The notes below the pieces were generated by a model, which had not been told where the DNA came from, ran no database searches, and saw nothing but the letters and a program-made list of their open reading frames with translations. 64,000 nucleotides of DNA from NCBI RefSeq assembly GCF_000143415.4, contig NW_003314277.1:2074764-2138763 (forward strand), given 5' to 3'. Made by a program: the position numbers and the translations under genes. Source of the stretch: Selaginella moellendorffii (Eukaryota > Plantae > Lycopodiophyta). Shown here piece by piece: positions 1 to 64,000 of the stretch; within the stretch, counting starts at the first letter, position 1; every line of letters begins with the position of its first letter.

Positions 1-135
1 GAATTGGATGGAATTGTAATTATGGACTGGTCCTGGAGTAGCATAGCCTCAAAGGGGGTAGAGTTAACTAATGGAGCTCATTCCGAACTTAGCTTTCCAA
101 CTTCTTTAGAAATCTTTTACTCTGGCCAAGTGTAG
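1..135 (+). CDS. Possible 3' end of an upstream gene (unidentified)
   Basis: Frame 1 is open from base 1 to TAG at 133-135 (ELDGIVIMDWSW...FYSGQV*). No recognisable motif. Confidence 0.25.
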   Translation, partial: ELDGIVIMDWSWSSIASKGVELTNGAHSELSFPTSLEIFYSGQV

Positions 136-279
136 TGTTCCACAAATCCTCAGCATTTTCTCATTGCAACTTCTGACTGTTTGTACCTTCTACAGAACGA
201 ACTGAGCGTTAACTAATGTGTTATAAATACATTTAGGCTCAAGGTTAGGGCAACGCTTCAGTATTTTCCAAGTGATTTT

Positions 280-847
280 ATGGTGTTTGCTAGCGCGTGG
301 TTGAGGCAGCTCGCTCTCTCGGGAAAGAGAGGGAGATCCGTCATCAATGTTCGTGTCCCAAATCCGCACCAGGCAAGAAACTTTCTTTGAGTGGTTTTCT
401 TAAACAACTCTTGCCAGGCAGAGATCGAATTCGACGATGGGCAGAAATTTCAAATGTCTGCCGAGTACTTGCGAGTCTACAGTCCAGCTGCTGATAGCAA
501 GAGAAGATCCAAGGTTCGTTTTTTTCTTTCTCTTATATAGTTTCCTCTTTCTCTTGAAAAATCATCGTTTTCCCTTGAAACTCTAGATAGTTTCTGGAAG
601 GAGGCATGTTGGCATCATGTCAATTGACCCCATTGGAAACTATGCTATCAGGTATCTCAGTTAATTCTTTGTTGGGCGATCTAAAGAATTCTTACATGGT
701 AGGATCACATTTGATGATCTCCATAACACTGGAATCTACACATGGGACTACCTTGATCACCTCACCCACAGTAAAATCTCGCTCATGAAGCAGTACCTCA
801 AGTCCTTGAAAGAACTAGGATTAAGTCGTGATCCTCGCAAGACATAA
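280..847 (+). CDS. DUF971 / GBBH-like N-terminal domain protein, probably organelle-targeted
   Basis: Exons 280-372, 418-513, 587-651 and 703-847 give EIEFDDGQKFQMSAEYLRVYSPAADS...IDPIGNYAIRITFDDLHNTGIYTWDYL, the DUF971 signature. Intron 1 is GC-AG. Confidence 0.88.
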
Positions 848-889
848 TTTCGTATAAAAAAGCTTTTGTTTCAAATGATAAAAATGTGA

Positions 890-2446
890 ATGACAGAAAA
901 ACATATCAAAATCAGAGCATCAGATCCAACGAAACAGGCATATGCGTTTCTTCTGGGGCAGTGCAATGGCCCTCGATGCCTCTCTCTTGGCCGGCAGCTC
1001 CACTCACAGATCGCAAGGGACGGCCAGGATGTGTTCCTCTGCAATCTCCTCATCCAGATGTACGGCCGATGTGGCAGCGTTGACGAAGCCCACCTCCTGT
1101 TCCAGAAGATGCCACACCGCAATGTTTTCACCTGGAATATCCTCATTGCGGCATTTGCTGGCAGTGGGAATCTCGACGATGCCAGGAATCTTTTCGAGGG
1201 GATGCCGGAGAGAGATTCCGTGTCGTGGAATACGATGATCTCGGCATATGCCCTCCTCGGGCATCTTGAAAGAGCAAAGAAAATCTTTGACAGAATGCCC
1301 GAGCCGAACGTAATCTCATGGAACTCTTTGGTCACAGCGTACTTCCAGAATGGGGAAATAGAGGAATCTAAGAGAATATTTGATTCGATGCTGGAGAGGA
1401 ACGTGGTATCTTGGAATTGCATGCTCACGGCGTATGTCCAGGAAGGTGACCATTCCGGGGCGGAATGCCTGTTTGATCGGATGCCCGAGCACAACATCAC
1501 GTCGTGGAATCTGATGCTATCGGCCTACTCTTCCGGCGGAATGGTCGACTGGGCAAGAAGCCTCTTTGACAGGATTCCGGAATGGAATCTAGTCTCGTGG
1601 AATATCATGGTAGGAGCATATGCCTTGAATGGGCATCTGCTAGAAGCGAGAAAAATCTTCGATAGGATGAAAGAGAGGAGCGTCGCGACCTGGAATTTGA
1701 TGATCAAGGCATACGTCGCGAGCGATCAGGGCTATGAAGCGCTGCGGCTCTATTGCGCGATGGATCTCGTGGCGGACGAGATCACATTCACGAGCTTGCT
1801 GGATGCGTGCGCGAGTGTCACGGATCGTCCCCAGGGCAAGATTCTCCACGGGGAGGTCGCGAGGCGAGGGCTTCTCTCCGATTCGATCGTCGCGAATGCC
1901 GTGATCGAAATGTACTGCTGCTGTGGCGACCTTGATGCCGCGGCGGCGATCTTCGTGGCGATGCCGGAGCGCACGATCGTGTCCTGGACGGAGCTCGTCG
2001 CGGCGCTGGCCAGAATCGGCCACAGCGATGGCGCTAAGGGTTTCTTCCGGGCGATGGCGCTCGAGGGTTTCATCCCAGGGGAGAAGACGTTCGTGAGCAT
2101 CCTCAGCGCTTGCAGCCACGGCGGATTGCTCGAGGACGGAATCCTCTTCTTCCTGGCGATGATCGACGACTACGCCATGGCGCCGCGCGAGAATCACTAC
2201 GCGTGCGTGGTGGATCTCCTCGCGCGCGCCGGGCAGCTCTCCAGGGCCGAGGATCTCGTCCGCGGCATGCCGATGATCCATCGCGAGGGGATCCAGTGGA
2301 AGACGCTGCTGGGGGCGTGTCGATTCCACGGCGAATCGATGCTGGCGGCGCGCGCGGCCAAGAAGGTCTTGGATCTCGACGCTAGAACAGGCTCCTCGTA
2401 CGTCTTGCTCTATGGCGCTCTTCCAGGTTCGAATATTCCCCGCTAG
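890..2446 (+). CDS. PLS-class pentatricopeptide repeat protein with E domain (probable organellar RNA-editing factor)
   Basis: Intronless 518-aa ORF with tandem (N/D)VxSWN..FDRMPE repeats, LSACSHGGL, HYACVVDLLARAG and WKTLLGACRFHG E-type motifs. No DYW domain. The start codon is uncertain. Confidence 0.93.
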   Translation: MTEKHIKIRASDPTKQAYAFLLGQCNGPRCLSLGRQLHSQIARDGQDVFLCNLLIQMYGRCGSVDEAHLLFQKMPHRNVFTWNILIAAFAGSGNLDDARNLFEGMPERDSVSWNTMISAYALLGHLERAKKIFDRMPEPNVISWNSLVTAYFQNGEIEESKRIFDSMLERNVVSWNCMLTAYVQEGDHSGAECLFDRMPEHNITSWNLMLSAYSSGGMVDWARSLFDRIPEWNLVSWNIMVGAYALNGHLLEARKIFDRMKERSVATWNLMIKAYVASDQGYEALRLYCAMDLVADEITFTSLLDACASVTDRPQGKILHGEVARRGLLSDSIVANAVIEMYCCCGDLDAAAAIFVAMPERTIVSWTELVAALARIGHSDGAKGFFRAMALEGFIPGEKTFVSILSACSHGGLLEDGILFFLAMIDDYAMAPRENHYACVVDLLARAGQLSRAEDLVRGMPMIHREGIQWKTLLGACRFHGESMLAARAAKKVLDLDARTGSSYVLLYGALPGSNIPR

Positions 2447-2519
2447 GGTTCCACCATTGGTGTTAGGGTTTGTGGGCGATTGACTCGATCGACGAAGCGC
2501 GCGCCCGTCATCTTCCAAG

Positions 2520-3808
2520 ATGTGGAGGCAATCGCTCATCGATAAGATGGAGGTGCGGAACACCTACCGCAACCTCTGGCACACCGATCTCACGCATTCC
2601 ACTCTCAACGATTGTCCATGTAAGTTTTTCGATCGATTCTTTCTCGCTTCGCTCTTTTCTACTTTCAAATGCTGGTTCTTCGCTGATATTTGGCCGTGAT
2701 TTCGCTTCCAGTTTGCTGCTTTGCCGCCTTCTGGTGAGATTTATAAAGATCTCTCTTCCTCGATTCTTGGATCGATCCCTTTTTTTTTTGTTTCTTTGAT
2801 CTTCTCTACAGTGCACCGTGTGCTTCTTATCTCTTGAGAAAGCGGGCCCTTCACAACGACATGTCCAGGCACGATCGTTTTTTTTCCGCGTGGTTTCTCT
2901 TTTCTATGAATTTTTTTTTCTAAACTATTTTTTCTCCCTTTTGATCACTGTAGATACGTATGCTGCGCTGGATATATGCCTTGCAGTGGCAGCTGCGGCG
3001 AGCAAAGCTGTCCGGAACTTTGTCTCTGCGCTGAGGTAGTCAAGAATTTCATTTCCAGACTTATGATCCTTGTTGTTTCTAAAAACCAAAAACGCAAAAA
3101 CTTGTATCAGGTGATGCTGTTCTTCCCAAACTCCGTCCAGTCCACACGCTACTTGCTACAGGACGAGTATAACCTCCAGAACACGAAATGCGACAACTTC
3201 ATCATCGTATGGAGTCTTAACATCATATGTTTCGTTCTTCATGAAACTTACGATTGCCTTTCTGGATCACAGGGGTTTATGTTTTGCTTGCAGCAGCTTT
3301 CGTGCATCTTCTCGCTGGTTGCGGCCATCGCTGGCAGCGAGGATCTCTACGAGGCTGCCAATATCCTCTACTGCATCTCGGACGGCGTCTACTGCACGTA
3401 AGTTCTTCCGAGCACTCCTTTTGGTCTTTTCTTCCAATCTCATCACGGGATCTTTTTCTTTTTCTTCTTTTCTTTTGTTCTTGCAGGGTGTGCGCGTGTA
3501 TGCAGGTAAGACGCACAAAACTTCCAACCGAGCCCGTGACAATGGTTGACAAGTTCGTTTGTATATTTTGTTTTGTTCTTCCACAGACACAGCACAAAGT
3601 CGAGATGGACAAGTGGGACGGAAAATTCGGCCCCGTCGAGCGTCCAATGCAAGCTCCAGCATTCCAGATGATGTCCCGGATCGATCAGCCAGTTCCTCCA
3701 TCCGCCGGCTACTTCCCTCCAGCGCCGACGCAAGCTTACGGCCAGCCATACCCGGCGGGCTATCCTCCCACTGGGTATCCTCCTCCAGGCTATCCTCCGC
3801 GCGCTTAG
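2520..3808 (+). CDS. PLAC8 family cysteine-rich protein with Pro/Tyr-rich C-terminus
   Basis: Spliced product DKMEVRNTYRNLWHTDL...APCASYLLRKRALHNDMSRYVCCAGYMPCSGSCGEQSCPELCLCAE...TRYLLQDEYNLQNTKCDN...VCACMQTQHKVEMDK...GYPPPGYPPRA*. It includes micro-exons at 2712-2733 and about 3488-3505. Confidence 0.9.
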
Positions 3809-5642
3809 CTCTCGATCAAACACTCACAAAGACTGGATTTTCGCGGACACTTTGTTCGTTCATGGAGAGTTTTTCGAGCTATTTGCTCTATGGAAGATGG
3901 CTTTTTCCTATTGTCCAGTTTGAAAGACCTATTGTCCGTCCAAAAGCTCGCGTGCTTTTTGGAGAAATCCACTCACACACGCCGCCACCTTTGTTCGTTC
4001 ATGCGGAGTTTAAAACTTTCCTCGGAATTTTGGGGAGCATGGCAGAGGATATTCGCGCTTTGGTTTTGTCGCTGTACGGCCGCCACGGCGCGCGCGCCAT
4101 GCAAAAGTTTGAAATTCAAAACCAAAAGGCGTGCTTTTAGGAATGGAGGGAAGACGTCGTTTTGGGAGGGATGATTATTCTATTGATAGATTCTCTTCTT
4201 TTCTCTCGGATACTGAAAGTATGGACTCTTGTGGATTGTGATGTGGGGTTGCGTTAGTGCGCTGATAGTGGCCAGTTAAATTTGTCGCAAACTAACAAAA
4301 TAGATGTTTGCATTGACTTGTGTTTGTTAGGAGGAATAGTGGAAGATTCATTCCACAATGTTTCTCCGATCATAGCAACATGGTATGATAGAATCTGTAT
4401 TAATGTTCTTTGACCCAGTGTCACCAAATTCGAATTTCCTTACCACCGTGTGAGCGAATCTCGCCCGACACTTGGCGCCACACGATGCACTTCGTTTTCA
4501 CCACCTTTACTATTCCCATGCACGCGGCATCACTGTCAGGTTTTACCCTCGGTTAAAATTTAGCAAGCCTACTTACTGGCCGCTAGGTAGGTTTTCGCTC
4601 GGTAGAAAATCTAGTCACGCTAGTTCGTTTAGCAGCGACCCAGAGTAAATTCTCTAGAAAATATAAGTCGCTGTTTGAAATTTGCCGTACTTTGGCGTAC
4701 GACTTTTCCGGCAATCTATGCCATATGGCTCAAGAAGGCCTCAAGAAGGGTTTTATTTCTCTTTGTCCTCGTATGGGAGCGCATTAACTGCGGCTATGGT
4801 GGAAGAGACGCAATCCGCCATGGGAAATGTGGCAGCGCTACTAGCACCGTCTTGTTCTTGATGCCAAATTTCGTCGACAGCATCGGTCGATTGGAGCGCT
4901 CTTCTCTCTTGTTCCTCTGATTCTTCGCTGGATGATCTTTTGTTGTCTCATGAGACATTTAATGCATCCGTCGCGCAGCTCTGGAGGAGATCGTTGCAAA
5001 ATCACGGCCACTCTTTTTCATCAGGTTTGCCAGGGAGCCGGCAGAGAGCTCCGTAATATCTATCCCAGTCGCGAATCAATGTGAGTTGCCAGGCCCAGAA
5101 ATTTCTTTGAGCTTTTGTTCTGATCGATCGCCTTGCACTTCATCTGCGTCTCTGCAGCTTGGATTTAGTCTTCCAACGAAGTGGCAAGAGCTCGCTCCCT
5201 TTCTATTCCCCTTGATCGAGCAGCGACGAAAGTAGAATCCAGCAGAGGCGTTTGGGGCGAATGTTTTGGAAGGCTCTTGCGATCGCCAGGTTTGGTCTAG
5301 TAGAAGCTGGAGAGGACAGAGTCCTTGCATGCATCAGGGAAGAAAACGTGATCTTCACGGGAGTCAAGAGTGAGAGCTCTGGGCTTCTGAGACGGTGAGT
5401 GGTTTTTAAAATCTTTTGGTAGCTCCTAACAATTCCCTTTTTTGTTTCATAACAGTGTCAGGACAATCGCGTATCAAAGTTTCTAAGTGGATCACAGGAA
5501 GGAACACGTTATAGTTGACCACTGTTTCCATTCCATAAAAACGCGACAGCGGAGAGATCAAATCGTTTTTTTCTTGCCAGTAAGTGATCGAGTTCTTACA
5601 ATATAGGATACTATCTCTCTGCCATGGTGACTCATCAGGTCT

Positions 5643-8324
5643 ATGCAAATGTCGGCTATGGTGTCCACACAGTCGGAGCTCGTTCGGGAAGAGATAGCGA
5701 AGAATCTCGAGAGTTATGTGGGTGGGGGCCCGTCAAACACGTATGACAAAGAGATTTCACCCAAGAGTACGCTTCCAGTCGCTGCATTCCACTCGCCATC
5801 GAACAGCGAGACGTCGTCACTGTTTTCAACGGTTGATTGCTCTTCGTTTTCATCCAGAAGTGACGCAAGCTCTTTTGTCAAGGAGGAGGTTTCACGAATT
5901 GTTAGCTTGTCCGTCAGCTCCAGCATTGAGTTCTTGCCAGGATCGAAACTTGCCGGAACGAGTTCCAGGGACAACAGCTCTTACTTCGAATTTTCTTTCG
6001 TGGAGGGGAAGGTGGTGGGGGACGAAGGTGATGATAGTGTCAGGATCTCAGGTAACAGGCAACTGGCAACGAACAAGCAAGTTCCTGCAGCAAACTCGCC
6101 CAAGGCAGCCGTTTCTCTGCAAGATGACGCCTACGAAACGTTTCCAGTTTGGACAGATCGCACGCGTTACTGCTCCAAGGACATTCACAGCTGCATTAAT
6201 CCTTGCTTCGATCAAGCAGGCGATGGCGGCGAGTTGCGGATACGCACGTCGCGAAGGAAGAAACTTTCCAAGAGCTTGGGCTCAGTTCTTACCAAGCATC
6301 TGCCGTTGAGCCCCGGACCGACTTTTCGGAGAAGGTCGTATGACAAGTTCAAGTCGCGGCTTTCTATCGGCCATCCTTCTCCTCTGTCAGAACGAAACTC
6401 CGTGGCTACGCCTTCAAGAGCTTTTGAGACGCAAGAAGAGAAGTCCGGGTACCATAGTTCTCCAGGGGGTGCGAGACGAAAGCCTGCAAGCAGTCAAACG
6501 GGAAACAAACGCCTGTCTTTTGCGAAGACAGGCGGGGAACAATTCAAGATGAAAACAGGCGCTGGTGCTGAGTTATCTGCTTCGACAAGTGGCAAAACAA
6601 GCCTGTATGGGACATCTCCCAGACGAGTTCGAGGTATGGAAGCAAAAGCTTTGGGGTGTCTCGGGATGGCAAAGACAGTGGTGCCGGAGGATGGGACGTT
6701 TTTGGAGGAATATAAGGGTCCACTCTACTTTGCTTCCGAGGACAGCGTCCACGGGGGTAAAACTCGCTGCCTGCCTTCTCCTCGTCTATCATTCGGCAAA
6801 ACAACGTCAAGAGAAGAGAATGCGCAGCTGGCCAGCGTGAGCATGTCTATGGTAGTTCCATCGCGGACTGTCCATGGTCATGTTCACTGTGTGGTCCGGA
6901 ACGACACCCCGAGTTTCACATTCTCCGTCGACGGTCTTGAAGAAATCCTTGTTGCGAAAGCGGTGAAATCCTGTCCTCTTGACGGCCTAGAGACCGGGGA
7001 GCTGGTATACACGTTCTACTCCTGGAAGCCGAAGGGAAGATCGAGAAGACACTGGAAGAACTGGGTGAGAAGAGACAGGACCGATCCAGAGCTTGTTGGA
7101 AGCATGACCTTCAGCAGCAAAGTTGTGCCAGCACAAAGCAAGGATGGAGACGACACCATGGAGCTGGAATTCGTTCTTTCGGATGGAAATGGAGCATGTA
7201 GCCCAAGGCTGAGCTTCTCGACTTGGGAGACTGGAACATCGCCACAGTCGAGCTGCAAGTCACCGTATAGCTTTCCGTCACCTTTTTCTGCGGCTAGTCC
7301 TTCTCCGGTGCGGCTAGCAAACGCGACCTCTTCGCGCTACGTCGCGATGAGCATGGTCCCTACGAGCTTGGTTTCGCCTCGGTTTTCGAAGCGAGATCGC
7401 CTCCGCTCAAAGAAGTCTCTAAGCTCCAGTCCGCTGAGGCCAAAGTCGGACGACGATCGAAGCTCGTGGAGTGACAGCGAAGTGGAGGCCGCGGAGGTGA
7501 AGATCCAGTCATCGCCAGAGTTTGCCGCCATCGTGATCCGATCTCCCGCCGGTGTGAGCAGCGCACAGTCCGTCTGGGAGGCTCTAAACAAGAAATGGAG
7601 CTCGAAGGCACTCAGGAACTCGTCCAGGAAGGGCTCTAATGGCCGGAGATTCAGCCTTCCGGGACGATTGCCACAACAGGTGGCGATCGAGACGAAAGAA
7701 AACCAGGGGGACAACAAGGCCAGGACGCACAGCTTTAAGCTCAGAGAACTGATGGGAGTGAAGGCCGACTTTGGGAGAGAAGAAGCTCCGGCCTCCACCG
7801 TGACGGTCATTCTCCCGGCTGGAAACCACGGGCTACCAGTACGAGGAAGTGGCGGTCCTCAACCTTTGATCGATCGGTGGCGCTCTGGAGGGCGATGCGA
7901 CTGTGGAAGCTGGGATCTCGGCTGCGGTCTAACGATCCTGGAAGGCCAGCAGGAGCTCCAAAGATCGAAAGAGCTCATCAACATCTCTTTGCAGGTAAGA
8001 GAAGTTATCTTCTATTCCTTGGCTGATCGGAGTTTTAAGTTTTTTTTCCAGGGGAAGAACAAAAGCCGATCTCCCTCGCTGCGCTTGGGAGCGATCAGCG
8101 ATGGATTGTTCCCGATCTCCTTCCAGGCTCCGGTGAGCTACTTGCAAGCGTTTGCGTCGGCCATCGCGGTTGTCTACACGAGAGGCCCCGGGGTGTTGGA
8201 TCACTCGGAGGATTCGAGCGTGAGAAAGGAGGACAAGCCGCCTAGGATCCCGCTCATGCCGCTCCACCAGAGGCGTGTAGCGTATTTCTCGCCTCCTCCG
8301 GCGTGCTTGCTCGATCGATTGTAG
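5643..8324 (+). CDS. DUF3527 domain protein
   Basis: Long Ser-rich ORF with ELVYTFYS, EFAAIVI, VTVILPAGNHGLP and PLIDRWRSGGRCDCGSWDLGC, plus C-terminal SYLQAFA. In-frame 57-nt GT-AG intron at 7995-8051. Confidence 0.88.
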   Translation: MQMSAMVSTQSELVREEIAKNLESYVGGGPSNTYDKEISPKSTLPVAAFHSPSNSETSSLFSTVDCSSFSSRSDASSFVKEEVSRIVSLSVSSSIEFLPGSKLAGTSSRDNSSYFEFSFVEGKVVGDEGDDSVRISGNRQLATNKQVPAANSPKAAVSLQDDAYETFPVWTDRTRYCSKDIHSCINPCFDQAGDGGELRIRTSRRKKLSKSLGSVLTKHLPLSPGPTFRRRSYDKFKSRLSIGHPSPLSERNSVATPSRAFETQEEKSGYHSSPGGARRKPASSQTGNKRLSFAKTGGEQFKMKTGAGAELSASTSGKTSLYGTSPRRVRGMEAKALGCLGMAKTVVPEDGTFLEEYKGPLYFASEDSVHGGKTRCLPSPRLSFGKTTSREENAQLASVSMSMVVPSRTVHGHVHCVVRNDTPSFTFSVDGLEEILVAKAVKSCPLDGLETGELVYTFYSWKPKGRSRRHWKNWVRRDRTDPELVGSMTFSSKVVPAQSKDGDDTMELEFVLSDGNGACSPRLSFSTWETGTSPQSSCKSPYSFPSPFSAASPSPVRLANATSSRYVAMSMVPTSLVSPRFSKRDRLRSKKSLSSSPLRPKSDDDRSSWSDSEVEAAEVKIQSSPEFAAIVIRSPAGVSSAQSVWEALNKKWSSKALRNSSRKGSNGRRFSLPGRLPQQVAIETKENQGDNKARTHSFKLRELMGVKADFGREEAPASTVTVILPAGNHGLPVRGSGGPQPLIDRWRSGGRCDCGSWDLGCGLTILEGQQELQRSKELINISLQVREVIFYSLADRSFKFFFQGKNKSRSPSLRLGAISDGLFPISFQAPVSYLQAFASAIAVVYTRGPGVLDHSEDSSVRKEDKPPRIPLMPLHQRRVAYFSPPPACLLDRL

Positions 8325-8463
8325 AGAAACTCGATATAACTCTCAATGGAAGAAGCTTTTGTTGTAATTATCTCGCGACCTTTAATTTTGCTCTTTAACC
8401 TAACCTAGCCATCAAAAAATAAAGGCATTTAATATACCCCGGGGGTTAGGGTTTTAGTTTGAA

Positions 8464-11080
8464 ATGGGGGAGGAGGGAATGGAGGAGAGCGCGCCCGCCG
8501 CGGATGATCCGAATGATCCGGAAATCGGCAATGCAATGCTCGGAATCGGCAATGCAGCGCTCGGCGATCGCTTCTTGTACAGGCCTCGTCGAGATTCTGA
8601 GGTGAAATCTCCCGAAATCTTGCCCCTTCTCCATATTTCTCCGTTTCTTCGCGTGTCTCCATCTTTCTCTGGATAGGAGGCTCCATTGGATCCGAAATCA
8701 AATGGCATCGCGGAAATCTTGAAGATCGTGTCCTGGGATCCATGGCCTTTCTACAGGGAACGCTCCGAGGTACAAAAGCCTTTTCTCGTGTTCTTCTTAG
8801 CAATCCACTTTCTTGCTCGAAAGAATCGCACTTTGGATGTGCCGAAACCTTGGGACGCTGCTCTCATCGACAGCCTGAAAGTCGATCGCTTCTACTACAG
8901 ACTCCATCAGGTAAGATGATGGTGTGTAGTATTCTGTGACTCATTTTATGCTGGAAAGGAACGCGCTGTTTCGGAAACTGGCTTTGCTCCGGAGTGGACA
9001 ATCTACAAATTCTTACACCGTCATCTAGCATCCCAAGTAAGCTGAATCTTTTGGAAGAACAGAGAGCATTATGAGTAGGAGTCGGGATCTAGGAGCGATA
9101 GAGTACTAGTTGCTATGTCCTCTTGACGGTCGTTTCTTGATCGTGGTTTTGAAGGGCTCGAGGAACTTGCTGGCACCGCAAATGGGATGGAGTTTAACTG
9201 AGCGCTACCGAGAGCCGCCATGCAGTGAGTAGATACCCAAAAGCTTTTCTTCTCGACTGATTTATCTTTGTTCTTTCTCATATTTAGTCTTAGACACTTG
9301 GGAGTTGAGAAGTGATTTTCCCGGCCAGATCAATCAAAAATATCCGGACTTGCTGCGACAGCATGCAAACATCTACCTCGCCCGCACTTCCTTGAGTGGT
9401 ATAAACACTTTTTCTCTCACAATTTGGAACTACAGTTCTAAAAGAAGTTGCTCGCCCTGCAGGTATTTTCAGCGATTATACACGTGCCGGCCAGACCAAT
9501 CTAGAATACCGGGAGATGCTACGACAGAATGCAAACGTCTTTTTGCCTCTCACTTCTTTGAATGGTATGTCTTTTTGATGCTTATTCCCTGGTAACGTGA
9601 CTTTGTACCCAGGTCTTTTCCTTGATTACAAATTGGGTGCAGCAAGAATTTCTTGTCATGGCTTGTTTCATGATTATCTCGTGTTTTCTTGCGAGCTTCC
9701 GTTCGAGTTTGCTTCAGCGCCTGAAACACAGCACGTGCTAATGAAGAATTTACCGGACATCGATACTGGCGTGATAAGCTTACTATCAACGGGCTCACTT
9801 GTAGTTGAGGTTCTTCTACAGCAGCTACAGTTTTTCGGAGTGTTACCTGGTGACAACACGAGTTTTGTAAGTGATCACACAGCTCCTTGTGCACTCTGTC
9901 TGGCACCAAAGAGTCTTCACATCTTACAAGGCAAAACTATCGTCGTCCTCACAGCAGGTAGGCTGCTATGTGAATAATTGTGATTTCCTAAAAGGCTGCA
10001 GATGTTTTGCAGAAAACTCACCAAGAGTGGTGACAAAACTACTTTTGCCACTCCCAGATCGTGTCAATCGTATGCTGATAAGCCTTAGTCATGAAGAAAT
10101 GCCAGAGAGGATGCTGATAGAAACTTGGAAACAGCAGCAATGGAGCACGATGTCTCAGTTGGAGAGTACATATCTACCATACCGTCCTGGCTCCCTGGTG
10201 AAACCATTGGATCTCTTGCACTTGATGTGCTCCCATATGACTCGTCCAAGTAAGTACAGAGTTCTTGAAAACTAATGTGTTCACAATTTTGTTCTTTAGG
10301 GGTGCTAAAGCTCTCAACCCAGGCTGTTACCAATTTCATAAGGCTCTATACTCAAGCAAACCGCTTTGCGGTTAGGAAGGAATATCTCACAAAACGAAAA
10401 GAGATAATGTTTAGCGGTTGGGGTGACGTTCCTAATATTTTGATTGTCGCGACCTTTGAACCAGCTTGTGCTCTTATAAACAGGTAACTCATCATTGACA
10501 CAGCATTTTAATGAGGTTTTTTCCTTTTAACAGAGCCATACGACATATCTCTGATGCCTATGGTCGCAAAGTTGAAACTCTAATGCTGGCAGAAGCACCA
10601 ACCGAGTCTATCCCAAGACTCTTCTGCAATAACTTTTCGAGAATTATCGAACAGGCTGAATTGGTTCTGTCAGCTTTTAGAGCTCTGGAACAGCAGGTAT
10701 GCACTCTTTTTGAAACGAATCGTGAATAATAGTTATATTTTGTTACAGCATACAGCGCCTCTTGAGCCGGCAGAACAGCGAGACAACGCACTCCAAATGT
10801 ACTGCTGTATGTGCAACAAGTTTGGTGCTCCAGGAGAATTGGTGACGGTGCTGCCTTGTAATCATCACGGACACACATCCTGTTTCATGTCTTGGATGCG
10901 TCAGGAGTCGATGCATGCATTAGATGCTGACTTCAATGGGGAGTCACCACCTCAGTGGCCGAAGCTCAGCTGTCCCTTGTGTCGATATCCTGTGCAATCC
11001 CAGCTCGCCTCAGGTATCTTGAGATTGAACTTACTTTTCACTTCTCAAATGGCTTGTTTCACCCTTCAGCATCAAGTTAG
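8464..11080 (+). CDS. Multi-exon orphan protein with C-terminal RING-H2 finger (putative E3 ligase)
   Basis: A chain of exons bounded by GT-AG sites starts at ATG 8464. The exon near 10750-11013 encodes CCMCNK...LPCNHHGHTSCFMSW...CPLCR. The N-terminal region is unrecognised and internal exon boundaries are approximate. Confidence 0.65.
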
Positions 11081-11271
11081 GGGGACTTGAGGACATCAAC
11101 ATAAATACTGCAACATCGTAAATCAGGTGAAGAGTTCTGTGTTTGTTTTCCTTTCTTACGTTTGTTTCCTTTTGACAGAGTCTTGGGGCTGTACATAATT
11201 TTTTCGTCGTTAGGCCTTTTGGACGGTTGAGAGTTTATAAATCCGACGGCTGCGGGCCTAGGTTTTGGGGC

Positions 11272-12280
11272 ATGGAGAGGCTGCTTGCGAGAATAAGGAG
11301 GCTTCCAAAGGACGTGAATCATGTCGTCGAGCAGTGGAGCTTGCTCTTACAAGACGAGGACTTTCGCTGTTCATCCGGTAAGGCCCATCCTTTTCTTGGA
11401 ATCAAATACTATGCTCGTTTGTCACGCAGGAACTGGGGGATTGGTCCTGGTGACTGGACTTCCCGAGGACTATGCGGGCTGCTTTGACGGCTTGACACCC
11501 GACCAGATCGAGATAGCGACCACAATGTCCACGGGCCTCAACGTTGGCTACGGGATCATCAAGTGCGACGACGACACACAGGCTCGCAAAACCATTACTC
11601 AGCTTGATGGGTCGACGGTGGAGGGCAAGCAGATCCGTGCCGGATGGCTGTGCCAGGCAAATCCCCCGGAGCCTGGAGAAAAGAAAGAAGAAGAACTTGA
11701 AGAAGATGGCGATGGTGGCTTCTCGTTCAGCGTCAAGAGGGAACGCGGCCACTATCTGCTCGAGTATGAAGTGCGCTCCGACGGGAGGTTTCGTGCCGCG
11801 GCTCGCTACACCTCGAGGCCGTGCAAAGGTGACGAGAAGACAGTGTTTTACGAGACGTATGTCACTAGGGAGACTGTCCGTGAGTTCCAACGCATCATCC
11901 TCCAGGGCCAGGTACTTCGCTCGAGATCCTCTCCTTGTTTCATTCTTTCTAGATTCTCTTTTTCTCAACTTGGTTTCCAGGAGGACATGGATTTCAGCGA
12001 GGACAACGAAGCGTGGCCGGCTCCAGGATACGTGGCGGGCCGAAACCAGCTCAAGTTCTCGATGGGTGGGAAGAGCACTTGCCTGGCCTGCGAGGGTGGA
12101 CATGGCGGGACGGCATTCATGAGGCAGAGGGGGATGCACCGGCTGGCGTACTTCCATTACTTGCTCTACGATCTTGGGAACTTCGCCAAGTTGATTGTCG
12201 AGTTTCACGCTGGACGGCCGCTCATTGGAGAGCCCGCGGCGTGCCGCTGTGAGATCGATGGCTGGCTGGGTTTGCTCTAG
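11272..12280 (+). CDS. Fusion of a Y14/RBM8A-like RRM and a divergent Mago nashi domain (295 aa)
   Basis: Exons 11272-11377, 11430-11911 and 11981-12280 (888 nt, GT-AG introns, phases consistent). RRM: GGLVLVTGLPED...TGLNVGYGIIKC...ARKTITQLDGSTVEGKQIRAGW. Mago: GHYLLEYEVRSDGRFR...ETYVTRETVREFQRII..EDNEAWPAP...GRNQLKF...LAYFHYLLYDLGNFAKLIVEFH. Confidence 0.8.
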
Positions 12281-12413
12281 ATATTCACGTCAAAGATCCA
12301 AACTCTTTGTCAAAGGCTAGAGACTTGTTTGTCGCGACGGGTTATGAAATGATAGTATAGTTTACGAAAATTTAATGAGAAAAGAGAATAGAGCAAAAGG
12401 AAGAACCAGATCG

Positions 12414-15400
12414 TCAAAGCATTTGGTGGAGCGCTTGAAGCTTCTCCATCTCGATCGATCTCGCGGCACTATCGCCCTTCCAATTCTCCACCACCATCTC
12501 GTAAACTCGCCGCTGCTGCCGAGGATTGTCAATCGCCTGGCGAACATCGACTTGGCCGCAGAGCTTGAGCCTCTTGGACGCCGGCGTCAAGCTCTCCACC
12601 ACGTCGCCCAAGCTCGGCTCCCTCGACACGTACTCCATCCTCACCTCCACAAGCTTCTTCATCGCCCTCTTCACGCCATCGCCAAGCTTCACGGCCTCGT
12701 TCACGAGCCCCTCCTCCCTCTCCAGCATCCTCCTCAAAAGATTCGCCCTCTTACTCACGCACTCCACCATCGCTTCCAGCAGCTCCTCGTCCTCCAGCCA
12801 TAGCAAGAACTCGAAGAACTTCTTCTGCTTCTCCCAAGTCTTGTACACCTTCTCCTCCTGGCTCAAATACGATCGATCCTTCTGTATGCCGCTGGAGGTG
12901 GCACCGTGGTATTCAATCCAGGAACTCGTCTCCGCTAGATCAGCCGCGGTCACCACCTCGTCCTTGCAAAGCTTGACTACCACCGTTTTGGCCGCCTCGT
13001 TGTTCTTCAAGTCAACCAAGCCCGCAGCCTTTCGAATCGTCTTGATCGCAACACAATCGTTGTACTTCGCCAGCAAGACCTCGGGCTTTAGCAGCAGCGC
13101 AACCACAATCCAGTGCTCTTGTAGACTGGTCCTTCCCGGACCCGTGATCCGTGCAGCATAGTCGCAAGGAAAAGGCCTGGCAGCAAAACGCAGCGCTTCA
13201 TCGTGGCGTCCCAGCGATTCTAGCTCCAGCATAAACTCCACCATGTTGCCCACGTACGCCTCACACAGCTGTTCCGAGCTCTTGCCTTTCTTCAAACCGG
13301 ACCCGGCATAGCCATAACCACGGTTTGCCTTTTCCACTTTCGCTTTCGCTTCCTCTTCCTCCACCTTTCTATCCTCCGCCACCTTCTTCCTTTCGTCCCA
13401 GGTTCTCTCCACTTCGCCGGTGCGGCTCGGGAAAAAATGCATCACTTTGGCCAGCGTTCCGCCGCACAGCCTCTGAAGAGTTATCTTGCCGAGGATCTGC
13501 GAGGCCTCCTCCTGGAGCCCAGCTTCGAGGCAAAACTCGATCAAGAGCATGATCCCATCTCTTTTCCATTTCATACCACCCTGGACCTCGATCCCGGTCA
13601 AGTTCGCCATGAGCTTGGCACACAGCAGCTTTGCAGCTACAATGGCTCCGTCCTGATACCCGACCCCATCCCGCAGCCGCGAAGGAAAACCTCCCAGCTT
13701 CATCGCAGCTTCACCGGCAACGCGCTCTATGACTCCGGTAACGATCTCCTTGCAAGCCTCCCAGCCGTAAGCTTGCACGGCAATGGTGAATTCCTTGGTG
13801 TCTATCAGCTCCACACCCCAGCTCCTCATGATCGACAGCGCCTCGTCGCTAAGCCCAGACTTGACGCAAACTTCGAGCAGCTTTCCCGGAGCTTGGAGGA
13901 CCTCTTGTCTCTCCTCAGAGTTGTAAATTGAATAGCTCGCTTGGAGAAGCGAAGCAAGCGAATCAAACCGGTGTGTCAAAGACGTGACCATCTCCTGCAA
14001 GTGTCCCCTTGACGGTGATCCAGGAGCTGCAAAGTCACTGCCATAAGTTTCTCTCATCCAGTCCAGCACCCACGCTACGTCCTCCAACGACGAGCAGATC
14101 GTTCTCATGAAGCTGTCCTTGGGCCAAACCACGAGCACTGCTACGTGATAGAAGAACTGATCAGTTCCACCTTCGTTGCCAGCCATCATCCCGGTTCCTT
14201 GGAACTCGTCCTCGAGGAAATCAAACAAGTCAATCTCGCGAATCGCGTCAGCGTCTTCGTCGTCATAATCATCATCGATAGCTGTCTTTGTCCGAGAGGC
14301 CCTGAGAACTTCTTGCTTGATGTCTATGTTCCACTTCTTAAACTTTGCTGGCTGGTTGTCCACCGTGATCCAATTGTGAATCACGTACTCGACCTCGGGC
14401 TCGTCCGCCACGGTCTTGTGCTTGGTGAGCATGCAGAGATGAAGCTCTAGAAACTCGCAAGCTCTCACGAGAGCGGCCACCACGCGGTCGTGACCCTTGA
14501 GCCCCGCGAAAGACAGGCTCGTCTTTGAGTACTTGTGAGCCAAAGGAACCGCCAGTAGCTTACGACCCTTCCTGTCACTCTTGCTGACGTCTTGAACACG
14601 AACACCATCATCATCGCTATGGTCTTCGTCATCATCATCCTCTTCGTCATCAACGTCTCTCATATCATCGTCTTCGTTATCATCACCTTCTGCTGCTTGA
14701 TCATCACCAGTGCCAGCAGCCCATTGCTGGAAGAGAGCTCTCACTCGGGGAAGAGCCGAGACGAACGACGGGACGTTCTCCGCGGGTATAAACTCCACGT
14801 TGTTTCTCACCAGGCTAAAAACCAGGCACAACCTTGACCCGCTCGTCACCTCCTTGAGCTGGTGCTCGCAGTCGCAGAAGAAGATCGTCGAGAAGTAGCG
14901 GCTGGAGCTCCCGTCCGAGAAATCAAACTCGCAGCACTGCCGTCCCTGGCGGACCGCGAGAGCCCCGCCGCTGTGTCCCGTGCTCGTCGGAAGTTGCAAG
15001 ATCATGGTCGCAAACATGCCATCTTCCTTCTCCGTGTCCCTGTGGAACTTGAAGTGGCCGCCAGCCTCGTAGAGCAGCAGCTTGTAGAGCTTGACGTCGA
15101 GCTCCAGAGCAGTGGAATCCAGCCCCATGGCGGCGAGTCCATGCGCGGCCAAGTCGCGAGCCACCGACGAGAAGAAGTTTATAACCTCGGGGCAAGAGAC
15201 CCTGTCGGGATTGATCTGCCAAGCTCGCCTCACATCCGTGTCGACGAGAGTTCTCTCCCCAAGGCCGTATGGAGCTTGCTGGGACACGGACTTTATGTTG
15301 GCGAGACCTAGCGGCGAAAGTGGAAGACTGATCCTCTCGGCACCCTCCACATGCAGCGATGCTGGCATCCGAAACTTTGCTACGTCAATCTCACCTCCGG

Positions 15401-15455
15401 TGGCGAAGATCTCCCGGTCGCACCACAGCGCCTTGTTGAGCTTCTCCATAGCCAT
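12414..15455 (-). CDS. Large 2OG-Fe(II) oxygenase (prolyl-4-hydroxylase-like domain) with long C-terminal region, copy 1
   Basis: Intronless 1013-aa ORF with QAPYG..TLVDTDVRRAWQI, LYKLLLYEAGGHFKFHRDTEK..GMFAT (HxD), GGAL, CEHQLKEVTSGSRLCLVF (distal H and R), an acidic tract and GNEG..FFYHVAVLVVWP. Confidence 0.88.
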   Translation of the reverse strand: MAMEKLNKALWCDREIFATGGEIDVAKFRMPASLHVEGAERISLPLSPLGLANIKSVSQQAPYGLGERTLVDTDVRRAWQINPDRVSCPEVINFFSSVARDLAAHGLAAMGLDSTALELDVKLYKLLLYEAGGHFKFHRDTEKEDGMFATMILQLPTSTGHSGGALAVRQGRQCCEFDFSDGSSSRYFSTIFFCDCEHQLKEVTSGSRLCLVFSLVRNNVEFIPAENVPSFVSALPRVRALFQQWAAGTGDDQAAEGDDNEDDDMRDVDDEEDDDDEDHSDDDGVRVQDVSKSDRKGRKLLAVPLAHKYSKTSLSFAGLKGHDRVVAALVRACEFLELHLCMLTKHKTVADEPEVEYVIHNWITVDNQPAKFKKWNIDIKQEVLRASRTKTAIDDDYDDEDADAIREIDLFDFLEDEFQGTGMMAGNEGGTDQFFYHVAVLVVWPKDSFMRTICSSLEDVAWVLDWMRETYGSDFAAPGSPSRGHLQEMVTSLTHRFDSLASLLQASYSIYNSEERQEVLQAPGKLLEVCVKSGLSDEALSIMRSWGVELIDTKEFTIAVQAYGWEACKEIVTGVIERVAGEAAMKLGGFPSRLRDGVGYQDGAIVAAKLLCAKLMANLTGIEVQGGMKWKRDGIMLLIEFCLEAGLQEEASQILGKITLQRLCGGTLAKVMHFFPSRTGEVERTWDERKKVAEDRKVEEEEAKAKVEKANRGYGYAGSGLKKGKSSEQLCEAYVGNMVEFMLELESLGRHDEALRFAARPFPCDYAARITGPGRTSLQEHWIVVALLLKPEVLLAKYNDCVAIKTIRKAAGLVDLKNNEAAKTVVVKLCKDEVVTAADLAETSSWIEYHGATSSGIQKDRSYLSQEEKVYKTWEKQKKFFEFLLWLEDEELLEAMVECVSKRANLLRRMLEREEGLVNEAVKLGDGVKRAMKKLVEVRMEYVSREPSLGDVVESLTPASKRLKLCGQVDVRQAIDNPRQQRRVYEMVVENWKGDSAARSIEMEKLQALHQML

Positions 15456-16494
15456 GCCAAAAACCCTAGCAAAGAGGTTGAAAACATTTCATATGATATA
15501 ATCATTGCCTTGTTGAGCTGCTCCATAGCCATTCTGTTTCCTTGCAAATATGGGCTTATGGCTGAGCAAATCTGGCATATTATGGGATAGGATACTTTCT
15601 CTTCAACGTGGCGATCTGCAATTCTTCCAACAAGCGTGCGCCGCCTCAATCTCCAGGCTTCAACCGTAGAGACAATCTCCATCGGTCTGCATGCATGCCT
15701 AACAACCCGTAGATTGAAGGAAGCAGGAAGAAAAGACAGATCTCATCAATCACATCGTTTTCGATTGCTGCTGCAGGGTTAGCTTCCTTTGTTATATACA
15801 ACAGTCCATGAGAGATCTGATTGACCTAAAGCAGCCCGACGAGTCAGCGACATAAAATGGGAGAAGCAGTCCGTTTGTGAAGGAGTCAACGATTTTCCGG
15901 TCAAGGCTTGATGGATAGCCTTAAACTTTTCTAATAAAACATAATTACAATTAAAATAAATAAAAATTAAAAAATTATATTAATAATTTAATATATTCTC
16001 AGAATATTCAGATATATTATAAGATACTATTAAATTTTATTGGTTGAGATTTAATAACTTTCATATATATGAATAAAATATTTGTTCTAACCAAGCAATT
16101 TTTCCTCATTATTAAACAATTATTCCCCTCTTAAAAATAAAAAGTCATGATATTACAATTAATTTCAATTTGATTTATAAGTAGAAATGATCGTAGTAAA
16201 CTACTTTAGAATATTAAAATTTGTTATATTAATGACCACAGTTATATAGATAAACTCCTTTTTCTCGGTTTGTTGAGAGTGTATAAAGTAGTATATTAAA
16301 AATATAATTAATGTAACAAAATAAAAAAAAGTTAGGCTTTTATAGATAAATATTTAATTTTTATAATATTTAATGAATATATTTTATGTCACATCACATC
16401 TCCAATCAATAAAAAGACATGCATAGCTTTTCAATTACATAACAATGTCCTATATACCTGTCTATTTGTATATAGCATCATAGCCATACACTTG

Positions 16495-16497
<3 letters not shown>

Positions 16498-16555
<58 letters not shown>
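16498..16555. repeat. Compound (TA)n(GT)n microsatellite
   Basis: Directly visible TA run followed by a GT run. Confidence 0.97.
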
Positions 16556-16558
<3 letters not shown>

Positions 16559-16914
16559 GCCAATACTAATATTAGCGTAGTGGGATTTTGGTAGCCATCG
16601 GATTGGTTTCAATCCGGACCACTCGCTCCTGTATATAAGCTAGGGTTTTTGGGCTAATTGATATGCACATTTTCTGTATTCCCTTTTTATATTCCAAGCA
16701 CTATATATATATATATAAAAATTATTTACAAGTCTACTATATATTCACTACAGGATTAATTGTAAACCATGCACACATCTACATATGAGTTGCAAGCCTG
16801 CATTCACATCTTGCCACCCACAATGTGATGCATGATGGGGCAGGAATAGCACCAATGGCATACATCAAAAAGAATATTTTAGTTTATCTAGAATCAGAGT
16901 CTGCAAGATTTAGG

Positions 16915-17763
16915 TGGGAACCTGCCACTCAGATGGGGTTTAATTGAAAGCGGACACTTCTTGTTATCTTTGTTCCTTCTCACAATTCTGAGCTGTGAAT
17001 TTCCTGGCCAGATCAATCTAGATACCTAGACTCGGTTGCACATTTTCTTAAGTCCTTTGGCTCGCTTTATAAATTGGCGGGCTAGAATTGCAAACATCTA
17101 TTAATGGTATGCCCTTTATCTCACTTGGTTGATTGGGTGTGGCAAGAATTTTTTATTATGGCTTGTTTACTATCTTATATGTTCTTGAGAGCTTCCATTT
17201 GAATTTGCCCTAGCACCCAAAATCCAGCATATGGTAGTGGAGAGGATAATGGAGGTTTTAGCACAATAAGCTTTCTCTCAACACACTCGTAAGTTGTAAT
17301 TAAGTAAGGTTCTCTTACAATAGATACAATTTTTCAAGACTTTACTCAATGACAACACTAAAAGCTTCATATAAGTGATAACATAGTTCCTTATGCACTC
17401 GGTATGGCACCATCTTACATGGCAAAACCATCATTGCACTCACAGCAGGTAAGCTACTTTGTGAATAATTGTGATTTTCTAAATTGCTGTAAATGTATTG
17501 TAGAGAATTCACTGAGACTTGTGACAAAACTGCCTTTACCACTCAAGCGTATATGCTGATAATTCAGAAGCACCACCATCTGAGGCAATTCCAAGCATGT
17601 GCAAAGATGTCATGATAATTATCGAGCGCCAAATTTGTTCTGTCAACGGTCAAGCTCTAAAACAGCAGGTGTGCATTCTTTTGAAATGAATCGTGAATTA
17701 TGCTCATACAACTCCTCTTGAGCCGGCAGAAGAGCAAGACAGTGCACTATAAATGTACTGCTG
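16915..17763 (+). pseudogene. Decayed copy of the RING-H2 orphan gene
   Basis: Colinear similarity to about 9170-10808 (ggccagatcaatc; attgggtg..gcaagaattt; cacagcaggta..gtgaataattgtgattt; cctcttgagccggcagaa; aaatgtactgctg). It has deletions and stops and ends just at the RING start. Confidence 0.8.
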
Positions 17764-17855
17764 GCTACTGCTGGTTCGACGGGTTTTGAAATGATAGTAT
17801 ATTCTACGAAAATTTAATGAGAAAAGAGAATAGAGCAAAAGGAAGAACCAGATCG

Positions 17856-20800
17856 TCAAAACATTTGTTGGAGCGCTCGAAGCTTCTCCATCTCGATCGA
17901 TCTCGCGGCACTATCGCCCTTCCAATTCTCCACCACCATCTCGTAAACTCGCCGCTGCTGCCGAGGATTGTCAATCGCCTGGCGAACATCGACTTCGCCG
18001 CAGAGCTTGAGCCTCTTGGACGCCGGCGTCAAGCTCTCCACCACGTCGCCCAAGCTCGGCTCCCTCGACACATACTCCATCCTCACCTCCACAAGCTTCT
18101 TCATCGCCCTCTTCACGCCATCGCCAAGCTTCACGGCCTCGTTCACGAGCCCCTCCTCCCTCTCCAGCATCCTCCTCAACAGATTCGCCCTCTTGCTCAC
18201 GCACTCCACCATCGCTCCCAGCAGCTCCTCGTCCTCCAGCCATAGCAGGAGCTCGAAAAACTTCTTCTGCTTCTTCCAAGTCTTGTACACCTTCTCCTCA
18301 CTGTCAACGTCTTCATATCGATCCTTCTGGGAAGTGGCACCATGGTATTCATTCCAGGAACTCATCTCCGCTATATCAGCCGTGGCCACCACCTCATCCT
18401 TGCAAAGCTTGACCAGCACCTTCTTGGCCGCCTCGTTGTTCTTCAAGCCAACCAAGCCCGCAGCCTTTTGAATCATGTTGATCGCAGCACAACGATGGTA
18501 CTCGCCCAGAATGACCTCGGGCTTTAGCAGCAGTGCAACCACAATCCAGTGCTCTTGTAGACTGGTTCTTCCCGGATCCGTTAACTTCTGTGTAGCACAG
18601 TCGCAAGGAAAAGGCCTGGCAGCGAAACGCAGCGCTTCATCGTGGCGTCCCAGGGATTCTAGCTCCAGCATAAACTCCACCATGTCGCCCACGTACGCCT
18701 CACATAGCCCTTTCGATCCGGAATAGACATAATCATAGTAAGAGAAACGGTTTTCCTTCTCCGCTTTCGCTCTCGCTTCCGCCATCTTCTTCCTTTCGTC
18801 CCAGGCTCCCTCCACTTCGCTGGTGCGGCTCGGGAAATAATGCATCACTTTGGCCAGCGTTCCGCCGCCCAGCCTCGGGAGAGTTAGCTTGGCGAGGATC
18901 TGCGAGGCCTCCTCCTGGAGCCCAGCTTCGAGGCAAAAATCAACCAAGAGCATGATCCCATCATCTTCTCTTTTCCGCTTGTAACTGTCCTGGAACTCGG
19001 CCGGGAGCTCGGTGGAGATCGCGATGAGCTTGGCATACAGCAGCTTTGCAGCTCCAATGGCCCCGTCCTGATACCCGACCTGGTCCCGCAGCCGCGAAGG
19101 AAAGCCTCCCAGCTTCATCACAGCGGCATGCCATGCAGGAGCTTCACCACCTTTTTCTTGCCTTAGAAAGGATACTTGTTTCCTAGGTGGAGTCTTCTCC
19201 ACGCGCTCGATGACTCCAGCAATGATCTCCTTGCAAGCCTCCCAGCCGTAAGCTTGCACGGCAATGGCGAATTCCTTGGTGACTATCAGCTCCACACCCC
19301 AGCTCCTCATGATCGACAGCGCCTCGTCGCTAAGCCCAGACTTGACGCAAACTTCGAGCAGCTTTGCCGGATCTTGGAAGAGCTCTTGTTTCTCCTCAAA
19401 GCTGTAATAGTCCCTTTCGAGAAGCGAAGCCAGCGAATCAAACCGGTGTGTCAAAGACGTGACCATCTCCTGCAAGTGTCCCCTCGACGGTGATCCAGGA
19501 GCTGCAAAGTCACCGCCATAAGTTTCTCTCATCCAGTCCAGCACCCACGCTACGTCCTCCAACGACGAGCAGATCGTTCTGATGAAGCTGTCCTTGGGCC
19601 AAACCACGAGCACTGCTACGTGATAGAAGAACTGATCAGTTCCACCTTCGTTGCCAGCCATCATCCCGGTTCCTTGGAACTCGTCCTCGAGGAAATCAAA
19701 CAAGTCAATCTCGCGAATCGCGTCAGCGTCTTCGTCGTCATAATCATCATCGATAGCTGTCTTTGTCCGAGAGGCCCTGAGAACTTCTTGCTTGATGTCT
19801 ATGTTCCACTTCTTAAACTTTGCTGGCTGGTTGTCCACCGTGATCCAATTGTGAATCACGTACTCGACCTCGGGCTCGTCCGCCACGGTCTTGTGCTTGG
19901 TGAGCATGCAGAGATGAAGCTCTAGAAACTCGCAAGCTCTCACGAGAGCGGCCACCACACGGTCGTGACCCTTGAGCCCCGCGAAAGACAAGCTCGTCTT
20001 TGAGTACTTGTGAGCCAAAGGAACCGCCAGTAGCTTACGACCCTTCCTGTCACTCTTGCTGACGTCTTGAACACGGACACCATCATCATCGCTATGGTCT
20101 TCGTCATCATCGTCTTTCATATCATCGTCTTCGTTATCATCATCTATATCATCACCTTCTGCTTCGTTATCATCACCTTCTGCTTGATCTGCTTGATCAT
20201 CACCAGTGCCAGCAGCCCATTGCTGGAAGAGAGCTCTCACTCGGGGAAGAGCCGAGACGAACGACGGGACGTTCTCCGCGGGTATAAACTCCACGTTGTT
20301 TCTCACCAGGCTAAAAACCAGGCACAACCTCGACCCGCTCGTCACCTCCTTGAGCTGGTGCTCGCAGTCGCAAAAGAAGATCGTCGAGAAGTAGCGGCTG
20401 GAGCTCCCGTCCGAGAAATCAAACTCGCAGCACTGCCGTCCCTGTCGGACCGCGAGAGCCCCGCCGCTGTGTCCCGTGCTCGTCGGAAGTTGCAAGATCA
20501 TGGTCGCAAACATGCCATCTTCCTTCTCCGTGTCCCTGTGGAACTTGAAGTGGCCGCCAGCCTCGTAGAGCAGCAGCTTGTAGAGCTTGACGTCGAGCTC
20601 CAGAGCAGTGGAATCCAGCCCCATGGCGGCGAGTCCATGCGCGGCCAAGTCGCGAGCCACCGACGAGAAGAAGTTTATAACCTCGGGGCAAGAGACCCTG
20701 TCGGGATTGATCTGCCAAGCTCGCCTCACATCCGTGTCGACGAGAGTTCTCTCCCCAAGGCCGTATGGAGCTTGCTGGGACACGGACTTTATCTTGGTGA

Positions 20801-20963
20801 GACCTAGCGGCGAAAGTGGAAGACTGATCCTCTCGGCACCCTCCACATGCAGCGATGCTGGCATCCGAAACTTTGCTACGTCAATCTCACCTCCGGTGGC
20901 GAAGATCTCCCGGTCGCACCACAGCGCCTTGTTGAGCTGCTCCATAGCCATCCTCTTTCCCAT
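17856..20963 (-). CDS. Large 2OG-Fe(II) oxygenase, copy 2
   Basis: Intronless 1035-aa ORF, near-identical to copy 1 in the catalytic N-terminus and the extreme C-terminus. The 3' flank is also duplicated (12335 vs about 17777). Confidence 0.88.
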   Translation of the reverse strand: MGKRMAMEQLNKALWCDREIFATGGEIDVAKFRMPASLHVEGAERISLPLSPLGLTKIKSVSQQAPYGLGERTLVDTDVRRAWQINPDRVSCPEVINFFSSVARDLAAHGLAAMGLDSTALELDVKLYKLLLYEAGGHFKFHRDTEKEDGMFATMILQLPTSTGHSGGALAVRQGRQCCEFDFSDGSSSRYFSTIFFCDCEHQLKEVTSGSRLCLVFSLVRNNVEFIPAENVPSFVSALPRVRALFQQWAAGTGDDQADQAEGDDNEAEGDDIDDDNEDDDMKDDDDEDHSDDDGVRVQDVSKSDRKGRKLLAVPLAHKYSKTSLSFAGLKGHDRVVAALVRACEFLELHLCMLTKHKTVADEPEVEYVIHNWITVDNQPAKFKKWNIDIKQEVLRASRTKTAIDDDYDDEDADAIREIDLFDFLEDEFQGTGMMAGNEGGTDQFFYHVAVLVVWPKDSFIRTICSSLEDVAWVLDWMRETYGGDFAAPGSPSRGHLQEMVTSLTHRFDSLASLLERDYYSFEEKQELFQDPAKLLEVCVKSGLSDEALSIMRSWGVELIVTKEFAIAVQAYGWEACKEIIAGVIERVEKTPPRKQVSFLRQEKGGEAPAWHAAVMKLGGFPSRLRDQVGYQDGAIGAAKLLYAKLIAISTELPAEFQDSYKRKREDDGIMLLVDFCLEAGLQEEASQILAKLTLPRLGGGTLAKVMHYFPSRTSEVEGAWDERKKMAEARAKAEKENRFSYYDYVYSGSKGLCEAYVGDMVEFMLELESLGRHDEALRFAARPFPCDCATQKLTDPGRTSLQEHWIVVALLLKPEVILGEYHRCAAINMIQKAAGLVGLKNNEAAKKVLVKLCKDEVVATADIAEMSSWNEYHGATSQKDRYEDVDSEEKVYKTWKKQKKFFELLLWLEDEELLGAMVECVSKRANLLRRMLEREEGLVNEAVKLGDGVKRAMKKLVEVRMEYVSREPSLGDVVESLTPASKRLKLCGEVDVRQAIDNPRQQRRVYEMVVENWKGDSAARSIEMEKLRALQQMF

Positions 20964-21072
20964 GCCAAAAACCCTAGCAAAGAGGTTGCGAAAATTACGT
21001 GTGAAAAAACTTCATATGATTATATCATTGAAGTTTTATTAGTCAATGAGTGAAATCCAGGATTTTTCTAGT

Positions 21073-21355
21073 GGATCATCAAATGCGACAATGACATACA
21101 GGCCCGCAAAACCATTTCCCAGCTCCGACGGTGGAGGACAAGCATATCCGTGCGGGATGGCTGTGCCAGCCTCAAAAGAAAGAAGAAGAACTTGAAGAAG
21201 ATGGCGATGGTGGCTTCTCGTTCCCGAGTATGGAGTTAGCTCCCAAAGGTGACGAGAAGACAGTGTTTTACGAGATGTATGTCACTAGGGAGACTGTCCT
21301 TTAGTTTCCATCATTCTCCAGGGCCAGGTACTTAATAGATCGAGATCCTCTCCTT
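21073..21355 (+). pseudogene. Deleted fragment of the Y14-Mago fusion gene
   Basis: Matches about 11553-11936 (ggatcatcaa.tgcgac; aagaagaacttgaagaagatggcgatggtggcttctcgttc; caaaggtgacgagaagacagtgttttacgag; ctccagggccaggtactt), including the intron 2 donor. Several internal deletions. Confidence 0.88.
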
Positions 21356-21631
21356 TTGCTACCCAGATTATAAAGAGTAACTTAGGGTTGGCTCATAACC
21401 CTAAAATTAGGTCAACCAGGCACATGGACCAGCTTCTAGAAGGGGGCCGTGGAGCACGTGGGCTCCGACAATCTATTACCATAAGAGTAACCATAAGCTA
21501 GTTTTGGCGTACTCGTACGACACTGCCAGTGGCCCATCGCGATAGGGCCCAATGGTACTATAAATTTCCCACGAACAGAGTGTGATCTTGTTCTTGCAAG
21601 ACTCTTTGGATTACTACTTCTTAGATCTCTC

Positions 21632-22423
21632 ATGGCTGATTTCCAATCTCTCCCCGACGATCTCATCGTCGACAGCATTCTGTCCAAGATCAGGGACGCC
21701 AAGGCGCTGCTGCGCTGCTCGGCCGTGTCGCGGGACTGGCGGCGCTGGACGGCGCGCGTCCCGGCGCTGCATTTCGATTTCCCCAAGTCGTGGAAGCAGG
21801 ATTGCGTGGTGAGGTCGCTCGACGCCGAGAAGATCGTCTGGGCGGCCATCTCCAGGGTCCAGGGCGGCGGCATCGGCGAGCTATCGCTGCGATTCTCGCC
21901 CACGGAGCCATCGCTCGTGTGTCTGTGCGAGAATGCCGTCCAGCTATGGATCCAGCACGTTAGCGCCAGCGTCCGCGAGCTCAAGCTCAGCAACAAGGGC
22001 TGCGCCTTCTCGGAGCTCCTCCCCTCTCTCTCCGGATGCCCCAGGCTCTCCTCCCTCTCGCTCGAGTTTGGATACTTCGATGGAATCCCCCAGGGCTGCC
22101 GCTTCCCGGAGCTCAAGAAATGCCGCTTCGCCAATGTGATCTTCCACGGCGACGACCTGGAGAGATTCGTGGCGTGCTGCCCGGCGCTGGAGGAGCTGAC
22201 GATCGACGAGTGCTTCTCCACGCAGATCCCAGTCGTGACGCTGCGCAGCGGATCCATCCGCGCGCTCGTCATCGCCGAGACGCGATTCAATCGCCTGGCG
22301 GTGGAGGCCGAGAAGCTGGGAGAGCTGACCATCGCTCCAAAAAGCTTTCCTGTGGATTTGCTGCTAGCAATTAAACAGGGAAAAGCGAATATCCATCCAA
22401 TTGACCTCCCTTTAGGATTTTAG
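21632..22423 (+). CDS. F-box/LRR (FBD-type) protein
   Basis: N-terminal F-box FQSLPDDLIVDSILSKI...LLRCSAVSRDWRR, then LRR-like CPRLSSLSL, FPELKKCRF and CCPALEELTIDEC. Downstream exons, with an FBD-like segment near 23063-23251, are possible but unresolved. Confidence 0.82.
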   Translation: MADFQSLPDDLIVDSILSKIRDAKALLRCSAVSRDWRRWTARVPALHFDFPKSWKQDCVVRSLDAEKIVWAAISRVQGGGIGELSLRFSPTEPSLVCLCENAVQLWIQHVSASVRELKLSNKGCAFSELLPSLSGCPRLSSLSLEFGYFDGIPQGCRFPELKKCRFANVIFHGDDLERFVACCPALEELTIDECFSTQIPVVTLRSGSIRALVIAETRFNRLAVEAEKLGELTIAPKSFPVDLLLAIKQGKANIHPIDLPLGF

Positions 22424-23502
22424 AACTAGTTTAGGGTTTTTATATCCACCGGTATGCCGCATTTAAGTTTCAAATATTGTGCGGGTGACTGTTTTCGAGC
22501 GATTGTGGTGGAGAGAGCCACATTTTGAGCAAAAGCTTGAGGGATTTGTGTGTTTATTTCTCTTCTTGACTGTTTGATCACTAAGAAAGAATTCTTAGAA
22601 CCTTCGATCGGCCTCGGCCTGGACGAAAAATAACAAAGGACATGTGAAAGCAACTCAATGTAAGCTTTAACCCTGATGTTCTCTCACGATTTTCTTATGC
22701 TTGCACGGTGTGGTCTCGATGCGCGAGTAGTTATTGACGCATGCAATTTATTTTCTTTTGTTTTTTCGGGGAGGCTCAAACAAGTGGTTTCTTTATGTTT
22801 TAAAAGTTTTCTCGATCTTAGTGTTGCTTGTCTCACGGTTTGGCTTAGTCTAAGGATCGTGCATCCGATGAAAGCGCAAAAGGTCATCGAGAGAAGCTGC
22901 CAAGGAAGGAACTCTTCGAGAAAACCGGCATTACGTAAAAACCAAGTTTACTGCCGGGAAACTACACAACACGGGGTAACTTTCGTGTGAATTCTAGTCT
23001 CTACAGTGTCGCTCTCAGCAGTGCCGTTGCGATGAAGCACCTTCCCGGTGTCCTGATGAGCGTTGCAAAACGGATTGATGGAAGTGGCGTTTTCATGGTA
23101 CCGCGCCATCAAAGTTTTCCTCCACGGAAGCTTGCGATACTTTGCTCGCCATGCGCCTGGCATGAGAGCTGTATATGTACCAGAAGATTTGTGGAGCGAT
23201 GGCCAAGCGTCATGGAGCATTTCGGGTAGATTCGTCACACCGCCAGCGTGATGGCCTTCAAGTTCCATGTCAACTTCGGATGGATCATCTGTGTAAGTGG
23301 TGCTTTTCTTCCTCTTGTTTGTTTTGGTTTTCTTTCTCCGGTTTCCTGTTTCTGGTTTCGTAAAGCAGTGCCTTACATGTCTTTCTAGAGCTTGGCTCTC
23401 TCAGGAGCAGAGTACGCACTGAGCACGCCAGTTTCTCCGTGGTACTTTAAAAGCAGAGCATAGGGCATTGCGATCGAGCTCTCTGCGCGGCAGCAGAAGA
23501 GA

Positions 23503-24000
23503 ATGATGCTCTCGTCGTCCAGTTTCGCCAGGACGCGCTCGCTTCTCCCGAGAGCAAACGCAAGAGCTTCTCGCCACCGCCATCCTTCGGTGCTTTGCTT
23601 CAGAGAAGACGACACTTCGCCAGAGTTTTTCCCGGCTGTGATCCGAGAGCTGCCGAGCGGAGTTCTAGAGTTCACTCCAGGTGGGCGATTCCGGCTCTTC
23701 CAGCAGCCGGGGGAGATTTGCAGCACCAGTAGCAACGATTGGGGATCCGGCAACAACAACAATGACGATGGAAACAACCGAAGGGGCTGGCGTGGTCACG
23801 GAGACAACAACAACAGTGGAGAGAAGCACTCGTCCCTCGTCGCTGCGAGAGTGCTGCTTGCATTCTCGGCTTTCCATCTGGGATACTGTATCGCGGCGTG
23901 GATGAGGAAAGATGGTGACAAGCTGGGGATCGAATTCTATGGAGTTGGACTCGGCCTCGTTTGCTTCCTCGCCACCGCCGCCGTGTTCGTGAGCTTGTAA
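23503..24000 (+). CDS. Hypothetical small membrane protein, possibly plastid-targeted
   Basis: 165-aa ORF with an S/R/A-rich N-terminus, a G/N-rich linker and two C-terminal hydrophobic segments. Confidence 0.55.
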   Translation: MMLSSSSFARTRSLLPRANARASRHRHPSVLCFREDDTSPEFFPAVIRELPSGVLEFTPGGRFRLFQQPGEICSTSSNDWGSGNNNNDDGNNRRGWRGHGDNNNSGEKHSSLVAARVLLAFSAFHLGYCIAAWMRKDGDKLGIEFYGVGLGLVCFLATAAVFVSL

Positions 24001-24859
24001 GTTTCTTTGCTGTTTGTTTTTGGTCTCTTCTTATATAGTTTCGTGAGCTTTGGCTTTCAGAGGAGCAGTGAGCAGTGAGAAACTTGTGGCGATTTGGACT
24101 TGCTTGGCGGCGATGATAGCAACAGGCAAGTGTTTTTTCTTCTTTTTGAACATTGCGAAAGCTTTGCGGTAGAATAAACATTTTTTTTTTCTTTCGGGTG
24201 ACAGCCGAGAAATGCTTCTTCCGGAAGCACAGGAGATTGTCTGGCTTCGTGCTCTTGTTTGGAATCTCGACAGTGGCAACTCTCTGCGTGTAATTTTACG
24301 GTTGACTAGTTTGACTTGTAATCTTTCGCCACGCAAGCTTTAAGTCAACTATCGGCGGCCAGCGCGCCACGTCACGGCCTTCTTTGTACGGAAGTTTTTC
24401 TCTTCATGCTATGATCTGTTCTTATGAATGATTATATGCCCGAGCGGACCTCACTCGCATTTGCCCGTACTGAAGCATTTGCTCCAGGAAATTTCTGTTT
24501 CATACACGAATTTTCTCCAGGGAAATGCGTGCTCGCAATGCTGGATTCACAGGACTCCAAAAGGACGCCCGATACTCCAAAAGGACGCCCGGTCCATTCG
24601 AGAACAGTATGTTTGATGTTGTCTGTTAATTTGTCGGTAACTCTTTCCAGAGGTTTCGTTTCTAGATGTCGTTTTTGAGGCCAAGCAAGTGAGCAAAGAA
24701 AAAGGAATAAAAATGAAAAGAGGACTTTCTATAAGTTTTGGTTTTGTTTGCAAGGAAGTGAGGCGGCAATGGCGAGCTACAAACCGAAATCGACATCTCT
24801 GCTTGTTTTCTATGGTAAAGATTTTCAGCTGAAGTACTTTATCAACTAACTTGTAAGAT

Positions 24860-27151
24860 TTATCCAACGTATAGATCTAATGGCGGCGCTACGTACTCTT
24901 CTTCCCTTTTTCCACTTTCTTGGCGACCAACATGCCTTGATCGCTGCTGCTGGCCTTCTGGCGTCGCTGCCATTCCAGATCCCTCGTTGTCCCAGATCGA
25001 GCTCGAGTTCCAGCGTGAGATTTTCACCCGGCTGAGCGCCCTGGCTGTGCTTCGAGAAGCCCGAGAACAGCGTGCCTTTACTGACTTTGTCATGGAGACC
25101 CTGAACCAGTTGATAGAGAAATAGCTACCGCGTGGCCGGAGACGAAGAACTTCCAGCTCCTTCAAGGCAGTGTCTACGAGGCTTTTTGGCTCACCTCTAA
25201 CGGTTGATCCCTCCGGAGCATGGATTGCTTCTGCTTGAAATCATAGTCGTTGTGGACGTACTGGTGTGCGGCTGCTTCTGGACTAAACTCGGGGGTCTCG
25301 ATAAACTGTAGCAAAGCGTTTGTGAGAACGGCAAGTAGTGTAGCGTGAGTGACTTACGTGAAGAAAGAGTGCGAGAATGCGATGCCGGAGACCAGCAAGC
25401 GACTTCGCTGGCCGGTTCCTATACATAAGGTCCGCCTCTCTCTCTATCAGTAGCAAAATCTCCTTCGTGAGAGGATTCGTAAACTCTTGGACAGTCCACT
25501 TGACGTATCCAAGGACAGCCATTCTCTCGTCGATGTTAGTGACCTCCTTTCCTAGAGCTGTGTAAAGCTGTGCACAAGAAAGTCATTCCAATGAGAAAGA
25601 AAAAGAAAGAAATCAGTAAAGCTTGATACTTTACATGCATCAAGTCCGACGCACGAGCTGTAGCAGGAGTCCGAACTTGCACAGTCTTGCCATTAGTGAG
25701 TTCCCAGACTTTGGGAGCACACATCTTTAGCATGGTTCTTTTGATCCGATCCTTTCGATTTGCCTTGGCGGCAGTAGCTCTCAGCTTATCAATTGCAGTC
25801 AAGAGCTTCAATTCCTGCAAGAATCACACGATAGGCATCAAATCTATATTTTTTCTCTCTTCTGTGACTAACCTTAGTTAAGAGCTCCCGGAGTGCGTTC
25901 ACCCGTTCATTGTAGCCATAATTGCATGCATTAAGCTTCTCCATTTCCTGCAAGACACGAGAAAACGTGTGAGCAAATTAAAAAGAAAAAAAATCACTAC
26001 AAAGCCTTACCTGGACTCTCCAAGCCTCGAGCTCCTCATAGAGGATGGCAAAGTCTGCACTAGTCCGTGGACACATTCTTCTCTCAATTTCACGCTGCAA
26101 AGCGTCTTCTTCTTGGACCTTCTGAGTCTTCTCTTGGTCTTCGAAAAACTGGAGAGAGCAACGTCAGCTCTTGTCAAGTTCCGAATGAAGCCTTGGCCCT
26201 GAAAGCAAACCTCAAGCCTGGACTTGACAAACCCTCGTATCCTGTCAGCGTTTCGTTGGGCGATCCACCTCCGAGTGTACTTTTGAATAACGATGGAAGC
26301 CCGACGACGAATCTGTTCCCATTCAACAGAATCAACGTATCTCCCCGGAACACGAGCATAGTCTCTGCTCCAGTCCAGAATAAGGTCCCTGCGATCCATC
26401 TGAGTGAAGGTCTCCCGGATAGTGTTCCAGTTTTGGTTCCTCATCAAGCACTTCTGAGTGGTTCGGCTAAACATTTGGATGTTCTTCTTGGGCTTTGGCT
26501 TTCTGTCCGTCTGCATTCCAGCATGGAGGTACTTGGTGCCTGAAAATGTTTTTCATGTTAGCCCATGACACTATAATCACAACGCAAAATTATATGGATA
26601 GCGTGCACGATCACTAGACGCACGAAGAACACAAACGTTAAGATCACAACACAAAACTATATGGATAGCGAAAGGCATTACACTAGACTCTCTACCAAAA
26701 CGCACTAAGAACACAAACTTTTACCAGAGTTTCTGAAGCTCAGGATGAAGTATGATGCATGGAAGAGGATCACAAATGAGCTATAGAAAACACGCACAAG
26801 ATAGCAATAAAGAGAAACTAAGAACGTACCATTTCTCTTGTCCAAAAATCCTCCTCGATACGGCAAGGGCTTCATCTGCTGCAAATCCACCACGACCGGC
26901 CTCAGCGAAGAATCATCGTCTCGATTCTCCTGGCTCTTCACCTCCACAAGAATCTCCTTCTGCGACGGCGTCCCATCCTTGGATTTCCCCGACGTGGACG
27001 CCGAATTCACGGATTCCAGCGCCTCCACGGGCGCCATGACGAGCTCCACTACCGGCTTGAGCGTTGACGATGCAACCCCAAGCGCGCCGCTGGATTCAGG
27101 CCCTTCGCCTTCGTTGTCCGAGACGTCCATGTCGGTGAGATCCACCTCCAT
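24860..27151 (-). CDS. IQUB: IQ and ubiquitin-like domain protein (IQUB / FAP253, axonemal radial-spoke associated)
   Basis: Exons encode PYRGGFLDKRNG, RETFTQM, PGRYVDS, the IQ motif VIQKYTRRWIAQR, ELKLLTAIDKLR, TVQEFTNPLTKEILLLIEREADLM..LAGLRHRILALFL and FIETPEFSPEAA. The 3' end is approximate. Confidence 0.8.
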
Positions 27152-27497
27152 CGCTGCCACCACTGCCGCTGCCGCGCAAAGATTTCCCTAATGCCCTGCT
27201 GCGCCATCGCTCCATGGCTCTTGGGATGAGATGGAGGTAAATTGCGGTTCACTGGAGATCCACGGCCAAGATTTTCTAACACTTCGCTGGCTTGGCGCCA
27301 AGAGCAACGGCCACGATGAGCCCAAAACAATCAACGGTAGTGATGGATCTGACAAAATCCAATCAACGGCAACGATGGATCTAACAAAATCTATAGAGAA
27401 ACTTTTAGAAAGTAGCTTTTGATGAACTCCAGGAACCAAAAAAGAGAGAAGGATCGACCCATATGATCGAAGAGCTCTTTCGTTCGATATTTCTTCT

Positions 27498-28309
27498 CTA
27501 TCGGTAGCGCCGGAGGGAGAGCGTGTTGTTGCGCTTCCATGTACCACGGATCGATGGGCGGTTCTTGTGATTCCTGTGACCCTTCCCTCGCAATCCGCGG
27601 TGCTTGCGACCGGCGGACGTGATCCCCCGCAGCTCGCGATGCTTGTGAACCGGCTGGCAGATCCAGTTGATCCTTGGGTCCTTGCGAATCGCGGTGTGCA
27701 TTGGGTCGATGAGGATGATCTCAAAGTACTTGTAAGTCGAGTCCTGGAATCCAAAGTTCTCCACAGTTTTAGAGCTGGAAGAATCGGAAGAGTCTAGCAG
27801 TACCTGGTTGATCCAGTAGGAGTTGAGGACGCGGAGATTGCCCAGCTTGCGCCCAGCACGTTCCTCGGCCACGGATCTCAAGTTTCTCTGGAACTTGAGC
27901 TGGGTGATACCCTGGTTCTTGGGCTTTCCATAGACAATTCCCTTGGAGACTGGCCTCTTTCGGCCCCCGCGACGCACACGGACACGGTAGACAACGTATC
28001 CCTGTGAGGATTCGAGCACGAAACGATCAAAGAGCTAGCACACACGAAGAAAGGAGAAATTTTACCTGCTTGGCCTTGAATCCCAGGCGACGAGCTTTGT
28101 CAGGGCGAGTCGGGCGCTGAATACGGACGATTCCGGGGAGCTGGCGATACTCCCAGCAGCGGACGCGCATCAGGAAGCGCATCACATCGGATTGCTTCTT
28201 CCGCCATAGCTCCTCGATGTACTTGTAGGCACCTGGAGAGAGAGGAAGGAATGCGATCAGCCGCGAGAGAAATGCGAGCGCCTGAGCTGATCGAGCAGTG
28301 CTTACCCAT
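27498..28309 (-). CDS. RPL15: 60S ribosomal protein L15 (eL15)
   Basis: MG|[20 protein letters not shown]...[18 protein letters not shown]...NSYWINQ|[11 protein letters not shown]...[19 protein letters not shown]...LSLRRYR*. Confidence 0.97.
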
Positions 28310-28688
28310 CGGCGCGAAGGCGCAGCTCCTCCTCCAAACCAGCCGACGGCTAAAGCCCTAACCCTATGAAACGAATATCCTTCGCAATGCTAAGAGGTTT
28401 GGACGGCAGGGATGGGCTCTGGGCAACGGACGGTTGGAATTGCGCGAGATTAGAAATGGTTCACATTTCCAACTGTCTGGTTCTCTTGAATCAGCGGATC
28501 CAGCCGGATCCGTTGAGGACTAGGGACTAGGGCAGGAATTCTGGAAGAAATCTTTGCTCCTCCCTTGTGTGATCGCGTGATCGCGCTCATTCTCCGCATT
28601 CAGGTCTAGCTGCATCGATCGACATCTAGGGTTTAGTGGAATCGCGCGCTCTCGGGGGATCGACAGAGAGATTCTACGCGCTTCCAGG

Positions 28689-31600
28689 ATGAGCGCTGAT
28701 CCAGCATTGGCGGCCGAGGCGGCCAAGGGCCCGGAGTTGAGCCAGGATCCGCGAGCCAGCCGCGGGGGTTCGCTGTGGAAGCAGCGGGCCACAATATCGC
28801 TGAGGCGAGCCTCGCTGTGGAGGGAGGAAGCTAGCAGGGGCAAGGATGAAGAGGCGATCGTCGACAAGCCTCCTCCAGTAGCAGCGACTCCAGCTAAAAG
28901 ACCTGTAAGTGACTATAGAGTTTTAGCTGTTCTTTGTCACAATCTCTTTTTTTCTTTGCAGCTCATGGAGGCTGAGGATGAGCCCGATTACTTTCAGCAG
29001 CTGGAAGAAGCTGTGAAGAAGAGAAAATTGGTATGTTCTCCGTTCGAGTCTATGTCATTCACTTCTTATTGTCCATTCTAGATGGGGATGAGAATGTCGG
29101 ATTTGCCTCCACTTTTGAGCCCGGAATCTTTGTTCACGAAATCTATACCTGCTGGAATCAACCAAAGGGTTTACTGTCGAGCACCCTCCAATCGAATCGG
29201 AGTTTACTTCAGGCAAGACCATCTATACTTGTTCGTAGAACTGAAGCTCACATATGATCTTGCAGTCCGGAAACCATGGAGATGAGTGAAATGCGTGCTT
29301 CCGAGAAGATCATGGAGAGCAGGCAATTGACTTCAACTTCTTACGAGAAGCCAGTATTTCCTACTGTGAAGAGGCCCGCTTGGAAGAACTCGGACACGAG
29401 GCCAGCGCATTATAACAGGTGCTATGATCCAGCGCTGGACTCTCCTTACTTTGAGTACACGCTGCCTTCGTATCCACCAGTGCCAAGTCCTCCACGGAGA
29501 CGAAAGTCCAAAGGTCTAGTTGGCTCTCCGGTTTTCACTCCTTACTTAACAGAAGACGAAGAAGAAGAAGAATCCAGGATATCTTCTCTCAAGAGGAATA
29601 CTCCAGCTCTTAAGCCCATTGGCTTGATCAATCTTGGGCAGCTCAACCCGAGGGTGGTGGAGAGTCCTCGAAGTATGCATACTTTGGCCGTCAGTGCTCC
29701 TCCGATTCCGCCAAACATGATGAAAGTGGCTGAAGATATCTTGAGGTACCAGTTCTACGTTGAGAGTGGCGTGGACGAGCGTTTTATCGCTCCGATAAGA
29801 GAGAGGTGGACAAAACGGGCGGTTGATATGGTGGGGAAGTACGTCAAGAGGGGGCTCTCAGAACGGGTTATTCAAGCTACTTTGCGGCGGGTTCTTGAAG
29901 AGGTTCAGCATGAGTACCTCTTGAGCATGCGGAAAGCCATTGTGGATTACGTATTACAGGTTCGTTTTCTTTGCTTTTCGTATAGATATTCCAAACCTTA
30001 CAACTTTGTTTACAGTGGAACACTAACTCACCTGTGAAACGTTTTTGCACTCGTGATTTACGTTTCAAGTCCACGTCTTGCAGGACGAGAAGGAGAGAAT
30101 ACGACTGGGACTTACTGAGATCGAGCAGATTCTCGAAGTGGTCACGACCGGGTTTATTGGGAAGACGCGGACTATACAGATTTTGTCAGCAGAATGGAGG
30201 GAGGCTGTCTTAAGCGCACACGGCGGGGTCTCTGGAACCTTGCACAAACTCAATCCACAGGCTTTGGAGCTTGCATTTCTCTGGCAGGATTTATATGCAG
30301 CAAAGTTTCTCATCGACACAACAACACCTGAGTTCTTTGCTGGAGCACCTTATGAGCTAGATGACTTTATCGAACGGGGTAAGCAGTGTGCTGGAGCCGT
30401 GAGGGAGTCGCTAGACACCGAGTGGTTATCTACGGCTTCGTCCGTGTTGGAGCAGGCAGTTCCTATTCCTCCCAACACTGATCTCATCGGTTTTTACGAA
30501 GCCATGGCAGTTCTTATGTCGAATCAAATCAGAAGGCTGGTGGAGGATTCTGTTGTCAACTTTGTTCGTTTCATCGACGTTTATAAGGGGGAAATCTACG
30601 AGATTCCACGCGAGAGTATTATGACTGTTCATCATAAACTGACTCCGCGACTGCAGAGATTCAAGGAGCTGTTCCGGGCTCAGTATGGGAAAGACATGCC
30701 TTCCGAGGCGACACTCAAAGCTACTCCTCCGTTTTACACGACTCTAAAGTTTGAGAAAAATGTCTACAGGTATGTTACTCTCAGCATGAGCTCAAAACTT
30801 TTGGCTTTAATCTACTATATGGCAGAGTCGAGCCGTCTTACGACGCGCTAGAACTCGGCCTTGTGGAAGTACTAGAATACGCAGTGGCTCAAAGCGCTGG
30901 TGTTCATCGTGTCGATGCTGAAGATTTAGAGCCATCACGACGCTTATTGTCGAGCATGGCTGTGGATGACGAGCTTGTTGGAGTTGCCAAAGGCCACATA
31001 AGGCAGGTGCTTTCTCATTTCCTTGCTCTAATATATGAATTGTTTATAAAGCCCAATTTTTTCTCAAGTTCTGATATGCTTGCAGGTAGTGCAATCAAAT
31101 GTTAACTATCCTAAAGAGCTTATGGACAAGTATGTGCCTTTTGAAGCTCTTGCAAACATGTCAGCACAAGCATTTGCCCAAGAATTTAAGGCCCAAGAAA
31201 AACCGATTCAAGAGTATGAAGAGGTTCTTAAACAGTTCAGCGAGAAGGAAATTCAGATTGAGGCTACAAGCGCAAACGTAGTGGACTGTGGCATTGTGCG
31301 GGTGAAGTGCAAGGAGTACAAAGATATCTTGATAAAGAAGGCGAGATATATTGCACTACTGTTAAAAGAGCAGGTATGGCTTTTGTGATTTTATACAATC
31401 ACTCAAGATGCAATGTAGGTACTCGCATTTATGCATGCTGCTAATACAAATGTGCTCGAACGCATGGAGCACATTGCCAGAGAGATCATAAAAATTCCCA
31501 CAAATTCCGAAGAAGCTGTCTACTTGCGAAAGTAAGATAATTTTAGTTTTGACGATGTTTCTAGCTCATTTTTGCAACCAGGTTTCTTGCTGCGTCTCCC

Positions 31601-34600
31601 ACCGAGCTTTCAGTTTTAGAGAGAATCCTAGGAGAGAACAGGCAACGAGAAGACTTTCTAGACCGCTACCAGCTAAATATTCCTGAAACCGAATTCCGGA
31701 CGATGTTGATCGCATATGAATGGCCGAAAAGAGTTCGGGCTGTGATCGACGTGCATACTAAAAGAATTACTGAAGAGTACGAGCACTACGAAACACAACT
31801 CAAGCAGCGCCGTATCGACTTTTTTGCATTGTTGGAAAGGTTCGTATCAACGCTTGTTTTTCTTTTGACTATGTAAACTTTAACACTCGTGCTGCAGTCT
31901 TGATGTGCGAGTAAAAAGCTATATCACAATTGCCGACCTCGATAAGATTGAAGCTATCTCCGATGATGTTACCGTATGCTAGTTGTCTGCTTTGTATCTG
32001 GCATTCTTAGTATGACTATTTTCCCTGTAGGACCTGAACAATGGATTACAAGCAGCTCTGGAGACCTCCGAGGCTTTAAATGCCGAGGAAACCCTTTTTG
32101 GCGTACCACCAACGAAGTTCACGCAGATACAACAGATGATTACTGCCCTTGATCCGTTCTTCAAGTTGTGGACTGTCGGAGCCAATTTTAAAAGACTTGA
32201 AGAGGAATGGATGAGCGCACCATTCTTCTCGCTGGATACTGAGAAAATTGAGGGAGAGGTGGCGTATCATTTAAACAAAAAATGCACCTTTCTGACCTTT
32301 GGTTCCTTTCCAGGTTTCGACAATGTTTCGAGTGATTTTCAAGCTTGTAAAGCAATTTGGTGAAGACTATCCGGAACCGGGAAGGGTTGCCAGTGCTGTC
32401 AAAGCACAGATGGAGAAGTTCAAGGAAACGTTTCCTCTTCTTCGCTGTCTTTGTAATCCAGGTATTTGACGGATGACTCTCGTGTTTTTCACCTACTAAT
32501 AAATGTGCAGGTCTTCGAGCTAGGCACTTTGAAAAGATTTCTCAGATTGTTGGTTTCGAACTTAAAGCCGAAGACACAATATCTTTCAGACAGTTGCTCA
32601 GATTAAATGTTGGTATCTGTGAGACTTAAACTGTAGTACGCTTATGACAATTTTCTTTTCAGATTGACGAGCATCTAACAAAGCTGGAGGAAATAAGTGA
32701 GCATGCAAGCAAAGAGTATTCGCTAGAAAGGGCATTGAACCAAATGGAGGCGGACTGGGCTCCTATAGCTTTCGAGGTACTTAAGCAGCACCATGTGTTA
32801 TTGTAGCTCATCTTTTCCTTTTTCTTTTGTTTCCAATTTCGAGCAGTATGCTTTGTACAAGAACACAGGAACTCACATTTTGAAAGGTGGCCCCATAGAA
32901 GAAGCACAAATCCTTTTGGAGGAACATATAATCAAAACACAGAACATGTTCTCCTCTGCTTTCGCTCAATTTTTCTCAGAGCGGATAGGAATTTGGCTCA
33001 AAAAGGTTGTAGTTTCCGTTTGGGTAGACCTATACTGACGTGGTTGTTTTCATAGATCACATTGATGCAAGACGTTCTGCGGGAGTGGCTCAAAATGCAA
33101 GCGGCATGGATGTATCTGGAGCCAATTTTTGGATCACCTGATATTATCGAGCAAATGCCGAAAGAAGGAACTGCATTTCATGCAACGGATAAAGTGTGGA
33201 GAAGGATTGTAGCAGAAGTTATCAAAACAAAATGCATGCTAGAGGTATGAGAACCGTTGGGCCAATGAACGTTGACATTAACTATTCTGCTCAGGCTGCC
33301 GATATCCCAAATCTTTTGGCTGATCTCAAAGAAGGAAACGCGCAACTTGAGATTGTCAACAAAGGTCTCAACCATTATCTAGAGACAAAACGTCTTGCAT
33401 TTCCTCGGTTCTTTTTCCTTTCAAATGACGAACTTTTGGAAATATTGTCGGAGACAAAAGATCCGCTCAGAGTGCAGCCGTTTTTAAAGAAGTGTTTCGA
33501 GGGAATCAACCAGCTCGAGTTCCAGCCAAACTTGGACATAACTGCCATGCTGAGCGTGGAGTCGGAGAAAGTACCATTCACTCGTACTCACAACCCAAAG
33601 TCCGCAGGAGGCAACGTGGAGAAGTGGCTCATAGAAGTCGAAGCAATGATGAAAGAATGCTTAAGGGTACAGTTCTCCTTTCGCCATGTCTTACGTCGTT
33701 TTAACACTCGCCCTTACAGGCCATTGTTGTGCAAGCCGCTGCCGATTATGCAGTTGAGCCTCGCGAGAGTTGGATTCTAAAGTGGCCCGGTATGATCGTT
33801 TTGTGTGGGTCGCAAATATACTGGACAGAGGAAGTAGCAAGTGCAATAATTGAAGGAGGAACTGCTGGGCTGCAAAAGTACGAGGATAAATGTACTGACC
33901 AGCTACAATCACTCGTAAAACTGGTAAGCTCTTTTTAGCTTTGGTCTTCACTGATTTGCCGCAGGTTCGAGGCGACATAAGCAATATGGAGAGGTTGACG
34001 ATTGGGGCATTGGTTGTCATTGATGTTCATGCAAGGGACGTTGTCACTCTTCTGAAGGAAAAGCAAGTCTCCAGTGAAACAGATTTTGAATGGCTCAGCC
34101 AATTGAGGTACTACCTTGAAGAAAACGAGGTACGGAGAAGTTCTGGTTGTGGTTTGCTAAGTTACGAATGACAATATCGCAGGTAATTGTAAAAATGGTT
34201 AATGCTGCACGGAATTACGGGTACGAGTATCTGGGAAACAGCAGTCGCCTGGTTATTACACCCCTTACTGATCGTTGTTATCGGACACTGATGGGAGCTT
34301 TGCATCTTAATCTTGGAGGAGCTCCCGAAGGTCCTGCTGGTACCGGGAAAACAGAAACAACGAAAGATCTTGCAAAGGTACACTTTTTATAACGTTTTTG
34401 CAACAATCATGCCTTTTTTGTGCAGGCCCTTGCGATGCAATGCGTTGTTTTCAACTGTTCAGATGGTCTAGACTACCTTGCAATGGGGAAGTTTTTCAAA
34501 GGTCTCGCTGCCTCTGGTGCCTGGGCATGCTTTGATGAGTTTAATCGTATTGATCTGGAAGTGCTTTCCGTCATTGCTCAGCAAATTCTTACCATTCAAC

Positions 34601-37600
34601 GAGCCATTATGGCTGGTGTCAAGCGATTTATGTTCGAGGGAACAGATCTTCCTCTTATTCCCACTTGCACATCGTTCATCACCATGAATCCAGGTTATGC
34701 CGGACGGTCAGAGCTGCCAGACAATTTGAAGGCTTTGTTCCGGCCGGTGGCTATGATGGTTCCAAATTATGCGATGATTGGGTAACTACGCAACTCTTTA
34801 TGAAACTTTTGGTTTTACTCATATCATCGGTTTGTAGGGAGATTATTTTGTATTCTTTTGGGTATGGACTTGCTCGAGATATGGCGCGTAAGCTAGTGGC
34901 AACTTACAGACTTTGCAGCGAGCAGTTGTCTTCTCAGGTAAGGAGTATATAGACGTAGTTGGAATTTCGTAATCATGTATTCACAGGATCACTATGATTA
35001 TGGTATGCGTGCGGTGATAGCCGTGCTCAGAGCTGCGGGTAACTTGAAAAGGAAGTACAGAGATGCGGACGAGTCCGTGCTCGTTCTTCGAGCTATTCGA
35101 GATGTCAACCTTCCCAAATTTTTGTCTCATGATATACCTTTGTTTGAAGGAATCATGGCTGATCTGTTTCCCGGCGTGGTATGTGGTTATTGTTTTATTT
35201 CGTTGTTTTGTATTGTTTTGTTTGTTCTTTGTTTGTCAGGTCCTTCCAAAGCCGGATTATGATGCCATTCTCTTGGCCTTGAACAACAATTGCGTCAAGA
35301 TGAATTTGATACCCATCGAACCATTCATACGAAAAATCTTAGAACTCTACGAGATGATTATTGTGAGGCACGGGTTGATGATTGTTGGATATTCGTTTGG
35401 AGCAAAAACCTGCATGTACAAGGTTCTTGCGGATGCTTTGACGGAAATGAATCAGCAAAACCTGGAGCAAGTAACATGGTATGTTGTTTTTTTACTTACA
35501 TTTTGTTGAATGGCTAAAGCAGCCTGTCCATTAGTATGCAGGTATAATATTCTAAATCCGAAGTCCATCACGATGGGACAACTATATGGTCAGTTTGACC
35601 CCGTTTCGCATGAGTGGACAGACGGGGTTCTTGCAACTACTTTTCGAAACCAGTCGGCTGACACTACTCCAAATCGAAAGTGGCTTATTTTCGATGGGCC
35701 TGTAGATGCAATCTGGATCGAGAACATGAATACGGTAACGTAATGGTCCTACTTACAGAAAGTTCTCACTATCTTTTTCTGCAGGTGTTAGATGATAACA
35801 AGAAGCTTTGTCTCATGAGCGGAGAGATTATCCAGATGTCTGGCACGATGAACTTAATTTTTGAAGTCCAGGACTTGGCGGCGGCCTCACCTGCAACTGT
35901 CTCTAGATGCGGAATGGTTTATGTAGAACCTTCGGCGATTGGATGGAGGCCGATTGTTACATCTTGGCTCACAGCTTTGCCAGAGGTTTTACAAGGGCGC
36001 TACAGTGACCAGATTTCAAAACTGTGCGAGTGGCTGCTACCGCCCTGCTTACGTTGCGTACAAAAAAATTGCAAGCTGACTATTGCAATGCAGGTATGAA
36101 ATCTTGTTGTTTTGTTTCTGTTAACATTGTCGAATGCAGGAGCAAAACATGGTGCAGAGCATGCTGCGCATTATCTGGTCGCTCATGGATCCGCAATTGA
36201 CGGACAGTACGTAAAGCCTCCTTTTTGTTCATAATGTTGTGATGCTCCTGTTTTGCTGTGCAGAGGTTCAATCTGAGAAAATGGATGGCAACTTGAAGGC
36301 TACCTGGGTGGACAGCATATTTTTGTTTGCACTGGTTTGGGCGGTTGGTGCTTGCACGGATCACGCAGATCGCCCCAAGTTCGATGTGCTTCTGCGCAAG
36401 CTTATTGTAAGTCATAAAAGCTGAAATTTTATCAGTTTCTTATTCATTCAATAAACAGGCCAACCAACCACCTGAGGATTACAAGCAGTACATAGTTGCC
36501 GCGGCAAGAAAAGTGGCCCAGAATTTTCCAGATGGTAAACTAGTCTACGATTTTGTTTTCAACAAAGATAGAGCAAAATGGGTTCCGTGGACCGATCTCG
36601 TCGACGAGACCCCTCCAAGTCCCGAGGCCGACTTTGCAAGGATAATAGTTTCGACCGCGGATACGGTGAAATATTTGTTTTTGGTAAACGAGCTGGTGAT
36701 GCATACCTTCCCTTTGCTGCTTGTTGGCCCGACGGGCACCGGAAAGAGCCAATACGTCAAGCAGTACCTGATGAAGCTGGATACGTCGAAGTAAGTTCTG
36801 CGATTCCATTTCTTTTGTCATTGACGTTTCGTTGAACAGGTTTCAGTCCATGTTTTTCAACTTCTCTGCGCAAACAAGTGCTAACCAGACGCAGGATATC
36901 ATTGACTCGAAGCTCGTCAAAAGGAAACAAGGAATCTTTGGGCCGCAGAAAGGAAAGCAGTGCATAATTCTTGTGGACGACCTTAGTATGCCTGCTCTTG
37001 AGAAATACGGCGCTCAGCCACCTATTGAACTGCTGAGGCAATGGATGGATCACAAAGGATGGTAAGTTTTTACGCTTATATTGCTCTTGCTTGTCTGACT
37101 TAACTGTGATCTTGCTTTTCAGGTACGACCGAAATGATCTGTCGTTCAAAAACATCATAGATACTCAGTTTATATCTGCAATGGCTCCTCCTGGAGGAGG
37201 ACGAAACGCAGTCACAAATCGCTATTTACGTCATTTTAACGTTATATGTGTTACTCCATTTTCAGACGCCACATTGAGCAGGTATACGGGATCTCCTCTT
37301 TGTGACAATTAACAAACAAAGTCTTTTGCAGGATATTTTCTTCTTTGGTAGATTTCTGGATGAAGAGGTCCAGATATCCACCACAAGTGGTTAAACTTAG
37401 GCCTCCTATGATTGCTGCGACAATTGATATCTATCAGACTGTTCAGCGTGAGCTTCTCCCCACTCCGGAGAAGTCTCACTATACATATAATCTGCGTGAT
37501 CTTTCCAAGGTACGATTTTTATTTTGTGGTATATATCTCATTTTTTGTCGTGCAGGTGTTTCTGGGCCTGCAATTTGCGCCAGCCGAGACCGACAATGTG

Positions 37601-40600
37601 TACAAGATCATGCGACTATGGGCTAATGAATGCCTTAGGATTTTTTACGACCGCCTTATCAACGATAAGGACAGAGATTGGTTTTGCGAACTTCTGGCGG
37701 AAATGTTTGAGAAGCACTACAAAGAACGTTATGGAAAAGTCTTTGCAAGCTTTACTCATTCCGAAATCAAGAAAGGGGATAGCAGTCCTGGAAACATGAA
37801 GTATTTTATGGCAGGAGATTTCATGGTTCCCGGGGCAGATCCTGCGCAAGTAAGTTTGGGTAAAGTTTTTGTTAAACTTGTGTCCGATTTGAAAATTACA
37901 GTACGACGAAATCACTGACGAGGAGGGGCTTATGCGTGTTATGCAAGCATACTTGGAGGACTATAACCAAGTTAATACGAAGCAAATGAATCTAGTACTT
38001 TTTCAGTTTGCTATTCAACATATATCCCGTATCTGCCGCGTGATTAAGCAGCCGGGAGGAAATGCATTGCTTGTAGGTGTTGGTGGTAGTGGGAGACAAA
38101 GTTTTGCAAGACTAGCTGCGTTTATTGAAGGCTTTGATATATTTCAGGTACTCCCGCTTTCTCGTGTGATCTGCTTTTTATATTTAAACGCAGGTTGAAA
38201 TAGCGAAAAATTATGGCATGTCCGAATGGAGGGAGGATTTAGGAAAAATGTTGCGGAAAGCTGGAGAAGCGGACAAGCGCGTCATGTTCCTTTTCGTTGA
38301 TACACAAATTAAAATGGAAGGATTTGTAGAAGATATAAATTCACTGCTTAACACGGGAGAGGTAAGCGTCATTTGACAATATCCGCTATTTTACTGAAGC
38401 CTAGAGAGTTCTACAGGTTCCAAATCTTTATGACTCCGCAGACTTAAGTTCCATCTGTGAGGCAGTTCGACCTCGAGCAAAACGCGCAAAAAGGGATGGA
38501 TCGCGTGCAGAGCTATACGCATTCTTTGTAGACGAGTGCTCTAAGAACATGCGAATTGCTTTGGTACGTAAAATTTGGTGTTTCATCGAGGAAATAACAT
38601 AGTTGTCTGCAGGCTTTTAGTCCAATTGGTGGAGCTTTCAGAGATCGATTACGGAAGTTCCCATCTTTAGTGAACTGTTGCACGATTGATTGGTTTAGCG
38701 GTTGGCCAACAGAAGTAAGTTTTGCACAAGATCTACCAAGTTACTTATGTGTCGGTCTTCCAGGCATTACGTTCAGTTGCAGCTAGATTTCTGGACGACG
38801 TAAATGTGGATGATAAGCTTATTCCGGGGCTCGTAGACATGACAGTGCACTTCCATATTTCTGTGCAGGTATTTTACTATTTGAAAATATGTCTCTTTTT
38901 TTATAAATTCTTCGCTCAGGACCTCTCACTTCAATATTTTACTGTAATGCGTCGGTACTCATATGTTACACCAACAAGTTTCCTTGAGCTCATCAACTTG
39001 TTTAAGTCATTGCTAATGAAAAAGCAGGCAGAAGTCAGCGGGTTTAAGAAAAGGTACATGTATATGTTAGTTAGAAGATTCTGACATTGCGAATGGCAGA
39101 TATGAAATGGGACTGCAAAAGCTAGAGAGTTCAGCAAACGACGTGAACACGATGCAGAAAGAGTTGGAGGAACTCCAGCCTAAGCTAGTGCAATCTACTG
39201 CTGAAGTTACTGAGTTGCTTCAGGTTCCTCCTTCTATCTTTTAGCTCCGAGATTTTATATTGATGGATCGCGTTTCAATAGGTCATTGATACAGAAACAA
39301 CTGAGGCAAATAAAGTCAGGGAAGTTGTGTTAGTGGAAGAAGCTGCAGCAAGCATAAAAGCCGCTGAAGCGAAAGCAATTAAGGATGACACAGAGGCTGA
39401 ACTAGCAGCCGCAATGCCCATGTTAGAAGCTGCTCTCAAGGTACGTTTCCCTGTTGTTCATGCTTACAAACTTAAGCTAATTATCACAGGCGCTCGACAC
39501 TTTGAGTAAAAACGACATATCAGAGCTGAAAGGAATGAAAAGTCCACCTGCGGGAGTAAAGCTTGTCATGGAAGCAGTCTGTATCATGAAAAGCATAAAA
39601 CCAACTCGCATGAAAGACCCAGGAGGGTCAGGAAAGGTGAAGTATGCACCGGAGATCTTCATCTTTTTCATACCGAAAGTTGCAGATGGTTGAGGACTAC
39701 TGGGAAAGTAGCAAAAAGATGTTGGCGGATGCTGATTTTCTAAAGAGCTTGAGAGAATATGACAAGGACAACATCTCCGTCGAAATCATCGCGAAAATTC
39801 GACCGTAAGCTTATTGTGAAGATTAGTACCGTTGGCTGATAACTTTGGAAAAATGCAGTTACATCGCAAATCCTAACATGGAGCCAACTAAAGTTTCTGT
39901 GATTTCAAAAGCTGCATTCGGGCTTTGTTCGTGGATCATTGCAATGGAGGCTTATGATCGCGTAGCAAAAGTGGTGGCACCTAAACAAGCAGCACTTAAA
40001 ATTGCTGAAGCTGAATACGAGGAAGTCATGTCTGCGTTACGCGTGAAGCAGGCGTCTTTGCGAAAGGTGCGTTTGCAAGTTCTTATATACTTGTCGTCTG
40101 AAATAACTACTGCAGGTCGAGTTAAGGCTGGCAGAATTAGATGCGCAGCTAAATGGTGCACAGTTTAAAAAGAAAACGGTTGAAGATGAAGCGAGTCTGT
40201 GCGCAACAAAAATTACCCGTGCAAACCAGCTCATGTCTGGTCTCGGGGGTGAGAAAACTCGCTGGACAGCCCAGGCTCAAATGTTTGGAGAAACGTACAT
40301 CAAATTGACCGGGGACATTCTATTGTCGGCTGGGATGATAGCTTATCTCGGTGTGTTTACTCCGACGTTTAGAGATCAAGCAGTTGCGGTAAGTTAGAAC
40401 GGGAGCTAAGAATCGAAATAATATCGTGGAAATGTTTGTGCAGGACTGGCTAGCTGTTTGCAAGGGGAAAAAGATCCCATGCTCTACTGATTTTGTTCTC
40501 AGCAATATCCTTGCCGATCCTGTAGAGATACGAGCGTGGAACATCTGTGGTCTACCAAAAGACCAGTGCTCGATTGACAACGGCACAATCATCAAAACTG

Positions 40601-43600
40601 CTCGTAGATGGGGCTTGATGATTGATCCTCAGGTATGATATTTTTTCGTGCGTGGTTAACCAACCTTATGTGGTACTCTAGGGTCAAGCTAACAAGTGGA
40701 TAAAAAATCTTGAAGCAAGCAATGCCCTCATAATCACAAAACTCAGTGACAATGACTTCTTGCGAAAGCTTGAAGTTGGAATTCAGGTTGCTCCTTCCTC
40801 ACTTTAAATTTTCTCTCGTTGAACTGGGCACTTTACAGTTTGGAAAGCCTGTCTTAGTTGAAAACGTTGGCGAAGAACTTGATCCAGCTATTGAACCTAT
40901 TCTATTGCAACTAACATTTAAACAGAGTGGCACTCTGTGTATAAAACTAGGAGATAACACGTTGGAGTATTCCTCAAAGTTCCGTCTCTATCTCACAACA
41001 AAACTTCGGAACCCTCACTACAGTCCCGAAACTTCCGCAAAGGTGGTCTCTCCTTGCATTATTCTTATTTTGTTTTAACGATTCTCTTCAGGTCACACTA
41101 CTCAACTTTATGATTACCTCGGAAGGCTTGTTCGATCAGCTTCTTGGAATAGCTGTTGCGAAGGAGCGGCCGGACTTAGAGGAAGAAAAAAATCAGCTGA
41201 TTCTTCAGAGTGCGAGCAATAAGAAGCAGCTTAAGGAAATTGAAGATAAAACGCTGGAGGTTCTGTCGCAAGAAGGAAACATTCTTGAAGATGAAACTGG
41301 AATACAGGTAAGCTTTTTCAAACTATATCATGTCTAAACAATACGTTACCCAGGTTCTTTCACAATCCAAAATTTTGTCTGAGGATATTTCCGCCAAGCA
41401 AAAAATTGCCGAAGAAACGGAGGTCAAAATTGACAATGCACGTAGCGGATACAAACCGGTGGCAAAAGTAACAGCGATCTTGTTTTTTTGTGTTTCAGGT
41501 GAGAACGTCTCATTCAAAATGAATCGGTTCTAATGACTTGTTCTGTTACAGACATGGCCAATATTGAGCCGATGTACCAATATTCGCTACCATGGTTCAT
41601 AGATTTGTTCGAGTTTTCCATTATGAACAGTGAGAAATCTCCCGATCTCGGAGCACGGCTCAGGATTTTAAACGCTCACTTTCTGTACACCCTCTACTGC
41701 AATGTTTGCCGTTCTTTGTTTGAGAAGGACAAACTTCTGTTCGTCTTTTTAATGACAGTGAAGCTTTTCTCTGCTGAAGGAAAGCTGAGTCTTGACGAGG
41801 TAACTCTATTTAATTTTGTTTTGATAACCGCTAACAATGCTTCGTTCTCACTTTCAGCTAAGGTTTTTCATGACGGGAGGCATTGCTCTTGATAAACAGC
41901 CAGCTAAGCCTGCGGGTGAAGCCACTGCATGGCTTAGCGACAAGGCGTGGGGCGAACTTTATCGGCTTTCACAAGTACATTTTTCTTTTTTTGCTGAAGA
42001 CTATCCTTGAGAGTCATTCATATTACAGAAAGAAGCCTTTAGCGGTTTGGATGCAGACATCATTCAGCAAGCAGACAAGTGGCGAGTCATTTTTGATAGT
42101 CCTGAACCACATGTACGTTGTCTTGCTGGTTGGACAAACAGCTTATTGTTTTTTTATATATTTCAGATGGAACCACTTCCTTTGCCCTGGAATATTGAGC
42201 TCGACTCATTCCAAAAGATGGTAGTGTTGCGGTGCATTCGGCCTGACAAGGTATATTTGAATAACTTGCTGCTTTTTACTTCATTGCATTCGTCCCGGCT
42301 TCCTTCCAGCTTGTGTTAGCTACGGCGAATTATGTCGCTGAATCTTTGGGATCAAAGTTTATCGAACCACTGCCTCTCAACCTTGAAAGCTGCTACAAAG
42401 ACGCTTCAGCTACGACGCCACTCGTCTTTGTTTTATCGCCCGGCTCAGATCCAATGTCGATGCTTCTCAAGCTTGCAGCGGATAAAGAGGCTAAGTTAGA
42501 GACGGTCTCGCTTGGACAGGGACAGGGCCCAGTAGCTATTGCCATTCTCAACGTCGCAGCAAAGGAAGGCTCTTGGGTGGCGCTCCAGAACTGTCATCTG
42601 GCTGTTTCCTGGATGGCCACGCTGGAGAAGTACTGGGAGAACGAGCTTACAAAAGAGAAAACACACAAAGATTTCAGGCTCTGGCTCACAAGCTATCCTT
42701 CGGACGCGTTTCCAGTAGCAATCCTTCAGAATGCGGTGAAGATGACCAACGAGCCTCCGAATGGTCTCAAAGCCAACTTGACCGGCAGCTACTTCATGTA
42801 TCCGATATCAGATATTGACTTCTTCAGCAATTGTTCGAAAGGTCCCGAGTGGCGAAGAATGCTCTATGGACTTTGTTTCTTCCATGCTTTTGTTCAGGTA
42901 TGCATTTATCGTGATGATATTTTCGCTCTTGAACTTAGATGTTTTATGATGTTAGGAACGGAGAAAGTTCGGACCCTTGGGTTGGAACATCCCATACGAG
43001 TACAACGAATCAGATTTGCGAATTAGCGTACGACAGTTGAAGATGTTCATCGAAGAGTATCCCGACAGGGTGAGTTTTCCGTTCTCTGCAACGTGAAACA
43101 GTTACATATTCATTCTGACATGACTTGTGCAGATTCCTTACAAGGCTCTCAACTACTTGACTGGAGAGTGTAATTATGGTGGTCGAGTTACTGACGATCA
43201 CGACCGAAGAACACTCATCACAATACTGGAAGGAATTTATTGTGATGCTGTTCACGACGATAACTATTCTTTCTCTGAAAGTGGTCTTTTTCGTGCTCCT
43301 CCTGATGGTAAGCTTTGCAAAAGGTGCAACTGTTTGTGATCAAAACTTTCACCTTTCACAGGCACCTACGAAAACTTTTTGGAGTTCATTAAGAGACTTC
43401 CGAATCAGCCTCGCCCCGAGGTTTTTGGTTTTCACGACAACGCTACCATAAGCAAGGACTTGAACGAAACGGCCCGGCTTCTTGATTCCCTGCTTTTAGT
43501 ATCACCAGCAGCCTCAGAAGGCGGGTCATCCAAGAAAGGTGGAGCACCAGCAATGTCTCCGGATGATGTTATGCTGGGAATATCGTCGGATATCCTGGGA

Positions 43601-44513
43601 AAGCTTCCTGGAAACTTTGACATCGAAGCTGTCCAGAACAAATACCCCGTTGTCTACCTCGAGTCCATGAACACGGTGCTATGCCAGGTACTTATATGAT
43701 TCTCTCTTTCTCTCGCTCACTCTACTTTCCAAATTGCAGGAGCTTGAAAGATTTAACAAGCTGCTTAGTATAATTCGGTCCAGCCTTCTCGAGCTTCAGA
43801 AGGCCGTGAAAGGGTTGATTGTCATGAGTGCGGAACTAGACCAACTTGGGAGGAGCCTTTTGGATGGTAAGATACCGGCAATGTGGGCTGCCAAGTCATA
43901 TCCGTCGAGAAAGCCGCTTGCAAGCTACGTCTCGGACTTGCTGGAGCGAGTAGCGTTCTTCCACGACTGGGTTGTCAATGGACCTCCCAGCGTCTACTGG
44001 CTATCTGGTTTAAACTTCACACAGTCGTTTCTTACCGGAGCCAAGCAAAACTTTGCTCGTTCTGCCAAGGTTCCCATTGATATGATCGACTTTGAGTTTC
44101 AAGTTATGGAGGATCCGGTAAGCTGAGCTCCTTTTGCTGGATCTACTAATGAAACTATGTTACTTTGCAAACAGGCTGCTTGTACAATAAAGCCAGAGAT
44201 TGGCGTGTACGTTCGTGGTCTGTTCTTGGAAGGAGCTAGATGGGATTACAACACACATTATCTGGGCGAATCGGAGCCAAAAGTTCTCTACTCGCCATGT
44301 CCAATCCTCTGGCTGGTGCCGACGGAGCTCTCAAAATTCGGCAACTATCCGCACTACTTGTCTCCGCTGTACAAAACCAGTGATCGAAGGGGTATCCTTT
44401 CCACGACCGGCCACTCGACAAACTTCGTCATGGAAGTGAAGCTCCCGTCCAACATGCCGCAGGCTCACTGGGTGAAGCGAGGAGTCGCTCTTCTTTCACA
44501 ACTAGATGACTAA
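28689..44513 (+). CDS. Axonemal inner-arm dynein heavy chain, single-headed type (DNAH3/7/12-like)
   Basis: Several dozen short introns. Motifs: [26 protein letters not shown]1 [25 protein letters not shown]2 GYSFGAKT, P3 GPTGTGKS, P4 GVGGSGRQS, stalk coiled coil, and C-terminal [15 protein letters not shown]...[15 protein letters not shown]. The 5' exons are less certain. Confidence 0.95.
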
Positions 44514-44576
44514 ACAACACATCAAAGAAGGTGATACTTTCAAAGCTTTGGTTACAACTTAACGTTTGAGTTTTCT

Positions 44577-45061
44577 TCATGGACTACCAGGTGGAAAGAA
44601 AATGGAGCACCCCGGGTAGCAGTTCTCGCAGCGAGAGAGGTAGAGTGGATCCCGGCACTTGTATCCCAGAGCTGGCAAGCAGCTCTCGGGACAGGACGTG
44701 AATCTGGAGCTCCGGCAGGCGTTTGTCCCGTTGAGAAAGATGAGCGCACAGGACGTCCCCTGGAGTCGACAGCAGTTCGTGCAGCTCTTGGAGAGGTAGC
44801 CGTGGTCGCACTCCAAGATGGTGTTGGGCATGCACTCGTCAGGGCAAGAGCCATCAACTGAAAGGCCAAAGTCACAGCGCCATGAACAAGAGAGGACATC
44901 ACAGAGACTTACACTCAAATGGAGGCAGGAATGGGGCAACTCCTGGGAAAAAAAAGCAGATTTTTTTCAAGTTCAACATCAGATCTTGAGAGGTTTTCTA
45001 TTAAACCTGTGATCAAGACGAAGAGCAGCAGCAGGATCGCTGGAAACTTTGGCAGCTCCAT
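44577..45061 (-). CDS. Secreted potato type II (Pin-II)-like proteinase inhibitor, one full plus one partial repeat
   Basis: Exons 45061-45007, 44942-44913 and 44857-44577 give 121 aa: a signal peptide, then SCPDEC...C...SCTNCC...C..IFLNGTNAC and SCPESC...C...RCENCYPGC. There is a phase-1 intron in a Gly codon after the signal peptide. Confidence 0.72.
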
Positions 45062-45305
45062 CGTAGCTCTCTCGAGACGACGAAGAACAAACTTAAAGAG
45101 AGACAACCAAGGAGGAAGGACCGTGTACATATTGGAGGGGACACGAAAGTTCTATGATCGGTGAAACAAAACGCATATCGTGGTTTTTAATCTGGAATAG
45201 CCAACGAACAATGTACCTGGGAATTGTTACAAAGGAAGCTGTTTGCTCGACGCTCTTTTGATGCTTTCGAGCCTTTTTTTCGTCCTTCCACTTTTTTTTT
45301 TTTTT

Positions 45306-46559
45306 TCAATCCGAGCTGCGAGATGAGAGGCTCAAGATGGCGTGGAACATCCTCCGGCGAGAGCCCACGGCGTGGATTCCCATCTCTCGCAAGTCCTCCA
45401 TGGTGAGCAGTGGAAGAGCCTCCTCGTCCACTTCATGGAGCTCAAACACGTCCATATACTTGGCCAACCTTCGTTCCTCGAGCCACTTTCTTACGAGCTC
45501 CGGCAAAACGAAGCTCTCTTCCTGGTTGAGCTCACCACTTTTACTCGTGGTTTGCTGCGTCCTAGTCTCTGGAACTTCTTCTTCGCGTTCTTCTTCTCGG
45601 TTTACTTGGCGAGATTGGTTCTCTTCCCGGACTCCGCTGGCTGGGAAGTTCTCACCATCGCCACCATCACCTTCTTCCAGCAATCGCTCCTCCGGATCGA
45701 TGGCTTCTACCAAAGCATCGCTTTCGTTTGCCTGATCAAACAGACCTTGAGAGGCATTCTTCTCTTCCACCTCGAGCTCTTCTTGGTCCTGCGGAAGCTC
45801 TTCCTCTTCTTCTACTGCTTCCTCCCTCGCTTCCTCCATCTCTTCTTCCTTGCTCTCTCGAGCCTCCACCTCGGCGCCAATCTCCTCGTTCTCTTTAGCC
45901 AGCGACGAGCTCTTCGAGCCATCCTCCTCACCAGCCGCCACAACTTTCCTGGCTCCCCAGTTCTTGACAGTGAAAGACGAAGAAGAGGAGGATTTCTTCC
46001 TCCCTTTCTTCCCACCGCTACCACCATTCCCTAGCCGCCGCCTCTTCTTCTTCTTCTTCTTCTCCTCGCCTCTCTTCCTCTCCTCGCCGCCGCCACCTTT
46101 CTCTTCCTCGTCCTCGCCATTCTCGGCGGCTTGATCGTGCTCCTCCACCTCGGCCGCCTGCTCGATCATCTCCGCCTCGTTCCCATTCTCACCGCTCTTC
46201 CTCTCCTCAGCATCGTGGACGAGCTCCAAAGCCTTGGTTTTCGATGGCGGCGACTCCAGCGCCTCCTGGAGATGGAAGCCCGTCATGTCCACCGCGGTTG
46301 GATCATCCTCCACCTCCTCTTCCACCACATCCGGCAGCAAAGAGGGACAAACTTGGGCCGCCGCCGCCGCGCGCTTCTTCCTCCTCTTGAAAGAAGGCCG
46401 ATTCTCGAGAAACAACGCTAGGGGAACGTCGCCAATCTCGCCCAAGCGCACACTCGGCCTTCGCTGCCTCTTGGAATTCCTAGGAGCCGAGAAAGAAGAA
46501 TCCAATCCATTCTCCTCCTGCTGCTGCGGCTGCTGCTCCATGATCATACCTTCTTCCAT
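45306..46559 (-). CDS. Sterile alpha motif (SAM) domain protein
   Basis: Intronless 417-aa ORF with N-terminal SKRQRRPSVRLGEIG, an acidic/basic low-complexity middle, and C-terminal VRKWLEERRLAKYMDVFELHEVDEEALPLLTMEDLREMGIHAVGSRRRM. Confidence 0.92.
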   Translation of the reverse strand: MEEGMIMEQQPQQQEENGLDSSFSAPRNSKRQRRPSVRLGEIGDVPLALFLENRPSFKRRKKRAAAAAQVCPSLLPDVVEEEVEDDPTAVDMTGFHLQEALESPPSKTKALELVHDAEERKSGENGNEAEMIEQAAEVEEHDQAAENGEDEEEKGGGGEERKRGEEKKKKKKRRRLGNGGSGGKKGRKKSSSSSSFTVKNWGARKVVAAGEEDGSKSSSLAKENEEIGAEVEARESKEEEMEEAREEAVEEEEELPQDQEELEVEEKNASQGLFDQANESDALVEAIDPEERLLEEGDGGDGENFPASGVREENQSRQVNREEEREEEVPETRTQQTTSKSGELNQEESFVLPELVRKWLEERRLAKYMDVFELHEVDEEALPLLTMEDLREMGIHAVGSRRRMFHAILSLSSRSSD

Positions 46560-47222
46560 GATCGCTCCATCAAAATGCGGCCTTGGAGCTCAAAAACCCT
46601 TTCCTTGTCCCTGGAGAGAGAGAACCCTATTTTCTCGAATAGAATCGTTTTAATGCTCTAGTTAAAGTCAAATGCAAGAGCCCTAAAGTTTTAACTTTTT
46701 CATTAGGGCTTAGGTTTATCGTTTACTTAAAGTCAACACTCGTTTACTTATAGTCAACACTAAACCTTCCATAGGTTTATCCAACTTAGGGTTTCTATAT
46801 TTGGAGAGGGCCGCGCGTACGCGAGCCCTCAACTTCCACAAATTATGACGTCCATTCCTCCACTTTGGGAAGATGGTAGGTCGGCCAAGCCAAAGTGCAA
46901 TGGGAAAGCCAAACCTAGGCCATTGGCCTTAATGATCACCAATAGACCCCGTCCAGGTAAGTATGTTTCATCTCCTATAACCCTAGTTTATATACCACTT
47001 TTGGTGGCTTCATTCCATACCACGGCATGTGGGATAGGTCAGAAGTACACGTGTATTGACACGTGGATGTGGGTTTTGGTTAAACTTGCTTAGTTTAGCT
47101 CTTAATCTTTTTATCATGAACACTTTCTCTTTGCAGTTCTTCCGGATCAATCGAACTTCCAGTTTATCCTTGGCCATATTTTCTTACTCCGTGAAATCGC
47201 AAACTTGTCATGGATGAACATA

Positions 47223-49664
47223 TCATTCCAGATTCGCGAGCTTCACGCTTCCAGCCGAGGCTTTGTTTGCGGCTCGGTTGCTCCCAAAGTCGCGCCTGTT
47301 GGACTTTTTGGCAATGCCACTGCCAAACTGCATGGAAGTTGAATGAAAGCTTGAGCAAATCTCCAGAGAGAAAGAAAAAAACGAGAAGTGGATTCTAAAC
47401 CTGTATTGCACGCTTTGCAAGACTGGCGCTTTGAGAAAGTCCTAGTGACCTCGCAACCTGGGAAAAGCAACAAGTGAGGCTGGAAAGATTACTTTTTTCC
47501 TCCAAACCTGTCTCAGGATTTTCTTGTCGCCGATGCCGAGATCTTGTCTGAGATCCACAACTTCTTCCAGAGGGATATCCAGGAACGTTTGGATCACATT
47601 CTCGTCTAGAAATGGGAACCGAGCCTGGAAGAATGACTAGATTATCTCTTTGAGATTTTAAAAAGCTAGCGAACCTCCTTTCCATGATCTCCAATGCAGC
47701 GATCGTCTCGTCCCAGGTTTCGTTTCCACAGCCTCTGCATGTCCAGCCTCATCTCCGCTGCCAGCGCTTCCCATCTTGCAAGACAAAGAAGAAAACTTTC
47801 AGCTATGGATGGAAAACGAGACAATCACTCACCCTCCGAGCTTGAATTTTGTGCGGTACCGCAAGTAGCCACCACATTGCTCGTCTGCTCCTGCTCCAAC
47901 AAGCACGACTTTCGCTGCTGACTTGTAAGAAATGCGGACTTTGTTGTGATCTTCCACGGCTCCTTCTCCTCTGGCAGCAGACCAAAGAGCTGTTCCGATG
48001 TTTAGATCCTGCCAAGTTAAAGAAGTCGTCCAAGAGCGAAAAGAAAAATCGAAACTGGAGGTCTCTTTTTGCGTACCATGTACGTTTCTGAAGGACATAT
48101 AAGAGAAAACATTGTACTCTCGTTTGTGCCTATGTCTTCATCGACTTGAACAAGTCTCCACCTGCAACGCAATGCCGTGATTACTAGAAATCCAAAGAAG
48201 AAACTTACTTGCGTGAGGGCGAAATCCTTCGAAGTTCGTCAATGCCAGCGATCGCAGAAATTCTATCCGGTGCCGATGGACCATCAAAGCTAACATTTAG
48301 AAGGTCAATGGTATCTGTTAAGGGAAAAAAGTGAGCCTTTCCATGATTGTAAAGATAAAAACAACATACAAGCAGGATCCAGGCACTGATCAGTAAGCGC
48401 AGCCAAAATCATCGAATCGATCCCTCCGGAAAAGAGGATTGCCACAGGAGTCTCCACATCTTCTGGCCTGCTCTTTAACATGAATCGGAGTAAGAACCAA
48501 GAAAAACCAAGAGAAGAACTATACCTGTTTTACGTTCATTCTGCTGTTAACGAGACGCCTCTCCACAGATTCCTTCAATGCAGTCAGAGCGAGTTCGACA
48601 GCTGCCGAAGAAGAAAAAGAAGACGGTGATGAGTGAGCTCGGTCCCAAAGCATCAGCTTGTCTAGAAGTGGATCCTCCCATCTGTGAGTTCTTATCTCTC
48701 CCTTGCAAGTGAGAACTTCGCCATTGCTAAGTTGTAGACTGTGAATCCCACAGGGAAGTTCCTTCCAGAAAGTAAAAGGATCGTAGAACAGCTTCTCGTT
48801 GTCACAGGGAGCTACGGAGGATAGAAGAAACCGTGGATCGTCCACTGAAGGCCAATGCACGAGAAGACTTCTCCTTCCAAAGACATCACGTCCAAACCAT
48901 ATTGTCCGAGTGGAGGCCTATGATCACATCCAAGATAAAAACAACGTTTCCAGATTCACCTTTGAAGGCTAACTACGTACCTGGAAGTAGATTACGGCCC
49001 AGGGACCTCTTACTTGAGACAACGCTTGACAAACTCCAAAGCTCGAATCGCATCTTCCAAGCCTCTCCAGCAAAACTTCGGTGTCGTTCTGACTTGGAAG
49101 AACTTCCAAGCCTCCAAACACTTCACCTACAAGATTTCACGAAAGAGATGAAAGATTTTCTCTCAAAGGAAAGAGAAACAAATGAGAACTCACCATTGTA
49201 GACGAGGATGTTTCCATCGCTGTCCCGTAGAGGCTGACAAACTCGATGAGATCCCCTAAGTTGCAAAGTGGTGCCAACAAATTCCAAGGTCGCAAAAGCT
49301 TCCTGTGGAACGTAGATCTTTCCATCCTGCTCATCGACTCTTTCGTCCTGGATTTTGGAGCCAGTTTGATGCTGAGAAGAGCTCCAATCATCACCACAGT
49401 TCCCAGCTTCCCAAAACTCGCTAGAAATCTGTAAATCCCTCTCCAGCTGCTCGATCTTTCCTGTGCCAAGCCGGACAGTTCTTACGCCAAAACTATCGGG
49501 CCCTCGCCTTCGCAATGCGGCGAGTAAATCCTCCAGACAAGGCGTCTCCTGAGAGAAAAAATATCAAGATACCATCACAGTCAGCGCTTATATACCTTTG
49601 ATCGAGAAGCCGAGATCCCGCAGCTAAATTCCACTCCAGTGACAATCAGTCCGATGCCACACAT
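47223..49664 (-). CDS. ASNSD1: Asparagine synthetase domain-containing protein 1
   Basis: Ntn-type start MCGIGLIV, then RRRGPDS, LVYNGE, FSGGIDSMILAAL, LVGAGADEQCGGY, RNLGRDDR and KRAIQFGSGIAK, over multiple short introns. Confidence 0.9.
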
Positions 49665-50054
49665 GGCTAGAACCCTAATTTTAAGTATTTAAATATTAAA
49701 AGTCCTAAGTAAATTTATTTTTTTCAAAATATTAATTTTCATTTGAGAGCTTATTTTACTACATAATTTGGGTTTTCTAATAGTAATGTTATTCTTATTT
49801 ATTAATCTAATTAATCAAATGGAAGCTTATAATTTATGAACACAAGATTATAGTAGAATAAACTAGAATGTTTATAAATTATAAATGCAAGATTAATCTC
49901 AATGAATAACAACTGTTAGATGGTAGAATATTCAATATATTCTTGGTATATTACCAAAAATTTCAAATATGATTGTTTATTTATATATTGATAAATTTTA
50001 AAATATCAAATTAATATTCAGAAAAAATTATATAAACATTCAAATATCCAATAC

Positions 50055-50666
50055 TCAAGCGCAGATCAGTGCCTTTAGCGCAAGAACATTGGAGAGACCA
50101 ATATGAAACTTTGCTACGAGTTCTTCATCCGAGATCTTCACACTTGCTACTAGTGAAAGAATTTCAGTGTCTCGCTCTTCCATCTTCTCCTTGAGCTGTG
50201 CTATAGCATCTGTGATATCTGCAACAGTAGTGCCCAAGTTATCTTTATCCGCCAACCATTTCTCCGATGACTTCAACGTTAATGCCCTCTCGAGCTTGGC
50301 CATCCTTTGGGCCATATCATCCAATGCTTCGTCAATCTCCATTTTGGTATCTGCTATGGTGTCTACCACGTTCATTTGGGCATCATTCAAGCTATACTTG
50401 ATCTGGTCCTTCTCTGTGCGTAGGGATTGCTCTATGGCCGCCAACCTTCTCTCCAGGTTCAAGTCTTTTGCCATTAGTGATTCCTCCATGGCCGTCATCC
50501 TATCCTCTAGAGGCCTGAGGCTTCGTAGGATCTCCCTTTGGTGTTTTTGCAACTTGCCCGTCATGAAATCATCGAGATGCTTCACGCTTTCCCACACCAA
50601 ATCCTCCTTGAAGCTCTCGAGCTGGGATTCCACGAAGCGAGCAAACTGCGTTCCAAAGAATTCCAT
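50055..50666 (-). CDS. Hypothetical coiled-coil protein
   Basis: Open frame of about 200 aa with heptad-like E/K/L/M pattern. ATG at 50666, with a probable short 5'-UTR intron just upstream. Confidence 0.55.
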   Translation of the reverse strand: MEFFGTQFARFVESQLESFKEDLVWESVKHLDDFMTGKLQKHQREILRSLRPLEDRMTAMEESLMAKDLNLERRLAAIEQSLRTEKDQIKYSLNDAQMNVVDTIADTKMEIDEALDDMAQRMAKLERALTLKSSEKWLADKDNLGTTVADITDAIAQLKEKMEERDTEILSLVASVKISDEELVAKFHIGLSNVLALKALICA

Positions 50667-50783
50667 GGCCGAAGTCAAACCTAAAACCAAGCGCTATGAA
50701 AAGCTTGCGCCCAGAAAAGACGTACCTGATTCCATGCGGAATTTTAGGGCTTTTGAAGTTGGTGGCCCTAAAATTGGAGATTT

Positions 50784-53700
50784 TTAAACTCGAGCTTTGG
50801 CGCCCATCACAGCCGTCCACGTCACCTCGTCCGGGTAGCAAGGCATCGCATCCACCGTCGAGACGGCATCTTCCACGCGATCCGCGCGGGCCAGCAGATC
50901 CACCATACACGTGTAGTGCTGGACGGTCGGATGCACGCCAAACTTGGGCGCCATGGATTCCAAGCACTTCCTTCCCTCCTCGACCAGCCCACAGTGGCTA
51001 CACATCGTGAGCACCGACACAAACGTGATCGCGCTCGGTCTCACCCCCTCCTCGCGCATCCTCCCAAACGCCTCCGTCGCCTTCCCGGAATCGCCCAATC
51101 GCCCATAGCCCGCGATCAAGCAATTCCACGCCACAACATCCCTCCAATCCGCGATCGAATCAAACACCCGCTGCGCGCAATCCATCGCACCACACTTTGC
51201 ATAGAAATCCAGCAGCGAATTCGCCAAGATCGGGCACTTCGCAGCCTCCTCTCTCCTGTGAATCTCGCCATGGACGCTCCTCCCGGCCTCCCGGGCCACT
51301 GCCTGGCCACACGCCACCAGTACGGCGGCCATGGCCCAAGTATCGGGTTGCGTACGGCACCGCATCCGAGCAAACGTCTCGAGCGCCATCTCGGGCTGCC
51401 CGTTGTCCGAGTAGCCGAGCATGAGGACCGTCCACGCCGCCACGTCCGGGCGATCGATCGCCTCAAACGCTTCGCAAGCTTCGATCATGCTGCCACACTT
51501 GGAGTAGAAGGCGATGAGCGCGTTGGCAGCGAAGCCATCGTTCTCCAGCTCCACGCCGGAGCTTCGAGCTCGAGAGTGGAGAGCTCGGCCTCTCTCCAGC
51601 GAGACTACTTTCACGGCATTGCCATCGATCGTTTCTCCAGCTTCCGTGGATGCCAGAGCCGAGAGTGCCGAGAGCACAGCCACGAAAGCCCGAGCATCCG
51701 GCTCGCAGCTCTTCTCGGCGACCATCTTCTCAAACAGCTCCAGAGCCACCTCGGGCTGGCCGTTGTCCGCGTAGCCGGATATCAAGCTCGTCCATGACAC
51801 CGAGCTCTTGGCGGCCATCCTGTCGAAGACTTTCCTCGAGTCTGCCATGCTCCCACACTTTGCGTACATGTCGACCAGCCTGTTGCTCACGAAGATGTCC
51901 GAGGAGACGCCAATGTTCACGGCCTGGGAGTGTATCGCCATGCCTTTCTCCAGGCTCTTCACCTTGAGCCCGGCTTCTTCTCCAGTTTCTCTCGAGGCCA
52001 AGGCGCAGCAAGCCGAGAGAGCTGCGACGAAAGTCCGAGAGTCCGGCGACTCCACCCGCGCGAAGAGTTCCAGAGCAACCTCGGCGTCACCATTGTCGAC
52101 GTAGCCGGATATCAACGCGTTCCAGGAGACTAGATCCGGCTTCTCATCACCAGAGCTCTTGATCCTGTCGAAGACTTGGCGAGCCTCGAACAAGCTCCCA
52201 CACTTGGAGTACATGGTGATCAAGCTGTTCACCACGAACACGTCCGAGACGTAGCCTCTCCTCACCACCTGCGAGTGTATCTCCCGTCCCATCTCCAAGC
52301 AAAAGCTCGTTCCTATGCCGAGCTTTCGGTCCTCGGTACCTAAGTTCCCGCAGGCCACAAGCCCGGCTACGTAAGTCCGTGCATTGGGCTCGCAAGTTCC
52401 ACACTCCTCCATCTTGGACAGCGTCTCTAAGGCCATCCTGCTCTGTCCGTTCGCAGTGAATCCCAGGATCAAAGACGTCCACGAGACAACGTCCGGTTGA
52501 GTCATCCCGTGAAACACCGCGCAAGCGTCTTGCATGCTTCCACACTTGGCGTACATGTCGATCAAAGTATTCGCGACGAAGACGTCGCGACTGAATCCCT
52601 GCTTGGAAGCTTGAGAGTGGAGACTCATCCCGGCTTCCAGACTGCTCAGCTTCACGATGCTTCCACCGGTTATCTTCCTGCCCTGCTCTCTCGAAGCCAA
52701 GACAGAACAGGCCAGCAACGCAGCGACGTAGCTTCGAGCGTTTGGAGGATCGGGGCTCTCGTTTTTCATCAGCTGGAAGACGTCGAGTGCCTGCTCTGGC
52801 TCGCCATTCTCGACGTATCCCATCATGAGCGAAGTCCACGACACTACACTCCGGCGAGTCATCCCATCGAAAACTTGGCGAGCTCTGGCTATGGCTCCAC
52901 ACTTTGCGTACATGTCCACCGCGCAGTTGGCCAGGAACAAGTCGGAGCCGAATCCACGCTTTATGGCTTCCGAGTGAAACCGCGATCCTTTCGCAAGACT
53001 CTCCACTTTGACAAGCCTTCCTTCGACCAGCTTTGCTGTTTCCTTTGCTGCTAAGCCCGCGCAGGCAGCGAGTCCAGCGACGAAAGTTCGAGCATTTGGT
53101 CGGCAAGGTGATGAACCGGTGGTCATCAACTCGAAGAGCTTGAGAGCGTCGTCGGCCTGTGCATTCGAAACGTATCCCATGATCAAGCCGGTCCACAGTA
53201 CGACGTCACGGCGAGCTGGAGCGATCTTGTCGAAAACCTTGCGAGCATCCTCCATGCTCCCACAGCTCGAGTACATATCCACCAGCGCGCTTGCTACGAA
53301 AACCTCGGACTCAAATCCAGCCTTTTCAACTTGCGAGTGAAGCGACACTCCAATCCTGAGTGAAGAAACCTTGGTGATCGATCCACCACCATTGCCATCT
53401 TCTTGTTTCGCTGCTCTTTGCGAGCATGCCATCAAAGCCGCGATGAAAGTCCGAGAATCCGGTGTGGTTTCTCGAGACGTCTGGATTTGCGAGAAGAGAT
53501 CGAGAGCAAAGTCTTCTCTGCCATGTAAGACGTAGCCTTGGATCAAGGCATTCCACGACACCACGTCATGGAAAGCCATGCTGTCGAAGATCATCTGTGC
53601 CTGTTCTAAGCTCCCACACTTCGCAAACATGTCCACAGCCGCGGTGGCCACGAACAAATCCGAGCAAAAGACTTTGTGCCGCCTGTAAATCTTCTCGCCG

Positions 53701-53870
53701 GCTTCCAAATCCCTGCCGCTGCTACACGCCTTGAGGGCTTTGAGCACCACAAGCAATGCCTGAGACGAATCTCCAACTTGGTCGCCATCGAACTCTACGA
53801 GACAATGCCGCTGATGTTCTAGATTTCTCGCCAGGCGCAATCCCAGGGCGCGGCATCTTGCTGCTCTCAT
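50784..53870 (-). CDS. PLS-class PPR protein with inserted L-motif loops and truncated E domain
   Basis: Intronless 1028-aa ORF with repeated DVFVANxLVDMYAKCGS..ARxVFDxM...VVSWTxLIxGY units, LTMCSHCGLVEEG and HYTCMVDLLARA. It ends at WTAVMGAKARV*. Confidence 0.93.
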   Translation of the reverse strand: MRAARCRALGLRLARNLEHQRHCLVEFDGDQVGDSSQALLVVLKALKACSSGRDLEAGEKIYRRHKVFCSDLFVATAAVDMFAKCGSLEQAQMIFDSMAFHDVVSWNALIQGYVLHGREDFALDLFSQIQTSRETTPDSRTFIAALMACSQRAAKQEDGNGGGSITKVSSLRIGVSLHSQVEKAGFESEVFVASALVDMYSSCGSMEDARKVFDKIAPARRDVVLWTGLIMGYVSNAQADDALKLFELMTTGSSPCRPNARTFVAGLAACAGLAAKETAKLVEGRLVKVESLAKGSRFHSEAIKRGFGSDLFLANCAVDMYAKCGAIARARQVFDGMTRRSVVSWTSLMMGYVENGEPEQALDVFQLMKNESPDPPNARSYVAALLACSVLASREQGRKITGGSIVKLSSLEAGMSLHSQASKQGFSRDVFVANTLIDMYAKCGSMQDACAVFHGMTQPDVVSWTSLILGFTANGQSRMALETLSKMEECGTCEPNARTYVAGLVACGNLGTEDRKLGIGTSFCLEMGREIHSQVVRRGYVSDVFVVNSLITMYSKCGSLFEARQVFDRIKSSGDEKPDLVSWNALISGYVDNGDAEVALELFARVESPDSRTFVAALSACCALASRETGEEAGLKVKSLEKGMAIHSQAVNIGVSSDIFVSNRLVDMYAKCGSMADSRKVFDRMAAKSSVSWTSLISGYADNGQPEVALELFEKMVAEKSCEPDARAFVAVLSALSALASTEAGETIDGNAVKVVSLERGRALHSRARSSGVELENDGFAANALIAFYSKCGSMIEACEAFEAIDRPDVAAWTVLMLGYSDNGQPEMALETFARMRCRTQPDTWAMAAVLVACGQAVAREAGRSVHGEIHRREEAAKCPILANSLLDFYAKCGAMDCAQRVFDSIADWRDVVAWNCLIAGYGRLGDSGKATEAFGRMREEGVRPSAITFVSVLTMCSHCGLVEEGRKCLESMAPKFGVHPTVQHYTCMVDLLARADRVEDAVSTVDAMPCYPDEVTWTAVMGAKARV

Positions 53871-56486
53871 GAAACGTTTCTAGCGATCGATCGATCCATC
53901 CATCAAACGTTGCTAAAGCGCGGCGCTACCTCGATCGATCAGAATACACTAACTCCCTACTGCTTCACAATGCCGAAGAGAATGCTGCTGCAAGACGATT
54001 ACTCTGCCCATCCAAAACCCTAGAATCTTCTCGTTTAGCCCTTTGCCCCCCATTTCACGGTTGTGATTTTCTTCTAAACCAAAGGATATCAATTTTGATG
54101 CTCATGTACTTAAAACTCACATTAGTATTAGAAAGACAGGTTTTTATGGAACCATGATACAATTATTGCTGCCCATGCTGATTCAACCATTGGTTACGAG
54201 GTAAGGCTTGTAAAGTAGCTTCGTTTTTAGAAAAAAAAATCAAAAACCTGTAAGCCCCCTTTATAATATGAAAAGCACACATTACTATGTTATGGGAAAC
54301 AAAGACCAGAATCAACATTTTCTATGGACAGTAATTCCTCCCGGAATCTGCTAGTTGCTCCCGGAATCCAGCAATCAAGGCCTCGCATAGAAATTACAAT
54401 ATAATAGTTGAATATGGGAGCTTGCAAGCATAATCCCAAACTCTAGCTAGTTGGCAAAACTCTCTCTAGATTTCTCAGCAGAGCTGTGTGATAGAGTAGA
54501 CATTCCTCCAACTTGGCAAGGTTTCTTGGAGTCTGACTTATGTGCACGCTTAGAGCAAGAGCAAGAACATCACTTGCATTGTCATTGCCTTAACACTCCA
54601 TCCTGCATCTAACACTGCATGGAAACTTGGAGAACTTCATAAGCATATGCCAAGCCCCTTCACCCTTTTTGAATGTTCCTGTTGAGTTATTTTGACCATG
54701 GTGTACAGGTATGACTTCCTCACTTTCTCACAATGTGCCAGGAAGAAAAATGATTCATTTAATCTAAACTGAGGAAGATTATGGCAGCATTATATAATTA
54801 TAGTAGTATAGCATATGAATTGTGTATCTAAACCTCAATTAATATATTTATTCCCATATCTTGAATATTTATATTGGGAAGGTGAGGGGCATTGCAATTA
54901 AAAGACAAGCTTTTTGGTATGTTTTACTCTAGTGTTCAAGATTGTGCTTTTAATTTTTAATTCTATATGTTATAAGTTTTTGCCTAATATAGAATTCTAG
55001 CTATTACTGTGTTTAGATTTACTCTTCCTTTTTTATCTTTATTACATTCTCTTTTCTGCCATGCTATGCTATCATCAATTGAGGAGTGTGTCATTTAAGA
55101 TTATAAATTATGCATCATATTATCACTTAGCAATGTTGTTTTTGTTGTTGTATCCTCTTCAAACCAAGCTTCTAATGTTATAAGGTGTGATTATGTTGGT
55201 GTTGCTCCAATCTTTAGTATTTTGTTATCTCTAGCTTCTTTGGGACATAATTAAGTGTCTCTTATTCTTGGCATTTTGCTACCTACTGTTATAGGAAAAG
55301 TTGTTGCCTACACGATATCCTTCTTTGGGGTATTTATCACACTAGATGCATCCTCAAGAATTCTCAATATGTAAGTATTTAGATTGGCTCTATATTTTGA
55401 TAGCAAATCTAACTAGGTGTTTCCTTCACACTCAGATGTGCTTGAGTATTTTCTACAATAGCTAGTTGACACCAAGTGCTTAGTTTCTCTTAGCAAGCTT
55501 CTATAGAGAATTTTTGGTTTCTCATAATGACTTAAGCATTTGCCAAGCATCAAACTAGCCCTTCAACTCTTATATAAGGTCTCCCATACTTAATGTGGTA
55601 TAAAAAATCAACGAAAATGACTTGATAAATAAATATAAATGGAAAAGGCCCATGAATAAAAATACATCCTATTTTTCAATTAGTTAAAAGTTTTGGGGTT
55701 AAATGTTTTGGGTTTGAGTAGTATTGGGCTGAGTGACAAATTCAAGAGTTTACATCTTGAGTCATAAACTTGAAATCTTACTCATATCCCAAATTATTTA
55801 TAGCAAATATTGCAATTGGAGGATATGATGTTTAAAAAGGCCTTCTTGACTCTGATTGTATAACAAATGTGATTTCTTTTCCATTGGTGGAGGTTTTATA
55901 AATTTTTCCTTCAAACACAACCATGCTATTAAAACCTTTATAAACTATATAGTGGTGTCTATGGGATTTTGTTGAGATATTTTGATCCAAAATGATGTCA
56001 TTTCAGTGCATGTGGACTTCATTGCAGTTGACTTCTAAGCACTATGATATGCTCCAATTGTTGACTCTATCATCCTTTGCCGACCATGGTTTGTAGCAAC
56101 AAATTGTCAAATTGATTGAAGATGTGGTATGATGACAAATAGTAATGAGACAAATGAGGCCAATCTTTTCAACTCTTTTAGACCCACATAGCAATAGAAG
56201 CATATGTCTATAATTGCAACTGGTCCACAAGCCAAGGCCAATCAAATGCTAAAAAAGTTCTCTCTTGAGATTATTCAAGACTTCACTCTTCTAGTTGTCC
56301 ATTTCCTTCAATGCAAATAGGACTTTTCTCAAGTGTTCAGATCTATATTTATATTTATATTTTATTGGTTGAATTTACTTGGAAATAAAGATTAAATCAA
56401 ATTTGAAAGATAAAAAAATGTCATTTTAAGATAAAACAATGTTTTTCTTGTGTTTGAAAAGTCGTGAGCTCAGCTCGTGAAGACAA

Positions 56487-56540
56487 GAGCCCAGGTAGGT
56501 TTGAAAAATGAGCTCGTGAGCTCAAAACCTGCCTGGGCTC
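56487..56540. repeat. Short inverted repeat / hairpin with GAGCTC subrepeats (possible DNA transposon terminus or mini-MITE)
   Basis: gagcccaggtaggtttga ... tcaaaacctgcctgggctc, with nearby repeated agctcgtga units. Confidence 0.55.
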
Positions 56541-57153
56541 CTATCATTAAAAAAGATCCTAAGATCAACCATCACATCCACTAGACAAATTTTACAATTG
56601 TGAAGCTTGAGAAGAGTTTTTAGATTGCTTTTATGGTTTAGTTCCTGCATAAAAATGTAATAGATATGCTTGCAGGAAATATACTTTTTCTTTGTCCTGC
56701 CCCTTTATGTAAAATCTGAAAAGCTATAGGATGGATTTTTGCAGATTTTGATAGTGTAAACTCGTACTTTTTGACGATTTAGTCACAATAACAAACTCCT
56801 TAGCCACAATATTAATGTAATTTATCTTTGTGATTGTGCACCTCAACTTTTTTCCTAGTTTGATCTTTTCTTGTGTACCTTTCGAAATGGAAGACCTATA
56901 TTGTATAGCCTTTCCATTTTTAGTTGATCATATATGCTAGTCTAGTGTTGACATTGGTGGTATAATAGTATTAACAACAACATTTAAGGAAGTCTTCAGC
57001 TTAAAATTTGCTTTCTCTAGACTTTCAATCTCTTTTTTCAAAAGATTGCAACTTCACTTAATTAACCACTCCTCTAGCTTTAAAATAATTGAGTTGTGGA
57101 TCTAGTTTGTATGAGTAACATCAATCCCACAACATCAAATCTAGCTTAACTGA

Positions 57154-58150
57154 TGTCGGGGGAAGGAGGGGCATCTCCCCCAACATTTGCTCAAATACAA
57201 GAAATGCTTCAATACTCTCCACAAAATGCCCCCTTTTGCCCTTGTGGGGCAAGGGTTTTATACAAGGAAGATGGGGAATATTCCAAAGACTAGACTATTC
57301 CTTCTCTTTCTCTCACTCTCTTGGTGGCCACACCCTAACATGCGACCACGGTGGATCGCACTGGCTCCAAACACGCGAGAACCCGCTGAAGAGTGTAGAG
57401 TGTACCTCTGCTACTGATGCGAAGTGCTGGTAGCTGCGTGAAATAGTAGAAACTTTAGAAAACAAAGTGGAAAAAAAAAAAAAGAGGTAGGTGTGAAGTT
57501 TAGAGACAGGGAGGAAAACCCGGTGGGAAACCCTATAGTCAAATTGGACCCTGAAGTTGAAGAAAAAGTGCAGAAAAAGTGTGGAAAGGGGAGAAAAATA
57601 AAGGAAAAAAGAGTGAGTACCCAAAGAACTTAACTCGTACTTGGATTTTGACATAGGAAAGTGTAATATGCAAATGTAGCCTCATGATGACTTTAGGTAT
57701 GCTCTAAGGATTGGCCAAGATCGAGAAAGAAAGAGAGGTAGAAGAGGGGATGTGTTGCCCAAGGGTGGTAAGTGTAGAGATGATGAAAGATGGAGTGATA
57801 TGATGGAGTGTCGAGATGGTGGTGGCACTCTAAAAAAGTGGCCTCTCACTAAAGTGTTAAGCCAATGGTTTGATAACCGGTAACTAGTAACTTGTAACCA
57901 GTAACTGGGTACCTGTAACTAGTAACCACCTGCTCTCGCTCCTACTCCTATGCCTGCTCCAGCACCAATATGGTGGAGTGATATGGTGGAGCACCGAGAT
58001 GGTGGTGGCACTCTGAGAAGGTGGCCATCTCTGAAATAAGAGTAATTGAAGAAGGCAGTAGCTGAAAAGGACGGCGTGGTCGCTAGGTTGCCGGTAAAAG
58101 GAGGTGGCATGTGTCCACTGAGTGCTGGAGTAGAAGAAAGTGGCTTTGGC
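57154..58150. mobile_element. Older LTR-like / retroelement remnant that hosts the Gypsy insertion
   Basis: A TG...CA-bounded segment at 57154-57340 has a minus-strand TATA. Purine-rich sequence follows, with internal direct repeats (gagatggtggtggcactct x2; gtaac-rich repeats). No TSD found. Confidence 0.35.
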
Positions 58151-58537
58151 TGTCAAGACCCCCAACAAGATCAAGACTGGAAAATGCTAAAGACAAAGAG
58201 AAAAAGCTAGTGAAAACAAAGAAGAGGCCTTAGACTGGTGTTGATTCAGATTGTGGAGAAATGGAACAAGGCTAACCTATATATACTATAGGTTGATGAA
58301 GCTCCACCACTCTTGGATCGAGGACGGCCTAAATACAGCTGAGGTCGAGGAGGCGCCACATCATCATCAGGAATGTGGCTCGAGACTCAGGAATCGGGAA
58401 GTGTCTCGAGAGTCAGGAATAGGGAAGTGTCTCGAGAGTCAGGAATAGGGAAGTGTCTCGAGAGTCAGGAATGTGGTCTGCAGGTCAGGAATCCGGCGAG
58501 AGTCAGGAATGTGGCAAGAATTGGGGGATTCCTGACA
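58151..58537 (-). repeat. 3' LTR (387 bp)
   Basis: tgtcaagacc...ttcctgaca. Contains a 26-bp tandem repeat array. Confidence 0.96.
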
Positions 58538-58552
58538 GCACCCCCTCCTCAA
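58538..58552 (-). other. Polypurine tract
   Basis: Minus strand TTGAGGAGGGGGTGC immediately before the 3' LTR. Confidence 0.85.
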
Positions 58553-61500
58553 GAACGAGTGGAACGAGGATGTGAACGAGAACGAAGAGGAGGATGAGAT
58601 GAGCGGCGAGGGATGGGAGATGGAGAAAAAGAATGAGGACTGGGACGAGAAGGATAGCGGCGGTGGAAGTCCTGAACAAGGTCAGGAGAATGAATCAGGT
58701 TGTCCGCAGGTTCCCAAGTGCGTTCCTCAGGTCCGTAACCCTTCCAGTCCACCAGATAGTAGAGTTTAGATCGTGAAATCTTGGAATCAAGGATGTCCTG
58801 AACCTCGTACTCAGACCCATCCTCGAGCTGCACTGGTGGAGGCGGAGGAATGACCCGATTTGGAATAGGACTGGGAATATAAGGCTCAAGGAGAGAGGAG
58901 TGAAAAACGGGGTGAATTTGATATGAGGAGGGAAGTGCAAGGCGATAAGTGACAGGATTAATGATGGCAGTGATAGGGAAAGGACCAAGGCGTTTGAAAT
59001 CGAGTTTTGGACAGGGCCTGGTGGTGGAGATATTTCGCCTGAGGAGCCAGACTTTATCCCCGATATTGTAAGGGGGACAATCCTGACGATGGACATTGGC
59101 AAATGTTTTATGAGATTCCTGAGCACGATGGAGGTGGAAGGAGATGGAGTTGTGGATTTCCTGAAGGTTGGAGATAAATGATTCAGAGCGGGGATTGGAA
59201 CGAGAGGATTCAGATGGAGAAGGAAGTGAGAGATTGAATCGGGGATTTCGGCCAGAGTTCGCAAAGAAGGGGGAAACTCGAAGAGAGGAGTGAACAGAGT
59301 TGTTATAGGAGAACTCAGCAAGGGGAAGGATATCGAACCAGTTATCCTGATGATAGTTGATGAAGCACCTCAAGAATTGTTCCAACGTCTGAATCGTTCG
59401 CTCGGACTGCCCATCAGTTTGAGGATGATATGCCGAAGAGAGGTTGGCCTTCACTCCAAGCAGCTGCAAAAACCGTTGCCAGAAATGAGAGATGAACTGA
59501 GGCCCCCGATCCGAAACCACATCTGTAGGAATCCCATGAAGTCGGAAAATTTCCCTGAATACCAGTTTTGCCATGTCCTCGCCCGAAAACTCCTTGGTAC
59601 ATGGCAAGAAGTGCGCCATCTTTGTGAAGCGATCCACCACGACTAAAATGCTATTGAAGCCTCCAGAACTCGGAAGATCACTCAAGAAATCCATGGAGAT
59701 GGATTCCCAAGAACCTGAAGGGACCGGAAGGGAACGAAGCAAACCTGAAGGAAGGTGGTGAGGTACCTTATTCCGGGCACAAGTGTCACAGGAGGTAACA
59801 AAAGCTTTGATGTAGTCGTCCATGTGAGGCCACCAAAAGTCCCGTGCAACTAGCTCATAGGTTTTCGCAATGCCGAAGTGACCAGCAGTCGGGCTATCGT
59901 GGCACGCCATCAGGATCAACCTTCGAGCATCACCTTCAGGAACGTAAAGCTGCTCCCCACGGTACAATAAGCCATCTAAGAACTCGAACTCGTCAAATCG
60001 CCGGCAGTCGGGAGTCACTGGGTGTCCAGCCTGAAGATGGGGAAAAATGTCGCTAGCGAGATCATCGGATTGAAGATCGTTTCTGATTGCATCCATCAAG
60101 GAGGAGTCCTGAGGGGCCAGGGAAATTGCCATAACTTGAAGCCGATCAGGACCGAGGATAACTTGATCCTGTTGATCGAAGGCAGGATTACCAGGCCTGA
60201 GACTGAGATAGGAGCGCCTTGAAAGAGCATCAGGAAGGCCTTGAAACTTTCCAGGTCTGTACTTGATAACAAAGTCAAACCGACTCAGGAATTGTGCCCA
60301 CCTTGCTTGACGACGGCTTAAAACTCGGGAAGTGGCAAAGTACTCGAGATTTTTGTGATCCGTCCAGACTGTTGTTTGATGGCTCGCCCCCTCCAAGAAA
60401 CGGCGCCACTCTCCAAAGGAATCCACGATGGCAAGAAGCTCCTTGTCGTGGATTTCGTAATTGATCTCCGCAGGCTGGAATTTCCGAGAATGGAAAGCGA
60501 CCGGATGAAGTTCGTGATCCGCTCCGAGTTGAGATAGCACAGCACCAATGGCAAAGTCGGAGGCGTCAGCCTCGATGAAGAAAGGTTGTGAGGAATCAGC
60601 ATGGATCAAGACAGGAGCAGAACTGAAGGCCGCCTTGAGTGTGTCGAAAGCCTGCTGGGCAGCAGCAGACCAAGAGAAGGGAACATCCTTGCGAGTGAGA
60701 TGTGTGAGAGGAAGGACAATGTCAGAGTAGTGATCAATGAATTTGCGGTAGAAGTTGGCGAAGCCAAGGAAAACCTGAACGTCTGACATTGATTGTGGAG
60801 GCTCCCATTCGAGAATAGTCTTGACTTTAGCAGGATCCATCATGATACCCTCAGGAGTTACAATGTACCCAAGGAACTCCACAGACTGCTGATCAAAGGA
60901 ACATTTCTCAAGCTTCGCGTATAGGCCGTGTTCTCGCAGCTTCGCTAGCACCTTGCGAACATGTTCGTCATGCTCCTCCTGAGTTTTTGAGTAGATGAGG
61001 ATGTCATCGAGGTAGACGATCACCATCTGATCAAGAAACTCCCGAAAAACGTCGTTCGCCATGTGTTGGAAAACCGCTGGAGCATTTGTCAAGCCAAATG
61101 GCATGACAGTGTACTCGAAGTGGCCATAGCGGGTTCGAAACGCAGTCTTCCATTCATCACCAGGCCGGATCCGGATCAGGTTGTATGCTCCACGGAGGTC
61201 GATCTTGGTGAAGAAGCGGGCACCGCCGAGGCGTTCCAACAGGTCCGAGATCAGCGGCAGCGGATAACGGTTCCGAACAGTCACCTTGTTCAAACCTCGG
61301 TAGTCGATGACTAGCCGCAAGCTCCCATCCTTCTTCTTGACAAAGAAGACAGGCGCTCCAGCCGGGGACTGCGAATGCTGAATGTAGCCCGAGGCAAGGT
61401 TCTCATCCACATACTCTTTGAGGGCCTTAAGCTCGGACGGGGATAACCCGTAGATAGGCCCCCACGGAGGTGACGCTCCTTCCTGTAAATCAATGGGACA

Positions 61501-62388
61501 ATCATAAGGCCGATGAACAGGCAGTACACTAGCTTTTTTCTTGTCAAACACATCCCCAAAATCATGATACTTCTCAGGAAGACTGACAGGAGAAACATGC
61601 AAAGCAAAAAGAAAAAGAGGTTCTTCATGAAGGAGTTCTTTCATAGTGATTGTGGAGATAGGAGGAGGGGTACGACTAAATGGAATGATGAGACGAGGAT
61701 ACTGTCCAGTGTAAGATGGAAGAGAGGAAAAAGAAGAGGATGAAAACTGCGTAGAGTCAGGAACAGAACCCCGACTTGAGTTTAGGGAACTTTTCCTGAT
61801 TCGGACTCGATGAACACCAGGGGAAGCCGTGGGAGATGGTGATGTGGGAGAGATGAGCTGTAAGTCCTTCCAACAAATCTGAGGCTGATGTAGTTGGAAC
61901 CAAGGAAGACCGAGCACCACAGAGGAAGACTTGCTGTTGATGATGTTGAAGGCGATATCGGTGACGGTGGACCCGATGTGGACTCGAACGGGCAACGTTT
62001 CCCTAAGTCCAGAAGATGGAGACACAAAATGCCCGCCGATGCCTTCAACCCTCAGATCCCGTATGGTAGGAGAAAGAGGAACGTGATGTCGGGCAGCAAA
62101 GTCCGTGTCCATGAAGCAGGAAGTTGCACCCGAGTCCAGTAGCGCCAAAGCCTTGAGTCCTGATTGTCCGGTGAACGAAAGGAGACATGGGACGTGGAAG
62201 TTGCGGGAATTGGTGGTGGCTTTGATGAAAGGTGGTGAGGAGCTTGATAAGGAAGAAAAGTGATTTTTATTTGGGGAGTCCAAACAGACAGCTCCTACTC
62301 TGTTTGGACAGGGTCGTTTCCCAACTGCAACAGTGGTGGACTTTGAGGCAGAGTGAACTCGAGCAATCGGGGAGGCTTCCTGGGACAC
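58549..62388 (-). CDS. pol: Pol polyprotein (protease, RT, RNase H, integrase, chromodomain)
   Basis: LLDSGAT, YLDD, IEADASD, HHCC zinc finger, catalytic DDE core, GPF module, and chromodomain EYEVQDILDS...YYLVDWKGYGPEERTWEP. Confidence 0.96.
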   Translation of the reverse strand: MSQEASPIARVHSASKSTTVAVGKRPCPNRVGAVCLDSPNKNHFSSLSSSSPPFIKATTNSRNFHVPCLLSFTGQSGLKALALLDSGATSCFMDTDFAARHHVPLSPTIRDLRVEGIGGHFVSPSSGLRETLPVRVHIGSTVTDIAFNIINSKSSSVVLGLPWFQLHQPQICWKDLQLISPTSPSPTASPGVHRVRIRKSSLNSSRGSVPDSTQFSSSSFSSLPSYTGQYPRLIIPFSRTPPPISTITMKELLHEEPLFLFALHVSPVSLPEKYHDFGDVFDKKKASVLPVHRPYDCPIDLQEGASPPWGPIYGLSPSELKALKEYVDENLASGYIQHSQSPAGAPVFFVKKKDGSLRLVIDYRGLNKVTVRNRYPLPLISDLLERLGGARFFTKIDLRGAYNLIRIRPGDEWKTAFRTRYGHFEYTVMPFGLTNAPAVFQHMANDVFREFLDQMVIVYLDDILIYSKTQEEHDEHVRKVLAKLREHGLYAKLEKCSFDQQSVEFLGYIVTPEGIMMDPAKVKTILEWEPPQSMSDVQVFLGFANFYRKFIDHYSDIVLPLTHLTRKDVPFSWSAAAQQAFDTLKAAFSSAPVLIHADSSQPFFIEADASDFAIGAVLSQLGADHELHPVAFHSRKFQPAEINYEIHDKELLAIVDSFGEWRRFLEGASHQTTVWTDHKNLEYFATSRVLSRRQARWAQFLSRFDFVIKYRPGKFQGLPDALSRRSYLSLRPGNPAFDQQDQVILGPDRLQVMAISLAPQDSSLMDAIRNDLQSDDLASDIFPHLQAGHPVTPDCRRFDEFEFLDGLLYRGEQLYVPEGDARRLILMACHDSPTAGHFGIAKTYELVARDFWWPHMDDYIKAFVTSCDTCARNKVPHHLPSGLLRSLPVPSGSWESISMDFLSDLPSSGGFNSILVVVDRFTKMAHFLPCTKEFSGEDMAKLVFREIFRLHGIPTDVVSDRGPQFISHFWQRFLQLLGVKANLSSAYHPQTDGQSERTIQTLEQFLRCFINYHQDNWFDILPLAEFSYNNSVHSSLRVSPFFANSGRNPRFNLSLPSPSESSRSNPRSESFISNLQEIHNSISFHLHRAQESHKTFANVHRQDCPPYNIGDKVWLLRRNISTTRPCPKLDFKRLGPFPITAIINPVTYRLALPSSYQIHPVFHSSLLEPYIPSPIPNRVIPPPPPVQLEDGSEYEVQDILDSKISRSKLYYLVDWKGYGPEERTWEPADNLIHSPDLVQDFHRRYPSRPSPHSFSPSPIPRRSSHPPLRSRSHPRSTRS
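62238..62322 (-). promoter_or_regulatory. -1 ribosomal frameshift signal (G GGA AAC plus stem/pseudoknot)
   Basis: Slippery heptamer at 62322-62316 in the gag frame, a 6-nt spacer and an 11-bp perfect stem. Pol lies in the -1 frame. Confidence 0.85.
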
Positions 62389-63266
62389 ACAGCTGCTTTG
62401 TGATTAGGATCAGCACAGTAGAGGCAAAGATTATGAGATATTCGACGTTGCCTCTCAGCAGGACTCAACTTCCCTCTAATGAGTCGGGGAGTACCAGAAA
62501 TATCCATCGGGACCGGAGCAGTAGGTTCAGGACTATGCCCCGAAGACTCAAGCTGGGATTCCTGAGTCTGGGACGGAAAAACAGCGGCGCGGCGACTTTC
62601 CTGACGACGTTCAAAGAGACGATTGTCACATCGAACAGCTTTGTTGATGGCGTCCGACAGGTCCTTGGGATCCTCCATGGTGAGCAACAAATCCTTGACA
62701 CCGTTGTTGAGGCCGAAACGAAATTGGTCAATCAGGGCCCGCTCATCCCACTGAGTGTCCAAGGCAAGGAGTTGGAACTCTGCAGCGTAGATCGAGGCAG
62801 GACGAGACCCCTGAGAGAGACGTCTCATCTTTGTGGTAGCAGCCCGAACCCGATCCGTCTCGCCAAAACATGCTTCGAGCTTCTCTTTGAACAATTGAAG
62901 ATCCATCAGCTCCGGAACCACGACCCCTTTCATGCTCTTCTCCAGAAGAGGAGAAAACCATGACAAAGCTGCACCCTCGAGCAACGTCCCAATCGCACCG
63001 ATTTGAGACTCAGGAGTGGGGTACCGCCGATGTTGAAGTGCAAAGATCAGCTCCATTTGATTCAAAAATCCACGAAGCTCCGAACGCTTGCCTGAAAATT
63101 TCGCCGGGAAACTCACCTTCGGTTCAGGAACTTTGCTGGATCCTTGAGCCGAAAGTGAAGCAAGCTCCTGCTGCATGCGAAGAAGGGTCGCCTTCAGCTC
63201 GGTATTCTCAGACTGGATTTTTGCAAGGACTTCGGCAAAGAAATCAGGATGGCTTGGAGACTCCAT
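62295..63266 (-). CDS. gag: Gag
   Basis: PAKFSGKRSELRGFL, LSQGSRPASIYAAEF, FRFGLNNGVKD and zinc knuckle CLYCADPNHKAAVC. Confidence 0.94.
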   Translation of the reverse strand: MESPSHPDFFAEVLAKIQSENTELKATLLRMQQELASLSAQGSSKVPEPKVSFPAKFSGKRSELRGFLNQMELIFALQHRRYPTPESQIGAIGTLLEGAALSWFSPLLEKSMKGVVVPELMDLQLFKEKLEACFGETDRVRAATTKMRRLSQGSRPASIYAAEFQLLALDTQWDERALIDQFRFGLNNGVKDLLLTMEDPKDLSDAINKAVRCDNRLFERRQESRRAAVFPSQTQESQLESSGHSPEPTAPVPMDISGTPRLIRGKLSPAERQRRISHNLCLYCADPNHKAAVCPRKPPRLLEFTLPQSPPLLQLGNDPVQTE

Positions 63267-63347
63267 TGGCAAGAAGAAAGAAAAGAAAGGGGGGAAAAGA
63301 CAAAGGCAATCAAATAATCAAAACAAGCTAAAAGAAAAGCAAAAAAA

Positions 63348-63362
63348 CACAATCTGAATCAA
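63348..63362 (-). promoter_or_regulatory. Primer-binding site complementary to the element's own LTR (self-priming type)
   Basis: Minus strand TTGATTCAGATTGTG lies 2 nt inside the 5' LTR boundary and is the exact reverse complement of minus-strand LTR sequence 63469-63455. Confidence 0.8.
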
Positions 63363-63364
63363 AC

Positions 63365-63725
63365 TGTCAAGACCCCCAACAAGATCAAGACTGGAAAATG
63401 CTAAAGACAAAGAGAAAAAGCTAGTGAAAACAAAGAAGAGGCCTTAGACTGGTGTTGATTCAGATTGTGGAGAAATGGAACAAGGCTAACCTATATATAC
63501 TATAGGTTGATGAAGCTCCACCACTCTTGGATCGAGGACGGCCTAAATACAGCTGAGGTCGAGGAGGCGCCACATCATCATCAGGAATGTGACTCGAGAC
63601 TCAGGAATCGGGAAGTGTCTCGAGAGTCAGGAATAGGGAAGTGTCTCGAGAGTCAGGAATGTGGTCTGCAGGTCAGGAATCCGGCGAGAGTCAGGAATGT
63701 GGCAAGAATTGGGGGATTCCTGACA
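63365..63725 (-). repeat. 5' LTR (361 bp)
   Basis: Matches the 3' LTR except for one visible substitution and one fewer 26-bp unit. TATA box at 63492-63499. Confidence 0.96.
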
Positions 63726-64000
63726 TTGGCTTTTGTGGCCTCGCCTAAAGATCCACCTAGGTGCCTTGAGTGAATAGGCTCACCCGGTTGGAAGAAAGTT
63801 GCTCCAGAAAAGCTAGTGCGTCGTCGGCAAATGGTCGTAAGGATATCTTGGAAACGACACACCCAAATGAGGTGGTGTCATTTGCTGCTGGTGCATGTAT
63901 GTGTGTTCATGGTATAGTGTAAATGTGACCTCAAGCGGAGATGTGAATGATGGTGAAAGAATGAAAGATGCAAGACGAGCATCTAGAGATAAGTGCGGGC

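What the first reader, a model, noticed from the sequence alone, without database searches (positions are those of the whole stretch)
11272..12280. Single-chain Y14-Mago fusion: both halves of the exon junction complex heterodimer in one divergent protein
Seen: a clean three-exon gene (295 aa) with an RRM, an acidic linker (NPPEPGEKKEEELEEDGDGG) and a second domain. Known: Mago reads GHEFLEFEF..DGKLR...KE.....V..E.KRI...EDD..WP.PD.VG.QELEI...LR.FYYLVQDLK..VFSLI.LH. The second domain follows this colinearly (GHYLLEYEVRSDGRFR, ETYVTRETVREFQRII, EDNEAWPAP..GRNQL, LAYFHYLLYDLGNFAKLIVEFH). The RRM (LVLVTGLPED..TGLNVGYGII..QLDGSTVEGKQIRAGW) resembles Y14/RBM8A (ILFVTGVHEE..TGYLKGYTLV..GLNGQDLMGQPISVDW), Mago's obligate partner. 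The two are normally separate, extremely conserved genes. Inference: this is a lineage-specific tethered heterodimer with strong divergence, including loss of the invariant Mago GHKGKFG and NSNYKND motifs. It could be a neofunctionalised EJC variant, a dominant-negative or a decoy. I know of no description of such a fusion, but cannot check.
Basis: partly seen in the sequence, partly recalled or inferred. Interest (0 to 1): 0.93.

Follow-up and report, generated by a model that had tools for sequence, protein, structure and literature searches.

The report
Natural RRM–Mago fusion protein in Selaginella
A spikemoss (Selaginella moellendorffii) gene encodes, in one spliced and expressed protein, a degenerate RNA-recognition motif joined to a very diverged copy of Mago nashi, a normally ultra-conserved exon-junction-complex protein; descent of the RRM from Mago's partner Y14 is likely but unproven, and the function is unknown.

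Summary
The three-exon model (11272-11377, 11430-11911, 11981-12280) translates exactly to NCBI XP_024531606.1, "uncharacterized protein LOC9642110" of Selaginella moellendorffii (295 aa). Assembled transcript contigs from four studies carry the predicted GT..AG junctions, and single contigs span both domains.

The C-terminal half is a true but extremely diverged Mago domain:
- Pfam scores 34-36 bits against a cutoff of 27, and PDB Mago chains match at E about 1e-7.
- A model matches Mago chains at TM 0.76-0.83.
- It keeps the phase-0 intron of plant MAGO genes.
- Identity to canonical Mago is about 27%.

The N-terminal half is a real but degenerate RRM (hhalign about 90%, model pLDDT 86, truncated helix 1).

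The Y14 label is only partly supported. A verified Y14 profile scores it no better than bacterial or generic RRM profiles (15-19 bits), and the best pairwise match is TIA-1 RRM2. In its favour, it has Y14-type residues on strands 1 and 3 (VTG, aliphatic RNP positions, Trp after strand 4). It also has a phase-1 intron one codon from a widely conserved Y14 intron.

No relative or other RRM-Mago fusion was found in the databases searched. Allele comparison gives omega about 0.3 (P=0.02). Docking in cis and function remain untested. The scan also flagged the other haplotype's copy (s1-405225).

The parts
11127..11178 (+). Probable 5'-UTR intron (52 nt, GT..AG), seen in one run only.
   Evidence: The X1 contig joins 11123/11176 with the cut shifted by 3. 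The GT and AG ends were checked. The leader has in-frame stops and no ATG before 11272, so it does not extend the ORF.
11272..11377 (+). Exon 1: start codon and residues 1-35 plus the first base of codon 36. The N-terminal peptide has no recognised domain.
   Evidence: It has no Pfam match.
11378..11429 (+). Intron 1, 52 nt, GT..AG, phase 1. It lies seven codons before the VTG of RRM strand 1.
   Evidence: It is spliced out in contigs of X1, X5 and X15. Fourteen Y14 loci have a phase-1 intron eight codons before VTG.
11438..11653 (+). Degenerate RRM, residues 39-110. The order is strand 1, short helix 1, strand 2, strand 3, helix 2, strand 4. About 6 residues are missing around helix 1, and only one of three RNP aromatics is kept (Y76).
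   Evidence: Pfam RRM_1 gives 16-19 bits, below its cutoff of 20.7. PDB phmmer matches TIA-1 at 1e-7. hhalign gives 89-90%. The AlphaFold2 model has pLDDT 85.9, and Foldseek finds RRMs.
11654..11719 (+). Linker, residues 111-132, Pro- and Glu-rich and acidic.
   Evidence: Sequence. pLDDT is below 35 in the full-length model.
11720..11911 (+). N-terminal half of the Mago domain (residues 133-196: four strands and helix 1), in the same exon as the RRM.
   Evidence: Pfam Mago_nashi matches over residues 140-272. See also the PDB alignment and the model's secondary structure.
11912..11980 (+). Intron 2, 69 nt, GT..AG, phase 0, four residues after the 'RII' of Mago helix 1. This is the position of intron 1 in canonical plant MAGO genes.
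   Evidence: It is spliced out in all four runs. Physcomitrium and Hevea MAGO have a phase-0 intron at the same place.
11981..12211 (+). C-terminal half of the Mago domain (residues 197-273: the EDxxxWPxP loop, two strands and a long C-terminal helix).
12212..12280 (+). C-terminal tail of 22 residues, absent from canonical Mago, plus the stop codon.
   Evidence: Alignment A1. Its pLDDT is low.
21073..21355 (+). Decayed partial paralogue of the same gene. It covers part of the RRM, the linker and part of the Mago N-half, and has a frameshift, a deletion of the first Mago strands and a stop.
   Evidence: blastn gives 79% and 88% identity to 11553-11728 and 11824-11936, confirmed by tblastn and frame translations.

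Best explanation
LOC9642110 is a real, spliced, expressed gene. So far it is found only in Selaginella moellendorffii.

Its structure suggests an in-frame genomic fusion. The 5' part (a short exon, a phase-1 intron, then an exon that encodes a whole RRM) looks like a Y14/RBM8A gene copy. That RRM exon runs straight into what was exon 1 of a duplicated MAGO gene, and MAGO's first intron is still in place. Both halves then diverged strongly.

The product has four parts: a 35-residue N-terminal peptide, a degenerate RRM, a roughly 22-residue acidic linker, and a complete Mago fold with a short tail.

Inferred mechanism, not shown: the RRM has lost most RNA-contacting RNP features and has a hydrophobic sheet surface. 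It probably packs in cis on the helical face of the Mago domain, as Y14 does on Mago in trans, giving a self-contained single-chain version of the heterodimer. About two thirds of the residues that are nearly invariant in canonical Mago are replaced. It therefore probably no longer makes the canonical contacts of the exon junction complex core and serves a derived, lineage-specific role.

Shown here: the gene model, its transcription and splicing, the two domain identities, the MAGO intron, the allelic copy, and weak purifying selection.

Inferred: Y14 ancestry of the RRM (about 60%), docking in cis, and loss of exon-junction-complex core function.
For: Gene and RNA:
- The model equals XP_024531606.1.
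- Spliced contigs from four studies span exons 1-3.

Mago half:
- Pfam gives 33.8-35.8 bits against a cutoff of 27.
- PDB Mago chains match at 1.5e-7 to 5e-7 over residues 138-269.
- Foldseek finds Mago chains at E 4e-9 and target-normalised TM 0.76-0.83. The best ESM Atlas shape match is the Mago cluster.
- The phase-0 intron four residues after 'RII' is shared with Physcomitrium and Hevea MAGO.

RRM half:
- TIA-1 RRM2 matches at 1e-7.
- hhalign gives 89-90% over 80 columns.
- The AlphaFold2 model has pLDDT 85.9, pTM 0.73 and RRM topology. Foldseek finds RRMs, with Y14 chains at ranks 2-4.

Leaning towards Y14:
- T44, G45, non-aromatic L42, aliphatic I78 and W108 match the Y14 state and not the canonical state.
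- Fourteen distinct Y14 loci have a phase-1 intron in the Ser codon just before the RRM. That is the same phase as intron 1 here and one codon away.
- Published basis for the mechanism: Y14 binds Mago through its sheet surface, the interface is mainly hydrophobic, and RNP residues bind the protein (PMC2685099 and PMC5113200).

Selection:
- The allelic locus is 97.5% identical over 10 kb but shows only 7 CDS changes, 3 non-synonymous and 4 synonymous.
- A third haplotype in RNA shows 4 non-synonymous and 3 synonymous changes and no stops.
- Pooled omega is about 0.29, P=0.022.
- A decayed fragment nearby shows what a dead copy looks like.
Against: - A Y14 profile, verified at 150-157 bits on RBM8A chains, gives this RRM only 15.4-17.1 bits. 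That is no more than a bacterial RRM profile (17.3-18.1) or Pfam RRM_1 (16-19). hhalign scores are 36.1 against 35.8.
- The best pairwise match is TIA-1 RRM2, at 25-27 bits per domain and 32% identity, including a W..PP.P tail. The best Y14 sequence gives 24 bits, and typical ones 16-18.
- The Y14 signature motifs SxEGW, HEEAxEDD and LNLDRRTG are absent.
- The intron match is off by one codon, and I could not measure how often other RRM gene families have an intron there.
- Docking in cis was not tested.
- The RRM model used an alignment that is half Y14 rows, which biases the Foldseek ranking.
- The selection estimate rests on 14 substitutions.
- No orthologue exists to show long-term conservation.
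Confidence: 0.5

Rival explanations
1. This is the same real fusion gene, but the RRM comes from a non-Y14 family, for example a TIA-1 / UBP1 / RBP45-47-type RRM2 captured by exon shuffling. On this view the protein is an RRM-plus-Mago chimera, not a tethered copy of the heterodimer. The RRM may be free, and the Mago domain may still pair with the canonical Y14 or with nothing.
For: - TIA-1/TIAR RRM2 are the top PDB sequence hits, ahead of about 24 other RRM chains before the first Y14 chain. The similarity runs past strand 4 into W..PP.P.
- The Y14 profile scores no better than the bacterial or generic RRM profiles.
- The Foldseek top hit is TIA-1 RRM2.
Against: - The margin is small: 25-27 bits against up to 24 for a Y14 sequence.
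- The TIA-1 match covers only strands 2-4. Only the Y14 profile aligns strand 1 as well.
- The Y14-type states VTG, L42, I78 and W108 differ from TIA-1-type GDL and Phe.
- There is a phase-1 intron next to the conserved Y14 intron position.
Confidence: 0.3
2. This is an expressed but functionally unconstrained young chimeric gene, on its way to being lost. On this view the divergence reflects relaxed selection, not a new role.
For: - It has no relative in 5.8 and 1.84 billion-sequence searches.
- 53 of 82 near-invariant Mago columns are lost and a whole loop is unrecognisable.
- The RRM is degenerate, at about 17 bits where ordinary RRMs cross-score 40-48.
- A decayed duplicate lies 9 kb away in a region of tandem duplication.
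Against: - The ORF is intact in three haplotypes.
- Pooled omega is about 0.29, P=0.022, and the CDS is less diverged (0.8%) than the 10-kb region (2.5%).
- After about 70% replacement, the fold-defining pattern is still recognised end to end by Pfam and folds as Mago. That is not expected of neutral decay without stops or frameshifts.
- Splicing is clean in four studies.
Confidence: 0.17
3. This is an annotation or assembly artefact, with two separate genes (an RRM gene and a Mago-like gene) wrongly merged.
For: An older JGI model (EFJ27755, 905 aa) did merge this gene with two upstream genes. One RNA contig also carries the 3' end of the upstream RING gene.
Against: - The RRM, the linker and the Mago N-half lie in one uninterrupted exon.
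- Single RNA contigs cover exons 1-3.
- The same structure is present on the other haplotype scaffold.
- The upstream leader has in-frame stops, so the RING gene is not fused to it.
Confidence: 0.02

Closest known systems
Mago nashi / MAGOH with Y14 / RBM8A, the obligate heterodimer of the exon junction complex core (PDB 1HL6, 1OO0, 1P27, 2J0S)
   Same: The C-terminal domain is a Mago_nashi family member by profile, by fold and by a shared intron. It is paired with an RRM whose strand 1 and strand 3 residues resemble Y14. The RRM-then-Mago order and a flexible linker would allow the trans complex to form in cis.
   Different: The two parts are covalently joined in one polypeptide. Identity to canonical Mago is about 27%, whereas canonical Magos of plants and animals are 77-94% identical to the plant query. 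The motifs GHKGKFG, NSNYKND and SKIGSL..D..S.DP.G are lost. The RRM lacks the Y14 signature motifs and most of helix 1. Extra N- and C-terminal peptides are present. Binding to eIF4AIII, PYM, importin 13 or Barentsz is untested.
RRM2 of TIA-1 / TIAR / Pub1 (plant relatives: UBP1, RBP45/47, from general knowledge)
   Same: It is the best pairwise sequence match for strands 2-4 (32% identity over 57 residues), including GYG in RNP1, QIR..W in strand 4 and a following PP.P.
   Different: There is no match over strand 1 and helix 1. RNP2 reads VTG where TIA-1 RRM2 has VGDL (recalled from general knowledge, not shown by a tool here). RNP1 position 5 is Ile, not Phe. There is a single RRM, and no glutamine-rich or prion-like tail.
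Protein-binding or occluded RRMs (Y14, UPF3, UHM domains, Prp24 occluded RRM)
   Same: The RNP motifs are degenerate and the sheet surface is hydrophobic, which suggests protein binding rather than RNA binding. There is a weak Pfam RRM_occluded hit (E 0.03-0.1, not significant).
   Different: The presumed partner domain is in the same chain. No flanking helices or UHM signature (Arg-X-Phe) were identified.
Rosetta-stone fusions of interacting partners
   Same: Two proteins that are separate and bound to each other in other eukaryotes appear as one chain in one lineage.
   Different: Here the fusion is an extra, highly diverged copy, not the organism's working version of the pair (presumed: the canonical genes were not checked here).

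Membership tests
Mago_nashi (Pfam PF02792) | Profile score above Pfam's gathering threshold over most of the domain. | tested here: met
   The score is 33.8 bits for the whole protein and 35.8 bits for residues 125-295, against a cutoff of 27. Profile positions 12-136 of 142 are matched. Canonical Magos score 168-256 bits.
Mago_nashi (Pfam PF02792) | Mago fold: an antiparallel sheet with long helices packed on one face. | tested here: met
   AlphaFold2 gives strands 134-179, helix 182-198, strands 217-234 and helix 249-273, with pLDDT 55-78. Foldseek finds nine Mago chains at E 4e-9 to 5e-7 and target-normalised TM 0.69-0.83, with the next hit at E 0.016. The Atlas Mago cluster matches at TM 0.77. 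Caveat: the alignment used for the model consisted of Mago sequences.
Mago_nashi (Pfam PF02792) | Near-invariant canonical residues and motifs. | tested here: not met
   29 of 82 columns that are at least 90% conserved among 117 canonical Magos are kept. None of 9 is kept in loop 235-248, and 3 of 13 in strands 5-6.
Mago_nashi (Pfam PF02792) | Gene structure shared with plant MAGO genes. | tested here: met
   The phase-0 intron four residues after 'RII' of helix 1 is present in this gene, in Physcomitrium MAGO and in Hevea MAGO. The second canonical intron (YYLVQ|DLK) is absent here.
Exon junction complex core subunit | Binds eIF4AIII, locks it on RNA, and interacts with PYM, importin 13 and UPF3. 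| not testable with these tools
   No interaction data exist. The residue-level interface papers were not available.
Y14 / RBM8A RRM | RRM fold. | tested here: met
   hhalign gives 89-90%, E about 2e-6, over 80 columns. The AlphaFold2 model has pLDDT 85.9. Foldseek finds RRM chains from E 1e-5.
Y14 / RBM8A RRM | Scores better on a Y14-specific profile than on generic or unrelated RRM profiles. | tested here: not met
   The Y14 HMM gives 15.4-17.1 bits, a bacterial RRM HMM 17.3-18.1 and Pfam RRM_1 16.3-19.3. True Y14 chains score 149-158 bits on the Y14 profile.
Y14 / RBM8A RRM | Signature motifs S[IV]EGW, HEEAxE[DE]D, LNLDRRTG and VDWAF. | tested here: not met
   Only VTG of strand 1 and the Trp after strand 4 are kept. 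The helix 1 motif is deleted and LNLDRRTG reads IATTMSTG.
Y14 / RBM8A RRM | Y14-type states at sheet-surface positions that differ from canonical RRMs. | tested here: met
   Y14 counts are out of 35 rows and bacterial counts out of 36 rows.
- T44: Thr in 27 Y14 rows; Gly in all 36 bacterial rows.
- G45: Gly in 24 Y14 rows; Asn in 30 bacterial rows.
- L42: non-aromatic in 19 Y14 rows; aromatic (Tyr or Phe) in all 36 bacterial rows.
- I78: Leu or Ile in 32 Y14 rows; Phe in all 36 bacterial rows.
- W108: Trp in 25 Y14 rows; Glu in 30 bacterial rows.
The only control set is bacterial RRMs.
Y14 / RBM8A RRM | Conserved phase-1 intron in the Ser codon immediately before the RRM. | tested here: inconclusive
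   Fourteen distinct Y14 loci show ...cAG|CN [AG]TN GAR GGN TGG, a phase-1 intron eight codons before VTG. This gene has a phase-1 intron seven codons before VTG. The phase is the same and the position is one codon off. No null from other RRM families is available.
Y14 / RBM8A RRM | The sheet surface binds the helical face of Mago. | not testable with these tools
   The full-length model has pLDDT below 30 in the RRM half. Combined alignments were misaligned. No model coordinates are exposed.
TIA-1 / Pub1-type RRM2 | Closest sequence relative among RRMs. | tested here: inconclusive
   It is the top PDB hit, at 24.8-26.9 bits per domain, but the best Y14 sequence reaches 24.3 bits. No plant UBP1/RBP45 sequences could be obtained.

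The most novel reading that the evidence does not exclude
Selaginella carries a natural single-chain Y14-Mago. On this reading a duplicated copy of the obligate heterodimer became covalently tethered and was released from the constraints that freeze canonical Mago. It then took on a new role as an autonomous module, for instance one that competes for or rewires partners of the exon junction complex. It would be the first natural example of this heterodimer collapsing into one polypeptide.
Probability: 0.3. Interest if true: 0.8.

Novelty: new variant of a known kind. Interest (0 to 1): 0.6.

Why it matters
Mago nashi is among the most conserved eukaryotic proteins. In one search the listed canonical Magos, from plants, animals and protists, were mostly 77-94% identical to a plant query. 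That stasis is usually ascribed to simultaneous binding of Y14, eIF4AIII, PYM, importin 13 and others.

This copy keeps the fold but only about 27% identity, and it is welded to an RRM. It is a natural experiment on what happens when those constraints are lifted. It may also show how an obligate heterodimer can turn into a single chain.

If the RRM docks in cis, the protein gives a ready-made minimal Mago-RRM unit for structural and evolutionary study. If it still binds any exon-junction-complex partner, it would be a lineage-specific regulator of mRNA surveillance in a lycophyte.

If it binds none and has no phenotype, it is a documented case of a transient chimeric gene. Public records name it only "uncharacterized protein" or "RRM domain-containing protein". 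No paper in the searchable library describes it.

Tried and rejected
- **Unspliced ORF.** The 319-aa ORF from ATG 11321 is rejected because all RNA contigs are spliced.
- **Fusion with the upstream RING gene.** The old 905-aa JGI model joins them. It is rejected because the spliced leader has in-frame stops and no ATG before 11272.
- **Word-index search with the RRM region** and a **metagenome scan for relatives of the RRM** returned only the protein itself or nothing.
- **PDB search with strand 1 and helix 1 alone** gave no hit.
- **ESM Atlas.** The search by features with the whole protein gave no usable hit. With the RRM part it gave only generic RRM clusters at 0.81-0.86, which is lead-level evidence.
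- **Full-length AlphaFold2 with a Mago-only alignment.** The RRM half came out at pLDDT below 30, so there is no inter-domain information.
- **Full-length block alignments (Mago rows plus RRM rows).** MAFFT forced the two groups onto each other, so these were not submitted. The second structure job went to the RRM alone.
- **Model coordinates** are not exposed to scripts, so contacts could not be measured.
- **Residue-level interface literature.** Shi & Xu 2003 is not held, and searches for MAGOH K16/F17 led nowhere.
- **Mago next to Y14 in other eukaryotes.** None was found on 120 Y14 loci, 663 kb in all.
- **Canonical MAGO and Y14 genes of Selaginella** could not be retrieved. Length limits of the word-index search excluded proteins of about 150 aa, and no eukaryote genome collection is searchable.
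Full report
**1. What is in the sequence**

The window is Selaginella moellendorffii DNA. They give an 888-nt CDS. Its 295-aa product is identical to NCBI XP_024531606.1, "uncharacterized protein LOC9642110".

A second locus on another scaffold (L001, GL377566.1) is collinear with the window at 97.5% identity over 10 kb. It encodes XP_024538017.1, which differs at 3 residues. This is the other haplotype of the two-haplotype assembly, or a very recent duplicate. The scan had flagged it independently (s1-405225).

An older JGI model of 905 aa merges this gene with two upstream genes.

**2. Transcription**

Logan contigs from four runs in four different studies were laid on 10600-13000.
- All four skip 11912-11980.
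- Three skip 11378-11429. The fourth begins at exon 2.
- No contig retains an intron.
- Single contigs run from upstream of the ATG to the 3' UTR.

Because the genome has the introns, these contigs come from RNA, and one transcript encodes both domains.

One run's contig extends upstream through a further 52-nt GT..AG intron (11127-11178) into the 3' end of the neighbouring RING-finger gene. In that contig the RING frame ends, and the leader has stops in the frame of ATG 11272. There is therefore no longer ORF.

**3. The Mago half**

- Pfam Mago_nashi scores 33.8 bits (35.8 for residues 125-295) against a gathering score of 27, over profile positions 12-136 of 142.
- phmmer against PDB sequences finds fly and human Mago at 1.5e-7 to 5e-7 over residues 138-269.
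- An AlphaFold2 model built with a small Mago alignment has pLDDT 55-78 in this half and the expected strand and helix order.
- Foldseek returns nine Mago chains (E 4e-9 to 5e-7, target-normalised TM 0.69-0.83) and nothing else below E 0.01. The ESM Atlas shape search also puts the Mago cluster first.

Intron 2 is phase 0 and lies four residues after the 'RII' of helix 1. The first intron of canonical MAGO in Physcomitrium and Hevea is phase 0 at the same place. This argues for a DNA-level duplicate of a MAGO gene, not a retrocopy. The second canonical intron is missing.

Divergence is extreme. Identity to the consensus of 117 canonical Magos is 27%. Only 29 of 82 columns that are at least 90% conserved are kept. 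None is kept in loop 235-248. Helix 1 and the ED..WP.P..GR loop are the best preserved.

**4. The RRM half**

- Pfam RRM_1 is below threshold (16-19 bits against 20.7).
- phmmer finds TIA-1 RRM2 at 1e-7 (25-27 bits per domain, 32% identity over 57 residues) and many other RRMs.
- The ESM Atlas feature search gives generic RRM clusters.

To test the Y14 claim I fetched Y14 genes from metagenome contigs with a degenerate DNA pattern for LNLDRRTG[FY]xKGY. From these I built a 35-row alignment (A2) and confirmed its identity. It scores 149-158 bits on PDB RBM8A chains, while single-domain chains of other RRM proteins score about 53-58 bits. As a control I fetched bacterial RRM proteins.

Result:
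- The Selaginella RRM scores 15.4-17.1 bits on the Y14 HMM and 17.3-18.1 bits on the bacterial HMM.
- hhalign gives 36.1 against 35.8, both at about 89% probability.
- Ordinary RRMs cross-score 40-48 bits on these profiles.

So this RRM is unusually degenerate and has no global Y14 signal.

With a 72-row RRM alignment, AlphaFold2 folds residues 30-125 at pLDDT 85.9 and pTM 0.73. The order is strand 1, a four-residue helix 1, strand 2, strand 3, helix 2, strand 4. Foldseek returns TIA-1 RRM2, Y14, RBM39 RRM2 and Pub1 within a factor of three in E-value. Half of the alignment rows were Y14, so this ranking is biased.

**5. Evidence that still leans towards Y14**

(a) Only the Y14 profile aligns the whole domain, including strand 1.

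(b) At positions where Y14 departs from canonical RRMs, the protein has the Y14 state (35 Y14 rows, 36 bacterial rows):
- RNP2 reads V-T-G, not V-G-N.
- RNP2 position 2 is Leu. It is non-aromatic in 19 Y14 rows and aromatic in all 36 bacterial rows.
- RNP1 position 5 is Ile. Y14 has Leu in 31 rows, and bacteria have Phe in all 36.
- Trp follows strand 4.

These residues lie on the sheet surface. In Y14 that surface is the mainly hydrophobic Mago-binding face (PMC2685099 and PMC5113200).

(c) Fourteen distinct Y14 loci from diverse uncultured eukaryotes have a 3' splice site of the form ...cAG|CN in the Ser codon of S-[IV]-E-G-W. That is a phase-1 intron eight codons before V-T-G, followed by an RRM in a single exon. 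Intron 1 of this gene is phase 1, seven codons before V-T-G, and is also followed by a single-exon RRM. One codon of indel would make them the same intron. I could not measure how often other RRM families have an intron there.

I put Y14 ancestry at about 60%.

**6. Origin model (inference)**

The gene reads as a Y14-type 5' exon, a phase-1 intron and an RRM exon. The RRM exon runs in frame, through a new acidic linker, into MAGO exon 1. Then come MAGO intron 1 and the rest of MAGO with intron 2 lost.

A decayed fragment of the same fused gene lies at 21073-21355. It spans the RRM end, the linker and the Mago start, at 79-88% nucleotide identity, with a frameshift, a deletion and a stop. It sits in a tandemly duplicated region, so the fusion predates that duplication.

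**7. Distribution**

- The word-index search of 5.8 billion proteins found only this protein's own cluster.
- An exhaustive phmmer search of 1.84 billion representatives with the Mago half found 12 others at E up to 0.001. The nine of them run through Pfam are canonical Magos (168-256 bits) with no RRM.
- 694 Mago-domain proteins of 175-556 aa were found. None of the 120 best listed carries PF00076. Their extra domains (NDK, Ras, cupredoxin-like, GDSL) look like merged gene models.
- No Mago sequence lies on any of 120 Y14 loci.
- No paper in the library describes such a fusion.

Limits:
- A degenerate RRM like this one is invisible to precomputed Pfam.
- Only the top 120 rows were shown.
- Coverage of lycophyte transcriptomes is unknown.

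**8. Selection**

| Comparison | Non-synonymous | Synonymous |
|---|---|---|
| Haplotype A against B | 3 | 4 |
| Third haplotype, seen in RNA (run X15) | 4 | 3 |
| Pooled | 7 | 7 |

There are no stops or indels in any haplotype. With 686 non-synonymous and 199 synonymous sites, pooled omega is about 0.29, and the one-sided binomial P is 0.022. The CDS differs by 0.8% between haplotypes, against 2.5% for the 10-kb region. This is modest evidence for constraint.

**9. Mechanism**

Shown: a two-domain protein is encoded and transcribed.

Inferred:
- The RRM has one of three RNP aromatics, no basic RNP1 position 1 and a hydrophobic sheet. It is therefore more likely a protein-binding RRM than an RNA-binding one.
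- Its obvious partner is the Mago domain, about 22 flexible residues away.
- Loss of most canonical invariant residues suggests it no longer fits the canonical exon junction complex core.

None of this could be tested.

**10. Verdict**

The finding is real and unusual. The 'Mago' claim is supported, the 'Y14' claim is probable but unproven, and the functional ideas remain open.

Noticed in passing
window 21073-21355 (+): A decayed partial copy of the RRM-Mago gene (79-88% nucleotide identity). It has a frameshift, a deletion of the first Mago strands and a stop, and it lacks exon 1 and exon 3.
   Followed up: partly
window 12335-15496 versus 17777-21004; also 9632-10807 versus 17132-17763: A tandem duplication (87-95% identity) of the neighbouring minus-strand gene, together with fragments of the upstream gene. 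The neighbouring gene is a 1013-aa ORF with a weak 2OG-Fe(II) oxygenase match (26.3 bits against a cutoff of 27). The RRM-Mago gene is missing from the second unit.
   Followed up: partly
window 10710-11090 (+) and 10996/11066: An upstream RING-H2 finger ORF (zf-RING_2, 27.6 bits). One RNA contig (run X1) links its 3' end to the RRM-Mago transcript, by read-through or overlapping UTRs. In that contig 69 nt of genome are replaced by CGCC with non-canonical ends. This could be an allele difference or an odd splice.
   Followed up: partly
window 8479-12277; protein P0014: The old JGI model EFJ27755 / UniRef D8RJP6 (905 aa, 'RRM domain-containing protein') merges three genes. Public annotation of this locus is therefore inconsistent between releases.
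   Followed up: yes
loci L008, L020, L025, L026, L031, L034, L046, L049, L050, L054, L069, L070, L075, L117: Y14/RBM8A genes of diverse uncultured eukaryotes share a phase-1 intron in the Ser codon of S-[IV]-E-G-W, directly before the RRM. In each case the RRM then lies in one exon.
   Followed up: partly
window 11609-12362 (run X15): A third haplotype of the gene is seen in RNA labelled as another organism code. It has 7 CDS differences, none shared with the second assembled haplotype.
   Followed up: partly
window 16001-18000 and 54001-58000: AT-rich stretches (GC 0.34-0.38, against about 0.5 elsewhere).
   Followed up: no
locus L002 1852-2381: The first intron of Physcomitrium MAGO starts with GC (GCAAGT), not GT. 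It is a GC-AG intron.
   Followed up: no
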